Below are positions 1-64,000 of a stretch of DNA of 64,000 nt, one piece after another (the stretch's first letter is position 1; every line of letters starts with the position of its first letter). A model generated the notes under the pieces. The model did not search any database. It was not told the origin of the DNA and saw only the letters and a list, made by a program, of their open reading frames with translations. Origin of the DNA: Podarcis melisellensis. Taxonomy: Eukaryota. The translations under genes and the position numbers were made by a program. The stretch lies in NCBI GenBank assembly GCA_964234715.1, contig OZ174275.1; one strand, written 5' to 3'.

Positions 1-206
1 GTGGAGTCGAAAGATGTAGTGATGGCTGAGGTCACTGCTGCAGAAGAAGTATCTGGAGAAGCTGCTGCTCCATTCTTCATACGGAAACCAATCGTACAGA
101 AGTTAATTGAAGGTGGATGTGTCATTTTTGAGTGCCAAGTTGGGGGCAACCCAAAGCCACATGTTTACTGGAAGAAAGCTGGGCTTCCTCTTACGACAGG
201 CTACAG
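1..206 (+). CDS. TTN: TTN exon 20 (5'-truncated by window), Ig Z4 N-terminal half
   Basis: AAAPFFIRKPIVQKLIEGG...TTGYR; donor CAG|GTACAA at 207. Confidence 0.95.
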
Positions 207-259
207 GTACAATATGAATTTTACAGTTGTATGCACTGTCTATATGGTATGGTAACAGT

Positions 260-405
260 AAAGGTAAAGGGACCCCTGACCTTAAGTCCAGTCACGGACG
301 ACTCTGGGGTTGCGGTGCTTATCTCGCTTTACTGGCTGAGGGAGCCGGCGTTTGTCCACAAACAGCTTCCGGATCATGTGGCCAGCATGACTAAGCTGCT
401 TCTGG
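260..405 (+). mobile_element. Sauria SINE, 5' fragment
   Basis: AAAGGTAAAGGGACCCCTGACC...GACTCTGGGGTTGCG...GGCCAGCATGACTAAG, near-identical to copies at 9654 and 21303. Confidence 0.85.
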
Positions 406-588
406 AGGTCCGTTCTTAACCTGTTCTTAACCTGAAGCACCACTTTAGCTAATGGGGCCTCCTGCTGCTGCTGCACCGCGGGAGCCCGATTTCTGTTCTT
501 ATCCTGAAGCAAAGTTCTTAACCTGAAGCACTATTTCTGGGTTAGCGGAGTGTGTAACCTGAAGCGTATGTAACCCGAGGTACCACTG
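406..588. mobile_element. One end of a Tc1/mariner (Tigger-like) MITE
   Basis: Ends GAGGTACCACTG|TA, the same terminus as the complete element at 47337-47584; internal TTAACCTGAAGC subrepeats. Confidence 0.7.
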
Positions 589-1570
589 TACAAGATTCTT
601 CCACCCAATTTTGGGTGATTTGCTTTGTGCAACACAACCCACACTGCTCAATAGACCCTTCAGACACCCTGGAGAGATAGGGGAAGAGAAATATGTGTTG
701 TGCGTGCTCATATCCATTCATCAGTGTTAGGTACAACACATAGATTCCCTTCAATGAACAGAAAGAGTTGTTTTGCTTCAAGTCTCCGCCAGGAGATCCT
801 CTAAGCATCCCTTGCACTCTTGGCAAGGAGATGTTGGCCACCCAGAGTGGCCGAGGAGCAGCCCAGGGAATGAACAGATGGGCAGTTGGGCTCCTAGCCA
901 CTCTCAAGGTGGAGAGGCATGATTTTTGTGATGCCCTGGATCTGTGCCCTTGGATGGGTGAGAACCTAGCCAACCCCTAGGTACACCCCAGCTTACTGAA
1001 ACCAGGTCAAAATTAGCATGGTAGTGTGATCTTGGCATCTCAGACCTGACTGAAATGTTCAAATACTGTAGATGGACTCTATCATTTCAAGATAGGGATG
1101 CCCTGCCCTCCACATCAGAAACATGGTGAATGTGGATAGTTAGCTGATTGGACAAAAAGCTAGGATGGAATCTTCTTGTTAACATAGTGGCTCTTCGCAC
1201 CTGGAGAACTTTTAATGTGGGAGACCATGTGGACCCTAATCTACACTGGAAGGGTCTTGAGAGCATCATCAATCCTGGCCCAATACATTCTTTCTGCCTG
1301 AAGCATAGCACCAAATGTCACCCCTTCCTCATACTAGGGCCAGCACTTGGATAAGTCTTGCTGCACCATTAATTTCTGCCTTCTTCTGTCCCCCTTACAT
1401 TTCTCAGCTACACCTTGCTGCATGCTAGGGCCAACCCTGAGCACTGGACCGCACATTTTTCTTGCAGTGCTGAATCAGCGGCTCCCCATCACAGATGTTA
1501 TACTTTCATAGCCTATCGTGCCTTTGGAATTGTTTGTTCTTACGGTTATTCTTTCCTTGTGTTCCCAAAG

Positions 1571-1713
1571 ATACAAAGTGCTTCATAAAAAAGAGACTGG
1601 GGAATGCAGACTTGAAATTTCGATGACTTTTGCCGACGATGCCGGAGAATACACTATTGTCGTTCGCAACAAACACGGGGAAGTTTCTGCATCAGCTTCC
1701 TTACTGGAAGAAG
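1571..1713 (+). CDS. TTN: TTN exon 21, Ig Z4 C-terminal half
   Basis: AG|ATACAAAG...GAAG|GTATGT; 143 nt; YKVLHKKETGECRLEISMTFADDAGEY. Confidence 0.97.
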
Positions 1714-1985
1714 GTATGTGAGTAGGGAATTGGTGATTTTTTTTGGGGGGGGAATCAAGAAGAGGAGGGCTAGCATCAGGGGTCGCCAACCTTTTGGGGC
1801 AGATGGGCATATTTGCAAAGTGGCATTTGCTAGTTTGTTCTATAGAATGCTTCCTAATTTCAGAGGGGGTATGGGACCCTCTGGGGCACGAGGAAAGGCT
1901 TCTGTGGGTGTCTGCATTGGGCACTGCATTGGCAAACTTCAGGCAGGGAGACACTGTTGTTGTCTAAGAATTGACAAAGTCACAA

Positions 1986-2724
1986 CAGGGGTGGGTCTAC
2001 TATGAAACTAATGAAGCTTAAGCTTTAGGGCCCTTAATTCTGGAAGGACCCCAGAAGCTACTTTAGTCTATATTGCTTAAAAAGGTGGGTTCCAGTAGAC
2101 CCAATATGAGTACCGTAACTACAAATGATTAATTTTTTGTTGTTGTATCTATTTTAACAATCGCAAGATTGGAGAGTCCATAGCACACGTTGGAGTGCAG
2201 TGAATATTTTCGTAGGGGGACCGTTAGGGCCAGAGGCACCAGGTTGCAAGGGCAATTGGGGGGGGATGTGTGTGGGAGCATCATACCTCTCTCCCTGTTG
2301 GAGAGCACTGCACCTTCCTCCTGAAGCCAAGCAGAAGCTCCCCAGGCTTTGAAAAGGAGGCACTAGGCTTTCATACTCTGGGCGGCTTCCAACAAAATAT
2401 TAAAATACTGTAATACATCAAACATTAAAAGCTTCCCTAAACAGGGCTGCCTTCAGATGTCTTCTAAAAGTCTGGTAGTTGTTGTTCTCTTTGGCATCTG
2501 GTGGGAGGGCGTTCCACAGGGAGGGCGCCACTACCGAGAAGACCCTGTCCCCCTGGTCCACTGACCTCACACCACTGTAGCACTGATGTTGTCAATGTGT
2601 GGTGATCTGTCATGGAACAACCCCATTGAGGAAGACAACAGTTACCCAGACTTCATTGCTGGTTGTGAAGGGGCCCCCATGACAGTTCAAGCTTCAGGGG
2701 GCCCCAAATGTAGGTCTCCCGCTT
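1986..2724. mobile_element. Probable non-autonomous hAT-like element containing an L2 fragment
   Basis: GTCACAA direct repeat at 1979-1985 and 2725-2731; degenerate TIRs (CAGGGGTGGGTCTAC / GTAGGTCTCCCGCTT); AAGCTTYAGGG subterminal motifs. Confidence 0.45.
2375..2548 (-). mobile_element. L2-type LINE 3' fragment
   Basis: Shares AAACAGGGCTGCCTTCAGATG...GAGGGCGTTCCACAGGG...CACTACCGAGAAG with copies at 13.9 kb and 16.3 kb. Confidence 0.75.
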
Positions 2725-3251
2725 GTCACAATTGCCCAGTTTGTCCAGATTAACATGGCAAGAAGTGACAAGGGTTTCTTACACACAGCACAAGAGCAAA
2801 GATCCCTGGATTTTTAAAGTAATAGCCGAATAAGGCAATGATAGTTAACATAGATACTGCAAGAAGGATGGTGTTGGCTAATCTTAGATGTTGACTTAAC
2901 CAGAGATTGGTTAACATTTTTAGTATCAGAACACATCATTGGTAATTTGTGCTTGTTACCTTGCATCTGATCCATATTGTTTCCAACATATATTTGGCAC
3001 AATCACCGAGACCTAACAATTCCCACGTGAGCCCCAGCAATTTGCTTAGGGGCCTCTGTTTTATAACATTCATTTTTTTTTAAAGGCACTCTAATTATAA
3101 TGCAACTTTAAAGGAAGGGCAGAATCAGTGTCCCTAACACAGCACAAAAATATTCTGTTTTAGGACCCTTTCCCCCCCATCAAACCAGCACTCAGATGGC
3201 AACATGTTCTCATATGTCAATTTACTAAAATGAGTATATTTTTGCCTTTAG

Positions 3252-3454
3252 CTGACTACGAGGTCTACCTAAAATCTCAAGAAACACTCTATCAAACCCA
3301 AGTAACTGCATATGTACAAGAGCCTAAAGTGGCTGAGGTAGCCCCACCGACTTTGTATGGCGACTACGAAAAAGAATATGAAAAAGAACAAGCTCTAATT
3401 ATGAAGAAAATGGCAAAAGATACTGTGCTCGTCAGAACTTTTGCTGAAGAACAG
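3252..3454 (+). CDS. TTN: TTN exon 22, Z-region insertion sequence
   Basis: TAG|CTGACTAC...CAG|GTAAGT; DYEKEYEKEQALIMKKMAKDT. Confidence 0.96.
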
Positions 3455-3597
3455 GTAAGTCTATTGAAGTAGTCGTTTATAATTTCAAGGCGTTTCAGTT
3501 CTGTTTTGCTTCTTTCCTTGCTTTGTGGTTGTCCTAAGAACTGGTATATAACCCTCATTAAACAGACTGAACACTTCTTCTTTTGTTGTTGTTGTAG

Positions 3598-3828
3598 GAA
3601 TTTCACATTTCCTCCTTTGAAGAAAGACTTATCAAAGAAATTGAATACAGAATTATTAAGACCACCTTGGAGGAACTCCTTGAAGAAGACGGAGAAGAAA
3701 TGGTGGTTGATGTTTCTGAATCCGAAACAGTGGAAGCAGAATTTGAAATGAGGCTGAAGAATTACCGAATCCTTGAGGGAAGTGGTGTGACCTTCCATTG
3801 CAAGATGACTGGATATCCTTTGCCCAAG
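3598..3828 (+). CDS. TTN: TTN exon 23, insertion plus start of Ig Z5
   Basis: TAG|GAATTT...AAG|GTATGC; EFHISSFEERLIKEIEYRIIK...GYPLPK. Confidence 0.96.
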
Positions 3829-4039
3829 GTATGCATTGTCGTATGTGTGGAGGAAAAACTTAAACACGCAGCAGAGTTCCCAAAAATAGACCAGAGGCAA
3901 TTGCACTTCATTCAGCAGAGCTTTTACTTGCTACTGAAGGCAAATAAGCAGAATGGTCACAAATCCAGTGCATTCAGGATTGGCACAGTCCATAAAAATC
4001 CAGTTGCAACAATTACAAAGCTTATAAATGTATAACAAG

Positions 4040-4225
4040 TCTGTTTTGGGGGCCTATTTCAGCCCCTGAGGCAGTTTATTCTCTGGGATAAAATCCTAAA
4101 AAAAACCCTCAACAACTTCAATCCTAAAAAAAGGTCAACAACTTTGGCTGGCCCTCTGATCAGCCCTCACGGCCCTTCACTTCATCAAATCTGGCCCTCT
4201 TTGAAAACAGTTTGGACACCACTGC
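4040..4225. mobile_element. Degenerate hAT/Charlie-like MITE fragment
   Basis: GGCCC-rich subterminal repeats ending GTTTGGACACCACTG. Confidence 0.4.
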
Positions 4226-4947
4226 CCTAAGCATACTATGTTCAGAACACCACACCAGAAGGAAGAGAGATAGAAAGAGAAAGTAAAACCCAGGCTCCTT
4301 CCGGCCTATATTTATAGTCAGCATGACCTTAATTGGAAGAGATAAGAAACCAGTTCAAGCCAGCTGTACTCAGCTTCTCTGAAGATATAACCCAAACAAT
4401 CATGAGGTTTCTTTCACACAGAAAAGCTTCCAGAAACTTCCAGAACCCTCTTGAATTAATCAGAATAGGAAAGATATACATCAGATCAATACTTTCTGCA
4501 CTAAGAAATGCAAACTGACGTGTGTGTGTGTACTTTACAACAGAACAAACTGTGCTATTTATACGCCTCCCACCACCACCAGTTAAATCATGTTTGTCAT
4601 TCATCTGACTTCAACAGGAAAAACCAATTTGTAAAAGTAACACCTTTCATAGTTTACAAAAGTAACACATCTAAAGTTTTGCACACACCTAGATGAAAAC
4701 AGATATAATTTGAGGAAGCTTTATTTTAGTGTTTTCATTCTTTAAGCTTGATGTGCCTTTTCATGCGTTGGAAAGAAAGGAAAAGGGAAGAGAGAACACA
4801 TATCCACACATTTTCATGTTACCAAACCAACTATAAGAGTGTGAAAATCAACTGAGTATGTCATGGGAAATTTTAGGACATTTATAGGGAACCTCATTCT
4901 TGCCACCTACATAGTTTTGCAAGTTTGATTTTTTTTTTTTAATGCAG

Positions 4948-5192
4948 ATTGCATGGTACAAGGATGGCAAACGTATCAAGCATGGAGACCACTACCACAT
5001 GGAGGTTCTACAAGATGGCAGAGCCAGCCTCCGTTTACCTGTTGTCTTACCGGAAGATGAAGGCATTTATACTGTCTTTGCCAGTAACTTAAAAGGAAAT
5101 GCCATATGTTCTGCAAAATTATACGTTGAGCCTGTTGGACCAAGTGGGTCTCCAGGTTATATCCCATCGCCTGAAATGATTAGAAGATATCG
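4948..5192 (+). CDS. TTN: TTN exon 24, Ig Z5 C-terminal half
   Basis: CAG|ATTGCA...CG|GTAAGA; 245 nt; [13 protein letters not shown]...EDEGIY. Confidence 0.97.
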
Positions 5193-5203
5193 GTAAGAAT
5201 CTA

Positions 5204-5700
5204 TTTTATTTTATTTATTTATTTAGTAAATTTATATACACCCTTCCTCATAAGATCTCAGGGCGGTTCGCAGAATAGAATACAAGATAAAAACACAAGT
5301 AAATGATTAGAACGAAACAGCAAAACAATAACCACCTCCTTCCCACAGACACATTTAAAAGGTTGTAGAATATTTATCAGCCAAAGGCCTGGTTGAAGAG
5401 GAATGTTTTCACCTGGCGCCTAAAAATATACAATGAAGGCGCCAGGCGAACCTCCCTGGGATGAGCATTTCACAAACAGTGAGCCACTACAGAGAATGTC
5501 TGTTCTTGTGTGGCCATCCTCTGGACCGCATGTGGAAGAGGCACATGGAAAAGGGACTCAGATGATGAACGCAGAGTATGGCACAGTTTATATGAGGAGG
5601 GACGGTCCTTGAGGTATTGCAGGCCTGAGCTGTTTAAGGCTTTATAGGTCATAACCAGCAGTTTGAATTGGGCCTGGAAGCTAATTGGCAGCCACTGCAG
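5204..5700 (-). mobile_element. L2-type LINE 3' fragment
   Basis: (TTTA)n tail; minus-strand translation TYKALNSSGLQYLKDR...FSVVA resembles the L2 ORF2 C-terminus. Confidence 0.8.
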
Positions 5701-6092
5701 AATAAGTCACATCCCCAAGATAGTCTGGGAAGAGGAGTGGCCCACTATGTTATAGCCAAAACACAGATGGTGGTCCTGTGACCCTACATATGTTGTTGGA
5801 CTACAGTTCCCCTCACCATTGGTCATGCTGGCTGGGGCTGATGAGAAATTGAGTCCAGTAACACCTGGAACGCTACAAGTTCACTACCACTGGCCTAGGA
5901 TGACTATGACCACATACAAGTAGTATTTTGTATGTTCCACAACACAGCACTCTCTAATTAATTGACATAAGCCCCCCTTAAGCCATCTGTATGGCTGTAA
6001 TGGAATTACTCAATGGAGGTTCCCTGTAGGTTGCTACATTTCATATATCATTGGTAGCATGTGTTTAATAGGATGGTTTATTATCTTTGCAG

Positions 6093-6316
6093 GTCTCTCT
6101 CTCCTCGCTCCCCAAGCCGCTCTCCTGCCCGCAGTTCCCCTTCACGCTCACCTGCACGGAGACTGGAGGAGACGGACGAAGCACAGCTGGAGAGGTTGTA
6201 CAAGCCAGTGTTCGTCTTGAAGCCAACCTCATTTAAATGTGCAGAAGGGCAGACGGCGAGATTTGACCTCAAAGTTGTGGGCAGACCCATGCCAGAAACA
6301 TACTGGTTCCACAATG
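6093..6316 (+). CDS. TTN: TTN exon 25, Zis5 Ser-Pro motif plus start of Ig Z6
   Basis: CAG|GTCT...AATG|GTATGA; SLSPRSPSRSPARSSPSRSPARRLEETDE. Confidence 0.96.
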
Positions 6317-6430
6317 GTATGAAACTCACCACTCGTCGTGCAGCTCTTTGCAAAATCAAAGATTCACATTGAAGGAAAACAACACTCCGGTCTAATATAT
6401 TTATATATTTATATTTATTTATTTCCATAG

Positions 6431-6595
6431 GTCAACAAGTCCTTAACGATTATACACATAAAATCGTGATTAAGGAAGATGGCACACAGTCGCTGATTAT
6501 TATTCCAGCTACACCTGATGATTCCGGGGAATGGGTTGTAATTGCCCAAAACAGAGCAGGCAAAACATCCATCACAATGACCCTGACAGTGGAAG
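6431..6595 (+). CDS. TTN: TTN exon 26, Ig Z6 C-terminal half
   Basis: TAG|GTCAAC...GAAG|GTATTT; 165 nt. Confidence 0.97.
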
Positions 6596-6689
6596 GTATT
6601 TGTTCTACTTCTTTTGGACATGGGTCTTTGATTACAGTAGTCTACCTCTTCAGTATCTTCATCTGATAACCTGTCTTCTTCTTTTTTAG

Positions 6690-6858
6690 CTAAGGAACAC
6701 TTAGTGAGACCACTGTTTGTAGAGAAGCTGAAGAACATGAGCGTTAAGGAGGGAAATAAACTGGAAATGAATGTGCGGGCCAGGGGTAATCCTAATCCTG
6801 ACATTGTGTGGTTGAAGAACAGTGACATCATCGTACCCCACAAATATCCAAACATAAA
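6690..6858 (+). CDS. TTN: TTN exon 27, Ig Z7 N-terminal half
   Basis: TAG|CTAAGG...AAA|GTGAGT; 169 nt; KEHLVRPLFVEKLKNMSVKEG. Confidence 0.97.
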
Positions 6859-7119
6859 GTGAGTCTTTATTGATTTTGTTCGGTAAATATATAACTAGTT
6901 TGTTTCATCTGTAATGGGGTGAAAGAAATCATTTATTTGTATACATACACATGTACAAACAATGCCGTATGCAATGGCTACACTGCAATTGAAATATAAC
7001 TCAATAAACGAGTAAGGAAATTAAGGAGAGTTATTTGTAAGATAAAACAAGCTCCCAGGGCTCTTAGCATTTCCAACCAATGCTCATACACCAGTTCAAG
7101 AACTTCCACAGCACTACTA

Positions 7120-7375
7120 GAGAGCCAGTGTGGTGTAGTGGTTAAGAGCAGTGGACTCGTATTCTGGTGAACCGGGTTCGCGTCTCCGCTCCTCCACATG
7201 CAGCTGCTGGGTGACCTTGAACTAGTCACACTTCTTTGAAGTCTCTCAGCCCCACTCACCTCACAGAGTGTTTGTTGTGGGGGAGGAAGGGAAAGGAGAT
7301 TGTTAGCCGCTTTGAGACTCCTTCGGGGAGTAATAAAACAGGATATCAAATCCAAACTCTTCTTCTTCTTCTCTT
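7120..7375 (+). mobile_element. tRNA-derived SINE (Squam3-type), full length
   Basis: GAGAGCCAGTGTGGTGTAGTGG (A box), GGGTTCG (B-box-like), (CTT)n tail, CTACTA target-site duplication at 7114-7119 and 7376-7381. Confidence 0.85.
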
Positions 7376-7542
7376 CTACTAAATAAGATATTGTGGGTGA
7401 GCTGGATTTTATGTAGATTTCACTGAAATTCTCCAGCAGCGTCTGTGAATTTGCTAACCATTAAAACAAAAAACAATTGCATTGAAGTGACCGAAAAGCT
7501 CTACGAAGAGCAAATGTTTACTTTTGACACTCTGTGTTTTAG

Positions 7543-9233
7543 GATTGAAGGAACAAAAGGAGAAGCCGCCCTGAAAATCGAGCACACTGTGAGACATGAC
7601 GCTGCATGGTATACTGCGACAGCCATCAACAAAGCTGGACGTGACACTACACGGTGTAAAGTGAATGTTGAAGTTGAGCTCACTGAACCCGAACCAGAGA
7701 GAAGATTAATCATTCCCAAGGGGACTTACAAAGCAAAAGAGATTGCAGCACCAGAACTAGAACCTCTCCACTTGCGTTATGGTCAAGAGCAGTGGGAGGA
7801 AGGTGACCTTTACGACAAAGAAAAACAACAGAAGCCATTTTTCAAGAAGAAGCTCACTTCCTTAAGGCTGAAGCGCTTTGGGCCAGCCCATTTTGAGTGC
7901 AGACTCACGCCGATTGGTGACCCAACCATGGTGGTGGAATGGCTGCACGACGGCAAGCCCTTGGAGGCAGCCAACAGGCTTAGAATGATTAATGAATTTG
8001 GATATTGCAGCCTTGACTATGACGTATCCTATCCCAGAGACAGTGGAGTGATCACCTGCAGAGCTACAAACAAATATGGCACTGATCACACATCGGCGAC
8101 ACTCATTGTTAAGGACGAGAAGAGCCTTGTTGAAGAATCCCAACTGCCAGAAGGCAGGATGGGGCTGCAACGCATTGAAGAACTCGAGAGAATGGCCCAT
8201 GAGGGCGCTCTTCATGGAGTTACAGAAGATCAGAAAGTCAAACAGAAGCCAGAAATAGTCTTGTTTCCTGAACCAGCAAGAGTTGTTGAGGGTGAAATAG
8301 CACGGTTCCGCTGCCGGGTGACTGGTTATCCGCAGCCCAAAGTCAACTGGTACCTCAATGGCCAACTTATCCGTAAAAGCAAGAGGTTTAGACTCCGTTA
8401 CGATGGGATCTATTACTTGGATATTGTGGACTGCAAATCCTACGATACAGGTGAAGTAAAAGTAGCTGCTGAAAACCCCGAAGGTGCAACGGAACACAAG
8501 GTGAAACTTGAGATTCAGCAGCGGGAAGATTTCAGATCCGTGCTTCGCCGAGCACCTGAGCCTAAGCATGAAGCTCCAGCAACGGAGCCTGGCAAACTTT
8601 TGTTTGAAGTTCAAAAGGTCGACAAGCCCGTTGAGAAAACTACCAAGGAGGTGGTGACGCTGAAGAAGGCCGAAAAAGTGAGCCACGAAAAAGTGTCTGA
8701 AGAATCTGAGGAACTCCGCAGTAAATTCAAGCGTAGAACTGAGGAGGGCTATTTTGAAGCAATCACCGCTGTGGAGCTCAAATCTCGCAAAAAGGACGAG
8801 TCCTATGAAGAGCTGCTTAAAAAGACAAAGGACGAACTTCTTCACTGGACCAAAGAGTTAACCGAGGAAGAGAAGAAAGCCCTGTTGGAAGAAGGCAAAG
8901 TCACTATTCCAACCATCAAGCCAGAGAAGGTTCAACTTAGTCCCAGCATGGAGGCTCCCAAAATATTGGAACGCATCCAAAGCCAGACAGTTGGCCAAGG
9001 AAGTGATGCCCATTTCCGTGTCCGTGTGGTAGGCAAACCAGACCCAGAGTGCCAATGGTTCAAAAACGGTGTGCAGATTGAGAGGTCAGATCGCGTCTAT
9101 TGGTTCTGGCCGGAAGATAATGTTTGTGAGCTGGTAATCCGAGATGTAACAGCAGAGGACTCTGCCAGCATCATGGTGAAAGCCGTTAACATAGCTGGTG
9201 AAACCTCAAGTCATGCTTTCTTGTTAGTACAAG
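7543..9233 (+). CDS. TTN: TTN exon 28: end of Z7, Z8, Z9, insertion, Ig I1
   Basis: TAG|GATT...CAAG|GTAATA; 1691 nt open frame; I1 [19 protein letters not shown]. Confidence 0.98.
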
Positions 9234-9354
9234 GTAATATCCCTTTTCAAAAGGGGGCCTCTTGCCCCCTTTCCAAAATGTTGTCTTCTTTTTATGCTCC
9301 AAACAGATAATATTCATTCTCATCTTTTGGCTTCTCTTTTTATTTTCTTTGCAG

Positions 9355-9636
9355 CCAAGCAGCATATCACATTCACACAGACTTTACAAGATGTCACTGC
9401 TAAGGAGAAAGATTCGATGGCGACCTTTGAGTGTGAAACCTCCGAGCCTTTCGTTAAAGTGCAGTGGTACAAAAATGGTCTGGAGATTTCTTATGGAGAC
9501 AAATACAGAACGCACTCTGACAGGAAGGCTCACTTCCTTTCAGTGCTAATGATTGATAAGTCTGATGAAGACGATTACAGCTGTGCCCTGGTGGAAGACG
9601 AGTCTGTAAAGACAACAGCCAAACTAATTGTAGAAG
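9355..9636 (+). CDS. TTN: TTN exon 29, Ig I2
   Basis: CAG|CCAAG...GAAG|GTGAGG; 282 nt. Confidence 0.97.
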
Positions 9637-9653
9637 GTGAGGGCAAAGGTTAC

Positions 9654-10000
9654 TCTAAAGGTAAAGGGCCATTTGGTCCAGTCGTAACCGACTCTGGGGT
9701 TGCAGCGCTCATCTCGCTTTATTGGCCGAGGGAGCTGGCGTACAGCTTCCTGGTCATGTGGCCATCATGACTAAGCTGCTTCTGGTGAACCAGAGCAGCA
9801 CACGGAAATGCCGTTTACCTTTCCACCAGAGCGGTACCTATTTATCTACTTGCACTTTGACGCGCTTTCAAACTGCTAGGTTGGCAGGAGCAGGGACCGA
9901 GCAACGGGAGCTCACCCCGTCGCGGGGATTCAAACCACCAACCTTCTGATCGGCAAGTCCTAGACTCTGTGGTATAACCCACAGCGCCACCCACGTCCCT
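9654..10000 (+). mobile_element. Sauria SINE, near full length
   Basis: Matches the 21303 copy; AAAGGTTAC duplicated at 9645-9653 and 10001-10009 (TSD). Confidence 0.9.
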
Positions 10001-10631
10001 AAAGGTTACAACGTAATTTCTATCTCAGTCACTCCTTATTACTACAGAAATATGGGTGGTGCTGTGTAATGAGTGGCTCTTAGTGCAGGCTTCTCAGACC
10101 ATAGATTTCCCCAGTGGCCAGATCAAACAACTGGTCTGATCAGCTGCACATACTGCGTAACTAATGAGCACTGAGTCCAGGTACCTGATTCTTTAAATCT
10201 TGGAATGTTTGCAGCGACAAAGTGAACCGAAATCAAAATGAGTGCTTGGGCAATCATGTAACTATTCTGATGCCCAACCCTAGTCACTTTTAAAATAGCC
10301 AGCCTTGCACTATTCAATTGGCCCATGGTTAAAAACAAACAACCCTGTTTTCAGGCTAGCTGGGGCTGATGGGAGTTTGAAGTCCAGCATCATCTGGGGG
10401 AGGGGCTGCAGATTCTCCATCTTTGTATTTAAATCATTGGCGCATGGGCATAGCCCTAGATTAACATAGAATGTACAAACATAAGAAGAGCTTGCTTGAT
10501 CAGTCCACATTTTGAAAAGATGGAAAAAATATTTTGAACTGGGCATTCTTTTTAATTCTGTTGCTAAGAAACATTATGGAACATTCGTAAGTAATAAAAT
10601 CACTTACTGAGATGTTTGCATCTGAATGCAG

Positions 10632-10898
10632 GTGCTGTTATTGAGTTTATTAAAGAACTGGAAGACATTGAAGTCCCAGAAACCTTCTCGGGGGAACTGG
10701 AATGCGAGCTTTCGCCTGAAGATGTCGAAGGAAAATGGTATCATAATGAGGTGGAGCTCAAACCCAGTAATAAGTATCTGATAACCTCACGCCGAGGTCG
10801 CCAAATCCTCACAGTTAAGGATGTTGCTAAAGAAGATCAAGGAGAATACAGCTTTGTGGCAGATGGGAAAAAGACCTCCTGTAAACTGAAGATGAAGC
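10632..10898 (+). CDS. TTN: TTN exon 30, Ig I3
   Basis: CAG|GTGCT...AAGC|GTAAGT; 267 nt. Confidence 0.97.
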
Positions 10899-11280
10899 GT
10901 AAGTTGTTCTGCCTTCTAAATACTTGAGAGCAGGAGTGGGAAACCTCCCCCCCCCAGCCCAAAGACCATATCCTATCATGAGTAGCCTTCCATCATGCTA
11001 GTGGTAGGTGGAGCTGGAAGCAGAGGCCAGAAGTGCAGATGGGTGAAACCACAAGTTTAGTTCTTGTCTTTGTGTAGTTGATAACATTCCCATTCAACAA
11101 TGCAGTATTCCAATGGTGTGGTGTGGTGAATATGCGCGCGCATGTGCGCACACACACACACATTATCATTATTATTACTATTACTATTATTTCATTTCTA
11201 TACTACTTTGTATTTTTAAGAAAAAAAACTCAAAGAGTTTTGCATCCTACATTAAAACATCAAATGAATCAATCCAGAAC

Positions 11281-11530
11281 AAAACATGACAGAAGAAAGT
11301 CAGCTATAAAGTATACATTCAAAGCAGCATACTTAACAGGAAAGTAAAATATTATCTTGAAGACTGCAAAATAAAACATTACAAAGAAGGTCAACTATAG
11401 AATGCATATTTAACACAGCAAATTTAACAAAAAAATCTTAGAACATTTTGAAAGAAAATATTACTAAAGGAAGTCAAATATAAAATGCACATTTAAAACA
11501 GCACAATTAGCAAGAAAATAAAACATTATC
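11281..11530. repeat. Degenerate AT-rich tandem repeat, about 3 units of 83-92 bp
   Basis: AAAAYATKAC...GTCA.CTATA...CATT..AA.CAGCA recurs at 11281, 11373 and 11456. Confidence 0.6.
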
Positions 11531-11980
11531 ATAACCATGGAACTGCTGCTGTTGCTGCCAATCCTGTCAATGATGGTTCATGGCAGGCAGTGTCTGTGGA
11601 AGTTCAGGCTTAGTGACCTGGGTCTGCACTAAGACAACCAAGATGGTCTCTGGCATCTTCAGCAGCTTCAGCTTTTGTAGCTGGAGTCAGTCTGGTCTCT
11701 GCCCACCCTGGCCACATGGGAAAAGGTCTGTAAAGCAGGGAGCAGGTCCCCCAGGACTCGCAACCAGGATATCCTTGCACAGCTCTCTGTCCAAGCAATC
11801 AAGAGACATTTTCAGAGTTCAAGGACACATTCCTGCCATCAAAGGCAACTGAGGAGCACCCAGAGTAGGGCTACTGACAGGTGCAGCCTGGCTAGGGAAG
11901 AAAGGTTCCCCATCCCTATTTTATTGAAGCTTCTGATCATTGTTTAATAACTTCTTGCTTCTCTTTCGCATTCCATACAG

Positions 11981-12253
11981 CACGGCCTGTCGCTGTCCTT
12001 CAAGGTCTTGCTGACCAGAAAGTCTGCGAGGGCGACATTGTGCAACTTGAAGTGAAACTCTCCCAAGAAAACGTTGAAGGCGTCTGGATGAAGGATGGTG
12101 TCGAGATTCAACCAAGCGACCGTGTCCACATTGTAGTAGATAAGCAGTCACATATGTTGCTGGTGGAAGATGTCACAAAGGAAGACAGCGGAGCATACTC
12201 ATTCAACATCCCTAGCCTGCTCCTCTCAACCACTGGCCGTGTCACAGTCTATA
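11981..12253 (+). CDS. TTN: TTN exon 31, Ig I4
   Basis: CAG|CACGG...TATA|GTAAGT; 273 nt. Confidence 0.97.
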
Positions 12254-12504
12254 GTAAGTGCCTGTGTTTCGGAAGTCGTATAACAAAATGCAAGGCATAA
12301 TTGTCTTGCGAAATTTGCTGCGCGAAGTGTGGGGAGGGCAGTCATCTTACATAGCTGTAAAAAAAGGATGACAAATGAACTGCATCTTATGACAACTATG
12401 TGGAACCTGCATGTACAGAATGGAACCTATATGTATAGAGGAACCTATAGAGAATACTGCTGTATATCTCTGCCGTCACCACAACAACTGGGGATAGCTA
12501 TATG

Positions 12505-12800
12505 GGAACATAGAGCACTGCCTTATACTGAATCAGACCATGGTCCATCTAGCTCAGTCCAGGGTTTCCCAAACTTGGATCTCCAGCTGTTTGGGGACTA
12601 CAGTTCCCATCATCCCTGACCACTGGTCCTGCTAGCTACGGATGATGGGATTTGTAGTCCCAAAACAGCTTTAGAAAACCCTGGTCTACACTGATTGGCA
12701 GTGGCCCTCCAGGGTTTTAGAGAGGGTTCTCTCCCAGCACTACCAATTGCTAGTGATTGAACCTGGGATCGTCTGCATGCCATCTGTAAAGCTGCCTGCG
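12505..12800 (-). mobile_element. tRNA-derived SINE (Squam2-like), interrupted by a MITE
   Basis: Minus strand CAGGTTCAATC B-box-like motif; tail GACCATGGTCTGATTCAGTATAAGGCAG. Confidence 0.55.
12560..12683. mobile_element. Short palindromic MITE
   Basis: CAGGGTTT...AAACCCTG termini; GGACTACAGTTCCCATCATCC inverted with GGATGATGGGATTTGTAGTCC; related degenerate copies near 5790, 10350, 22311, 25400, 46960-47185 and 56785-57030. Confidence 0.75.
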
Positions 12801-12950
12801 ACATTTGGACACCTGATGCTTCAGATAATTACACTGGGAGGAGGATCTTGGTTCCATCCATTTTTGTACATTTCTCACATTCTTATATACTTAAGCTAAA
12901 AGAATCCATGTATTGATCTTTCCATGTAATCTCTTATCTGCAATTTGCAG

Positions 12951-13214
12951 GCGTGGAAATCATTATACCACTAAAAGATGTCCATGCTATTGAGGGTACA
13001 AGAGCCATCCTTGAAAGCAAAATTTCAGTCCCTGACGTGTCTTCATCCAAGTGGTACCTAAACGATGAGCAAATAAAACCTGATGACCGTGTCCAAGCTG
13101 TCTCCAAAGGCACAAAGCAGAGGCTAGTGTTTACCAGGACACATGCCTCAGATGAAGGACACTGCAAACTGGCAGTAGGCAAAGTTGAAACCAGCTGCAA
13201 TCTCACAATTGAAG
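12951..13214 (+). CDS. TTN: TTN exon 32, Ig I5
   Basis: CAG|GCGTG...GAAG|GTAAGT; 264 nt. Confidence 0.97.
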
Positions 13215-13311
13215 GTAAGTATTCCTCAGATAGGCAGGCTTTATTAAAACACATCTTCTGATCGTGCAACAACTTGATTCTACTAAGTCGCCCTTTTTTC
13301 TTAAACAACAG

Positions 13312-13572
13312 AAATTCAGATTATTAAAGGTCTTCACGATATCACCTGCACCGAAACTCAGAATGTAACCTTTGAAGTTGAGCTGTCCCACGCAGGGATT
13401 GATGTTGTGTGGCATTTTAAGGACCAAGAGCTCAAAGCTGGGCCCAAGTATAAGATCGAGGCACATGGCACAATCTATAAACTGACAGTAGTAAACATGA
13501 TGAAAGACGATGAAGGAGAGTATACATTTTATGCTGGAGAAAAGAAGACATCTGGGACACTGGTTGTAGCAG
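13312..13572 (+). CDS. TTN: TTN exon 33, Ig I6 (not in ORF track)
   Basis: CAG|AAATT...GCAG|GTTAGT; 261 nt; IQIIKGLHDITCTETQNVTFEVELSH. Confidence 0.96.
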
Positions 13573-13884
13573 GTTAGTTATTTATAAAGCACTTGACTTT
13601 TTCTTGAAGGTCAAATGCCCTGCTGTTTATATTTGTTAGTTCAGTTCATACTTAAGTCCATGAGACCTGCCAAACAAACAAACAAACCATGGTGAATGAT
13701 AGTTGGAGGAAAGTGGACATTCCTAAGAAGAGGAATTCCTTTCCAACTCCTAGTCGGGGAGTTGTTGCGTTATAATCCATTTTGTCTCCATGGAAACATG
13801 GGCAAGGAGAGTATCATCAGGTCAACATGGTCTATGGATCCAAGAGATCAATACAGCAATGATGGTGATGATGATGGTTTGATT

Positions 13885-14115
13885 AATTAAGTATACCTCC
13901 ATCCATGTGACTGGGTTGCCCCAGTCACTCGGGGGGGGGGGCTTTCAACAAAATATAAAGGGATAAAACAAAACACGCAGCCTTAAAAGCTTCCCGAAAC
14001 AGGGCTGCCTTCAGATGTCTACCAAAGTTCATATAATTTTTTAACTCTTTGACATCTGAAGGGTGGACATTCCACCAGGTGGGTGCAACTACTGAGAAGG
14101 TCCTGCTTTTCAGTT
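13885..14115 (-). mobile_element. L2-type LINE 3' fragment
   Basis: Minus-strand RTFSVVAPTWWNVHPSDVK...FGRHLKAALF. Confidence 0.75.
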
Positions 14116-14386
14116 TTTCTCTAGGACCACCAGTTAATGTGGCCTGTAGGAATGCCACTTACGGGAACATACAAATGTGCAGTGCTTCAGAGTGCTATGG
14201 AGCACATCACCCTCCCAAGGTTATCTATGTCACCCTCACCCTGGTTATGGTAGCAGCAGTTGCCTGTCTGCATAGATAGCAGCAGCTACTGCACCAGGAA
14301 CACCATCAACATAGACTATTAGTGTAGTCAGTAGGCATCTAATCAGAGGGACGACAAATACAAGCTTGTCCTTTATTTCCCCACAG

Positions 14387-14647
14387 GTGGCGCCATTTCA
14401 AAGCCCCTCACTGATCTAACTGTGGCCGAATCCCAGAAAGCTGTTTTTGAATGTGAAGTAACCAATCCAGATTCTGAGGGCCAGTGGCTGAAGGATGGGA
14501 AACCACTTTCAATGACTGATCGCTGCAAAAGTGAATCCGATGGTTTGAAGAGGAGACTTAATATCCCAATCAGCAAAGTAGATGATGTTGGCGAATATAC
14601 CTATCAAGTGGCCTCTTCGAAAACATCCGCTAAGCTGAAAGTTGAAA
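14387..14647 (+). CDS. TTN: TTN exon 34, Ig I7
   Basis: CAG|GTGGC...GAAA|GTGAGT; 261 nt. Confidence 0.97.
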
Positions 14648-15034
14648 GTGAGTAATCAGTGGGGAAAGTTTGTCTCAATTCCACACTGGACAAATTGGGG
14701 GGAAAAATCTCCTAAAATGGATATTCCTGTTAATAATTTTGTAAAATATATTTAGGGGGGAAATGGACTGTAAGAACTTTATGGAATCTCCTTTTCTGAA
14801 CTTAACAGTATATTTCAGCTATGCAATTGGTAGCTATACTCTTACATTTTTATTACACAATACCTAAGAGTTGTGTAAACTGGGAACTCCAGTTATGAGA
14901 TGAGCCAACACTGCAACACAATATAGCTTCATTCCTGAGAGGTTCAGCAGAAGGGAGGTGCAGGACCCTCCTCTCACCAGCACCCACCATAACACCCATC
15001 TTAGAGGGGCTTCTCAGGATAGGACTATCTTGAC

Positions 15035-15687
15035 TGGGGAGAGTGCCTTCCATCAGCTTCAGCTGGTGGCTCAGCTGTGCCCCTATCTGGACAGGGATAG
15101 CCTAATGTCTGCTGTCTATGCTCTGGTAACCTCAAGGTTAGATTACTGCAACGTGTTATTTGTGGGGCTGCCTCTGAAGATGGTTCAGAAACTTCATCTG
15201 GTCAGAATTCAGCAGCCAGGTTTGAGCATATTACACCGATCCTGAACTGCCTGCACTGGCTGCCAGTTAGTTTCTGGACCCAAATCAAAGTCCTGGTTTT
15301 CATCTATAAAGCCTTAAATGGATCAGGACTGCAGTACCTCAAAGACTGCCTCTCTCCATATGAACCATGTGGTCATCTGAGGCCCTTCTTCATGTGCCTC
15401 CTCCGTAATAGGTCCAGAGGATGGCAACACGAGAACAGGCCTTTTGGGGGTGGCTCCCCACTTGTGGAATGCTCTCCCCAGGGAGGCTCACCTAGTGCCT
15501 TCGTTACATGATTGTAGGCACCAGGCAAAAACATTCCTCTTCTCTCAGGCCTATGGGTAATTAAACAATCTATGACCTTTTAAACTGCGGGTTTGTTACT
15601 ATGGTGTGTGTTTTATATATATTGTAAACCCCCCTGTGATCCTTGGATGAAGGGCAGTATAGAAATTTAATACATAATAATAATAAT
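15035..15687 (+). mobile_element. L2-type LINE, 5'-truncated and frameshifted
   Basis: CPYLDRDSL..AVYALVTSRLDYCNVLFVGLP typical of L2 ORF2 C-terminus; (AAT)n tail. Confidence 0.85.
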
Positions 15688-15733
15688 ATCTACCTGTATA
15701 ATGTCAACGATTTGATTTGTTCTTTTCAAATAG

Positions 15734-15997
15734 CCGTCAAAATCAAGAAGACCTTGAAGAACCTGACTGTAACAGAAACACAAGATGCAGTTTTTTCAGT
15801 GGAACTTACTCATCCTGATGTGAAAGGAGCTCAGTGGATCAAGAATGGTGTTGAGCTGCATTCTGGTGACAAATATGAGATCAAGGTGGAAGGGACAACC
15901 CACACACTGAAAGTCAAGAATTGCGCTGTAACTGATGAGTCTGTCTACAGCTTTAAACTGGGAAGGATAGGAGCCAATGCACGACTCCATGTTGAAA
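15734..15997 (+). CDS. TTN: TTN exon 35, Ig I8
   Basis: TAG|CCGTC...GAAA|GTAAGT; 264 nt. Confidence 0.97.
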
Positions 15998-16229
15998 GTA
16001 AGTCAGCCTCTACACAGTAAATAGGCTGGGAAGAATTAAAGCAAGTTGAATGAGAGTATCATAAAGTATCATGATATAGTATTCTTCACACTGTCAACAC
16101 TCATTTGCTCTGTCCTATTATCATTTCTAGTAAAAGATTTTGGGATGTATTTTTAAGCGCTACAAACATTTTTTTTTAAAAAAAGGGGGACTGTGAACAG
16201 AGATGATGGCAGGAAGGATGCATGCATTT

Positions 16230-16230
<1 letters not shown>

Positions 16231-16277
<47 letters not shown>

Positions 16278-16950
16278 TATTACTTATACCCCGCACATCT
16301 GGCCAGTCCTCCCCAGCCACTCTGGGTGACTCCCAACAGAATTTTAAAAACACGATAAAACATCAAACACTAAAACTTCCCTAAACAGGGCTGCCTTCAG
16401 ATGTTTTATAAAAGTCAGGTAGTTGTTTATTTCCTTGACATCTGATGGGAGGGCATCTGGGCTGTTTTAAGCATATGTGACACTGGGGTGCAAAGATCCA
16501 CCCGCCAACCCCGGGTTGCCCAGTCCCAGGTGCGCAGGAGGGTGGAGCTGGCCAGCCGCCTCAGCGTCTTGCTGGCTTGGTCACCCCCAAACTCGCAGCA
16601 CCCAAGAGCCCCCCGCGGTGCTCCGACCGATGGGTGAGCTCTTCCCTGGACTCAACTCTCAGGCCCTGGACTCTTGGCCTGGCGCCCCTGAGAGCCCGTT
16701 GCCAAGGTGCACCGCACCCCTGGTGCCTATGGGTAAGACGGCCCTGGAGGGCGTTCCACAGGGTGGGTGCCACTACCGAGAAGGCCCTCTGCCTGGTTCC
16801 CTGTAACCTCACTTCTTGCAGGGAGGGAGACACCAGAAGGCCCTTGGAGATGGACCTCAGTGTCCGGGTTGAACATGGGGGTGGAGAGGCCGTTTAGGGC
16901 TTTAAAGGTCAGCACCAACACTTTGAATTGTGCTCGGAAACATACTGGGA
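16231..16950 (-). mobile_element. L2-type LINE 3' fragment with (AAT)n tail, interrupted by a hAT MITE
   Basis: (TAA)~15 at 16231-16276; minus-strand RAQFKVLVLTFKALNG and RQRAFSVVAPTLWNAL. Confidence 0.85.
16457..16746. mobile_element. hAT-superfamily MITE, 290 bp, GC-rich
   Basis: TIRs CTGGGCTGTTTTAAG / GGTAAGACGGCCCTG; 8-bp TSD GAGGGCAT (16449-16456) / GAGGGCGT (16747-16754). Confidence 0.8.
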
Positions 16951-16959
16951 GTCCAAAAC

Positions 16960-17194
16960 ATTTATTTATTACATTAAGTACCACCTTTATCTTCCAAGGA
17001 TCTCAAGCTGTTTGGTGTAAATGGTTCTCCTCCTCCACGTTTCAACCTCACAACAACCCTGTGGGATTGGTTAGGCTAAGAGAAGGTGACTGGCCCAAGG
17101 TTACCCAGTGAGCTTCATGGCTGAGTGAGGATTCAAACCGTGCTCTCTCAGTTCCTAGTCCAACCCTCTCTACTATTACACCACACTGGCTTTC
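16960..17194 (-). mobile_element. Older tRNA-derived SINE (Squam3/MIR-like)
   Basis: Minus strand GCCAGTGTGGTGTAATAG...GGTTTGAATCC...CTGGGTAACCTTGGGCCAGTCAC. Confidence 0.7.
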
Positions 17195-17324
17195 ATTATG
17201 GGCAGTGCTGCCTCTTTTATTCCATGCTACATTCAACTCGGGGAAACAATCCTGATGCCAATTGTCTTACAGTGGTTTTAACCGAAGCCAATCAACTAAA
17301 TTGTTGGTAACTTCTTCCCTAAAG

Positions 17325-17585
17325 CTGTCAAGATAATCAAGAAGCCCAAGGATGTGACTGCTCTGGAGAATGCCGTTGTTTCATTTGAAGTGAGTGTGTC
17401 CCATGACACCGTCCCAGTCAAATGGTTCCACAAGAACATCGAGCTGAAGCCCAGCGACAAATACCGACTGAGCTCCCAGAGGAAAGTCCACAAGCTGACG
17501 TTGCAAAATATATCTCCCGCTGATGCTGGAGAATACACAGCAGTAGTAGGACAACTTGAGTGCAAAGCAAAACTCTTTGTAGAAA
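17325..17585 (+). CDS. TTN: TTN exon 36, Ig I9
   Basis: AAG|CTGTC...GAAA|GTAAGT; 261 nt. Confidence 0.97.
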
Positions 17586-17708
17586 GTAAGTTAAAACAAA
17601 TCTATCATTAGAATCAAGCTCCATTATCAAATCTCAGACTGAAAGTACCTCGCGATACGTTACAAAAGACGATCTAATTGTGTGTTTTATCAATATTATT
17701 TTCTACAG

Positions 17709-17969
17709 CTGTGCACATAACAAAGACCATGAAAAATATTGAGGTTGCTGAGACCAAAACTGCCTCTTTTGAGTGCGAGGTGTCTCATTTCAATGTGCCC
17801 GCTGTGTGGCTGAAAAATGGAGTAGAAATTGAAATGAGCGAGAAGTTTAAAATAGTGGTTCAGGGAAAGCTCCATCAGCTCAACATCATGAACACCAGCA
17901 GTGAGGATTCTGCCGAATACACCTTTGTCTGCGGAAATGACAAAGTCAGCGCAACCCTGACAGTGAAGC
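17709..17969 (+). CDS. TTN: TTN exon 37, Ig I10
   Basis: CAG|CTGTG...AAGC|GTAAGT; 261 nt; HITKTMKNIEVAETKTASFECEV. Confidence 0.97.
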
Positions 17970-18546
17970 GTAAGTTTAAAATGGACATGAGCACAGAATG
18001 CTTGCCTGAAGTATAGTTAACATTGCACAGCCTCTTATTCTCAGTCTTTGTAAATTTAGGGGGTTAAAAGTTTAGCCGGCCTACTTTCTTGGGATATGGC
18101 ACTGAATCTCTGTGGTGCCAATGTATCCATTGACTTAATTACATCATGGTGATGTCAGATGATTGACAGGCAGGAAGCCCCTTTCCACATGTGTAAGTGG
18201 CCAACAGGAGGTGGCGAGGGGGACCTCAGAATCCGGACCACCAGCTGGATTCACAATCCCTGACTTAGCTCCTCAATTTCCAAACTTTTTTGTTCTAGAA
18301 AATTGTAATATGTTTTCTCTTCTTTGAAAAGTTCATTGATTTGTGTTTCAAAAACATGCATATGACATCAAACCGAGGCTGGGTTTTTTAGATTTTGCTA
18401 GTTTTAATATATATGTTTTATTTTATTTTATTTATTATTTTTGTTGTGGGAAGTGACTTTGAGTTTACTTTTTGTAAGAAAAGCAGCTGATAAGTTTAAT
18501 GATGACGATGATGAAATATTTCCCCTTTTCTTTCCTTTAAAACCAG

Positions 18547-18807
18547 CTATCTTGATAACATCCATGCTGAAGGACATCAACGCAGAAGAGAAAGATACAA
18601 TAACCTTTGAAGTGACTGTTAATTATGAAGGCATTACGTACAAATGGTTGAAGAATGGCGTGGAAATAAAATCAACAGACCGGTGCCAGATTAGAACTAA
18701 GAAACTTACACATTCACTTTCGATAAGAAATGTGCATTTCGGAGATGCTGCGGAATACAGTTTTGTTGCTGGGAAAGCTGCTTCATCTGCAACTTTATAT
18801 GTGGAAG
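18547..18807 (+). CDS. TTN: TTN exon 38, Ig I11
   Basis: CAG|CTATC...GAAG|GTATTA; 261 nt. Confidence 0.97.
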
Positions 18808-19646
18808 GTATTAAGTTTTCTTCCATCTGTTTTAGCTCTTTAGCACCAAATTGAAGCAAACATCAATCCAGAGCAGTGTGAATGAGCCGTTACAGTAACA
18901 GATCCACTACTGAACTGGTTTGGATAATCCCGAACCGACATGGGACCTAGCCTTTTTGGAATACATGTAGCCCCTTCACTCCTTCCTTTGCATGAGCTGC
19001 AGTTATACCAGGAAGCCTCTAATTAAGCAGAGTTTCTTTTTTTGAAATGATATTAAAGAAATTTCACGTCATAGTTTAATACCCTGGTTTGTTCCAAAGG
19101 TGGTAGTCATAGCTTCCCAGTTTGGACAAACCAGAAAACTGTGGTTAATTGAAGACTTACTGGCTTATTTTCTTGCACCAGAAATAGGAGGAGTGAAGGA
19201 GCTATATGCACATGCTAAAGACTCGTTCATATCTCAGCTTATTAATAAATGAACTTTTTGCCTATGCTCACCAAGCTATGACTGTCCAAATGTGGCTGAA
19301 ATTGCTAATGTCAGCCAAAAGATACGACAGGCTGAACTGGTTAAGTGACTTAAGAAATGCTTAAAGAAACCCATTTTCTTTAATCTTACTGCTATGCCTT
19401 AATTGTTTTCTTTTGTTGAAATTACTCTACCTGCTTCTTATTTTGTTTCTTGTTATTTTAATTTCAATACAAAATGTTTTGCCGTGCTTTGTAAATGTGC
19501 ATATTAACAAACAGGGAATTGTTGTCAGCTAATTATTGTTGCACTCTGATGTGGAAAGGAGGAGTATAAATTAAGCAATTATTAATCGTTTGGGACTATA
19601 AAGTGGCTCATAATGCCAATATCTCTCATGGTTTGTTTTTTTCTAG

Positions 19647-19788
19647 CTCGCCACATTGAGTTTAGAAAGCACATCAAAGACATAAAAGTTGTGGAGAAGA
19701 AAAAAGCTGTTTTTGAATGTGAGATCTCAGAACCTGACATTTCTGTTCAGTGGATGAAAGATGGTCAGGAGCTACAGCTTGAAGACAG
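19647..19788 (+). CDS. TTN: TTN exon 39, Ig I12 N-terminal half
   Basis: TAG|CTCGC...ACAG|GTAATT; 142 nt; RHIEFRKHIKDIKVVEKK. Confidence 0.96.
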
Positions 19789-20131
19789 GTAATTTGTGTT
19801 GTTGTTGTTGTTATTGTTGTTGTTGTTGTTTTAAAAAAATCAATATAAAGAAAAGTTGAAGTTTTGACTTGAGAGCTGCTGCTTGTGACAAGCATACAGG
19901 ACATGGATGGTGAATTCAAATGTTACTTGGCAACACTGGCTAGCCATTGTACTAGCCATATCAACTTGCCATATGACAACTTTCAGACACAACAGAACTT
20001 ATTGGGCTAGAGGGAAAGCTTTGAGGGAAGAGCATGACCTTCCGAATCAAACAAAGATACCATATAAATGTAGTTATTGATATGTTAAGAGACCACACTT
20101 TCTAAGTTTCATTTGCTTGCATTATTTTTAG

Positions 20132-20297
20132 AATAAAAGTTCAGAGAGAACGGTTCGTTCATCGCCTCCTGATTACTACCACAAAGATGTCTGATTCCGG
20201 GAAGTACACGGTAGTGGCAGGAGGAAATATGTCCAGCGCTAATTTGGTAGTGGAAGGGCGTGATGTTCGCATCAGGAGCCTTCAAAAAACCGTCCAG
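20132..20297 (+). CDS. TTN: TTN exon 40, I12 C-terminal half and start of I13
   Basis: TAG|AATAAA...CCAG|GTATAG; 166 nt; SDSGKYTVVAGGNMSSANL. Confidence 0.96.
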
Positions 20298-21302
20298 GTA
20301 TAGTACTTCCTACTGTTTTGATGACCAATATAGCCGACCTGCCCCTGATCACTGAAACGTCAGTTTCTCAAATATATTTTCCAAACTCGGTGCCAAAAAT
20401 CTGTGGAGAAACTTCGGTTCCACCAAACAATAATGTTCAGGTGTTAATTATAAAAAGAAACAATCGACCATACTAACTTGTAGAAGCATTTTGCTCAAAG
20501 ATCCTCCCAGATCTCAGTTAGAAAAAATACTGAATTCCCCATTGTGAAAATGTAAGCAAAATCAGATGCCAAAGAAGGTACACAGCCATGTGGAGGAGCA
20601 TTGCTCTCATGGACTGAGCGCTTCTTAAATTGAACAATGATCTTTCTCTTCAGCAGTTGGAACAAAACTCTGTGCACAGGGCCCTCTCACACGTATTCAT
20701 GTCCCCTTAGATATTTTTTAACACACCCCAAAATACAAAATATAAAACTACATTTCCCTCCTAGCTTAATTTAAATCAGTTAATGTCAACGCATACAAGA
20801 AAACTTTATAGTTCCCTTTAAGAATTCTTCAACCCCTGGCAAAATTATGAGAACCCTCTTATTTTCCCAAGTGCGCACTGCGTTGATCTGATATTATTCC
20901 TTCATTGGTGTCTAGAGAAGTGAAGACTGTAGTATAGGGACAACTGATCATTTTGTTGGCAGATCTCACCCAGATCTGGAACTGCTTATACATTGTGATG
21001 TGCTTCCCCACTTATTTTGAAAAGTTATTCATCTTGTAAACTATGAAAAAAAAGATCAGCTGCAAAAATAGTCTGTTAAGGTTCAAGGGCTTCTGCTTGG
21101 TGATTTCAAGGGGCTTAGGAATGTTGAGTGCCAATTGAAAAATTGGAAAGAAGGAAGGAACAAACAAACAAATGAAAAGGGGTGTGTGTGGAATTGACCT
21201 ACTTGAGCTCCCAAGGACTTGCAGTAGCTTGGGAATAGCATGGCAGGGCAGCACCCCACAAGGTAAAAAAAAATCCCCCTGAACAAGGCTGCAAGACTGC
21301 TA

Positions 21303-21658
21303 AAAAAGGACCCCTGACCGTCAGGTCCAGTCGTGACCGACTCTGGGGTTGCGCACTCATCTCGCTCTATAGGCCGAGGGAGCCGGCGTTTGTCCGCAGA
21401 CAGCTTCCGGGTCATGTGGCCAGCATGACTAAGCCGCTTCTGGCGAACCAGAGCAGCGCATGGAAACACTGTTTACCTTCCTGCTGGAGCGGTACCTATT
21501 TATCTACTTGCACTTTGACGTGCTTTCGAACTGCTAGGTTGGCAGGAGCAGGGACCGAGCAATGGAAGCTCACCCCATCGCAGGGATTTGAACCGCTGAC
21601 CTTCTGATCGGCAAGTCCTAGGCTCTGTGGTTTAACCCACAGCGCCACCCGTGTCCCT
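21303..21658 (+). mobile_element. Sauria SINE, full length
   Basis: GGACCCCTGACC...CAGCGCCACCCGTGTCCCT; TSD GCAAGACTGCTA at 21291-21302 and 21659-21670. Confidence 0.92.
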
Positions 21659-21933
21659 GCAAGACTGCTACTACAGTCCTAAACAAGGGTACACTTATTA
21701 GGGTTGGGGGGTGTAACACAACCCATTCTTGTGGGTCCCTATTTTTGTACATACAAATGGGAAATGATAGGCGATATATGTAACTACATCTATACAGTCC
21801 TTTTTTAAAAAAAAAAATCACTGGTGTTTTGTTTGCACATTTTTGTTTGTATCACAGATTTATTTTGTATTGTTTGATGAATAGAATAGACTAACAGAAA
21901 TGGGGGAAATAATTAGTGTCTGCTTATTGACAG

Positions 21934-22165
21934 GTCATTGAGAAACAGCGAGCCGTGGTAGAGTTTGAGGTCAATGAAGACGACGTTGAGACTCGCTGGT
22001 ATAAGGATGGAATTGAGATCAACTTCCACATTGAGGAGAGATATCACTATGTGGTGGAAAGAAAAGTCCATCGGATGACAATCACTGAAACTAGATATAC
22101 AGATGCTGGAGAATACACCATCTTAGCTGGAAGAAACAGGAGTTCCATCACTCTCCATGTGAACG
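21934..22165 (+). CDS. TTN: TTN exon 41, Ig I13
   Basis: CAG|GTCATT...AACG|GTGTGT; 232 nt. Confidence 0.96.
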
Positions 22166-23157
22166 GTGTGTATACATATTTATCTTGCTTTTTATTGGAA
22201 TACTAATTCATATAAGAAGCTACATTAGCAGTCTCCACAAACACACTTGCCAATGCTGAAGTTCAGCATGACATTGCAAGTAGTTAAGGTTCAGTCCTGT
22301 GTTGTCAAATGCAGGGAACCTCTGCCCCTCCATATGCTGTTGGACTCTCATCAGCCGAACCAGCACGGCCAATTAGGGATGATAGCCATTGTAGTCTAGC
22401 CACATCTGATTTCCCACCCCTGCTATACACAATTTTAGGGCAGTAAATCCAATTGGACTCTGAGCAGACATCCATAGGCCTGCACTGCTTGTGATTAGCT
22501 ATTTGTTAAGCTGTATCCTTCTGCATGTACTTGGTCATCTTGATCAGACAAGTTTATTTTTCTTAGAGGTGTCTACACTTCAGCCCTAATCTGAGATATA
22601 AAAATGATTATTTTCTAGTATTCACCATTACTTTATAGCACCCCCCCCCCATTTATCATTGGAACAACCCCATGATTAAGGCTAAACTGCATGTTAGGCC
22701 TGAATAGCAACACTCAGGGGAGAAAAGTGTAATGAAGTCTTCCAAGGACCATATTATTTCATGTTTGTGGTGGGACATTATGGGTTTGAATGTTCCAACC
22801 ACTGAAAACCATTGTGTCAGGGAAAGCTTTCTAGCCAAGTCGTCGTCCTGATGTGCTAGTTTCCTACAGCCAAGAAGTTGTTGATTTAATATGACAGAGG
22901 TTTCAAACATGCTATCTCCCATCACAGTACCTGTGGCTAATTTGTTCATGTGCAAATCAACCCTTTGCCTGTTGCCCAACATCTCTTTGTTGAGCTACAG
23001 CTAGCAACTGGTCCTCTCTCCTCCAGATCTAGTTACCTTGCATTACGTGTCACATAAATGCTGAAAAACCTGCATGCAATCATAGGAAGGAAGGAATGGA
23101 ATCTATCTTTCTAGAAATTAGTTGCATTATTATGTATGTATATATTTTTAATTATAG

Positions 23158-23442
23158 CTCCAGAGCCACCCCAGATTGAGAAGGAGCTTCAGCCAGCCAC
23201 CGTGGAGTCTGGAAAGCCAGCCCGCTTCTGTGCTGTTGTGTCAGGAAAGCCGCAGCCCAAGATCTCGTGGTACAAAGATGAACAGCCTCTTTCTTCAGGC
23301 TTTAAGGTCAAATTTCTTCATGATGCCCAAGAATACACCCTGTTGCTGATCGAGACTTTCCCAGAAGACGCTGCCGTCTACACGATTGAAGCGAAGAATG
23401 ACTATGGAGTCGCCACTTCTTCTGCGTCCCTTTCTGTGGAAG
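23158..23442 (+). CDS. TTN: TTN exon 42, Ig I14 (GC donor)
   Basis: TAG|CTCCA...GGAAG|GCAAGC; 285 nt, complete Ig ending ASLSVE. Confidence 0.93.
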
Positions 23443-23551
23443 GCAAGCTCTCCCAGCAATCTCGAGCATTTTTGAAACTGGCATTGTCAATATTTTGCAC
23501 TGTGTGCTCTTCCATGGAGGCTAATAATCACTCTTTGATCTTTTTCCTTAG

Positions 23552-23677
23552 TCCCAGAAGTTGTTTCTCCTGATGTAGAAGTGCCAATTTACCCACCTAC
23601 TATTATCGCACCACTCCGCGATGCTATTACTTCTGAGGGACAGTCTGCTTGCTTTCAGTGCAGAGTTACAGGGACAG
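23552..23677 (+). CDS. TTN: TTN exon 43, linker and start of Ig I15
   Basis: TAG|TCCCA...ACAG|GTTAGT; 126 nt; [15 protein letters not shown]. Confidence 0.95.
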
Positions 23678-24875
23678 GTTAGTTTAACAAAGTCATAAAA
23701 CACTTTTGTACTCCTTGTTCGACCTGGTGCACTTAGTAGGTTAAAAAACAGCAACAAGCAAACAAACCAGTTACTGAAGCCAGGCTTCCCCATTGCCATG
23801 TAGATTCAGTTGTGTGTATACAATAACCTAACTTGTCTTATACTGACCGAGAGGTCCCATAACCAGGGACTCCATTTTGCAGTGCTAAACATTAAAATGG
23901 TAGGCACTGTTGTAATCATCCTTACACTTTTAATTCAAAGCGGCATTTTGCCACACTCTCCTAGGTTTCAAATGAGCCTGAAAAATGAACAAAGCCTTGG
24001 ATGTCAGCTTCTGACACAACTTTGCCGTGGAAAGAATGGATCTTCACTGAGCATCAATCCTCACTTTACTTTTTGCACTTGGGTACATGTACTCGAGTAG
24101 AAATTCATGTGCATTTAAGTATGTAGGTTGAATTAGGAAGAAGATAATTAGGATTGTGTCCTTCAATCGTTTTAAAAAATCCCAAAAGGAATTCTCAGTA
24201 AAGGATCATGTGCTTTTCCTAGCAGACACATGCAATATTTTTTTTTTTAAAGGAGAGACATACACTTCATATGTCTCTCATTTTTCTGGGAATATATATA
24301 TAACAAGAAAGGCAATACATGACTAGGAAAGTTGCTTGAAAAGGAATGTGGAAGAGAGATTAGAACCTATCCAAAATATTACTTGCAATCCATTCTGACT
24401 TCTCAACTTCATAATACTTCAGTGTCAGATGTGAATTTTGCACTTAGTTACACATACCTGAGTACCAAAAGTAAAGTGAGAATCAGCCCATGCTTCAGAC
24501 ATTTTATGTTACTCCTGCCCTGTCCACCATATTTCATGGAATCCAAGGATCAGCTAAACCAGCTCTGAAACCAAACCGTTGATAACCAGTACCCCCAGTA
24601 AACCAGATATCTAACTGCAGAATGATCTCATCATATATGCAAAAGACTTGGGCAAATTAAAATCACGTATGCGCCAATATCTTGCTGGTGTGGGATCCCT
24701 AATATGTACACAGAGCTCCTTATAAAAGAGCTTCTATAGGAACAAAGAACTATGTACTCTTTGTTGAAATGAATGGAGGGGTCAGTTCATCTGAGAGTCC
24801 ATAGACCTCTTGATCCACAGTCCTGGGTCACCAGCAGTTCTGATCAGTTTGACTGTTTGCCTATGGTTACAGATA

Positions 24876-24879
<4 letters not shown>

Positions 24880-24925
<46 letters not shown>
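24880..24925. repeat. (GA)n microsatellite
   Basis: About 23 GA units. Confidence 0.95.
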
Positions 24926-24928
<3 letters not shown>

Positions 24929-26799
24929 TGAGTAGTCTAGATATCTGGGTAAATGCCCCCCTACCCGCCAAAACACTGAGCTTTATATAATTCTAAGAAT
25001 GAAGTGCCACGTCATAATTTTAAAACCATCAGTACTGCCACAATAGTTCAACTTGCACATAAAAACACTCATTATAGTTCTTTTAATTCCCCCAGTGAAT
25101 TTACCGAAACTCACACAATACTTCCCTCTTGCATATTTAAAAATTTGGATTAGATAGTTATTTTTAGTATAAGTATAGATTTTAATATGACGCACATAAA
25201 AATCCAAATGGACAATTCGCTTTTAAATTAGATAAATACAGACATGTACTCGAAATGAGATATTATCCCTAGGAAAACAATTCGTGAACGTACGATCCAT
25301 TTGCACGATGGGTGTATCGGTGATGACCTGAGGATCCCAAAAAGGGCTCAAAAAGTTCTCTTCCCCCACCTGCCCTGCTCCAGCCTGCACATGCACAAAA
25401 TGACAGGGATGGGGTACCTGTGGCTTTTTGGATTCCAACTCCCATCAGCCCCAGCCAACATGGCCAGTGATCAGGGATGATGAGAAATGGAACCCAACAA
25501 CATCTGGAGGGGCACCGTTTCCCTCATTCTTGCTTTGAGAGTTACACCTACGCTAAGCTGAAACGAGTTGCACTGTGCAGGGGGCAGAAAGAGGGAAGGT
25601 GGCTTGGAGATGAAGAAGGCATGCACAGACCACTCATTTCCCCCAGACATAACAACTATGCTGCCTCTCCATGTGCCCATGTTGATATGTAGGTGGGATA
25701 TACGGGTAAAGAGAGGAACTTCCAGGCATTGGTTGGCGCTACACTCATGGTGCATATGGATCGTGTCCCTAACTACAAAAAGAAAATTCTGATAGGACTT
25801 TTAAAAACATGTCATCCTAAAAAGCATGTAGGAGTTTACACTGAAAATATTGGCAAATTTTGAGCTGTGCAAAAGCATGTCAGAATGATTTATGTATATA
25901 TACATATATATGCTCATATGGGTATATATATCATTTTGATGTGCATGTTGAAAGCTACAGCATTTCTATATGTATATATTTGTGGAACCAGAGCATGGGG
26001 AATTGTTCTTGGGAACGCCCGCTCTCTTTGTATTGTTCATGAATGTTTCTGCATATGACTCAGTACAGCATGAAATTATCCTTAGAATAGTTCTTTGTCA
26101 TGGCCCAGATCAAACCTGCTCATGTGCTCCTCCACTGCCCCCAAATATCCAGTTCTGCCAGTTTCCAGAATAGTATTGTTCATTTTTCATGCTCACTGAA
26201 ATTCTGGATGAAAAAGAAGGAGAACAAAAGTTTGAGGTTCACTAGGTGTACACGGAGGTTAGAACTACACGTGATGCTCAGCATGCCACCAACAGTGACC
26301 TGTGTCTTCCCCTGCCTTTCCCTGAAATACTTTAATCAGACTTTCTATGCCATTTCCCTGGCTCCACATCATTGGCTGTTGCTTGCAGGGGTAAGGGAAC
26401 TCCAGGTGGGGAGAAGTGGATTTCCCCAAATCAGTGAGAATATTGCTCAAAATTGGCATCAATCCTGATACCACTTCTCCACCAGCTGTTGAAGGCGGCA
26501 GGGTGGGTGGCACAGGTGGCAGCGGGAAACGACATGGATTGGTCTAACAGTGCATTCTTAGGCTTCACTTTTCAGAAATCAGTCCTGTTGAATTCACTAG
26601 GACTCGTTTCCAGAAAACTGTGTATTGCAGCCTAAACATTACAGTGGAGGGGGGAGAACTCAGTGCAGTGTTGCCATATCAAGTATCTCTTTAGTTCTGA
26701 TCTCCCAACTTGTTCACCAGTTTGCTCCCCAAGAGTGAAACTAGAAACCTTACATGTATATCTCTCTCTTTTTTATTTTGTTTCTTTTCACTTGAGCAG

Positions 26800-26988
26800 A
26801 CCTCAAAGTAGCTTGGTATAGCAAAGACAAAGAGATCAAGCCATCCCGCTTCTTTAGGATGACTCAGTTTGAAGACACTTTCCAGCTTGAGATTGCAGAA
26901 GCATACCCAGAGGATGAAGGAATTTACACCTTTGTCGCAGGCAATTCTGTTGGCCAGGTGTCAAGTACGGCTGCACTGAAGCTGGAAG
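26800..26988 (+). CDS. TTN: TTN exon 44, Ig I15 C-terminal part
   Basis: CAG|ACCTC...GAAG|GTACAG; 189 nt; LKVAWYSKDKEIKPSRFFRMTQFED. Confidence 0.96.
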
Positions 26989-28366
26989 GTACAGAGTGCT
27001 GTCTAAATAGACACTGTGTAAATTTGCATGTGTTTTAACATTAATATATATTTATATATATTATTAAAACTACATGTAATTGTCTGTCATGTCAGTGTCT
27101 TATAACTCAAATAACCAACCCCATTGTCTGATGTTGATAGCGCCCATCTGGTCTCCGCAGTATAAATTCTGCAGAGTGTCATTTCACGTTGTTCCAGTGT
27201 TCCATAGTTTTCATCTTTCCATTCTGTTTCCAATGAGTATCCAGCACGCACCAAAGATAAACGAATAAATAAACCCTCTCTGACATAACCAGATTCCCAG
27301 AATTTATTTGTCATGCCAAATCACATTTCTGTTGAAAGGAAGTGAAGGCGTGTATCTAAAGAACTGTGCGAACTAACTCAATGCAAGACAATGGGGGTTT
27401 AGGTTTAGGTTTGTCAAACAGGAGCACTCCCAGTCCCATGTTGTGTGGCAAACCAATTCCGAGACTGAGGTCAGAAGGATGCCTATTGGCTGGCAATGCT
27501 ACAAAGCAGCGTCCCAGAGTCTCTTCCTCTTCCTTCTTTGTATCTTGCAATACAAAAATGTGTGATGTGCTGATTGTTATTTCCGCCTATTTACAAGTGG
27601 GAAGCTCATCACAAAATGAGGCCACATCACATGGTTTTTACATTAATACATGCTAAAAGGGAACAAAGAGAAGATGTAGAGCTGGGATGGCTGCAGCCAC
27701 CATGCATGTGCCATAATATCTAGTTCTAGTTTTGCGAGGCATGAGGGTGCTTAAAAAGCAAATTGTGATATGGCATGTGGATGATGAGCGAATCTGTTTA
27801 TTTTCGGTCCGTGTCACTTTCACACATGACTCCGTCCCATTTCCACATTAATTAAATGACATTAAATAATTAGGCATCGCTAATGTTGGCGAAATTGCAT
27901 TTATGTATGAAAAAGAAGAGCACCTTACACTGAAATTAGAAAAGAAATGTCTAACCTCCTTACCATTCCAACACCTGCTGAAACACAAGGGGGAAGCCCA
28001 GAACCTGCAATACAATATTGATTTTGTTGCTGTTTTTCAGGGTAATATATCTAGAATGATTTGAAATGCCTGTAGCAGGCATTAAAATCATTGGGATTTA
28101 ATTGACTTGCATCATGCCAATTCAAATGTGAATATTTGTCAGAGGAAACAAATATTCAGATACGTGACACGAAGAGCATTTATACATTTAAACTCAGCTG
28201 GTTTTCAAATGTTTTGCTTTCCACTCTGCTTGTACCCAGAGCCTAAACATTGTCACTTAGGAAAAGGAATGTGTTTGTAAATAAAGAGAAAGGGCATGTA
28301 GGGCAGATAGAGAAAATTGACTGGTGTGCAGGGTAAGAAATTAAAAGTTGACATGCTTCTTTTCAG

Positions 28367-28738
28367 GCTTTAAGGTTGAAGAAGTTACCTCACATTCCCA
28401 AAGGCATGTTTCTTCATCTTTCTCCATTAAGAAGGACCCCGTTGCCCAAAGGCCCAACTTTATCCAGCCCATCTCAAGCTGCAGCGTATGCAGCGGGGAA
28501 ACAGTCAGATTCCAAGCCAGGGTTTCCGCCATGCCGAAACCAGAAATCCTCTGGTTTCATAATCAACAGCTAATGTTGCCAACCAAAGGCGTAGTTTTCC
28601 ATTTTGATGAGTCGACAGGCACAGCCACATTGATAATAGTAGATGCTTTCTCAGAAAATGCCGGGCAGTACGCTTGCAAAGCCAGAAATAGTGCTGGAGA
28701 TGCAACTTGCATGGCTACACTTACAGTGACTGCTGAAG
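28367..28738 (+). CDS. TTN: TTN exon 45, novex-1 (alternative; Ig I16)
   Basis: CAG|GCTTT...GAAG|GTAAAG; 372 nt, symmetric phase 1; LMLPTKGVVFHFDESTG. Confidence 0.92.
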
Positions 28739-29408
28739 GTAAAGCCCCGCTTTTGTTCCTAGGGAATTCTGTTTGTTGCATAAACCACACTTTTTTCTAC
28801 ACTGTGACTAATGACCTTCTCTTCTTCCTCGTTTCACACTTTTTAATTTTATTTTTAGAACTAGCAGTGCCGTCACTAATGTCAATAGTCCTAGCTGTAA
28901 CCAAATAAACCACTCTCGTTTCCTGTACTTTCAAAGTGTCGTGTCATTTAGAACTTGCATCCTGGTCTATTGCTCAGATAATACACCTGTTTTTTGGTAG
29001 ACTAAACACACGCACACACTTCAAGGCAGTGAGTTGTTGGCAGTTGGTGCATTCTCTGACGTTTGCTCTACTCGGTTTTTAAAGGGAAAGAAGGGATATT
29101 GTTAGGGTATCAAAAAAAAAATACCTTCAAATTGCCATGGACAACTGCAGTGGAAAGAAGAGTCAAATAATTACCACATATTACCAGCATGAGCATATTT
29201 CATTTTTTCCCATCCATCATTGTGGCTGTTCTTTTCTGTAAAATATTTGCTGCCTCCTGAGGGCACCATTAATGAATGCAGCTGGCATGCAAGGCTTTCA
29301 AACGAAGACATTTCATTCTTATCATCTATGGCTTAGCGTTTTGCTTTTAACGTGGCCCACTGCAGTGCATTAGATATTAATCATATGTTTTGTTACTTGA
29401 TTACACAG

Positions 29409-29987
29409 TGCAAGCCTTAGATAGGCTAAGTTCTGGGAAAGATGTAAAAGAGTCTATCCAGGCAAAATCAGAAGTGCATATTGCTTCCCCCTTTGCAAAG
29501 AAGGAAACTCAAGTGTATGTAAAAGAAATTAAGTCCAAGCAGGAGGCGTCACGGGAAATGGTTGTGCAGGCTTTTGAACACCATTCTGGAACTTCTACTG
29601 TGAAAGCTGAGATTGGGAAGGAAGGAGAAAGCTTCAGTGCCACAGCCATTACTCAGAAGTCAGAAAGCACCACGGTATCTGCAACCTCCATTCAAGTGCT
29701 GAGAGAGGCGCCCCCAAAGATTCTTCTGAAACTTCATGATCTCACTGTGAGATGCGGTGACACCGCTCAGTTTATGTGCGCTTTGGAAAGCGAAAACTTC
29801 TCGGAGGTTTTGTGGTCCCACGAGGGAGAAACGTTACAGGAATCTGAACGAATAAGGCTGTCACAAAATGGAAGCGTTCTCTTCCTCACTATAAGCAATG
29901 TCCAACTTTTAGATCAAGGACTGTACAGCTGTACTGTTCGTAATGACTATGGAGAAGTAACAACAACTGCTATACTAACCGTAGAAG
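29409..29987 (+). CDS. TTN: TTN exon 46, novex-2 (alternative; Ig I17)
   Basis: CAG|TGCAAG...GAAG|GTGGTT; 579 nt; VQALDRLSSGKDVKES...PPKILLKLHDLTVRCGD. Confidence 0.92.
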
Positions 29988-31177
29988 GTGGTTATCTGAT
30001 TTTTAACATTATGTGATGTTACTTCATTTCATCCTCATCATCACTGCCTATAGCTCCTGTGCTAGTATTTAATTTAGAATTACAGTTTTGAGTTCCATTT
30101 CCCCCAACCCTCTACATTTCGGGCTCTATTCATAAAGTAACCACATGCACAGGTACTCTGTGTAATTTGCTAGTAAAGTAGGAACCATACCTTCCCCTGG
30201 CAAGTTACAGAGGTATCGGGTTCATCTCCAAAAGCAAGGACTAGTCAATTTGCAGTGAAATACTGAAGCAATTTGGAAGTTTCCTATAGGATCAAAGAGA
30301 AGTACAAGAAGTTGTTTACAATTATTTCTCCTTTACTGGCTGTTAATTTTTGTGAAAGCTTTTTTAAAAAAAACAACAACAGCTATGTAGTCTAACTTTT
30401 AATTTAGGCTATTCTAGTTTACAATGGGTTTTATGCAGATATTGACTGCCATTAACAGAACCATTCTCTGAATGCCCTTTTCCACCCATACCAGTTTTCT
30501 TTTAAAATTGGAATTTTGCATCTTTTTTTCATTCTTTTATTGACCACAACAATTTGTTACGGTTAAGGCAAAGAAACTTCCACATGTCATGTGCCTTGCT
30601 TTTCCTTATCCGACACCAGATGATGAAGGTGCCACAAATGTTTTTACCTATAGTCCTCTCTTGTGTTTAAGCAATGAAGACTAAGAATTGACTTTTGGTT
30701 TTCTTCTCATGGCATGGAAATGGCTGCACGATTAGCACACAGAAGAGTAGGAACAACAACTTGAACCCCAAACAGTGCCAAATATCCTGCTTTTACAAAC
30801 TGGTGGATTTCCTGACTTTTCTACACATCACTGAAAAGCATTGCGGCTGCAGCTGCCTTCTAGGCTATGCAGAAGAAGCTAAAACTGAAGATGTCCTTGT
30901 AAAAATTACTGTGGGCCAATCCTATTTCCTCTGATGTCAGTGACGCAAATCCTGTGGATCTAATTGCACCTTCTATTTAACCTGGCATGAATAGAGCCCT
31001 TAAATGTGGAACAGGATAGTATAAAAGACTGAAAATTCAATTGTTTTTTGCACTAACACGCTGAACATTCCTTTTACCATACTAATGGCTTTTATATACA
31101 TATATAATTGCTGAGTATAGATTTTTTTTTTTTTGCTGCAAAACATCTAATCTTATCCTAACTTTATTCTTGCCTAG

Positions 31178-31699
31178 CTAAAGAAGCACAAGCCAGAACA
31201 GTAACAAAAATTACCCTTGAATCAGATACTAAAAGCATTAAAACAAGCAAAGAGTCTCAGATTAAAACAGCCTATGAATATAAACAAGAGTCTTCCACGG
31301 AAACGACGAGCGTGACAATATCTACAGCTCAAAAAGCACAAGAAGCTGAGAAACTGAGGATCAGAGACTACTACCCTGATGTTGTGCCGTGCGAAGACAT
31401 CGCCGAAACTGGTGCCACAGTACCAGTCTTCCTTGAAACTCTGCCCCCAGAAAGCTTTGTCAAAGAAGGAGATAATGTCTCGCTGTTCTGTGTAATCAAG
31501 GGGTTCCCTACACCTTGTGTCATCTGGCTGTATAACCAGCTAATAGTTGAGGATTCCGCATTGTGCTCTTTGAGGCACGATGGCCCACTGTGCAGTTTAA
31601 ACTTACTGAAAGTTAAGGAGAATCAGAGGGGTATATACAAGTGCAGAATAGTTAATTCTGCGGGACAAGCCGAGTGCAGCACACATCTGAGAGTGACAG
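31178..31699 (+). CDS. TTN: Additional novex-type alternative exon (unique spacer plus one Ig domain)
   Basis: CTAAC branch point, pyrimidine tract, TAG|CTAAAG...GACAG|GTTGGC; 522 nt, phase 1/1, no stop; Ig motifs PVF..L, EGDNVSLFC, W, GIYKC, NSAG. Confidence 0.85.
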
Positions 31700-31974
31700 G
31701 TTGGCAACTGCATGTTCCTTCCATATACTCCTCTTGCGTACCGTCGTTGAAACCTGTTCAATCCACAGTCCGTGATATAATGAAGCGGCTGTGGATTGTT
31801 GAATATTTTCCTCATGGTGTTAAAGGCATGTTAAAGGCATGTTGAATTAGAAAAAGAAAAAGAGGGAGAGGGTGGGGAGAGGAAAAGGCTCCTTTAAAAT
31901 GCTCTGGGGGAAAATCCCCAATACTTTAGCATCCTCCCACTATTTGTTTTCAACTTATCAGGCACTTCCTGGCA

Positions 31975-32018
31975 TGTATGTGTATGTATGTATGTATGTA
32001 TGTATGTATGTATGTATG
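31975..32018. repeat. (TATG)n microsatellite
   Basis: About 11 units with one interruption. Confidence 0.9.
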
Positions 32019-32122
32019 TTTGTGTGGTTTTTTCCTCCCCCTATCAATGCATCATTTTTATTTTCTTCTCTTGCAACATTCAACTCACTTTCCATTAAAT
32101 CACACTTTTATTTTTATTACAG

Positions 32123-32179
32123 CCCTGGAAAGAGTTCTGCAGGAGAAGATAGAACAACAGATTGAAATGGAAGTGAAAG
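32123..32179 (+). CDS. TTN: TTN exon 47 (57-nt linker)
   Basis: CAG|CCCTG...AAAG|GTACAG; LERVLQEKIEQQIEMEVK. Confidence 0.95.
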
Positions 32180-33314
32180 GTACAGTCGCACACAAACGTT
32201 TATATGGAAAGGAAGGTTTAGCATAAAAAAAACCCCCAGTAACCCCTTTGAAAAGCTGATACGTATGACCAAGAAAGCAAAACATATTCTGAAGCATATC
32301 TGAATATGCCGCATGTTTTGTTTTAATATGCTCAGGATAACCTGCATTATTACAAAAAGGATACAAGTTTTAAAGTCCATTTAAAACTTTTCATTTTCAC
32401 AGAGTTGCCCGTCTTTACTTTCACGTCGTGCTATGCAGCTGGTTGCAAAAGCTTTTCTTTCGTATACCTTCTTGTAATGCATGGGACAATTTTAGACTGA
32501 ATTGCTTCGGATGGTTTCAGAACACATTAGTCCTCTAACATGAATGAGTTGGTCAAAAACCATGGGCTGGCATCTGTTTAAGATGCAACACTTTGCAAGA
32601 TGGGAAAGGGGCCTGTTTCCATTTGTTGCCCTCCCATTTCATGAACATGATATTAATTCTCCTTTATGGAAATTCTTACACTGGCTTGCAGATAGCATAG
32701 TTGGGCCATGTTGCTTGCTTTCTTTCCTTTTTTCTTTTTTTGCATAACATTGTGAAGTTAGCAGCTGTATTAGTTCGAATAAACGCCTTCTCATTTTGTT
32801 TTAGCAAATTACTTACAGTTGACTTTTTTTTTCATATCTTTGAAAAATATCTTTTCTATTGTTTGGCCATTTTAACCCACAATCAAAGGGATCAGAAAGG
32901 GCGTTTATTCTACTGTCTGCAAGTCAGGTAAGATTCCCCTCCCCTTCTTTGCAAAGAAGAAATGCAAAAAAAAAAATACAAAAAAATAAAAAGCTTTTCA
33001 GGCAGTAAAACATGCACCCACAGGAACATGTCATTTTGAGATTCATTTTGCTTGTTGATGAAGAAATTTCCGCAGTTGGAAGAAAGAACCGACAGCGAAC
33101 GATTTTCGTGTCAGAATCTTTAAAACAGAGCAAGGCGTTGCGTTTATTCGAACAAATATGGTGAGTGAATTTTTTTTTAATGGATTTGTGATGAATCTGT
33201 TGCATGCTCATTATTTAATTTCATTTATAGCTATTTCATTTCTTTTCAATTTTTTTCCCAACTGTGGGATGGAAAGGACGGAGTACGCTGTAATGTAATG
33301 GTATTCTTTTGCAG

Positions 33315-36300
33315 AACTGTTCTTCGGTGAAGAGCCAGAATATGCAGAAAACCCGGCTGGCAAACAGGCTGCTTCTGCTGATTCCGTAGATCTTCCGCAA
33401 CATGGATCTCTCCCGGATCTGAAGGGCACAAGTGGAATGTCATTTATGCATTCCTGGCCTGAGAAACAGAAACCTTCTTTCACACAAAAGTTAAAGTATC
33501 GGTCTGTTATGGCTGGAGAGCCAGTTGTTTTCCAGTGCAAATTGAGTGCCCTTCCTTTGCCCCAAATAACATGGTACCATAACAACAGGCAAATCCCCCA
33601 AAGTCTGCGAAGGCGAATAAAGAGTGAGAGCTGCATGGATATGCACAGCTCCAGTCTAGAGGTAAAAGAAGTTCAGGAAAGGGACTCAGGGAGTTACAAG
33701 GTTTTTGCTATTAACAGTGAGGGTTCAGCTGAGTCCACTGCTTCATTGTTGGTAGCTCATGGTGACAAACAAAATGCCAAATACCTAGAGTTTTTGAGAC
33801 AGTCAGAGAGTACTTGTGAACGTATAGAGCATCTGGTGCAGAAAAGGAGTGGCGATAGGCTCAAAGTTGATCTGCGGTGTATTGGTTCTCCGTTTGATAA
33901 GAAGCAGGAAACCGAGAAAGCGCTGAGAGCTTTTTCTCCTACCAAAGGGATGGTGAGGACCATAAGCTTTGAAAGCCTCTCGTCCTTAAGAAAAGGATTT
34001 GTATACGATAAGGATTGGGTAAGAAACAGGCGTGCAGGTAGGGGGTGTAGTGAGGGAGAGGCTTTGCTTGACGAGGAAACAAAAGTAAAGTTGCAGCGAC
34101 TTCGCGAGGCAAAAAAAGCCATGCTGGAAAAGAAAAAAGTGCTTCTATCACAGGGATCGACAGAGGAACACCTTCCCTCTGCGAAAATTGTAGGAATTGG
34201 AAATAAAAGAGGCCCATTGGCCCGTTCAATCTGTGCAGCATCTCATGTAGAGACAAAGGGACTTGCTTTCCAAACTATAGAGCAGATTAATGAAAAGGCC
34301 ATGTTACCGACAGTGTCAGGCACTAAAGAAGTTACGGTAGGAAGTTCCAGCAGGCAGCTTGAGAAAACATCAGAAAAATTTCAGGTTAGAATGGAACGGA
34401 TCCTGGGCCTTCCTGGGCCTCCTCAGATTCTCCAGGATTTTCCTGATAAAAGCAATAGGGGAGGAATGTTCCAGAGACAGGAGGTAGTAGCCTCTAAAGG
34501 GAACATGAAGCCACAAGTTCCAGAAACAGATCCAAAGGCAATTGGGAGCACAAGATGGATGCACCATACTTATACCCATGGAAAATCAGAAGAAGCAAGA
34601 ATGGATACTCAAGACTTCAAGGCGACAAAAACCATTAAGAAAAACCCCTCTCCCCTGGTATATGTACTTTTGACTGATGATGTCAGTGAGAGAGAGAAAG
34701 ATGATGTCAGTGTGAGAGAGAAAGATGATGTCAGTGAGAGAGGGAAACCTGACATGATGATGTCTGATACAATCACATTGAACATTAATGAACCTGTGCC
34801 TGTTTTTGAGATCAGGGAAATGAGCAAAACTGTAGAAACGGCAATGTCAGTAAACAAATGCTCCCTTGAAACTGAAGAGTCTGTGTTGGCTGAGGTCACT
34901 GAAACAGAAATGGAGATAACAGAACCACCTGACAAATTGGTGAGGCCTCTTCCGAAATACCTGGAGCCATGCCCCCCTTTCTTTGTTCATGAAATTGAAT
35001 CACAAGAAGTAAGCGAAGGAGAGAGCTGTATTTTTAATTGTGATTTCCAAGGCCATCCACAGGTCACAGTCACTTGGTATAACAATGACAAGCCGCTGTC
35101 ACGTAACCAAGAATGTAACATCAGAACCACAGAAAATAGTTCTACACTGACATTCTCCACCATTGTCCGTGATCAGGAAGGCTCCATTACTTGTGTGATA
35201 TTTAACCAGCATGGGACTGCTACAACTTCAGGAACGCTAAAAGTGAAAAGAAAGGAAAAGCCTGAATTTGAACCATTCAGTATATGTAAAGTTGAGCTTT
35301 CACCAGACTATGCAGAAGAGGAAGAGGAACTCAGTTTGGCATTTGAGTATTCAAAAAAAGATGAACCTGATTTAAGTATGGATGGCAGAGCCACTCTCCT
35401 GCCTCCACAGATTAACCTGCCCAGACCTTGCATTTCTGATCCAGATCTGCTTTCACTTCCTGTGGAAATAAAAATAACTGCTCCAACCCCAACTCCAGAA
35501 CAAGATGAAGAATTTAAAGAATTAACTCAGTTTGTTGAGTTTGTGCCTGAAGAACCCCCTGAAGAACAAACTTCTGCAGGACTAAAGCATAAGTTTAAAT
35601 TTTCATTTGATGTGGCTCATGAACCCCCCAAAATCTTAAAAGAAATTCAACAACACGTTAGATGTAGAGAAGGGGATTCGGTGGTACTTGAATGCTTAAT
35701 ATCTGCAGAACCGCTGCCAATTGTAACATGGCTGCAGAATGATGGGATTTTAATCCCCACTGAAAAGTTTTACTTTGAGGAGGGAGATGGCGTTTATAGG
35801 TTGCACGTTTGCAAGGTTTCCATATCTGATGCTGGCACGTACAAATGTGTTGCCGAAAACAAAGCTGGCATAGTTGAAACTGTTTGTTATCTTTCAGTTG
35901 ATCCCACCGTGGAAATATTTTCGGATGAAACTGAGCTCAAAGCTGTCGAAAGCCAAGTCAGAGGAACTCAGGACCAGATTGCAAAAGAACATTTGGGGAC
36001 TTATTTTGAATCCTCAGTAGGACTTACAGAAAGTAGTTTTAGCGATAAAGCATATTCTGTAAGCCAGCAGTTCCACAGTGTTAGTAAACTGGATTTCGGA
36101 GGGGAAGAAACAGGTAGACCAGCCCAGGAAATGGAATCCCAGCTGCCAAATTATCTAAATGATGTAATGAAGTCTCTACTTGCTGATGAAAGTGAACACC
36201 CACATTTCCAGATCTGGGAGCAAAAAGAAGTATATAAAGAGATGGAGTCAAATGCAAAAGAAGAACAAAAGGTAGCCAGTATTTCAGAAATTTTAGCAGA

Positions 36301-39300
36301 CACTCCACTTGTTCAGGAATTTAGAGATACAGCTGCTGAGCAAGCCAAAGTAGAAAGCACATATAAACACACAGCTATGGAAATATCATCAAGCTGTCAA
36401 TTTGAAATGGCTGTAGAGAGTCATACGGAAAGAGAGAAGTCAGTTACAGGAGAAGACATTTCTGTAAGTCATGATGTAAAAGATGAAGGGAAAACTGTAA
36501 GAGACATATTTGAGAAGATGCAGAAGATTTCTAAAGATCAGGAATTCACACTAGCATATCTGGAACCAGAATCAGAGAGTCTTCAGTATGGACCAACTCA
36601 AGGTATATCACACAAGGAAATACCTTCAAGTGAGATAATCACAGACATACCATTTAAGGAAGTTGAAGAACGAATCTGCACTTTTGAGCAGGAGTTAAGT
36701 GCAAAAGAATCTATGGATCATAGGTTTTCCACACTGCTGCAAGAAGACAGTGATATCCATGAGAAGGATCAATGTTTTACTGATATATTAAGCAAGAATT
36801 CTCAGGATCAGTCAGCCATAGAAGAGAGAAGTATGTTACAAAATATAAGCAATGAACTCCAAAGTGCACCTAAGGAAGAACAACTTGACGATGAGGTTGT
36901 AAACAAAGAAAATCTGCAGGAGGCAGTAGCCAATGAACAGCAAGAACTGTTCAGAGTAGAAAAAGAGCAAGCATACAGAAGTTCTATCTCTGACAAAGAG
37001 GAAGGCACTTTGATCCATGATGAAAAGTTCACTAGCTTTGGTGAGGGAAAAGAGAAGGAAATCCATTGTGGTGAAGAATTGGTAGGAAAAGCAGATGTAA
37101 GTGTGCCTGAATTTGTATTTGATTTAAAACAAATGCTTACTATTGAAGACAACGTAGATAAGAATGCTCAAGAACAAACTGAAACTCAGGAACTCATAGG
37201 CCCAAGCTCAATTGCTGGCAAACTTGATATCTCACTTGATGGAATGCCGGTTCATGCAGATACAGAAACTGCTGATGAACAACAAAACAGACTTAAGTCA
37301 GAGGAAGTGTATGCCAAAGAAAAATGTTTGGTTTCTGAAATAATACAAGCTAATACAAACAAAATCACAGAATCAGCACAAATCGGCATATCAGCTCTAG
37401 AACAAAGATTGGATTCTAGTCAAGGTATTTCTAAAGAGGGTGAACTTGTAAAGGAAGCAAATTATGCCCAAGAAGATGCATTATGCCTAGAGAAGGAAGA
37501 ATTTGGTTTACATCCAGCTTCCTTAGGCACAGAAACTGTTGTTGAGGAACGAGAGGAAATCGTTATCAAAGAACTTTCAGATTTTGAAAGAACAGACCTA
37601 GGCAAGATAATAGAAAGTGCAGAAGTAGACACATCAGCTGAGAGTTATAGCCAGGATATCAACAAAGAGAAGGAACTGGGAGAAGGAATATTTGATTTAA
37701 AACAACTTTCTCTGCATGTAGAAAATGATAGTCAAAACCAGGACGATGTCCTTGTGAAAGCTCTGCATTCCGGTTCTGAAGAAATGAAACTAGATGTCAA
37801 CAAAACCCCAGAAATTGTACAATCTCCCACTTTGTTTCTAGAGCAAGAAAGAGCTTCTCAACAAGAGCTTTCCCAAGATACTGAACCAGTAAAGACAGAA
37901 TATAGTTTCAAGGAAGCTATCTTATCCTTTGAAGAAGAATTTTCCTCCAAACAATCTAACATAGAAATTGTTGTTCAAGAGGAAGTTCACATTGAGGAAA
38001 AACAGACACATGAAAAGAATCAAGATTCTGTTTTTACTGTTCCGGACATAGAAATTATTGGGGGGAAATACGTTAAAACTGAATATTCAGTTGCTGAAAG
38101 CCTGGAAACTGACGTTGCTGAACATGCACACAAAAAATCGGATTTAGAGGTTTCTAAAGTAAATGAAACTATAAAGGAAGAAAGTGGTGCACTGCAACAA
38201 TCATTACCCCCTAAAAATGGCATTTTTGACTTAAAGCAAGCTTACTCAGATATAGAAAAAAATAGCCACCTACCAGAGACAGAAGAAACATACTTAAAAA
38301 ACCTCTATTCCGCTTCTGAAGGAGTTCAGGCTGATACACAGAGTACCATGGAAAATGCACGTCAAATAATGCATTCTTGCCAAAAAGATTCCTTCTCTTT
38401 GAAAACCATGATGGAAGAAGAAAATGTTCAGGAACGTGCATCCCCAGAAAACAAAGGCATTGATTTAAAATTAGCTTTTCTGAATCTAGAAAATGTTGAT
38501 CAACAGCAAGAAGAGAAGTTGCCACGGGGGCAAATACCTCTCAAATTCCTGTATTCTGCTTCAGAGGAAATGGAAGCCTTTCAAGTGCAGCAGCTGAAAT
38601 CCACTGAAAGCAATGTCCTCTACAAGAGCAGCGACCACAAAGAATGCACCCTGTCCCCAGGGAAAGAACTACAAACACAAGAGCAAATGTTTGATCTGAA
38701 AGCACATGCTGCATCTTTATCACAAGGCTTTTCATTGAAGGAGGCTGAAACATTACCAGAGAAAGAAGTGGGTTCCTTTAATCTGAGGTCGGCTTTTGAG
38801 ACCATGGGTACAGAGACAGAGAGTTTCATAAAACAGCTACAGAAGGCAAGCGTACCAGAGGAAGGAGTTTCTCTAAGTGAGGAACTTCGTCAGAGCTATA
38901 AGGCGCGGCTGGAGGGAGATAATTCCCTAGAACAAAAATTACAAGCGGAAGCAGAGCTGACAGTGACACAAATACTGAAGAAGGCCTTAGAAACGGTTAG
39001 CCTTTCTACTGAACAGGAGCCTACTACAAAACGGCATTGCGATCAGGAGGGGAAAATTTCTGAGGAGGAAGTGCTTAGGATGCCAGATGAAGCCTTTCTG
39101 TGGGGGCAGCCAGAACCCATCCCTCTCAGTCAGTATTTTCAAAACCAAGTGAAAGAAACTGGTGTCCTTGAAGTGGATAGTTTCATATCTGATTTGAAAA
39201 AAGCTGCACATGGAAAGAAGCCTCAAAGCGTTCATGAAACAGGGGGAGAAAAGGCACATGTTACTGAGGGGACTACTGATATCGAGAAGCCTTTTGATAG

Positions 39301-41659
39301 CCAAATAATGTCTGACAAACAACCATCATCACAGAGCTCAGCCAAGGAGCCCTCGTTGGCCCAGTTCCTTCTTTCCTTAAAAGATGAATCACTTATAAGC
39401 CAGGGAGGTGTGACAGGAGAATGTGAAACTACTGAATTCATGAATCGTCTTCTAGGAAATCTAACTGAAGGGGCTACCAAAGAAACTACTCTTCACACTG
39501 AAGAACTCCCTCCTCCTCCTCCTCATGAAGGAGCAGATTTCTCTCTTACAAAATATTTGCTTGCTGCCAGAGAACAGGAGATCCCAGTTGTCAGAGAGAG
39601 CTCATCCAGGACTCTGACCAGGGAGGGATCTATCACATCCTTGGAGGTTGAAGATGTTACATTTAGCACCGTTTATGATTATTACAAGCAACAGCAAGAA
39701 CTGACCCGCCCTTTTTCTCCTGAGTCAGAAATGTCTATTGATATTGACAGCATGAGCGGAGACGAAATGGTAGAGGCTGAGGGATTCTACACACCACCAT
39801 CGTCAGTGGATAATTTTGAATCTCCCATGTCTTTTGAGTCTTATCACACACCAATTGGCAGCCCGGAACGATATTCTACACCTTCAGAGGAACGATACTC
39901 TACACCATCAGAGGAGCGATATTCTACACCGTCAGAGGAGCGATATTCTACACCATCAGAGGAGCGATATTCTACACCATCTGCAGAGTCAAACAGAGCT
40001 TCAATGAGGTCTCCTGCAAATCTATTGAGGGGAAGTACCCCACCAGAACATTACCAAACACCCCGTGGCTCTCGTTTGCGACACAGGAGCTCTTCTCTCG
40101 AAGAGCTACGTGCTGAAATGTTCGGTACACCTTGTGAAGCATTGGAACCAAAGGGAAACGAAATTCCCCCTGCATTTATTAAGCCATTGACTAAAAGAAA
40201 AATCTATGAGAACACCACATTGCGTTTTATTGCCGAGGTCATAGGGATTCCCATACCTGATGTGAAATGGTATAGAAATAAGTCATTGCTTGAGCAAGAT
40301 GAAAGGGTCAAAATACAAAAAGAAGGTGATGTTTGTATCTTAGAAATCCGCAACATTCAAAAAACAGATGGAGGGGAATATATGTGCCATGCAATAAATA
40401 TCATAGGCGAATCCAAGAATATCGCACAAGTACAAGTGTTACCCCATGATGGAAGAGCTTTGGCTCTTCCTCCTCCAGTAACTCATCAACATGTTATAGA
40501 GTTTGATATAGAACAAGGGTCAGCGTCACGAACACCTTCGCCTCAGGAAATTCTCCTGGAAGTAGAGCTGGATGAAACTGAGATTAAGGAATGTGAGAAG
40601 CAAGTGAAAATAGCCACTATTCCTGAACTCACTTCTGATAATCAAAGTATGGTTGTGTCTCTTGATGTTCTCCCTTTATCTCTGGTGGAACACACAACGG
40701 CTTCTTTTGGGAAAGAGAACAAAGATGTTACAATTGACTTTGAAGTCACCGAGATGCCTCCACGCTTTACCACCCCTGTCTTTGACATAGAGGTTCCAGA
40801 AAAATCTGAGGCATTGTTTCATTGTACAGTCGCAGGCTGTCCTACCCCAGTAGTGCAGTGGTTTAAGGCAAATCAGTGCATTTCTTCAGACGCTTTGAAG
40901 TACACTGTTAGAAGTGAGAATGGAAGTCATAGTCTTAAAATTCATAATGTACAGCATTCTGATAGTGGCATGTATTTGTGTAAGGCTGTTAATGCTGTTG
41001 GAGAAGCTATATGCAGGTGCTTGTTAGCTGTAACCGAGGGCCAAGGGGCTCTTGCAGTGACCAATGATGGAAGTCAGGCAGATTTAAGTTTGGATAGCAC
41101 TAGTGGTAGGCCTCAAAAGATTGATTTGCTTGTTGATAATACTATCCAAAATGGCAACCAGACAGAAATAGAGCTGGAGTTTGAGTTTGAAGGTGACACT
41201 GATGATTCTCAGAAAGCTGTTAAATTGGTAGCTGTTACAGAACAGGAGCAGGAAGAGGAAGGAGAAGCATGTGTAAATATTAACTTTGATGTATTTGCTG
41301 AACTATCCAAAGAAGAGCAGATTGAATTTAAAGGTGAGAGCACAGACAGCTGCAGCTTTGAATTTCAAGTTACAGAAGCACCTCCAAAGTTTATGAAACA
41401 TATTTCTGATTGTGCTTCTTTCAAGGGTACCTCTGCAAGTTTCCAGTGTTTAGTAGTTGGTTCTCCAAAACCGGCAATAAGCTGGTTTAAAAATGGGGCG
41501 TTGATTCATGAAGAGAGATACTGTGTGGAGGAAAGTCAGGAAGGTTGTCACAGTCTGACTATAAGAAGCTTAGTCCAAACTGATGAAGGCGAGTATAAGT
41601 GTGTAGCAACCAACAAAGCAGGGACTGCCTATAGCAGTGCTTCGTTAACAATCTGCTGA
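33315..41659 (+). CDS. TTN: TTN exon 48, novex-3 alternative terminal exon (6 Ig domains plus long acidic unique regions, own stop codon)
   Basis: CAG|AACTG acceptor in frame with the 2740-aa ORF; six I-set Ig starts (KPSF, PPFF, PPKI, PPAF, PPRF, PPKF); TGA at 41657-41659. Confidence 0.96.
34676..34747 (+). repeat. Coding 24-bp tandem repeat x3 (DDVSEREK)
   Basis: GATGATGTCAGTGWGAGAGRGAAA x3. Confidence 0.95.
39866..39985 (+). repeat. Coding 24-bp tandem repeat x5 (ERYSTPSE)
   Basis: GARCGATAYTCTACACCNTCAGAG x4 plus a final ERYSTPSA copy. Confidence 0.97.
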
Positions 41660-43008
41660 ACGTCCTGCTTTCAAAATGTATTTATTCTTAAAGAGACAGC
41701 ACATTTGCACCGCATTTAGAGATCCATCCTGGTAGACTATGTAGCAGTAATTTTGATGCTTCTTGTTATTTGAAGCAACCTTATGAGTGGGATTCACTGG
41801 CCCCTCCCCAAGGCTCTCCCTACTGGGAACTACTGTGGAGATGAAGTGATGCTTAGCTCTTATTACAGGCTAAGCTTCACTCAAAGCAAGTTCCATTGAT
41901 CCCAACACCGTACGCATCCTTGTAATGATATCATTGTAATTGTCACCCACATGTGTACACCATCTTTGTCTGATACATGTAAATATGATTGTTTTATTTA
42001 AAAGGTGCATTCACATTTTTGTTAAGAGGGTCTTGAAATATTTGATACCCCCTTTTTTTCTTATAACTGACTTTTTTGGAATTGTACTTTATATGCACAC
42101 TGAATTTTAAACGCAGTACCAGAAAAAAAATGACGATTTCCCTCTCGCAATGTTGTATCAGAAAATATGTTATTTCTCTCCCACTGAAGTAACTGAGACT
42201 TATGTTGATCTCATTCCAATTCAAATGAAGAGTATTAACATGACACCAGTTGAAATACCCTGATTCAAAGAGAATCAGAGACCAAATTGGCCCATTTGGG
42301 TTTTCTGTCACAGTGGAGATTGCAGAAAAAACTTTCACATTTATTTTTCTTTTACCAAGTTAAAACTACCTGTTAACTAGAGAAAAAGCAATGCAAAACA
42401 GGCAAATATGCTAATGTGAACCTAGCATAAATAAAATATATTGAAATGATGGTTTCACTTTAGGTGGGTCAATTAATCTCTAGCAATGGATAAAATGAAA
42501 CAGAACCCTGAAATCCATCTCAAGCCAAGGCCTTGATAGCCAACATTTTTTTTCAAAATACAATTCTTTATCAAGGGATATTCATGTTATTCTGTTGCAG
42601 CAAAATAGTAGTCTTGCGAACCTTCAAAGGCTAGCAAATTTATTATGTCACATTCACACAAAAAATATACCATAATAAATTTGATAGTCTTTCAAGTATC
42701 ATAAAACTCTTTGCTGTTTTTAAACTTCTGTCAGCATAGACTAGAAGAAGTATGAATTTAAAACCGTGTTTTTCAGTATATGAACAGACATGAATATTGT
42801 CCACTGTACAAATTTCATTCAGTAAAATGTTTTGTGCTGTGGTTGCATGCAAGCTTAGCTGGGACCAAATCCCATTGGAGACAATGGGGTTTTACTCCTG
42901 GGTAAACATGCCTAGGTTTGGGACTCTAAGGCTGCAGTTCCAGACCCTATATGCCTGAGAGTAAACCTAAATCAATGCAATGGGGCTTACCTCCAAGTTG
43001 ATCTGTAT

Positions 43009-43204
43009 CATAGGAGCCAACTCCTAGGGGCTGAGCTCCTTTCGCCCTCCCATATGTTATTTGAGGGCGTTGGTGGCTCTCCAAAGTTGATGGGCATTGC
43101 CATTCAAATGGTGTGTGTGTGTGTGTGTGCCATGTCTTGTGATCAATTATGTGGGGTGAGGCTTAACTACCCGCCTCAATATTTTATTCAAGATGGCACC
43201 CCTG
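43009..43204. mobile_element. Probable hAT-like MITE downstream of the novex-3 stop
   Basis: CATAGGAGCCAACT...AGATGGCACCCCTG imperfect terminal inverted repeats. Confidence 0.45.
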
Positions 43205-44797
43205 ATCCATATAGGACTTCACTCCCTGTGTATATGAAAAAAAGAAAAAGAAAATACATAGGTAATCTAGTCACTATTGTGATCAGCACCAAAAGCACAT
43301 TCTCTAACTCAGACATATTGATAAACAAAAATAGCCTTTTAACACTAGAAAAGAATACACCACTTTACTCTGAGACAGCTACCTTTAAATATGAAACTGT
43401 ACTTTTGAGAGTTCCTGCTTTTGTATTATTTTCAACACTGATATTTAAAAGAAGCATGATAATTTATACTTAAATAAATTGGTGCATTTATATACTCAGT
43501 TGTGCACATGCATGCTCTTATTTCTATATTTATGTGCTCAGTCTTTCATCAAAAATCTGTGGCTTTAGGTACCACATAATCCCAAAACTGATGCTATATT
43601 ACTAGGAATTGCTGAAGTTCCCAAATATGTTAGAATTACTCTTCCAAATATAGAGCAGGTCATGTAAAAAAAAAAGAGACACCCTGTAAATATGCCCGCC
43701 CCCATACCATCAACTTTTATCTGTGGTTCTCATCACAGAATCTTACATAGGGCAAAGACAGAAGCTTTGCTTCGAAACGCAGAGCTACTTGCCCGAGACA
43801 TGCATGACATGTTTTGTCAAATAGCTTGGGTGATCTGTGGAAAGCAGCCTGTATGGCTCCTTTATCACATGATCCTCAGAACGGAAATCTCGCCGCCACT
43901 GATTTCAAAATTACAAGTTTGATTCTGTTTCCAGCCAAGCCATTTTCAGTCTCAGTTGACTAGAAATTTCAAACAGATTAGACACCTGGTAACATACTAG
44001 GCATTTATATGTAAAACCTAAGGAAAGAAGTAAAAGGGGGGGAGGGTGTTTCCTTTTGGAAACACTAAACTGATACAATGGATATCACAGGGTATTTCAG
44101 CACTCTCAACGTGCTGACAGTAGGCATTGAAATAATTTGCATGGCAGTTAAAATGTTTCAATAGTGTAAGAGTATAAGAGAAATGAAATTTCTGATCCAA
44201 CATTGAGCTGGGTAGAAATTGCTCATAGCATTGTGTCCATTGTCATTCCCGATATAGTTGACTAGCAGTTTTGGAGCAAATGAAGTGCAGCTATCCCAGC
44301 ATATTAGGGAAAATGCATTGAATGTATTATATGGTCTGATGCTATCAGAAAGCCCACGGAAGTTCAGCCACCATATCTGACCTCTCACACTCACTTCCAG
44401 CTTGTAGTATCTTTGTATTCACTTTATCTGCGGCCTGATCCTGTAAATCCAAACCGTTGGTTACGGTCAAAATCATGGCCAAGCAGTTGTGATGAAAGCA
44501 AAGACTGGCAGCTACACCTGTAGCATTGCATGCAACTATGCCCTACTCAGAGTTGACCCATTTAAATGAATGGATGTAATTTAGTCATACCCATTAATTT
44601 CAGTTGGCTCTAAGTAGGACTAATGTTGGCTACAATTCCCATCTTCCAAAGCTAGCATTTAAGCTATACACTTTTCCAGTATCAACTCAGATGTCTTTTT
44701 TCATAGTTACAGGGTATTTTAAAAAAAAGAGGAACGAAAGAGCTTTATTTGTTCATATTTGATGTTACATTTTAAATGTCAATGTATATATTGTTTT

Positions 44798-44803
44798 AAT
44801 AAA
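44798..44803 (+). terminator. Candidate novex-3 polyadenylation signal (alternatives at 42430 and 43473)
   Basis: AATAAA with upstream TGTA and a downstream GT/T-rich stretch (CTTTGGTTTCGTATTCTT). Confidence 0.5.
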
Positions 44804-47336
44804 AGTTCAAAATACAGTACTCGACTTTGGTTTCGTATTCTTCATTGAGCATACATTGATGAATTAATTATCGACCTTTAAACAATGGTGGTATGTATGT
44901 GAAGGTCATAACCTTTATGCCCATCCTTCTAGACATATGAAACTAGAAACACATCATTTTTTCTAGAGTTCAACAGAGGGTGAGATGTTGGGAAAGTTCT
45001 CTTTGTAACTGTCAAACAAAGAACAGTTAACTTACTCTGGCATTTAAATTTAAAAACATGTACCAGTCATTTGCACACATGTTTGTAGGGGAAATGTAAT
45101 GTTGCATACCTGCAGTTTAGAGCCCCAAAGGTATAGCGGCCTCCCTAGAACCTTGAAGGTACACAAGACTCCCATGGTTCTCTGTGACAGAGACAAAGAA
45201 AATTCTGTGCTGCCAGGGATTCTTCCCCCCCATAGTTTTTAGGTAGAGCTATATCATTTGTTTGTTTGTTTGATTGTTTGATTGATTGATTTAAATTTGT
45301 ATACCGCCCTATGCCTGCAGGTCTCAGGGCAGTTACAACATAATATCACAATAATATAAAAACACAAAATACATAATAAAAAAAGAAACAGAAAATATCT
45401 TTATTGTACCACTTGACCTGGAAGTAATAGCTGTATAATCCTCCTCATATCATAGTTTAACCATTTGTGGATCTTAATTGCCATTTTAGAAAAAGGGAGG
45501 AATTTGTAGTATTTAGTGCGGCAAAACTGAGTGGTTTTGTAAAAGTCCCGAAAACATGTCCGCCTCCATACCATCAACTTTATCTGTGGTTATCATTGCA
45601 GAATCTTACATAGGGCAAAGACGAAAGCTTTGCTTCGAAACACTGAGCTGCTTTGTTTTGTAGTTTTGTAGAATTTGTAGTATTAAGTGTGGCAAAAGTG
45701 AGGGCATGGATTAGGAAGTCAATATCTAACTGATCCATGCCCCCATTGGAGGACTTACAGAAGCTCATGCACATAAGAAAGGATGGCAACCAATTGGTGG
45801 GGAAAGCCAAATTGTTTCCTGACTGCTTGTCTGCCTGGCACAGTGTATGTGGACCATTTGTGGACCACAGAGCAGCCTTAGGTCTTCTGCTCAAGAGCTG
45901 AGAACCACGTGGCCTCTGAGTATTAAGAAGATGAATGTTTTCCTTCCAGAGGAAGGCTATACTGCCTAGGATACCTTATATGATCAAATACCTCTGGGTA
46001 GAGAAAGAAACACTGGCACTATCAGTACTGAACCATATGGTTAATGGTCCGACTTGGCATAAAATAGTTGTCTGTGTCTTTGACTTGGAACTAATTTTTG
46101 CTGGCTGAGCTCTAGAAGATCCTGCCTTCTGGGGAAACCCAGCCAGATGGGTGGGGTATAAATAAATTATTATTATTTCCAACACCATAATTCTATGTTT
46201 CTACTGAATGGCATGGAGTGCATTAGTTGTGCTTGACTGTTTAATTCAGTTGAAATGAATGGGATTTATGGTTCATTGATTTCAATGGGACTTAAGCATC
46301 TCCCCCCCCCCTGGATTGGTGCTGTATAATCAGCACCATTTCAGTGAATACCTTTTATTTCACTTACCATCCACACCTCAGACCACATTCCTTTTTCAGA
46401 TATAAAACAGCCCCATAAAGCAAATCCAATAAGAATAATTGCTGAATCTACCTCCAGGTGTTAAGTGTACTTTAAGTCACACAAAAAATACGTAGAAGAT
46501 TATATACCAGTGTAAAAAATTATTACAAGTTTAAATATTTATTATTGTGTGATATGTTACTGAATCCCTATCCCAATTAATATTCTCTTTATGACTTTAT
46601 AACTTGGAGTGAGATTTCCTTTTCCATTAATAGAAGGGTTCCTTTCTTCTGCAGAAGTTTCTCTGTTCCAATAGAGGATTCCGCTGACAGAAAATGTGAG
46701 AGATAATTTTTGTGGATTCCTCCTTCCCCTTGCATTCCCATGCCACAGGAGGTTTCCCCAAGTTTGCCAGAGCAAATTTTCAGGGGGATGCAGGGTGAAG
46801 CAGCAAAATTTTCCTTTTCTTCCTTCTGTCAGCAGGAACACCCCATAATGAGCATTCAGCCCATGGATCTGCAGTACCAATTTTTTTTTTTTAAGGGAGT
46901 ATTTAAATCATCAAACATTTATTGCAGACTCTTGTATCTCCCAGATCAACTTTCCTCAGCCTGGTATCCTCCAGATGTCTGAGGCTCTCAGCTCCCATCA
47001 TCCCTGACCGACAGCCATACTGGTTGGAGCAGATGGAAATTGTAGTCCAAAACATCTGTAGAATAGCAGGAGAGGGAAGACTGCCCTTGATGGGGATCTT
47101 GTGGCCCTCCAGACTTTGCTAGATTTCAATTCCCATCAGTCCCAGCCACAATGGCTAATGTTCTAGAATGATGGGAGCTGTGATTTTGCTTTTTTAGTAC
47201 TAATGGAAAAGTGAACATCTGAGTCTGTCTATACATATTAAACACCAACCCATATATCTGAGATGTATTATGCCTTCAGTTTATATGCAGATATTCCCCA
47301 ATATTCATGCACTGATTAAATGGGAAATTGTCAGTA

Positions 47337-47584
47337 CAGTGGTACCTTGGTACTTGAATGGCTTGGTTCCCAAACAAATTGACTCCCAAACGCCGCAAAC
47401 CTGAAAAGTGTACTGGGTTGTGAATGTTTTTTGGAAGCCTAACGTCCAATGTGACGGACAAGTGTCTTCCGATTGGCTCTTCTGATTGCAAGAGCCAATC
47501 AGACGCCGTGCCTTGGAAATTGAACGTTTCAGAAGTTGAATATCCTTCTGGAATGGATTACGTTCAACTTCTGAGGTACCACTG
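47337..47584. mobile_element. Tc1/mariner (Tigger-like) MITE, 248 bp
   Basis: TA|CAGTGGTACCT ... AGGTACCACTG|TA: 11-bp perfect TIR and TA TSD. Confidence 0.85.
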
Positions 47585-47779
47585 TATAAACTGAATCCTA
47601 AAATAATGTCCACCCTTTGATTCAAGGTATATTTTAAAATATATGAATGTTTTAATCATCTTGCAGCATTACGAAGTGTTGTCCTAACATGATAATTGAT
47701 TGATAGTATCTGGTAGATACAAGATGAATTTTTCAAGAAAGCATTTTAGTAAAATGTAAATAATTTTTTTCCCATACAG

Positions 47780-50700
47780 AGATTTCTAGCTCTATTATTG
47801 TGTCTTCTGAGGAAGAAAGAACTGAGAGTTACACCAGCGGCCTACAATTATGTGATAGAGATAAAACACTTGAACTCATGCCTGAAGATCCAGTTTATTC
47901 TAGCAGTTTAGAGGTGAAAAGGGAGAAGAGCAATGTCCCAACCTTCCTCAAGCATGTGTCAAATGTTGAAATAAGTTTAGGAGATTTAGCTAGACTTTCT
48001 GTTGTAGTTACTGGGGATCCAAAACCACAGATACAATGGTATTTCAATAGTGTTAAGCTGACATCATCTGCAGACTATAAGTTTGTGTTTGATGATAAAA
48101 ACTATAGCCTCATTATTCTCTCCACAAAATTTGACCATGAAGGGGAATATACTTGCATTGCTAGTAATATCCATGGAGAGACAGCCTGCTCTGCTTATCT
48201 GAAGGTCAATCCTAAGGGAGATGAAAGGGAACTGGAGGCAGAATTCACTGCAGAGAAGACAGGAAGTCCTCGACCTCCATGTTTTGTTAGGAAGCTAGAC
48301 CCTGTTCAGTGTGCACAAGGTGCTCCTGCTGTGTTTGAGTACAAAGTGGCTGGGGATCCACCTCCAGAGATTCAGTGGTTTAGGGGAAACAACCAGATTT
48401 TCTCCTGTGCACGATACACTATCATTCATAATCGAGATGGTTCTGGGTCACTAATGGTGAATAACTGCCAGGGGGCCGATGGTGGCTTATACATCTGTAA
48501 GGGAATCAACCTCATAGGTGAAGCCTCTAGCAGTGCAGAACTTCTTGTTCTCTTAGACATGCCTGGGGAGGCTCCATATAAGGAAAAGAAGAGTAAACAG
48601 AAAACACGCACCAAGTCATATAAAGAAACTGTAAGTGACGAGGCTACTGTCTCACGGATATATGCCGTTAAACTGCCTGGTGATGATAGGCACGATGGGC
48701 AGCATGTGATGTATACAATTGGAACTGAAGATAGGCATTCACTACATAGTGAAGAGGTAGATGTTTTGCAGGTGGCTTCCTACTCAACAGCTACTATACA
48801 GCAGGAAGCCCTTCTGACCCAACAAGTAGCCTTGCTTGAGTCTCAGAAAGTTGGAGAAATTGCAGATCCATCTTCTCAGGCCAATGAAAAAGTGGCTTCT
48901 TCAGCTTTTACTACAGGTGAGGTGAAGGAGCACCCCGGTTTCCTAGAACAACACTCTGAACCAATTCAAAGCCCACCAATAGTCGAATTGCCGGGTTCCT
49001 GGTGCCACCAAGTTTCTGATCTCTGTTTACCTGTTGTGGAGGAAATAAACCAAGAAGACAAAGAAAAGGGGCTGCAAACCAAGCTTCCAGAAATGGTCAG
49101 GCCAACGTCAGCCATAGAGCAAACATCTCAGTTTGCCTCCATTCTATCTGAGGAGAAATATGTGGTAAGCCCTGGTGAGTCTGTTGTATTCTCAGTCCCA
49201 GGAGCTGAGGAAGTTATTGAAACCAGTGAGCCTAAACATGCAGTATGTGTTCCTAGAATCGAGGGCATCCAAGAATTGTCCAAGGAAAGTTCTTTGGCAG
49301 ACCACACACACAAGTGGGAGAATATCAGACCAGCTAAAGAACGAGGCAGCTTTTTCCAGTCTGCTGTAGCAGCAGAACAATGCAAAATAAGTGAAGCTCA
49401 TGCTGAGGCAATCGATTATGCTGATTCACCTGCAGAAGTTAGTCATACCCAAGAATCATCCAATGTATTACATGTGGCTACGATTGCCTCTGAACAGATG
49501 TTCCCCAAAGAGTCCGCCTTTGATGCAACCATTGCAGAGCAGCAGAAGGGCTCCCTGGAACAGGACAGGCTCGTCCAAACAGCTCTGGTTGCTGAAGAAA
49601 AGCAGCAGCTCTCTGATGAACACACTGAGGACCTTCCCAGGTTAGACTGCACGGTGGTAGCAGAAATCCAAAGAGAGGGTGAAAAGCCACTGCATTTGCC
49701 TGTTGTACATGGACAAGGCTCGCTTCCTAGAGAAGAGCATTTTAGTTCTGAGGTGCCCCTGGAAGATGAGGCACTGTCTAGGAAAAGCCCATGTTTGCTA
49801 CACTGCTTAGTAACAGAAGAACAAGTCTCCACGTCTTGTGAAGATGCTAAGCAGTTTCCTCCTCTGGCAGAGGCAGTTAGCATTCAGGTCACCCAGGAGC
49901 CCATTTCTGTGTTGCATCTCCAAACGAGCCAAACTGAGCTCGTTTGGAAGGAAGGCATCTTGGCTGTACAAGAACCCGAACCCCAAAATGCTTTGCAGAA
50001 AGCTGAAATAATGCTCAAACGTGCTGTGGCATCTGAGGAAAAAAACCAGATAGCTGCCGAGGCCCTAGAGGCTTTTCAGAGTGGCCTTGCTGGAGAATAC
50101 CCTGTGGCTATAGCAGAGCCTCAGCTTCGTAAGTGTCTGACCACTGTGGCTGAGAAGATGCTTCTGCCCAAAGAGGAAATCCTCCCCAAAGCAGGAAAAG
50201 AGCAGAAAGCTACCCTGAGGAAGGAAGACTTTCAACCAGTGATGCAGGTATCTGATGTGACTGAAGAGAGGGTCTTGGATGTAGGACATGCTGAGCCATT
50301 TGAGGCTGTTCAGCCCATGAGTTGTGAGGTGGTGTCTGAGCCCAGGTTGCCTTCAGAATCCACCTGCGTTGAGGATCAAGGTGTTCCGATAGAGAGCATC
50401 GATCTCTTGGAAGCCACAGAGCAAGAATTTGCAGCCCGCATCCAAGAAGGTCAGTCAGTCAGGCTCCCATTGTTATTGGAGGAAAAACAGACATTAAAGG
50501 AAGAGCACTTGGACAAGATCTCAAGGCCAGATGCTGAGAACGCAACAGCCCAAAAGCAACTGGGGCTGCTTATGGATGTGCCTGAAACATGGGAAAACAA
50601 AGTGCTTCGGAAAGAAGAAGAACTTGCAGCTGAGACTCCCGTATGTTGTAGCTTAGATATGAAGGCTCAGATCAGAAAGGCCCTGAAAGTAGCTCTGACA

Positions 50701-51640
50701 AATGAACAGCACTTATTTCCATTGGATGCTTTCGATGATATTGAGAGCGTTCAATTAAAGACTGTAACAGTGATCAAAGAACCTCAACATGCAACATGCA
50801 CTTGCCTTGTAATCTTGGAAAGTTCCAATACTGCAGAAATAACTCTCTCTCTAGATGGAATATATTCTCAGACAGCTGATTTCAAAAGTGAATTGCAAGC
50901 TGCTGTTCACTCCATTATTTATGACGAGAAACATGTTCTGACAGCAGAGGAACCCAGTGCCATAGCAGAACCTAAACACCACAAGTTGCTTGCTTCTTGT
51001 TCACCTCCCAAACTAATGCAGTCTGCTACTGTAACTGAGACACCTGTTCAGCAACAATCTGTCAGTAATATTATTGGTTCACCTGAGCTACATCATGCTT
51101 ACCTGAGTACTGAATCAGAAATACAGGAGGAGCAACTTGTGTCTATTCAAGAAGTCCAAACTATTGCTCTTAGTGAGCACATTAAAGATGTAGGTACAAC
51201 CACACTCACCCTTGATATTCCTGTAGCAGCAGCCCCAGTTGAGAGGTTAATAGATGCTCTAAAAGTGAAAGAGAGAAAGGAAGAACTTTTTGAGGAAAAT
51301 GAAGAGGAGGCACATGTAGTTAAGGCTAGCAAACGAGAAGACAGTCTAGCGAGCAGGGATTGTCCCATCATGCGCCAAAGTTTTATAGACACTGTTGTTG
51401 AAGAAGGTGACAGCGTAAGTCTTACTTCCATTATAGAAAATGTTAAAGTGGTGAATTGGTATTTTGGGGATAAGCTGGTATCTTCAGAAAATGAGTTCAA
51501 GTGCTTGCAGGACCATGACACATACACACTAGTAATCAACCAAGCATTCAAGGAAGTGCATCAAGGAGAGTACACCTGTGAGGCTCTGAATGAAGGTGGA
51601 AAAACAACAGCAACAGCGAAACTCACAGTTGTAAAAAGAG
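47780..51640 (+). CDS. TTN: TTN exon 49, cardiac N2B element (Ig I24, I25, unique sequence, I26)
   Basis: CAG|AGATT...AAGAG|GTTGGA; 3861 nt phase 1/1; KLTSSADYKFVFD, RIQEGQSVRLPLLLEEKQ, ends TAKLTVVKR. Confidence 0.96.
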
Positions 51641-52538
51641 GTTGGAATATGGGGATAAAATATTGCTTTCCTATTTTCACTCATTTGCTAACTGAATAGA
51701 ACACACATATACATATTTGTATCTCTAGTAGCATTTTGGATACAGATATAAGAAGTATATAAACTTCAGCTGTGCACCACCAAACTAATCACAGATCCTC
51801 CACTTTTTGTTTCCTCTTTAGAACTTTTATTTCTTTAAATATATTTCTTATTCACACCTTTTATTTGCATTTTGCACTTTTTGGTACTGAAACAAAATTA
51901 AATTTTGTTTCATGAATGATGATTGTTAAATAAACTATTTGTAATGTCGGATTTTTTAAAAAGAGTGCATGTCTTAGGAGCACTTTCATCCCCATATCCA
52001 CAGAGCAACTTGGTTCACTTTTCCTTTTCATTGCTACAATAAAGATGCAATCCTGAACACGCTTACTAGGGAGGAAGCCCCACTGAGCACAGTGAGACTG
52101 GCTTCCAAGTAGACGTGCCAAGAGATTGTCCAGCACGTTGTAGAAGTCATTGCACCATTCTAGCATAATGTCACACATTTCATGTTGAAAATGTTCTGGT
52201 ACAACCTGGTATAATTTCATATATCATGTTGTTTGCATGCCTTTAGTAGTAAGTAGCACATCAGAGTATCTTCAGAGTTCCATTATGCACTGCAATGTAG
52301 GTAGCCCTCTGGTAGACTGAGCACTGCTTTTGGTTTGCTTTCACCTCTGACAACCATTTTTCTTTACAGCCACTTTCCTTGGGTAGCTCATGAAACCACA
52401 CATCTCATTTCTGTTGGTCACTTTATTAACAGTGTTTTGGAATGTACACTTATAAGCACCATACATGCTATTAGTATTACAATATCCACATAAACATGGG
52501 TGGTTGTAACCACATTATTCTTTGACTTTTAACTTCAG

Positions 52539-52817
52539 TTGGACCCATACTGAGGAGAAGGCTGGAATCCCAAGAAGTCGCTGTGAACCACCTTGCCAAG
52601 TTCACCTGCGAGATCGAGATGGCGCCAGACGTACGGTTTCAATGGTACAGAGCCGGTCGGGAAATCTATGATGGCGACAAGTATACCATACACACCGCTA
52701 ATTATACATCCACTCTTCAAATCCCGAGACCGCAAGTAGTTGACTGTGGCGAATACAGCTGCAAAGCTTCCAATAAGTATGGCAGCGTAAGCAGCAAAGC
52801 AACCTTAACGGTAACTG
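52539..52817 (+). CDS. TTN: TTN exon 50, Ig I27
   Basis: CAG|TTGGA...ACTG|GTAAGT; 279 nt. Confidence 0.97.
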
Positions 52818-53869
52818 GTAAGTGCGAGACATGAACCCTGTGCTGCTTCCTTGTTAGGTAACTGAACGTGTTCACCATTAGTATGTGGCAAAATGCATCT
52901 AGGGCCAATAACAGACTAAGGATTTCCATTTCTGTGCATATAGAAATAGAAGAAAATACCAGGTATTTGGCCCCCAGGTTCAACGTACATATCCAGGAGC
53001 AAAAAACATATTTTCATCGGAAGCTGAGTCAAATAACAGATTTGTAATTATTGTATATTATTTCCGAACTCTTTTAAGCGTGGAGGAAAACTTACGAATA
53101 ATAAAGGGAATACTCTAGTTCATTTCAGATGCGCACCATTTGGTATAAGCACTCACACTACAAGCACCTTTCTCTAGTGATGGAAGAACTGCAGTTGGTG
53201 AAGGAGATTGTAGGCAAGAACTTCCACACTTAAAGCATTTCACACTGGGGTCGGGAGGAGAGAAGAATGCAGCAAGGGCATGGATTGTGCCCAGAGGCAT
53301 TTGAAATGTTTTTTTATTCCGTCATATTCACCTATAAACATTCGCTCTTAAATGTCTTAAGCTTCTCAAAAAGATTATAGTATTAACTGAGTCGTCTGAT
53401 CACGATCTTGCTGGGATGCAGTCGATTTTATTTACTCTTTGAGATCCATGTTTACAGACGTAGTGGGTGGTGGGAGCCATCTTGAAATGAATAAAGGATA
53501 CTTAATGACATCGCTCTTTTAAAAAGATCTCCCTAGGCCTTTTTATTACTATAATAATTGCCTATACCTTTCATCTTACTGGAATCTGTATTGCTGGTTA
53601 ATTCATGACATGCACTTCAAATCGTCACATGTAAACCTAATTTCATGACTAAATAACTCTGGCTAGATGGCTTTTAAAACTGCTAGATCATCCTAATGAT
53701 TTACTGGATGTATTGAGTCTTGGGAATCTTTACTGCACATTATTTCTAGACAATTTAATGTGTGTATATGGAGACAGCATTTCTGTCTCCTTTCTTTGGT
53801 GCTGGGGTGTGGGGAAAAGGTTGCTGTATTGGCCAAGTCCATGTCAACTTCCCCCCCTTTCTTTTGCAG

Positions 53870-54433
53870 AAGCGTTTCCTCCAACCTTTCTAACCAGACC
53901 CGAATCTATTACTACTTTTGTGGGTAAGAGTGCCAGGTTCCTCTGTACAGTGGCAGGCACCCCTGTAATCGACACAGTGTGGCAGAAAGATGGTGCCGCC
54001 ATTTCTTCCACAGAACATTGCAAGATTTCAGCTTCTGAGAATAAGCACAGTTTAGAGATTCCACGCCTCACAGTAAATGACAGGGGGGTATATACTTGCA
54101 AAGCCTCAAACAAATTTGGAGCAGACATCTGCCAGGCAGAAATAGCTGTCATTGATAAACCACGATTCGTCAAGGAACTGCAGTCTGTTCAGTCTGCAGT
54201 CAATAAGAAGATCCATCTTGAATGCCAAGTGGATGAAGACAGGAAAGTCACAGTATCCTGGAGCAAGGATGGAACCCGAATACCCCCAGGCAAAGATTAC
54301 AAGATTTGCTTTGAAGACAAGATAGCATCACTTGATATCCCTCTGTCTAAACTTAAAGATTCGGGAACATATGCATGCACTGCTGCAAATGAGGCTGGAA
54401 GTAGCTCTTCTTCGGCCACTGTAACAATCAGAG
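53870..54433 (+). CDS. TTN: TTN exon 51, Ig I28-I29
   Basis: CAG|AAGCG...AGAG|GTAAGG; 564 nt. Confidence 0.97.
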
Positions 54434-54504
54434 GTAAGGAAATTGTCGATCTGCTATACTTGGTGCCATTCATGTCCTCTTATTTATAGTAGTTGTGCTT
54501 CAAA

Positions 54505-54718
54505 GAGGAGCTGCCAAAATCGTGCCGCGGGTTGAAGTGGGCCCTGGCCACGCCCCCACAGCGCCCTGATTGGCCGCCTGGCAAATGGCATGGCTGGGTC
54601 ACCCTCAACATGATGCAGGACGCTATCCTGCACCCCGCTGAGGCAGGGGTGGGGCCTGGTGGCCTGAGTGCAACCTGGTCCCACTTGGTCCCACGCGGAA
54701 CCGATTTGTTAGTTCCAA
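54505..54718. mobile_element. GC-rich degenerate MITE
   Basis: GGAGCTGCCAAAATCGTGCCGCGGG versus reverse complement of the end, GGAACTAACAAATCGGTTCCGCGTGGG. Confidence 0.55.
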
Positions 54719-55122
54719 ATAATGAAGAAATGAGAGGTAACATTAAGAAGGAAAAAGCTAATCATAGCACATTTCTCCAAGTGTGGTGTGGTGTTTCTTT
54801 GTAAAAAGAAAAGCTACAATCTTTTTCACTCGTCTTTGTGTCTTTACTAAAGCTTATTGTCTGATTTCCTTAAATGTGCAAACTTTATTCCAGTGTTGAC
54901 TAAAACTGTCATTTATTTATTTTTCCGTCCTAGGTGATTCTTTAGAGAAGTTCTGGTTACCATGATAAAAAGCAGAATTAAGAGCAATGGCAGGAATTGG
55001 AGTTTTGTCCTGGATAGATATCTGCATGTTTCTCAATAGCTTGTCTTTGTAATTGTCCTATCAAATCGATCTTCTTAAGGTGTTATATTTCAGGCTTCTT
55101 TCTTTCTGAACTTTTCTTCTAG

Positions 55123-55404
55123 AGCCACCATCGTTCCTGAAGAAAGTGGACCCCTCTTACTTGTTGACTCCTGGAGAGTCAGCACACCTTCAGTGCAAAA
55201 TCAAAGGGTCTCCTGAGATCCAGGTGACATGGTACAAAAATAACAAAGAAATTAGGGAGAGCGACACACAGAGGATGTCTTTTGCCAATAACGTGGCTGT
55301 GCTAGATATTACCAATGTGAAAGTTGATGACAGTGGAAGTTACTCGTGTGAAGCAGCTAATGATGCTGGCAGTGACAGCTGTAGTACTGAGATTGTTGTC
55401 AAAG
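55123..55404 (+). CDS. TTN: TTN exon 52, Ig I30
   Basis: TAG|AGCCA...AAAG|GTTTGT; 282 nt. Confidence 0.96.
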
Positions 55405-55508
55405 GTTTGTTCTTAAACCCAGGGGTGCTTTCTTTTCAAGGTGCTCTGTTCTGCTGCAAGTGTACTATCGGTCACTAATTCTTTATTCATGCTTTGATGA
55501 TTTTATAG

Positions 55509-55787
55509 AGCCTCCTACTTTCATCAAAACTCTTGAGCCGGGCGACATAGTGAGAGGAATGAATGCCACTCTTCATTGTGAGGTTTCTGGTACTGGACCG
55601 TTTGAAATCAGTTGGTTTAAAGACAGGAAACAAATTCGCAGTAGTAAAAAATACAGGTTGACTTCCCAAAAGTCTCTTATCTCTCTGGAGATTTCTTCAT
55701 TTAATAGTGCAGACGTTGGTGAATACGAATGTTCCATAGCGAATGAAGTTGGAAAGTGTGTTTGCAGTGCAACATATATACTGAAAG
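55509..55787 (+). CDS. TTN: TTN exon 53, Ig I31
   Basis: TAG|AGCCT...AAAG|GTTAGT; 279 nt. Confidence 0.96.
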
Positions 55788-57283
55788 GTTAGTGAGCAAG
55801 TGAACAAACAAAACCTATTTTTAACATAGTGCAAAAGGAGAAAATAACTCTTTCGTGGAAACCAATTTTCCTTTTTTAGCTGTCTCCTTTCCTTTCCTTC
55901 TCTTTCTGTGTCTTGTTGCTTCTTGGAATCTTTTCTTAAATTCTTGAACGCAGGAATAAAAGCAGAGAACAGATTTCATTGAAATTAATTCCCAAGCAAG
56001 AGGCTGTTTTACACAGTCAATTCAGTTCTCTTTTAAAGGTGACCTTGCCTTTCAAAACAATATGCAGACCAGAACACAGCCATCCTTTAAAATTCACACT
56101 TCTTTGAATTTTGCAATGCAGCGTTCCAACTGGGAAATGAACACTAAAATGAAAAATAGTTTTGGGAAATAGTGAATATTGGGCAAAATAACATTAAAAA
56201 TGTGTGTAGTAGAAGAAATTCATACTAAACTGCTGATAAATTTTCACGAGAACTTCTTTTAAAAACTGCAAACTGATGTGGAAATGTGAGGACTCAATTT
56301 AAGACTTTTAAAAAAGAGAAACTGATAGGTTTGCCCATCCCTACACATGATATGTAAAGAGTTTATTGCTTCTGTCAGCTTGTGATACAAATGTAAAACC
56401 TACCCAAGTCAGCATTCTAATTTGCAATGCTAATGCATCTTTTCATCTCCCATCCCCAACATTATCAGTACTCAAAGTTCCACCAAGTAATGAAAGAGGA
56501 GCCCAAAGGCAATTCATATGTTAAAAATGCTCTTAGCATTCCCACACACTTACTTAAGAGTAAGCCTCACTGAACTCAATGGGACTTACCTCTGAGTAGG
56601 CACGCCTATGGTTGGTCTGTTAGCCTTTCCTTTGATAAGTATAGTGTCATGAAATTAAGGGGTTTCCAACATAAAGCATAGCCAAAAGGCAAAATCTCTA
56701 CTCCTAACATCCTTCTGAGAAGCAAGCTTTGGTGCCCAGTAAAAGAATTCCTCTTTTACTCTTCCTAGTCCTCTCATTTACACCAGTAGTGGGGAACCTG
56801 TCGTCCTCCAAGTGTTGCTGAACTACAATTCCCATCACCCCCAGCCAGCATGACCAATTTGTAGTTCATCAACATTTGGAGGACCAAAGGTTCTCCACTT
56901 CTGGTTTACATCAATGATGGGGAACCTGCAGCCCTCCAGATGTTGTTGGACCCCATAATTCCTGACCATTGGCTAATGGGGTGGGAGTTGGAGTACAATA
57001 TCTAGAGTGCCACAGGTTCCTCACCTCTACTTCACCTGGATTAATTTGCCTGCTGTCAAATGTAAGACGTTTACTTATTGCTCAACAACTAATGGTCCCT
57101 CTGTCTCCAGATTGAAATGGGAAATTTCCCCCTAACATTCAGAGGTAGAAATCCATAAAAGACATTGCCATTGTATCCGGAAGGCAATTTGTTTTCTTTA
57201 AAAAGCCTTAAATGCAGCACCAAGCACCATATGATGCAATGATAGATAAGGGTTTTTCTTCCTTCCTTTCTTTTTCAAATTAG

Positions 57284-57562
57284 AACCTCCCTCTTTCATT
57301 AAGAAAATTGAAGATGTTACTGCACTCGCTGGGGATGAAGTTTTCTTACAGGCAGCTGTGAGAGGCTCAGCTCCTATTTCTGTCACTTGGATGAAGGGGA
57401 AAGATATTATTAAAGAAGATAACAAAGTCAAAGTGACCTTTGAAAATGGCATTGCAACTTTGCAAATCACAGATGTCCAGATTAGTTCTGGTGGTAAATA
57501 TACATGTCTGGCTGAGAATGATGCAGGAAGCCAAACATGTTTTGGAGAATTAGCAGTCAAAG
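57284..57562 (+). CDS. TTN: TTN exon 54, Ig I32
   Basis: TAG|AACCT...AAAG|GTCAGT; 279 nt. Confidence 0.96.
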
Positions 57563-57660
57563 GTCAGTGTAGGAGCACTTTAAGATCGCACAATTCTTCT
57601 TATACACAGGCATGTTGTTCGCATTAGGTCTATAATGACCACTGTTTAATTCTGTTATAG

Positions 57661-57939
57661 AGCCTGCTACCATTGTTGAGAGAGCTGAATTCATTCAGGT
57701 GACGGCAGGGGACCCAGCAACTCTGGAATACACTGTTGCAGGCACTCCAGAGCTAAAAACGAAATGGTTCAAAGACGGAAAGCCTCTGGCTTCTAACAAA
57801 AAGTATAGAATCAGTTTCAAGAACAATGTTGCTCAGTTGAAATTCTACACCGCCGAATTGCACGATACTGGCGAAATCACCTTTGAAGTTTCAAACGATG
57901 TTGGACGCAGTTCGTGCACCACCTCATTTACTGTGTTAG
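57661..57939 (+). CDS. TTN: TTN exon 55, Ig I33
   Basis: TAG|AGCCT...TTAG|GTTGGT; 279 nt. Confidence 0.96.
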
Positions 57940-58071
57940 GTTGGTAATCCAGCAGCGCTACTGCGATTTAGATGGTAGAACAATTAGAAGGCGGGAGGTG
58001 GGAGGGGACACTCCTAAAACACTCTTTTTGATATATATTGGTTTTCTTTTCTTTGCTGTGCCTTGGAACAG

Positions 58072-58359
58072 ATCGCACCCTTCCTCCATTCTTTACCAAA
58101 CCTCTGCGGAACGTCGATAGCGCGGTTGGTGGCTCCTGCCACTTTGACTGCAAAGTATCAGGTTCTCTTCCAATAAAAGTGTCTTGGTTTAAGCATGACA
58201 AAGAGATCACTGCCAGCGCCAAGTATGCAATACGCTATGAAGAAGGTTCAGCGTCTTTGGACATCAAACACCTGGATACCAGTGATGCAGGAGTGTATTC
58301 CTGTAGAGCTACTAACTCTGCAGGGGGCAAGGAAAGCCATGGAACTTTAACGATAAAAG
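58072..58359 (+). CDS. TTN: TTN exon 56, Ig I34
   Basis: CAG|ATCGC...AAAG|GTTTGA; 288 nt. Confidence 0.96.
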
Positions 58360-58492
58360 GTTTGACATCTTCTTTTGCATTCTCTTCTCAGTATCTCTTT
58401 TAACCGTTCTTTCCCCACCCCCTTTTTAACTCCTCACTGCATTAAGTTGAACTACTGATTCTTTCCAACTCTTTCTTTCAAACAATGTGTAG

Positions 58493-58771
58493 AGCCACCT
58501 AGCTTCGTGACAGAGCCAGAGTCTCAAGAAATATCTCCCGGGTCAACAGTGCGTTTGAAGAGTACATTTAAGGGAACAGCGCCACTCTCTGTACAATGGT
58601 TTAAGGGTGATGCTGAGCTAACAACCGGCGGAGCTTGTTACATCATGACGGAAGCTTTGTCGAGTTACTTGGAGCTTTACGCTGTGAAACCTGCTGATTC
58701 AGGCGCCTATTCTTGCAAAGTCAGCAACGCGGCTGGTTCAGCCTCATGCAGTGCAAACTTGTTTGTCCAAG
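58493..58771 (+). CDS. TTN: TTN exon 57, Ig I35
   Basis: TAG|AGCCA...CAAG|GTTTGC; 279 nt. Confidence 0.96.
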
Positions 58772-58886
58772 GTTTGCACAACTCTTTCTCTTATGATGAT
58801 ATGCTTGGGTGGCGATTTGAGGTGCCTCTTATTTTTCCTTAACCTCTTTCTACAACTCTTCTTAATAACATTCTTTAATTCCACAG

Positions 58887-59168
58887 AACCCGCTACTTTC
58901 GTGGAAAGACTTGAGCCGTCGCAGTTGATTAAGAAAGGAGAATACGCCCAATTAGAATGTAAAGTTACAGGCACGCCTGAAATTAAAATCTCTTGGTTCA
59001 AGGATGACAGGGAAATTAAAGACAGTGCCAAACACAAGATGACTTTGGTGGGCTCCACAGCAGTACTCAGACTCCTGGATGTCACTCTTGAAGACTGTGG
59101 TGAATATACATGTGAGGCAAAAAATGATGCTGGGAAAGATACCTGCAGTAGTGTCGTGATTGTAAAAG
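58887..59168 (+). CDS. TTN: TTN exon 58, Ig I36
   Basis: CAG|AACCC...AAAG|GTGTGT; 282 nt. Confidence 0.96.
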
Positions 59169-59279
59169 GTGTGTGCAAAAGTACCCCTGTGCTCAATTTT
59201 CTCAGCAAGTCTTTTGAGCCTTTAAAAGGTCCCAGAACCAATTAACCACCCCACTCTTTCTTTCTGCCTTATGCTACAG

Positions 59280-59558
59280 AGCCACCTTACTTTGTCAAGG
59301 AATTTGAACCAAGGGAAGTGTTAAAGGACTCAGATGTGATACTGGAATGTGAGGTCTTAGGTACCCCTCCGTTTGAGGTCTATTGGTTAAAGGACAACAA
59401 ACCTGTGAGGAGCAGTAGAAAGCACAGAATAAGCATTGAGAATTCCTTGATTAGCCTCCAGGTTTTCAAGTTTGACTCTTCAGATGCAGGAGAATACCAG
59501 TGCAGGGTAACAAACGATGTAGGAAGCTGTGTCTGTAGCTCTGAGTTGGCTCTGAAAG
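59280..59558 (+). CDS. TTN: TTN exon 59, Ig I37
   Basis: CAG|AGCCA...AAAG|GTCAGT; 279 nt. Confidence 0.96.
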
Positions 59559-59643
59559 GTCAGTACCACCTGGAAAATATAATAATTTAATTCTGATGTT
59601 TAGTTGAGGCTAATACTCACCAAGGCATCTATTCTTTCAATAG

Positions 59644-59922
59644 AACCCCCACAATTTGTGAAGAGGATTGAGAACATTAGCTCACTTAGAGGAGGCACAA
59701 TAGTGTTTCAAGCAACTATTAAAGGTTCCATGCCTATAACAGTCTCTTGGCTGAAAGATAACGATGACATTGTTGAAGACGATAACACCAAAATGACCTT
59801 TGTGAACAATGTGGCCACTCTTATGATCAGGGCCATAGAAGTGAAGCACGATGGGAAATATTTTTGCCAGGCTAAAAATGATGCTGGAATCCAAAGATGT
59901 TCTGCTTTACTAACAGTAAAAG
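59644..59922 (+). CDS. TTN: TTN exon 60, Ig I38
   Basis: TAG|AACCC...AAAG|GTTTGT; 279 nt. Confidence 0.96.
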
Positions 59923-60026
59923 GTTTGTAGAGCTTCCTCCCGCCTCCTTAATTTATAGCATCGTGTTTTGCTAACATCTACACTTCAAGTCACCCAGACT
60001 CATATTTGCTCCTGTATTTATCACAG

Positions 60027-60305
60027 AGGGAGCCACCATCACTGATAAAGCTGTTTCAATTGATGTCACGGAAGGCGACCCAGCCACATTGCAGTGTAGA
60101 TTTTCAGGAACAAAAGATATTACTGCCAAGTGGTTCAGAGATGGAAAGGAGTTGACTTTGGGACACAAATATAAAATCAGTGTTACCGATACAGTCTCTA
60201 TGCTAAAGATTGTTTCTACAGAAAAGAAAGATAGCGGCGAATACACATTTGAGGTTTCAAATGATGTCGGAAGCAGCAGCTGTAAAGCTAGCATTAATGT
60301 CTTAG
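60027..60305 (+). CDS. TTN: TTN exon 61, Ig I39
   Basis: CAG|AGGGA...TTAG|GTTCGT; 279 nt. Confidence 0.96.
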
Positions 60306-60451
60306 GTTCGTATTGTGTATCCCTCTTCTCTTGGAGGTGGGTCGGTTGGTGGGTGCTGGCCACAACTGCAATTCTTATTTCCTTTTTATGCCAAAGACCA
60401 GCAAAGTGGCAGCCTAATCTAATATATATCTTTTTGGTTTCTCTTGGGTAG

Positions 60452-60739
60452 ATCTGATCATACCACCTAAATTCACCAAAAAGCTAAAGAAAATGGATAG
60501 CATTAAGGGCTCTTTTGTTCACCTTGAGTGTATAGTGTCTGGTTCACATCCAATAAGTATCCAGTGGTACAAGGATGGCCAAGAGATAACTGCTAGCGAA
60601 AAGCACAAGTATTCTTTCCATGATAACATGGCATTCTTGGAGATCAACCAGCTTGAAGGTGCAGATAGTGGATCTTATACCTGCGAGGCAACAAATAAAG
60701 CTGGAAGCAACCAGTGCAGTGCCCATTTAACCGTCAAAG
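60452..60739 (+). CDS. TTN: TTN exon 62, Ig I40
   Basis: TAG|ATCTG...AAAG|GTTTGG; 288 nt. Confidence 0.96.
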
Positions 60740-60871
60740 GTTTGGACATCTTGTACTTTTTCTCCTAGGCGGCAGGCTTATTTGCCACATCGCTTTGATT
60801 CTGGTTTTTGTTTATCATTCCAAAATGAATGACCTCCCTCTTTTCCTGGTCTTTCTCCCCACTCTTTGTAG

Positions 60872-61150
60872 AACCCCCATGCTTTGTTGAAAAGCCACAG
60901 TCACAAGATGTGGTACCAGCTGCCAGAGTCCAACTCAAAGCTCTCGTGAGCGGCACGCCTCCCATACAAATAAAGTGGTTCAAAGATAGCAAAGAACTCC
61001 TTTCGGGAGCTTCTCGCTCAGTTTACAAAGATGACACTTCAAGTGTGCTGGAACTCTTTTCGGCCAAGACGTCTGATTCAGGGAACTATATCTGCCAATT
61101 AAGCAATGACGTCGGGACAACAACCTGCAAGGCAACTCTTTTTGTGAAAG
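60872..61150 (+). CDS. TTN: TTN exon 63, Ig I41
   Basis: TAG|AACCC...AAAG|GTCTGC; 279 nt. Confidence 0.96.
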
Positions 61151-61195
61151 GTCTGCACTTTTACATCCCGGGTTATCAGTTGCGATTTATGCAGC

Positions 61196-61277
61196 TCAAT
61201 CCTATGCATGTCTACTTGAGTGTAAGTCCCACTGTGTTAGATGGGGATTACAGTAAGTATGTGCATAGGATTGCAAT
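61196..61277. repeat. Short palindromic interspersed repeat (CAATCCTATGCA...TGCATAGGATTG)
   Basis: Self-complementary ends; degenerate relatives near 26550, 42860-43005, 52047 and 56540. Confidence 0.65.
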
Positions 61278-61358
61278 CTACCTTAGTTTTTTTGGTTGGT
61301 TTGTGTTTTTTAAAGCCAATTACTATTTTCTAAATAATTATTTTTAATTTTATTTTAG

Positions 61359-61640
61359 AGCCCCCTAGGTTTCTTCAGAAGCCTAGCCCTGTAGTAGCTT
61401 TGAGAAAAGGACAGTCTACCACTTTTGAATGCCAGGTAGCGGGTACACCGGAAATCCGTGTCCTTTGGTACCTTGATGGGAACGAAGTGCTGGACCATGC
61501 TAAATATGGAGTCTCGTTTGTAGACAACATGGCGACTTTTAAAGTTTCCAATGCTAAAGTGGAGGATAGCGGGACTTACATCTGCGAGGCCCGCAATGAC
61601 GCAGGTAGTGAGAGTTGCAGCATTGAACTGAGAGTGAAAG
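61359..61640 (+). CDS. TTN: TTN exon 64, Ig I42
   Basis: TAG|AGCCC...AAAG|GTTAGT; 282 nt. Confidence 0.96.
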
Positions 61641-61737
61641 GTTAGTTGCTAAGAATGTCTTTTCCAGTTCCTTCAGCCATGCGGTTGGGTTCCTCCCCTT
61701 ATTTCTGAGGTTGCTTTGTTTTCTTCTACTACTTTAG

Positions 61738-62016
61738 AACCTCCCACATTTGTGAGGGAGCTAAAACCTGTGGAAGTAGTAAGAACCTACGATGCTGTGT
61801 TAGAATGTGAAGTCACAGGGACTCCTCCGTTTGAAGTGACCTGGCTGAAGAACAACAACGAGATCCGAAGTAGCAAGAAATACACCATGACTGATCAGCA
61901 ATCTGTTTTTGCCCTTCATATCATGAACTGTGATGTTCAGGATGCTGGCGAATACCAGTGCATTATTTCAAATGAAGGGGGCAGCTGTTCCTGTAGCACA
62001 AAAGTCAGTTTGAAAG
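61738..62016 (+). CDS. TTN: TTN exon 65, Ig I43
   Basis: TAG|AACCT...AAAG|GTCAGT; 279 nt. Confidence 0.96.
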
Positions 62017-62143
62017 GTCAGTTCAGTAATCATAGTAGGGAAAAAGCCTAAGAAACGTTCCGTTTGTTCTCTCACCTCCTTTAGCAAATTTTAAACCTTA
62101 CCCAGGTTTCATTCCGGCTTTTTTATATTTTTAATAAACACAG

Positions 62144-62422
62144 AACCCCCATCCTTCATCAAGAAGTTAGAAAACGTCCATGCTGTTTTGAAGAGCTCTG
62201 CTGTATTTCAATGCACTGTGGCTGGTTCTCAGCCTTTAACAGTGTCTTGGATAAAAGACGAAAGAATCATCGAAAACGATGACAGCTTCCACATTACATT
62301 TGAAAACAATGTGGCGAGACTGAAGATCAGGCATGTTGACCTCGGTCACAGTGGGAGATACACTTGTCAGGCAAAGAATGAGTCAGGAGTTGAGAAGTGT
62401 TTCGCTTTACTTTTAGTGCAAG
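62144..62422 (+). CDS. TTN: TTN exon 66, Ig I44
   Basis: CAG|AACCC...CAAG|GTTTGT; 279 nt. Confidence 0.96.
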
Positions 62423-62521
62423 GTTTGTGAGTTTTGATTCCTATTTTGATTCCTCAGTAAGCACCAGTCTTCTGCCTCATCAGAAGACTTCAATATATTT
62501 GTGTTTCTATTCTTACTCCAG

Positions 62522-62800
62522 AACCTGCTCAGATCATAGAAAAAGCTAAATCAATTAAAGTTACGGAGAAAGACCCAGTCACTCTAGAATGCACTGTGGC
62601 TGGAACACCAGAACTTCAAGTAAAATGGTCCAAAGATGGCAAACAACTCATGCCCAGTAGATATTACACCATGAGCTTTGACAATAATGTGGCTAGGTTC
62701 AGGATTGAATCCATTATGAAGGAGGACAGCGGCACATACACCTTTAAGGTCGAAAATGAGTTTGGAAGCAGCACCTGTGAGGCTACTTTGTCTGTACTAG
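62522..62800 (+). CDS. TTN: TTN exon 67, Ig I45
   Basis: CAG|AACCT...CTAG|GTTTGT; 279 nt. Confidence 0.96.
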
Positions 62801-62937
62801 GTTTGTATTTTGTTTGGTCAAAATGGAGCATGTTCTTTTTCAATCAACATTTTAATTGCCTGTGTATTTTTCATGAAGAAGAAAGAATAAAACAAGGAAT
62901 CTGATGCTACTTGCCTTCTTCCCTCCCTTCTGGGCAG

Positions 62938-63225
62938 ATCAAGCAATCCCTCCTTCGTTTACCAAAAAATTGCCAAAAATGGATAAAATTCTGGGATCAT
63001 CTATTCATATGGAGTGCAAAGTCTCTGGCTCACTCCCAATTACTGCAAAATGGTTTAAAGATGGAAAAGAGATACCCGAGAGTGCAAAATACAGGCATCT
63101 GTGCCACGAGAACACTGTATCGCTCGAGGTTAATTACCTAGAGTTGACAGATTCTGGAAATTATACTTGCAGCGTAACAAATGTTGCAGGAAGTGACTCA
63201 TGTAGCGCCGTCTTAACTGTGAAAG
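62938..63225 (+). CDS. TTN: TTN exon 68, Ig I46
   Basis: CAG|ATCAA...AAAG|GTTTGG; 288 nt. Confidence 0.96.
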
Positions 63226-63465
63226 GTTTGGATTTCTATCTTCTTTCTATACACTGTATTAAAATATAAATCTTTTTCAACTTCACATCATTATCTTAAT
63301 ATCTTTGAATGTAGATCCCATTTAATGTTATCTATATGGAACCTTTCTTTTCTTATTAACTTTGACACATGTTTTATTTCTCTTTATTGGTTTGCTGTGG
63401 CTTGCCAGGCCATATTTCTTGCTCCGGAACCTAATTAGTTTTCTTTTGTTTCTTAAAACCTTTAG

Positions 63466-63744
63466 AGCCACCAAGCTTCTTGGTAAAACCAGAAAGTCAA
63501 TCAGCTATACCTGATTCAACAGTGGAATTTAAGGCATCTTTAAAGGGAACACCGCCTTTTAAAATAAAGTGGTTTAAAGAAGATTTAGAACTTGTGTCCG
63601 GACCTAACTGTTTATTTGGGATTGAAGGGTCAACTGGTTTCTTAAATCTTTATTCTGTGGATGTATCAAAAAGTGGAAACTATACTTGCCAAGTTTCCAA
63701 CGATGTTGGCAGCGATTCTTGTACAACCACACTGAGCATAACAG
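63466..63744 (+). CDS. TTN: TTN exon 69, Ig I47
   Basis: TAG|AGCCA...ACAG|GTGTGC; 279 nt. Confidence 0.96.
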
Positions 63745-63954
63745 GTGTGCTAATGTGTTCTGTGTTGCTCTTTTCTTAATTGTCTTCTGCAGTCTTTTGT
63801 GTAAATGTTTCTGAGTTACTTTTCTTCCTGCATTGCTAAAACTAGAAGTTAAGCGCCCTTTTAGATTTCTCTCCCCTCTTATTCTATATACCTTTCAACA
63901 CAATCCCTCTTTTCTTCTAATTTACCTTGCTTTCATTTTTCTTCCGTTTCCCAG

Positions 63955-64000
63955 AACCTCCAAAGTTCATTAAGAAGCTAGACCCGTCTAAAGTGATTAA
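63955..64000 (+). CDS. TTN: TTN exon 70 (3'-truncated by window), start of Ig I48
   Basis: CAG|AACCTCCAAAG; EPPKFIKKLDPSKVI. Confidence 0.93.

Follow-up and report, generated by a model that had tools for sequence, protein, structure and literature searches.

A candidate fourth novex-type exon between novex-2 and exon 47 of vertebrate titin

The closest described counterparts of the exon reported here are the optional novex exons of the titin gene (TTN). Novex-1 and novex-2 each join unique sequence to one I-set immunoglobulin (Ig) domain in an exon of phase 1/1, the unique spacer being long in novex-2, and novex-1 is intact in mammals (PMC5852582). Novex-3 (human exon 48) is an 8-kb exon that carries its own stop and ends the protein, and exons 47 and 48 are separated by exon 48', which is 85 to 100 nt long and shifts the frame (Chen et al. 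2018; PMC5852582). The novex variants were reported to be outside RBM20 control, and RT-PCR across exons 46 to 49 in chicken heart yielded the ordinary 46-47-49 product, with no extra exon mentioned (PMC5852582). A second class for comparison consists of the RBFOX-activated cassette exons of muscle and heart, which combine a weak donor with deeply conserved (U)GCAUG motifs in the first 300 nt downstream; GCAUG downstream of an exon enhances its inclusion via Fox/RBFOX proteins (Jin et al. 2003, as cited in PMC4541041).

A fourth novex exon is named in neither PMC5852582 nor PMC12241362. Chen et al. 2018, who covered this interval in eight species including a lizard, and the 2025 elephant-shark connectin paper name only novex I to III. 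Our literature search for a "novex-4" titin exon or for a description of chicken titin novex exons returned neither; an older chicken description may exist.

We analyzed a 64,000-nt stretch of Podarcis melisellensis DNA (contig OZ174275.1 of assembly GCA_964234715.1), referred to here as the window, which covers the TTN locus with the plus strand as coding strand and contains no runs of N. The first-pass annotation had placed an additional exon between novex-2 and exon 47, and the surrounding exons (exon 44, novex-1, novex-2, exon 47, novex-3, and N2B) were mapped (Table 1); the sizes of exon 44, novex-1, and exon 47 (189, 372, and 57 nt) are those of lizard exons 44, 45, and 47 listed in Chen et al. 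2018 (PMC5852582). The additional exon (the candidate exon) had been described as a stop-free stretch of phase 1/1 with a CTAAC branch point, a pyrimidine tract, and AG/GT splice sites, every one of which is present. Just one of its frames is open, and the exon divides into 2 bases, 173 codons starting at position 31180, and 1 base. Exon 44, novex-1, novex-2, the candidate exon, and exon 47 are all of phase 1/1, so that the reading frame is kept whether the candidate exon is preceded by exon 44, by novex-1, or by novex-2, and likewise when it is followed by exon 47. An alanine codon is formed at each junction, split as G/CT between novex-2 and the candidate exon and as G/CC between the candidate exon and exon 47.

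Table 1. Exons and splicing elements in the window, and the candidate exon or its remnant at other loci (L numbers are our own locus labels)
Feature	Locus	Coordinates	Strand	Length and remarks
Exon 44	Window	26800-26988	+	189 nt
Novex-1 exon (human exon 45)	Window	28367-28738	+	372 nt; alternative upstream partner of the candidate exon
Novex-2 exon (human exon 46)	Window	29409-29987	+	579 nt; upstream partner in most gene models
3' splice region	Window	31138-31177	+	Conserved AAAACATCTAA block, CTAAC at 31158-31162, pyrimidine tract, AG at 31176-31177
Candidate exon	Window	31178-31699	+	522 nt, between novex-2 and exon 47
5' part of candidate exon	Window	31178-31413	+	~78-residue T/S/K/E-rich spacer; from translation and alignments
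3' part of candidate exon	Window	31414-31699	+	Complete I-set immunoglobulin domain
5' splice site GTTGGC and invariant block	Window	31700-31725	+	GT at 31700-31701; TGCATG at 31709-31714
Conserved intronic island	Window	31798-31857	+	Tandem pair AGGCATG..AAGGCATG, GCATG at 31826 and 31837
Fourth GCATG	Window	31972	+	+273
Exon 47	Window	32123-32179	+	57 nt; predicted downstream partner of the candidate exon
Novex-3 open frame	Window	from 33299	+	
N2B exon open frame	Window	47764-51696	+	
Candidate exon	L004 (lizard-like)			522 nt
Candidate exon	L005 (lizard-like)			525 nt
Candidate exon	L006 (groups with birds; archosaur- or turtle-like)			525 nt
Candidate exon	L001 and L011 (birds)			519 nt
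Candidate exon	L007 and L017 (frogs)			522 nt
Candidate exon	L012 (teleost-like, from a metagenome)			507 nt
Candidate exon	L018 (shark)			516 nt
Mammalian remnant	L014 (dingo)	10703-11193		
Mammalian remnant	L015 (bilby)	11538-12042		

The encoded peptide has the two-part architecture that the first-pass annotation had likened to novex-1 and novex-2, namely, unique T/S/K/E-rich sequence of about 80 residues followed by a full I-set Ig domain, and both parts were borne out by translation and by Pfam. The spacer, which includes the conserved start KEAQA..VTKITLESDTKSIKT and the linker DYYPDVVPCEDI, matched no family, and an AlphaFold model of the whole exon built with 16 orthologs was poor (mean pLDDT of 45) and uninformative on the spacer. 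The second half matches Pfam I-set (PF07679) at residues 87 to 172, over profile positions 5 to 90 of 90, with an E value of 3.5e-17 and a score of 62.7 bits against a gathering cutoff of 23.7; the best match among PDB sequences is titin I65-I70 (3b43; E value of 7e-30). When modeled alone with AlphaFold, using an alignment of orthologs and titin paralogs, the Ig domain folds well (pLDDT of 97.5), and a Foldseek comparison places it close to titin I21 (8ovu_A; TM score of 0.96, rmsd of 0.9 Å). Six cysteines had been counted, and six do lie in the Ig domain, but the exon total is seven, the additional one being in the linker just before the domain; conservation throughout the vertebrates is limited to four, at residues 104, 138, 155, and 166. 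The first-pass annotation had raised the possibility of a redox-sensitive Ig domain; Ig domains rich in cysteine occur commonly in the I-band part of titin.

Relatives of the exon were found by a word search with the peptide, and DNA was taken for ten kinds of locus. The search returned genomic open reading frames (ORFs) together with database fragments of tortoise, side-necked turtle, budgerigar, and reedfish. In other vertebrates the exon occupies the same TTN position, and it is intact in two other lizards. The orthologs align from end to end over 507 to 525 nt and contain no stops, and every length is a multiple of three. At loci where the neighbors are visible, the candidate exon comes after novex-2 and before novex-3; the order novex-1, novex-2, candidate exon, novex-3 is complete in L001, L004, and L011 and partial in the shorter loci L006 and L018. 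Cluster look-ups identified L001 as a chicken match, L017 as the assembly of the frog Staurois parvus, with which L007 also clusters, and L018 as the sevengill shark Heptranchias perlo. Additional protein models with the exon come from spotted gar, frogfish, crane, wagtail, potoo, penguins, kittiwake, hummingbird, bustard, and eagle; turtle protein models carry it too, and the Ig part is present in a reedfish model.

The exon is thus intact in shark, gar, teleost-like fish, ranid frogs, an archosaur or turtle, and birds, which contradicts the suggestion that it was gained in sauropsids; as judged from these sequences, it arose before sharks and bony vertebrates diverged. The orthologous peptides were 85, 80, 78, 72, 73, 57, and 46% identical to that of the window in the order of the seven-ortholog alignment, and the shark peptide was ~50% identical. 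Novex-2 was less conserved at the same loci (74, 64, 60, and 57%), and novex-1 was similarly conserved (85, 77, and 77%); between lizard and chicken, the identities were 72% for the candidate exon, 57% for novex-2, and 77% for novex-1.

Some fish sequences depart from this pattern. In the reedfish model P0013 (Erpetoichthys calabaricus, Ensembl), an upstream Ig exon is joined to the Ig part of the candidate exon without the spacer, and 20 extra residues lie between the end of the candidate exon and exon 47-like sequence; these could reflect an alternative downstream donor or a model error. Among teleost-like models, the Ig half looks intact in P0017, P0024, and P0030 and degenerate in P0025, P0028 (the frogfish Antennarius striatus), P0029, and P0031, where the conserved B-strand cysteine is replaced; P0028 and P0029 have also lost the F-strand Y-x-C motif. 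This degeneration of the Ig half in some teleosts may represent independent decay.

The pattern of substitution points to coding constraint. When seven tetrapods were aligned over 1.1 kb, they matched the window at 72 to 93% identity over nearly all of the exon, with a single dip to 59% inside the spacer, and at ~50% in the outer flanks. The dN/dS ratio (Nei-Gojobori), a check proposed in the first-pass annotation, was 0.21 to 0.33 for the whole exon, 0.13 to 0.31 for the Ig part, and 0.23 to 0.68 for the spacer, and the overall values indicate purifying selection. In a tree of the candidate Ig domains and 29 other titin Ig domains of the window, all candidate orthologs formed one clade whose internal order is that of the species tree, with the shark outside and then the ray-finned fish and the tetrapods, and this clade did not adjoin the Ig domain of novex-1 or novex-2. 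The agreement with the species tree and the absence of a sister relationship to novex-1 and novex-2 indicate an old, vertically inherited exon rather than a recent copy. These comparisons support the view that the candidate exon is a selectively maintained fourth exon distinct from novex-1, -2, and -3, and we regard it as very likely that positions 31178 to 31699 represent a conserved coding exon, the fourth of the novex type.

Identity with a described exon was considered and rejected in each case. The candidate exon co-occurs with novex-1, -2, and -3 and is 25 to 30% identical to their Ig domains. Novex-2 shares with it the gene region, the long unique spacer, the single I-set Ig domain, and the phase, and is the optional exon directly upstream, yet the two are different exons, both being present next to each other in shark, teleost-like fish, lizards, birds, and mammals, and their Ig domains are only ~25 to 28% identical and not sisters in the tree. 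Novex-1 resembles it in architecture, phase, and degree of conservation but has a shorter spacer and an Ig domain ~26 to 28% identical to that of the candidate exon, and, whereas novex-1 is intact in mammals, the Ig half of the candidate exon is broken in dingo and bilby. A recent duplication of novex-1 or novex-2 is ruled out by the Ig identities of 25 to 28% together with the tree. Novex-3 and exon 48' are likewise optional exons in the same interval; however, the 522-nt candidate exon lies upstream of exon 47 and keeps the frame, which distinguishes it from the much larger, stop-carrying novex-3, and position and size rule out exon 48'.

The splice signals of the candidate exon are themselves deeply conserved. 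The acceptor region has a mean identity of 82 to 94% to six other tetrapods, compared with ~50% further upstream, and the highest identities among seven tetrapods are 94%, over the 20 nt preceding the exon, and 99%, at positions 31698 to 31717, both above the level of the exon itself. Branch point, pyrimidine tract, and AG are nearly identical in lizards, birds, the teleost-like locus, dingo, and bilby, the last three of which share the CCTAAC...TTATTCT...AG layout; the branch spot reads CCTAAT in the sevengill shark and ATAAAT in frogs. The donor is CAG/GTTGGC in almost every species, and GTTGGCA with GCATG at +11 is present at every locus from shark to lizard. The donor is weak, matching 6 of 9 positions of the general consensus and having an unusual T at +3. 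The block directly 3' of it, GTTGGCAACTGCATG, is invariant and contains TGCATG at +10.

Further GCATG motifs follow. Within ~300 nt of the donor, the window has GCATG at +11, +127, +138, and +273, the middle two of which form a tandem pair in an intronic island that is 71 to 84% identical in the seven-tetrapod alignment, versus 17 to 58% on either side. Conservation of the tandem pair, at +116 to +164, extends over lizards, birds, two frog loci, shark, bilby, and dingo; the pair is absent from one short frog contig (L007) and from the teleost-like locus (L012). With 79 GCATG copies in the 64-kb window, the Poisson probability of at least three within 150 nt is about 9e-4, conservation not counted. 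The combination of a weak donor with a downstream GCAUG cluster makes RBFOX-type activation of this donor plausible, the likeness to RBFOX-activated cassette exons being one of motifs; the candidate exon differs from them in that its first motif is only 10 nt from the splice site. A separate stretch just after the novex-2 donor (positions 29981 to 30056) is also conserved, its first 60 to 75 intron nt being 73 to 83% identical to those of birds, the archosaur- or turtle-like locus, and bilby, which suggests another conserved splicing signal.

In mammals, the exon survives in a degenerate form. A profile search with the spacer half retrieved RefSeq models of dingo, other canids, and the greater bilby in which novex-2 is spliced to a homolog of only the first 50 to 70 residues, followed by a stop. 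In the dingo, the 5' part is 72% identical to the window and the last 175 nt are 62% identical, the middle part is reduced in length, and many stops interrupt the Ig frame. In the bilby, the whole exon aligns (63% over 768 nt), and pieces of the Ig domain are recognizable in a frame broken by stops and frameshifts. The acceptor region, the GT at the donor position, the TGCATG at about +11, and the tandem GGCATG pair survive in both species. Both also retain an open frame over the first ~49 codons, in which dingo and bilby are 82% identical, compared with 48% for the upstream intron, with a pN/pS ratio of 0.5. The first-pass suggestion that the exon was lost in mammals therefore holds for the Ig half, which stops, frameshifts, and a deletion have broken in these two species, but not for the acceptor, the first ~50 codons, the donor GT, or the GCAUG motifs. 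On this sequence comparison, therians have lost the domain and seem to have kept the splicing unit, and the remnant in dingo and bilby may still be spliced as a stop-carrying exon.

The candidate exon has already been captured by automatic annotation, under misleading names outside the titin records. In ten gene models (P0019, P0032, P0047, P0053, P0067, P0104, P0106, P0107, P0108, and P0028; from Humboldt penguin, crane, chicken, wagtail, potoo, kittiwake, hummingbird, shark, gar, and frogfish), its first base follows immediately on the last base of novex-2, others join novex-1 to it (two penguin models, P0081, P0083), and the potoo model chains all three novex-type exons. The chicken exon is contained in XP_046777693.1, a misnamed separate RefSeq gene model. 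Models such as crane XP_075611892.1, shark P0107, and tortoise A0A452HGF2 thus agree with our reading in the peptide and in the joining of the acceptor to novex-1 or novex-2, but they are filed as misnamed genes or fragments rather than as titin, RefSeq placing the exon in separate "genes" outside its titin models, and they mostly end by read-through. The exception is a frog model (P0101; CAI9556857.1, Staurois parvus) in which ..HLTVT-A-LEKVLQERIEQQIEFEVK corresponds to the candidate exon joined to the exon 47 homolog; in the frog DNA, the intron of this model extends from the conserved GT to the exon 47 acceptor. Since the RefSeq models other than the frog one ignore the donor and read through to the next stop, the evidence for donor use consists of one frog model and conservation.

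When the lizard peptide, the chicken peptide, or a longer bird model was used as the query of a word search, the matches were genomic read-through ORFs and gene models, and none was a spliced RNA contig. None of the 16 matches of the spacer-half profile search against 1.84 billion representatives was a full-length titin with the exon, although clustering at 50% identity could hide one. Given that only the 46-47-49 product was reported from chicken heart, inclusion may be rare or restricted to particular tissues or stages. The "fourth novex cassette" of the first-pass annotation accordingly stands as far as a conserved coding exon is concerned, on the evidence of open frame, synteny, dN/dS, and splice signals, while the evidence on its cassette use comes from gene models of other species. 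Cassette use is reasonably supported, and for P. melisellensis it is extrapolated from those models.

Two features of the annotation records are worth describing in their own right. In several Ensembl fragments, half of the candidate exon is joined to the novex-3 Ig domain, which looks like an alignment artifact. A series of models from many vertebrates (P0023, P0026, P0028, P0032, P0047, P0053, P0067, P0081, P0095, and P0104 to P0108) treats novex-1, novex-2, and the candidate exon as genes of their own inside TTN, under unrelated names such as myosin light chain kinase-like, myopalladin-like, SPEG-like, twitchin-like, MyBP-H-like, and obscurin-like, and these records look like a systematic annotation error.

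Since almost all models read through the donor, we considered whether the candidate exon might instead be an alternative last coding exon, entered from novex-1 or novex-2, whose weak donor is ignored and whose frame runs to a stop 17 to 50 codons further on, so that it ends in the intron and yields a short truncated titin, in principle comparable to the way in which novex-3 ends the protein. Every RefSeq/Gnomon model in birds, shark, gar, and frogfish does end in this manner, the donor is indeed weak, and truncated novex-2 transcripts with "intron 46 retention" have been reported from chicken, frog, and human heart (PMC5852582); a predictor lacking the downstream junction would, however, also write read-through, and the frog model splices the donor to exon 47. 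The read-through frame is open for 17 to 50 codons in all species seen and is partly alike in birds, turtles, and lizards, but the shark, gar, frog, and bird tails are unrelated beyond GWQLH, and deletions of 4 and 5 nt in the window scramble its tail relative to that of the nearest lizard. No conserved AATAAA or ATTAAA is found within 450 nt downstream. Moreover, no codon position varies within the 25 nt that follow the exon, not even those at which a change would be synonymous, which argues for an RNA signal rather than protein constraint. Because of the missing conserved poly(A) signal, the divergent tails, the deletions in the window, and the behavior of predictors, we rate this explanation lower and regard it as unlikely.

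The RefSeq records could also be taken at face value, as a small independent gene nested in titin that comprises novex-1, novex-2, and the candidate exon under its own promoter. Separate XP records do exist in chicken, crane, wagtail, potoo, penguins, kittiwake, hummingbird, shark, gar, frogfish, dingo, and bilby, but their start codons vary by species, falling inside novex-2, inside novex-1, or in intron read-through, with no conserved first exon; novex-1 and novex-2 are established titin exons (PMC5852582), and all three exons have the phase 1/1 that matches the flanking titin exons. This makes a nested gene highly improbable. It is barely credible, finally, that the candidate exon is an unused pseudo-exon in P. 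melisellensis that only looks intact. The case for its use in this species is drawn from sequence; against a pseudo-exon are the 173 open codons in an AT-rich intron, dN/dS ratios of 0.2 to 0.3 against close and distant relatives, a length that has remained a multiple of three over >400 million years, conserved splice signals, and the mammalian copies, which show what true decay looks like at the same exon.

The best overall explanation, and in our judgment a probable one, is that titin has in the candidate exon a genuine alternative coding exon, which amounts to a fourth exon of the novex type. As such, it would follow exon 44, novex-1, or novex-2 and be joined to exon 47 with the frame unchanged. 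Its inclusion would insert ~78 residues of probably disordered T/S/K/E-rich linker and one I-set Ig domain where the proximal tandem-Ig segment ends, immediately ahead of exon 47 and the N2B element, and would be expected to lengthen the extensible I-band part of titin. Use of the weak CAG/GTTGGC donor would depend on RBFOX-family proteins bound at the GCAUG motifs at +11, ~+130, and ~+140, the downstream arrangement being one known to promote inclusion in muscle and heart.

If a fourth novex-type exon is used in fish, amphibians, reptiles, and birds, these animals would have one more regulated spring element, situated where the proximal Ig segment meets N2B, that comparative work on muscle stiffness has not accounted for. 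The titin exon map and the isoform names derive from human and mouse, where the exon presumably no longer encodes a domain. Work on the control of titin splicing has mostly concerned RBM20, and the exon would provide a clean candidate for control by RBFOX; it may also explain the "MLCK-like," "myopalladin-like," and "SPEG-like" records found inside TTN.

For the mammalian gene, the dog and bilby remnant poses the question of a stop-carrying exon. A tentative reading, which we consider possible but doubtful, is that the acceptor, the weak donor, and the three-motif GCAUG module form a splicing switch >400 million years old, which adds a linker and an Ig domain in most vertebrates; in therians, the Ig domain would have decayed while the switch remained under selection, and inclusion would now mean a stop after novex-2, either truncating titin or exposing the transcript to decay. 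On this reading, the candidate exon may make up part of the "intron 46 retention" products of mammalian heart.

A further stretch of strong conservation lies in the intron between exon 47 and novex-3. At positions 32676 to 33250, ~500 to 600 nt that lack an open frame are 80% identical to the archosaur- or turtle-like locus, 76% to chicken, 73 to 74% to bilby and dingo, 69 to 70% to frogs, and 68% (over 528 nt) to a shark. Exon 48' (85 to 100 nt) and what Chen et al. 2018 call the "conserved region" probably fall within this stretch, which is far longer than exon 48' itself.

Follow-up and report, generated by a model that had tools for sequence, protein, structure and literature searches.

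A degenerate tandem array of 74-residue modules in the N2B unique sequence of a lizard titin

The N2B unique sequence (N2B-us) of titin in the lizard Podarcis melisellensis is a degenerate tandem array, in which nine clear 74-residue modules are flanked by two or three eroded copies. N2B-us is one of the three cardiac titin springs and a site of cardiomyopathy variants; it is targeted by PKA, PKG, ERK2 and CaMKII and docks FHL1, FHL2 and alphaB-crystallin. Models have described it as a random coil without features, to which one folded island, left unexplained, has been added since 2024. We are nearly certain that the repeat is real, ancient and homologous to the folded domain. The explanation we prefer overall, and consider probable, is that N2B-us is an ancient array held to a constant unit length, in which one period folds and the other periods serve as docking sites.

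The N2B exon and its repeat

The DNA analysed (the window) is a stretch of 64,000 nucleotides that contains 0 N. It is a squamate titin locus, and positions 47780–51640 on the plus strand are the N2B exon (3861 nt or 1287 codons, with a phase-1 intron on either side). This exon was analysed alone. A polypyrimidine tract and a CAG acceptor precede it, ending at 47779, a GT donor follows from 51641, and a single open frame (47764–51699) spans the exon. The exon encodes, in order, an I-set Ig domain, a second I-set Ig domain, 926 residues without a Pfam match, and a third I-set Ig domain. The first Ig is located at 47938–48207 (Pfam PF07679; best stretch residues 47–136 of the ORF from 47800) and the second, one of the three I-set stretches, at approximately 48256–48567, with limits taken from the translation. 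The third (51364–51630; ORF residues 1189–1277) matches both Ig_2 and I-set in Pfam. The 926-residue unique sequence between the second and third Ig (48571–51348) matches no Pfam family at E ≤ 1 and no PDB sequence.

Upstream of the N2B exon, a stop-terminated ORF of 2740 residues that resembles a Novex-3 type terminal exon is present at 33437–41659; Ig exons lie on both sides of it, and the N2B exon itself is situated among Ig exons. Relatives of the N2B exon are named titin, titin-like or titin a-like in Leptodactylus (frog), Rhinoraja (skate), Scleropages (arowana) and Castor (beaver), and the closest named match, a Phrynosoma protein with 63% identity, is annotated merely as a hypothetical or Ig-like-domain protein. 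The identification of this segment as N2B-us in a first-pass annotation, made from the letters of the window, is borne out by the Ig-Ig-926 residues-Ig layout, the Novex-3-type exon upstream and the titin-named relatives.

The same annotation had described two interleaved motifs recurring with a mean period of about 222 nt. All 18 motif coordinates fall in this single reading frame and show the strings that were quoted. Motif A, a hydrophobic run followed by EEK, EEQ, AEQ, EER, NEQ or DEK, occurs at frame residues 463, 537, 611, 685, 758, 834, 906, 980 and 1054, with spacings of 74, 74, 74, 73, 76, 72, 74 and 74; motif B extends from frame residue 433 to 1024 with an equal period. In a motif-free autocorrelation of the 926-residue unique sequence scored with BLOSUM62, the maximum lies at lag 74 (z 7.5, rising to 8.5 for residues 400–1100), and at lags 72 and 76 z is close to 0 or negative. 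Among 500 shuffles × 200 lags, z reached at most 4.3, so that the self-similarity at about 74 residues, proposed at the outset as the check on the repeat, is clearly detected against shuffled controls.

Hidden Markov models (HMMs) trained on eight units recognised the ninth in all nine cases (11.5–26.5 bits, z 6.5–15). The controls, 300 shuffles for each unit, averaged about 1 bit; the real score was reached in 0/300 for eight units and in 1/300 for unit 1 (z 6.5). These results agree with the original count of at least nine units of low identity and tight spacing, the mean pairwise identity being 18% and the spacings 72–76 residues. At the DNA level, Tandem Repeats Finder reported no period-222 repeat between 47500 and 52000, just two trivial microrepeats; given this blank result and the 18% identity among units, the repeat is visible at the protein level only. 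A search of the six-frame translation of the whole 64-kb window with the unit HMM returned no copy outside the N2B exon, and none in the Novex-3 exon.

The nine units follow one another on the plus strand (frame residues in parentheses): unit 1 at 49030–49251 (423–496), unit 2 at 49252–49476 (497–571), unit 3 at 49477–49698 (572–645), unit 4 at 49699–49920 (646–719), unit 5 at 49921–50139 (720–792), unit 6 at 50140–50358 (793–865), unit 7 at 50359–50580 (866–939), unit 8 at 50581–50802 (940–1013) and unit 9 at 50803–51024 (1014–1087). All were delimited as HMM domains and recovered by the leave-one-out HMMs; units 3–9 also have one-to-one orthologues, those of unit 3 being found in 9 distant species. 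Upstream of unit 1, a degenerate N-terminal half copy covering unit positions 27–67 is located at 48685–48807 (15.5 bits with the iterated unit HMM and 6.2 bits with the window-only HMM). A very weak and doubtful copy (2.2 bits) at 48925–48987 is in register, its projected start lying one period before unit 1. Downstream, a degenerate C-terminal copy at 51046–51162 (7.3 bits) is about 11 residues out of register, also on the plus strand. The span first given for the array, 48830–51050, captured a real array but began too early: position 48830 is in the zone of degenerate copies, and the well-defined array covers 49030–51024.

Each unit contains three landmarks, namely L-P-K-E, hydrophobic-x-x-E-E-K and K-E-P. 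The third of these, which the motif description had overlooked, is [KR]-E-P at unit positions 66–68, with Glu in 94% of units. Across 121 units, Glu occupies two positions in 97% and 94%, and four positions are hydrophobic in 93–98%; the best conserved residues are the glutamates, not core residues. There is also a signal at the half-period of 37 (z 4.08, compared with a control 99th percentile of 3.45), which moderately supports a probable make-up of each unit from two halves of 37 residues.

Age and length of the array

The frog (z 5.8), whitefish (5.9) and skate (3.7) proteins and ten further orthologues likewise have their strongest signal at lag 74 (or 73). In Phrynosoma, a horned lizard, and in most of the complete orthologues from non-mammals, an iterated HMM delimits 8–9 units with spacings of 75, 74, 74, 74, 73, 74 and 73/74. 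Compared unit by unit, the positional orthologue far outscores any paralogue (for example, 204 versus 67). Units 3–9 were recovered in 8–11 of 11 distant species at 29–39% identity, and their one-to-one orthology indicates that the array predates crown gnathostomes. The array thus already existed before cartilaginous fishes, teleosts and tetrapods diverged, with no unit turnover seen.

From that ancestor onwards, the aligned sequences indicate that unit length has been kept at 73–75 residues and that the sequence itself has drifted to about 30% identity. Indel events per 100 aligned residues number 0.91 in the array versus 4.5 and 6.4 in the flanks, the corresponding identities being 32%, 35% and 29%; indels are therefore 5–7 times rarer in the array than in flanks of equal identity. 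Unit length is very probably under selection. The proposal of a modular N2B-us that has kept its register finds strong support in the shared spacing, the one-to-one unit orthologues and the 5–7-fold deficit of indels.

Mammals were represented by the beaver protein (P0049). P0019, P0022 and P0032 share over 60% identity with the beaver protein and are therefore placental mammals, possibly including human; after this one screening comparison they were excluded from all analyses, as were human sequences. The period signal of the beaver is weak (z 2.4) and its array is eroded and shorter by about five units; four to five units have been lost or eroded in mammals and likewise in another lineage, that of P0006.

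Predicted structure of one period

AlphaFold2 prediction of the whole 926-residue segment gave a mean pLDDT of 42.5, with low confidence for 706 of the 926 residues (76%). The sole confident domain comprises residues ∼691–795 of the unique sequence, where block-mean pLDDT is mostly 70–85. It is predicted to fold as helix-strand-strand-strand-helix (50641–50955, plus strand), beginning with the main helix of unit 8 and ending with that of unit 9; helices are at unique-sequence residues 694–711 and 718–723, strands at 727–736, 740–749 and 754–762, and another helix at 768–793. The strands and helices of this fold fall on hydrophobic positions conserved in all units, and units 8 and 9, which form it, show no stronger conservation than units 3–7. 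When orthologues of the domain were aligned with all other periods by hhalign, the two profiles matched in register (96.4%, E 1.3e-9, 95 columns). The modelled fold thus corresponds to one array period plus a neighbouring helix, and its homology to the other periods is in register. Its beaver counterpart is P0049:634–739.

Moderate-confidence helices fall within or overlap unit positions ∼20–50 in seven of the nine units. A generic period (units 3 to 4), modelled by AlphaFold2 with a 120-sequence paralogue alignment from which the known domain was excluded, yielded a pLDDT of 66.6 and a pTM of 0.18 with no sheet, which is weak negative evidence; repeated folding is accordingly unsupported beyond the last period. 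The suggestion that the array implies repeated structure thus holds in part: helices recur in phase in most units and the confident fold is an array period, but no compact fold is predicted for the generic period.

Searches with the whole-segment model, a poor query since most of its 926 residues are of low confidence, found no PDB match at E ≤ 0.001 by Foldseek and single-helix matches only by VIA-align wide (best Z 4.9). The order of elements and the size of the domain are similar to those of the alpha-beta-beta-beta-alpha fold of the dsRBD type, and a few dsRBD entries are among the weak Foldseek rows (E 0.05–0.1). No Foldseek or VIA-align match is significant; this is a common small topology and offers no evidence of relation.

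N2B-us is usually treated as non-repetitive and disordered (PMC8553726, a review of 2021; PMC13031707, a review of 2026; Sun et al., 2024, PMC11530556), as the first-pass annotation had stated, and the open-access papers searched contain no mention of a repeat in it. In human N2B-us, a structural domain of 115 residues with three strands between two helical regions unfolds at ∼5 pN; it melts near 62 °C, and its unfolding is reversible at a few piconewtons (PMC11530556). The domain was stated to be conserved down to zebrafish and regarded as a solitary fold surrounded by 457 disordered residues (PMC11530556). Removing it from human N2B-us eliminated all unfolding steps (PMC11530556), indicating that the other units retained in human are not stably folded there. 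The fold at 50641–50955 is likely the counterpart of this structural domain (Sun et al., 2024; Nat Commun 15:4496), with which it is equated by topology, size and position: both belong to the same titin segment, are predicted by AlphaFold2, span ∼105–115 residues and place three strands between helical regions. The difference lies in the context, a lone island there and here one period plus a neighbouring helix of an array of 9–12 units.

Competing readings and related sarcomeric repeats

The mechanism we put forward is periodic docking combined with one folded period, a proposal that we hold tentatively and rate at somewhat less than an even chance. Short segments able to form strands or helices would recur in every module in one order and with constant spacing. 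Those of the last period would pack together as a weak fold, opened by a few piconewtons; those of the other periods would be mostly exposed and would offer LIM proteins (FHL1/FHL2) and chaperones docking sites at even intervals, the chain acting as a spring meanwhile. A constant unit length would keep the spacing of the sub-sites. FHL2 itself contains four and a half LIM domains. In the human protein, 24 LIM-binding sites of 3–5 residues each, 5–15 residues apart, have been predicted, 13 of them in a 230-residue stretch and 8 in the structural domain (PMC11530556). Our own arithmetic on these human data gives ∼4–5 predicted LIM sites per 74 residues, a figure that is numerology from another species.

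Three other readings of the periodicity were weighed against periodic docking. Because the motifs first described are loose and only a few residues long, and because E, Q, L and K abound in the sequence, the period might be a product of chance or of Glu-, Gln- and Leu-rich composition. This has next to no probability and is refuted by the motif-free autocorrelation, which peaks at lag 74 alone far above the shuffle maximum, by the leave-one-out HMMs that confirm every unit, by the same top lag in independent orthologues and by the hhalign profile-profile match. Alternatively, the array may be the fossil of an old internal duplication, its periodicity inherited without a present role in a disordered entropic spring for which total length alone matters. 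The 18% identity of the units and the very low pLDDT over most of the segment are in line with such a relic, as are the hearts of mammals and of the P0006 lineage, which still work after the loss or erosion of four to five units; the established functions, phosphorylation and spring behaviour (PMC8553726), also fit. A neutral relic, however, should gain indels as its flanks do, and the array shows a 5–7-fold deficit of them at equal identity. Judged as an entropic spring, the segment gives a mixed picture, with low pLDDT in 76% of residues but indels suppressed 5–7-fold. The pattern of 73, 74 or 75 residues is kept unit by unit across lineages separated since the gnathostome ancestor, and two glutamates and four hydrophobic positions are maintained at over 93% in 121 units. 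We regard the fossil as quite unlikely.

Strict length conservation is typical of folded domains. Each unit of 74 residues could itself be an alpha/beta module, small and of marginal stability, with three strands and a helix and with its sheet also packing on the helix of the preceding unit; non-mammalian N2B-us would then consist of weak folded beads that open singly at low force rather than of an entropic coil. A unit length of 73–75 residues held for more than 400 million years with indels suppressed 5–7-fold agrees with this reading, as do the match of hydrophobic positions in all units to the strands and helices of the confident fold, the in-register homology of that fold to the other periods, the unexceptional conservation of the units forming it and the in-phase helices of most units. 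Against it, AlphaFold2 folds no other period, either in the whole segment or in the dedicated run with 120 paralogues; human N2B-us without its structural domain shows no unfolding step (PMC11530556); and the glutamates, instead of core residues, are best conserved. Folding of every unit is therefore judged unlikely, if slightly less so than the fossil. An extension of the same idea, to which we give an equally low probability, is that non-mammalian N2B-us comprises about ten weak alpha/beta modules hiding LIM-binding strands, which diastolic stretch would expose unit by unit as in a graded digital strain gauge; mammals would then have deleted or eroded about half of the modules on evolving stiffer, N2B-dominated hearts.

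Viewing N2B-us as an array explains the origin of the folded island. Coordinates given as unit and position allow phosphosites, cysteines, binding sites and patient variants to be mapped across species, with two near-invariant glutamates and four hydrophobic positions as the predicted key residues of each unit. The difference between the long N2B elements of reptiles and fishes and the short ones of mammals can be counted in whole units, and the question of coil or weak domains becomes testable by constructs with a set number of units.

Precedents for periodic partner binding are provided by the Z-repeats of titin (∼45 residues, binding alpha-actinin) and the 35-residue repeats of nebulin, which are likewise tandem modules of sarcomeric giants with a period matching a partner; their sequences are unrelated to the N2B units (no Pfam match). 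The PEVK region of titin is also an I-band spring built of degenerate tandem repeats and regarded as largely disordered (PMC8553726). Kinship with PEVK or PPAK was rejected: no Pfam family, PPAK included, matches at E ≤ 1, and the N2B unit has 74 residues and is not proline-rich, unlike the 26–28-residue PPAK repeats and poly-E motifs of PEVK. PEVK units are short and lie one per exon, and the PEVK region differs in length among species and isoforms (PMC8553726, PMC11033294), whereas the N2B array is contained in a single exon and its units are fixed as one-to-one orthologues.

The titin N2B exon and its 74-residue period

The window (zero N) contains a series of Ig-encoding exons on the + strand. 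A 2740-codon open reading frame with a stop at its end and several Ig domains (33437–41659, +) represents a Novex-3 type terminal exon. The N2B exon is located at 47780–51640 (+; 3861 nt, with phase 1 on either side) and is overlapped by a 1299-codon open frame (47800–51699, +). Its 5' limit follows from a polypyrimidine tract with a CAG acceptor that ends at 47779, its 3' limit from a GT donor at 51641. It was searched and analysed alone, as a single exon. Pfam assigned a pair of I-set Ig domains to the start of the exon and a third to its end, and no family to the 926 residues between them, the unique sequence (N2B-us; 48571–51348). A homologue search with the unique part alone retrieved single-exon open reading frames or partial gene models. 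Those from Leptodactylus (frog), Rhinoraja (skate), Scleropages (arowana) and beaver are named titin, titin-like or titin a-like, those from Coregonus and Salmo carry no annotation beyond hypothetical or uncharacterised protein, and the nearest named match is Phrynosoma (horned lizard, 63% identity). Given the Ig exons, the Novex-3 type frame, the exon layout and the titin-named relatives, the window carries a titin N2B exon, as the first-pass annotation had it, from a squamate reptile.

That annotation described N2B-us as a cryptic tandem repeat with two motifs per unit. All its motif coordinates are in frame with the quoted residues present at each, and motif A (a hydrophobic run followed by E-E-K type residues) recurs at spacings of 74, 74, 74, 73, 76, 72, 74 and 74. 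Motif-free BLOSUM62 autocorrelation of the unique sequence peaked at lag 74 (z 7.5; 8.5 for the central 700 residues), compared with a highest value of 4.3 in 500 shuffles over 200 lags; the self-similarity at about 74 residues proposed earlier is thereby borne out. Lags 147/148 were likewise raised, and lags 72 and 76 were near zero or below. When each unit was scored against an HMM profile of the other eight, 11.5–26.5 bits were obtained (z 6.5–15), compared with ∼1 for shuffles. Chance is excluded as an explanation of the periodicity.

The HMM places a clear array of nine units at 49030–51024 (+). The extent first proposed (48830–51050) holds all nine, and eroded partial copies widen the span to roughly 48685–51162 (+), most of the unique sequence. 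The label 'cryptic' is apt because mean identity between units is 18% and no 222-nt repeat was seen in the DNA. No further copy was detected by the unit HMM in a six-frame translation of the whole window outside the N2B exon, the Novex-3 type exon (33437–41659) included.

Iteration of the HMM over orthologues yielded 121 units, and their consensus features three landmarks: L-P-K-E at unit positions 9–12 (Glu in 97% of the 121), hydrophobic-x-x-E-E-K at 38–43, and K-E-P at 66–68 (Glu in 94% of the 121). Both motifs recognised earlier are present; the K-E-P landmark had not been noticed. The hydrophobic share is 93–98% at positions 9, 46 and 54 and 82–88% at positions 15, 25, 34 and 38. The 74-mer is itself probably an old duplication of a 37-mer. 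A 37-residue half-period is suggested by the raised lags 37, 111 and 186 in the N2B-us autocorrelation, by an additional copy 111 residues (74+37) upstream of the array in several fishes, and by the circular profile shift, which is best at 37 (z 4.08 vs a 99th percentile of 3.45 for column-permuted controls).

Conservation of the array across vertebrates

Lag 74 (or 73) is also the top autocorrelation lag in frog (z 5.8), skate (3.7), whitefish (5.9) and ten further orthologues (3.3–8.0); most orthologues are open reading frames from assemblies, with taxon sampling only partly known. Most of the complete non-mammalian sequences contain 8–9 units by HMM, with a common spacing series of 75, 74, 74, 74, 73, 74, 73 or 74. 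Units of the window match their positional counterparts far better than their paralogues (204 vs 67 for unit 7 against frog), and units 3–9 are reciprocal best matches in 8–11 of 11 distant species at 29–39% identity. This unit-by-unit orthology, which includes cartilaginous fish, makes the array older than the split between cartilaginous and bony vertebrates, ∼450 million years ago (PMC12241362). Since then the array appears to have been neither homogenised nor reshuffled.

In the orthologue alignment, indel events per 100 aligned residues number 0.91 in the array, 4.5 in the N-terminal flank and 6.4 in the C-terminal flank, at identities of 32%, 35% and 29%, respectively. Because the array has fewer indels than its flanks at near-equal identity, its length is conserved far better than its sequence. 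The earlier suggestion of a maintained register is upheld by the shared lag, the shared spacing, the one-to-one orthology and the indel deficit, and constitutes the strongest result. P0019, P0022 and P0032, orthologues >60% identical to beaver that may be human, were left out after one screening comparison, and the human N2B-us sequence printed in PMC11530556 was not part of the computations.

The unique sequence has 559 residues in beaver vs 927 in the window, a difference of 368 residues or 4.97 units, and only the last units have clear orthologous counterparts in beaver. Because beaver periodicity is weak (z 2.4) and its spacing irregular, eroded periodicity may be the reason why the repeat went unnoticed in mammalian sequences. 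Shortening seems to have occurred outside mammals too, since the orthologue P0006, of a non-mammalian lineage, has a unique sequence of 513 residues, shortened like that of beaver. In this lineage (P0006 and P0036–P0038; identity 35% to beaver and 38% to the window) the last four or five units still have orthologues.

Structure and possible function of the array

AlphaFold2, given the complete unique sequence and 21 orthologues, returned a mean pLDDT of 42.5 and a single confident block (residues about 691–795; block mean mostly 70–85), running from unit 8 position 24 (unit 8, 50581–50802) to unit 9 position 49 (unit 9, 50803–51024). The predicted order is helix, short helix, three strands and long helix. 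The helices of the model correspond to the E-E-K helices of two consecutive units, and its strands to the K-E-P region, the junction between units and the L-P-K-E region. For human N2B-us, a domain reported to be conserved in zebrafish has been predicted and then validated by experiment (Sun et al., PMC11530556); by topology, size and position only, we regard the block as orthologous to it. hhalign matched the profile of the block's orthologues to that of all other periods, from which the block's own class had been removed, over 95 columns in exact register (96.4% probability, E 1.3e-9), suggesting that the 'structural domain' is one period of the array and not an island.

In seven of nine units, moderate-confidence helices (pLDDT 55–76) occupy or overlap positions about 20–50. 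When the unit 3–unit 4 period was modelled by itself (120 paralogous and orthologous rows), the pLDDT was 66.6, the pTM was 0.18 and no sheet appeared. Of the 'repeated structure or periodic partner binding' suggested by the first-pass annotation, prediction supports one confident period, homologous to the rest, and in-phase helices in most units; the unit 3–4 period was not predicted to fold.

An ancient modular array, a constraint on its length and one period predicted (in human, shown) to fold can be regarded as established. As a possible mechanism, every module would offer the same short strand- and helix-forming segments at constant intervals. Those of the last period would pack into a weak fold and thereby be hidden; the others would lie open along a flexible chain and serve as regularly spaced docking sites. 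Sun et al. predicted 24 LIM-binding peptides of 3–5 residues, 5–15 residues apart, of which 13 fall in a stretch of 230 residues and eight in the 115-residue domain (PMC11530556). A ratio of one FHL molecule to one unit would account for the conserved unit length, by analogy with these numbers from another species. Taken as a whole, the docking array with one folded period is a tentative proposal, somewhat short of probable. That all units are weak folded beads is unlikely: the unit 3–4 prediction contains no sheet, deletion of the human domain removes all unfolding steps (PMC11530556), and searches of solved structures by fold and by sequence gave no useful match. Still less likely is that the repeat is a functionless fossil, which is hard to square with the indel deficit in the array.

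Novelty of the repeat and other sequences in the window

A 2021 N2B review does not mention the repeat (PMC8553726), a 2026 review describes N2Bus as 'mostly unstructured' with one folded globule (PMC13031707), and Sun et al. counted 457 disordered residues and one domain (PMC11530556). The N2B repeat has no Pfam family or PDB entry, and no description of it was found in full-text searches of open-access papers; an earlier mention in older subscription papers is possible. We class the array as a new repeat family in a protein whose repeats are well known. Its interest for titin specialists is threefold: the 'unique sequence' label is overturned, the origin of the 2024 structural domain is explained, and a unit-based coordinate system becomes available together with clear experiments.

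In the Novex-3 type exon, Ig domains are set apart by long acidic unique stretches. G-(I/M)-F-D-L-K-Q occurs five times in its unique part (37118, 37691, 38225, 38690 and 38777) at irregular spacings of 191, 178, 155 and 29 residues. Autocorrelation revealed no significant fixed lag in this exon (top z 3.1 vs a shuffle maximum of 4.6), and the sequence may be a dispersed linear motif, not a tandem repeat. At 39866–39961 the Ser/Thr-Pro rich octapeptide E-R-Y-S-T-P-S-E forms a perfect four-fold tandem, which may be phosphorylated by proline-directed kinases or have arisen by recent slippage. A 621-codon open frame at 7445–9310, with Ig domains and a Lys/Glu-rich linker, appears typical of the titin Z-disc part with Z-repeats.
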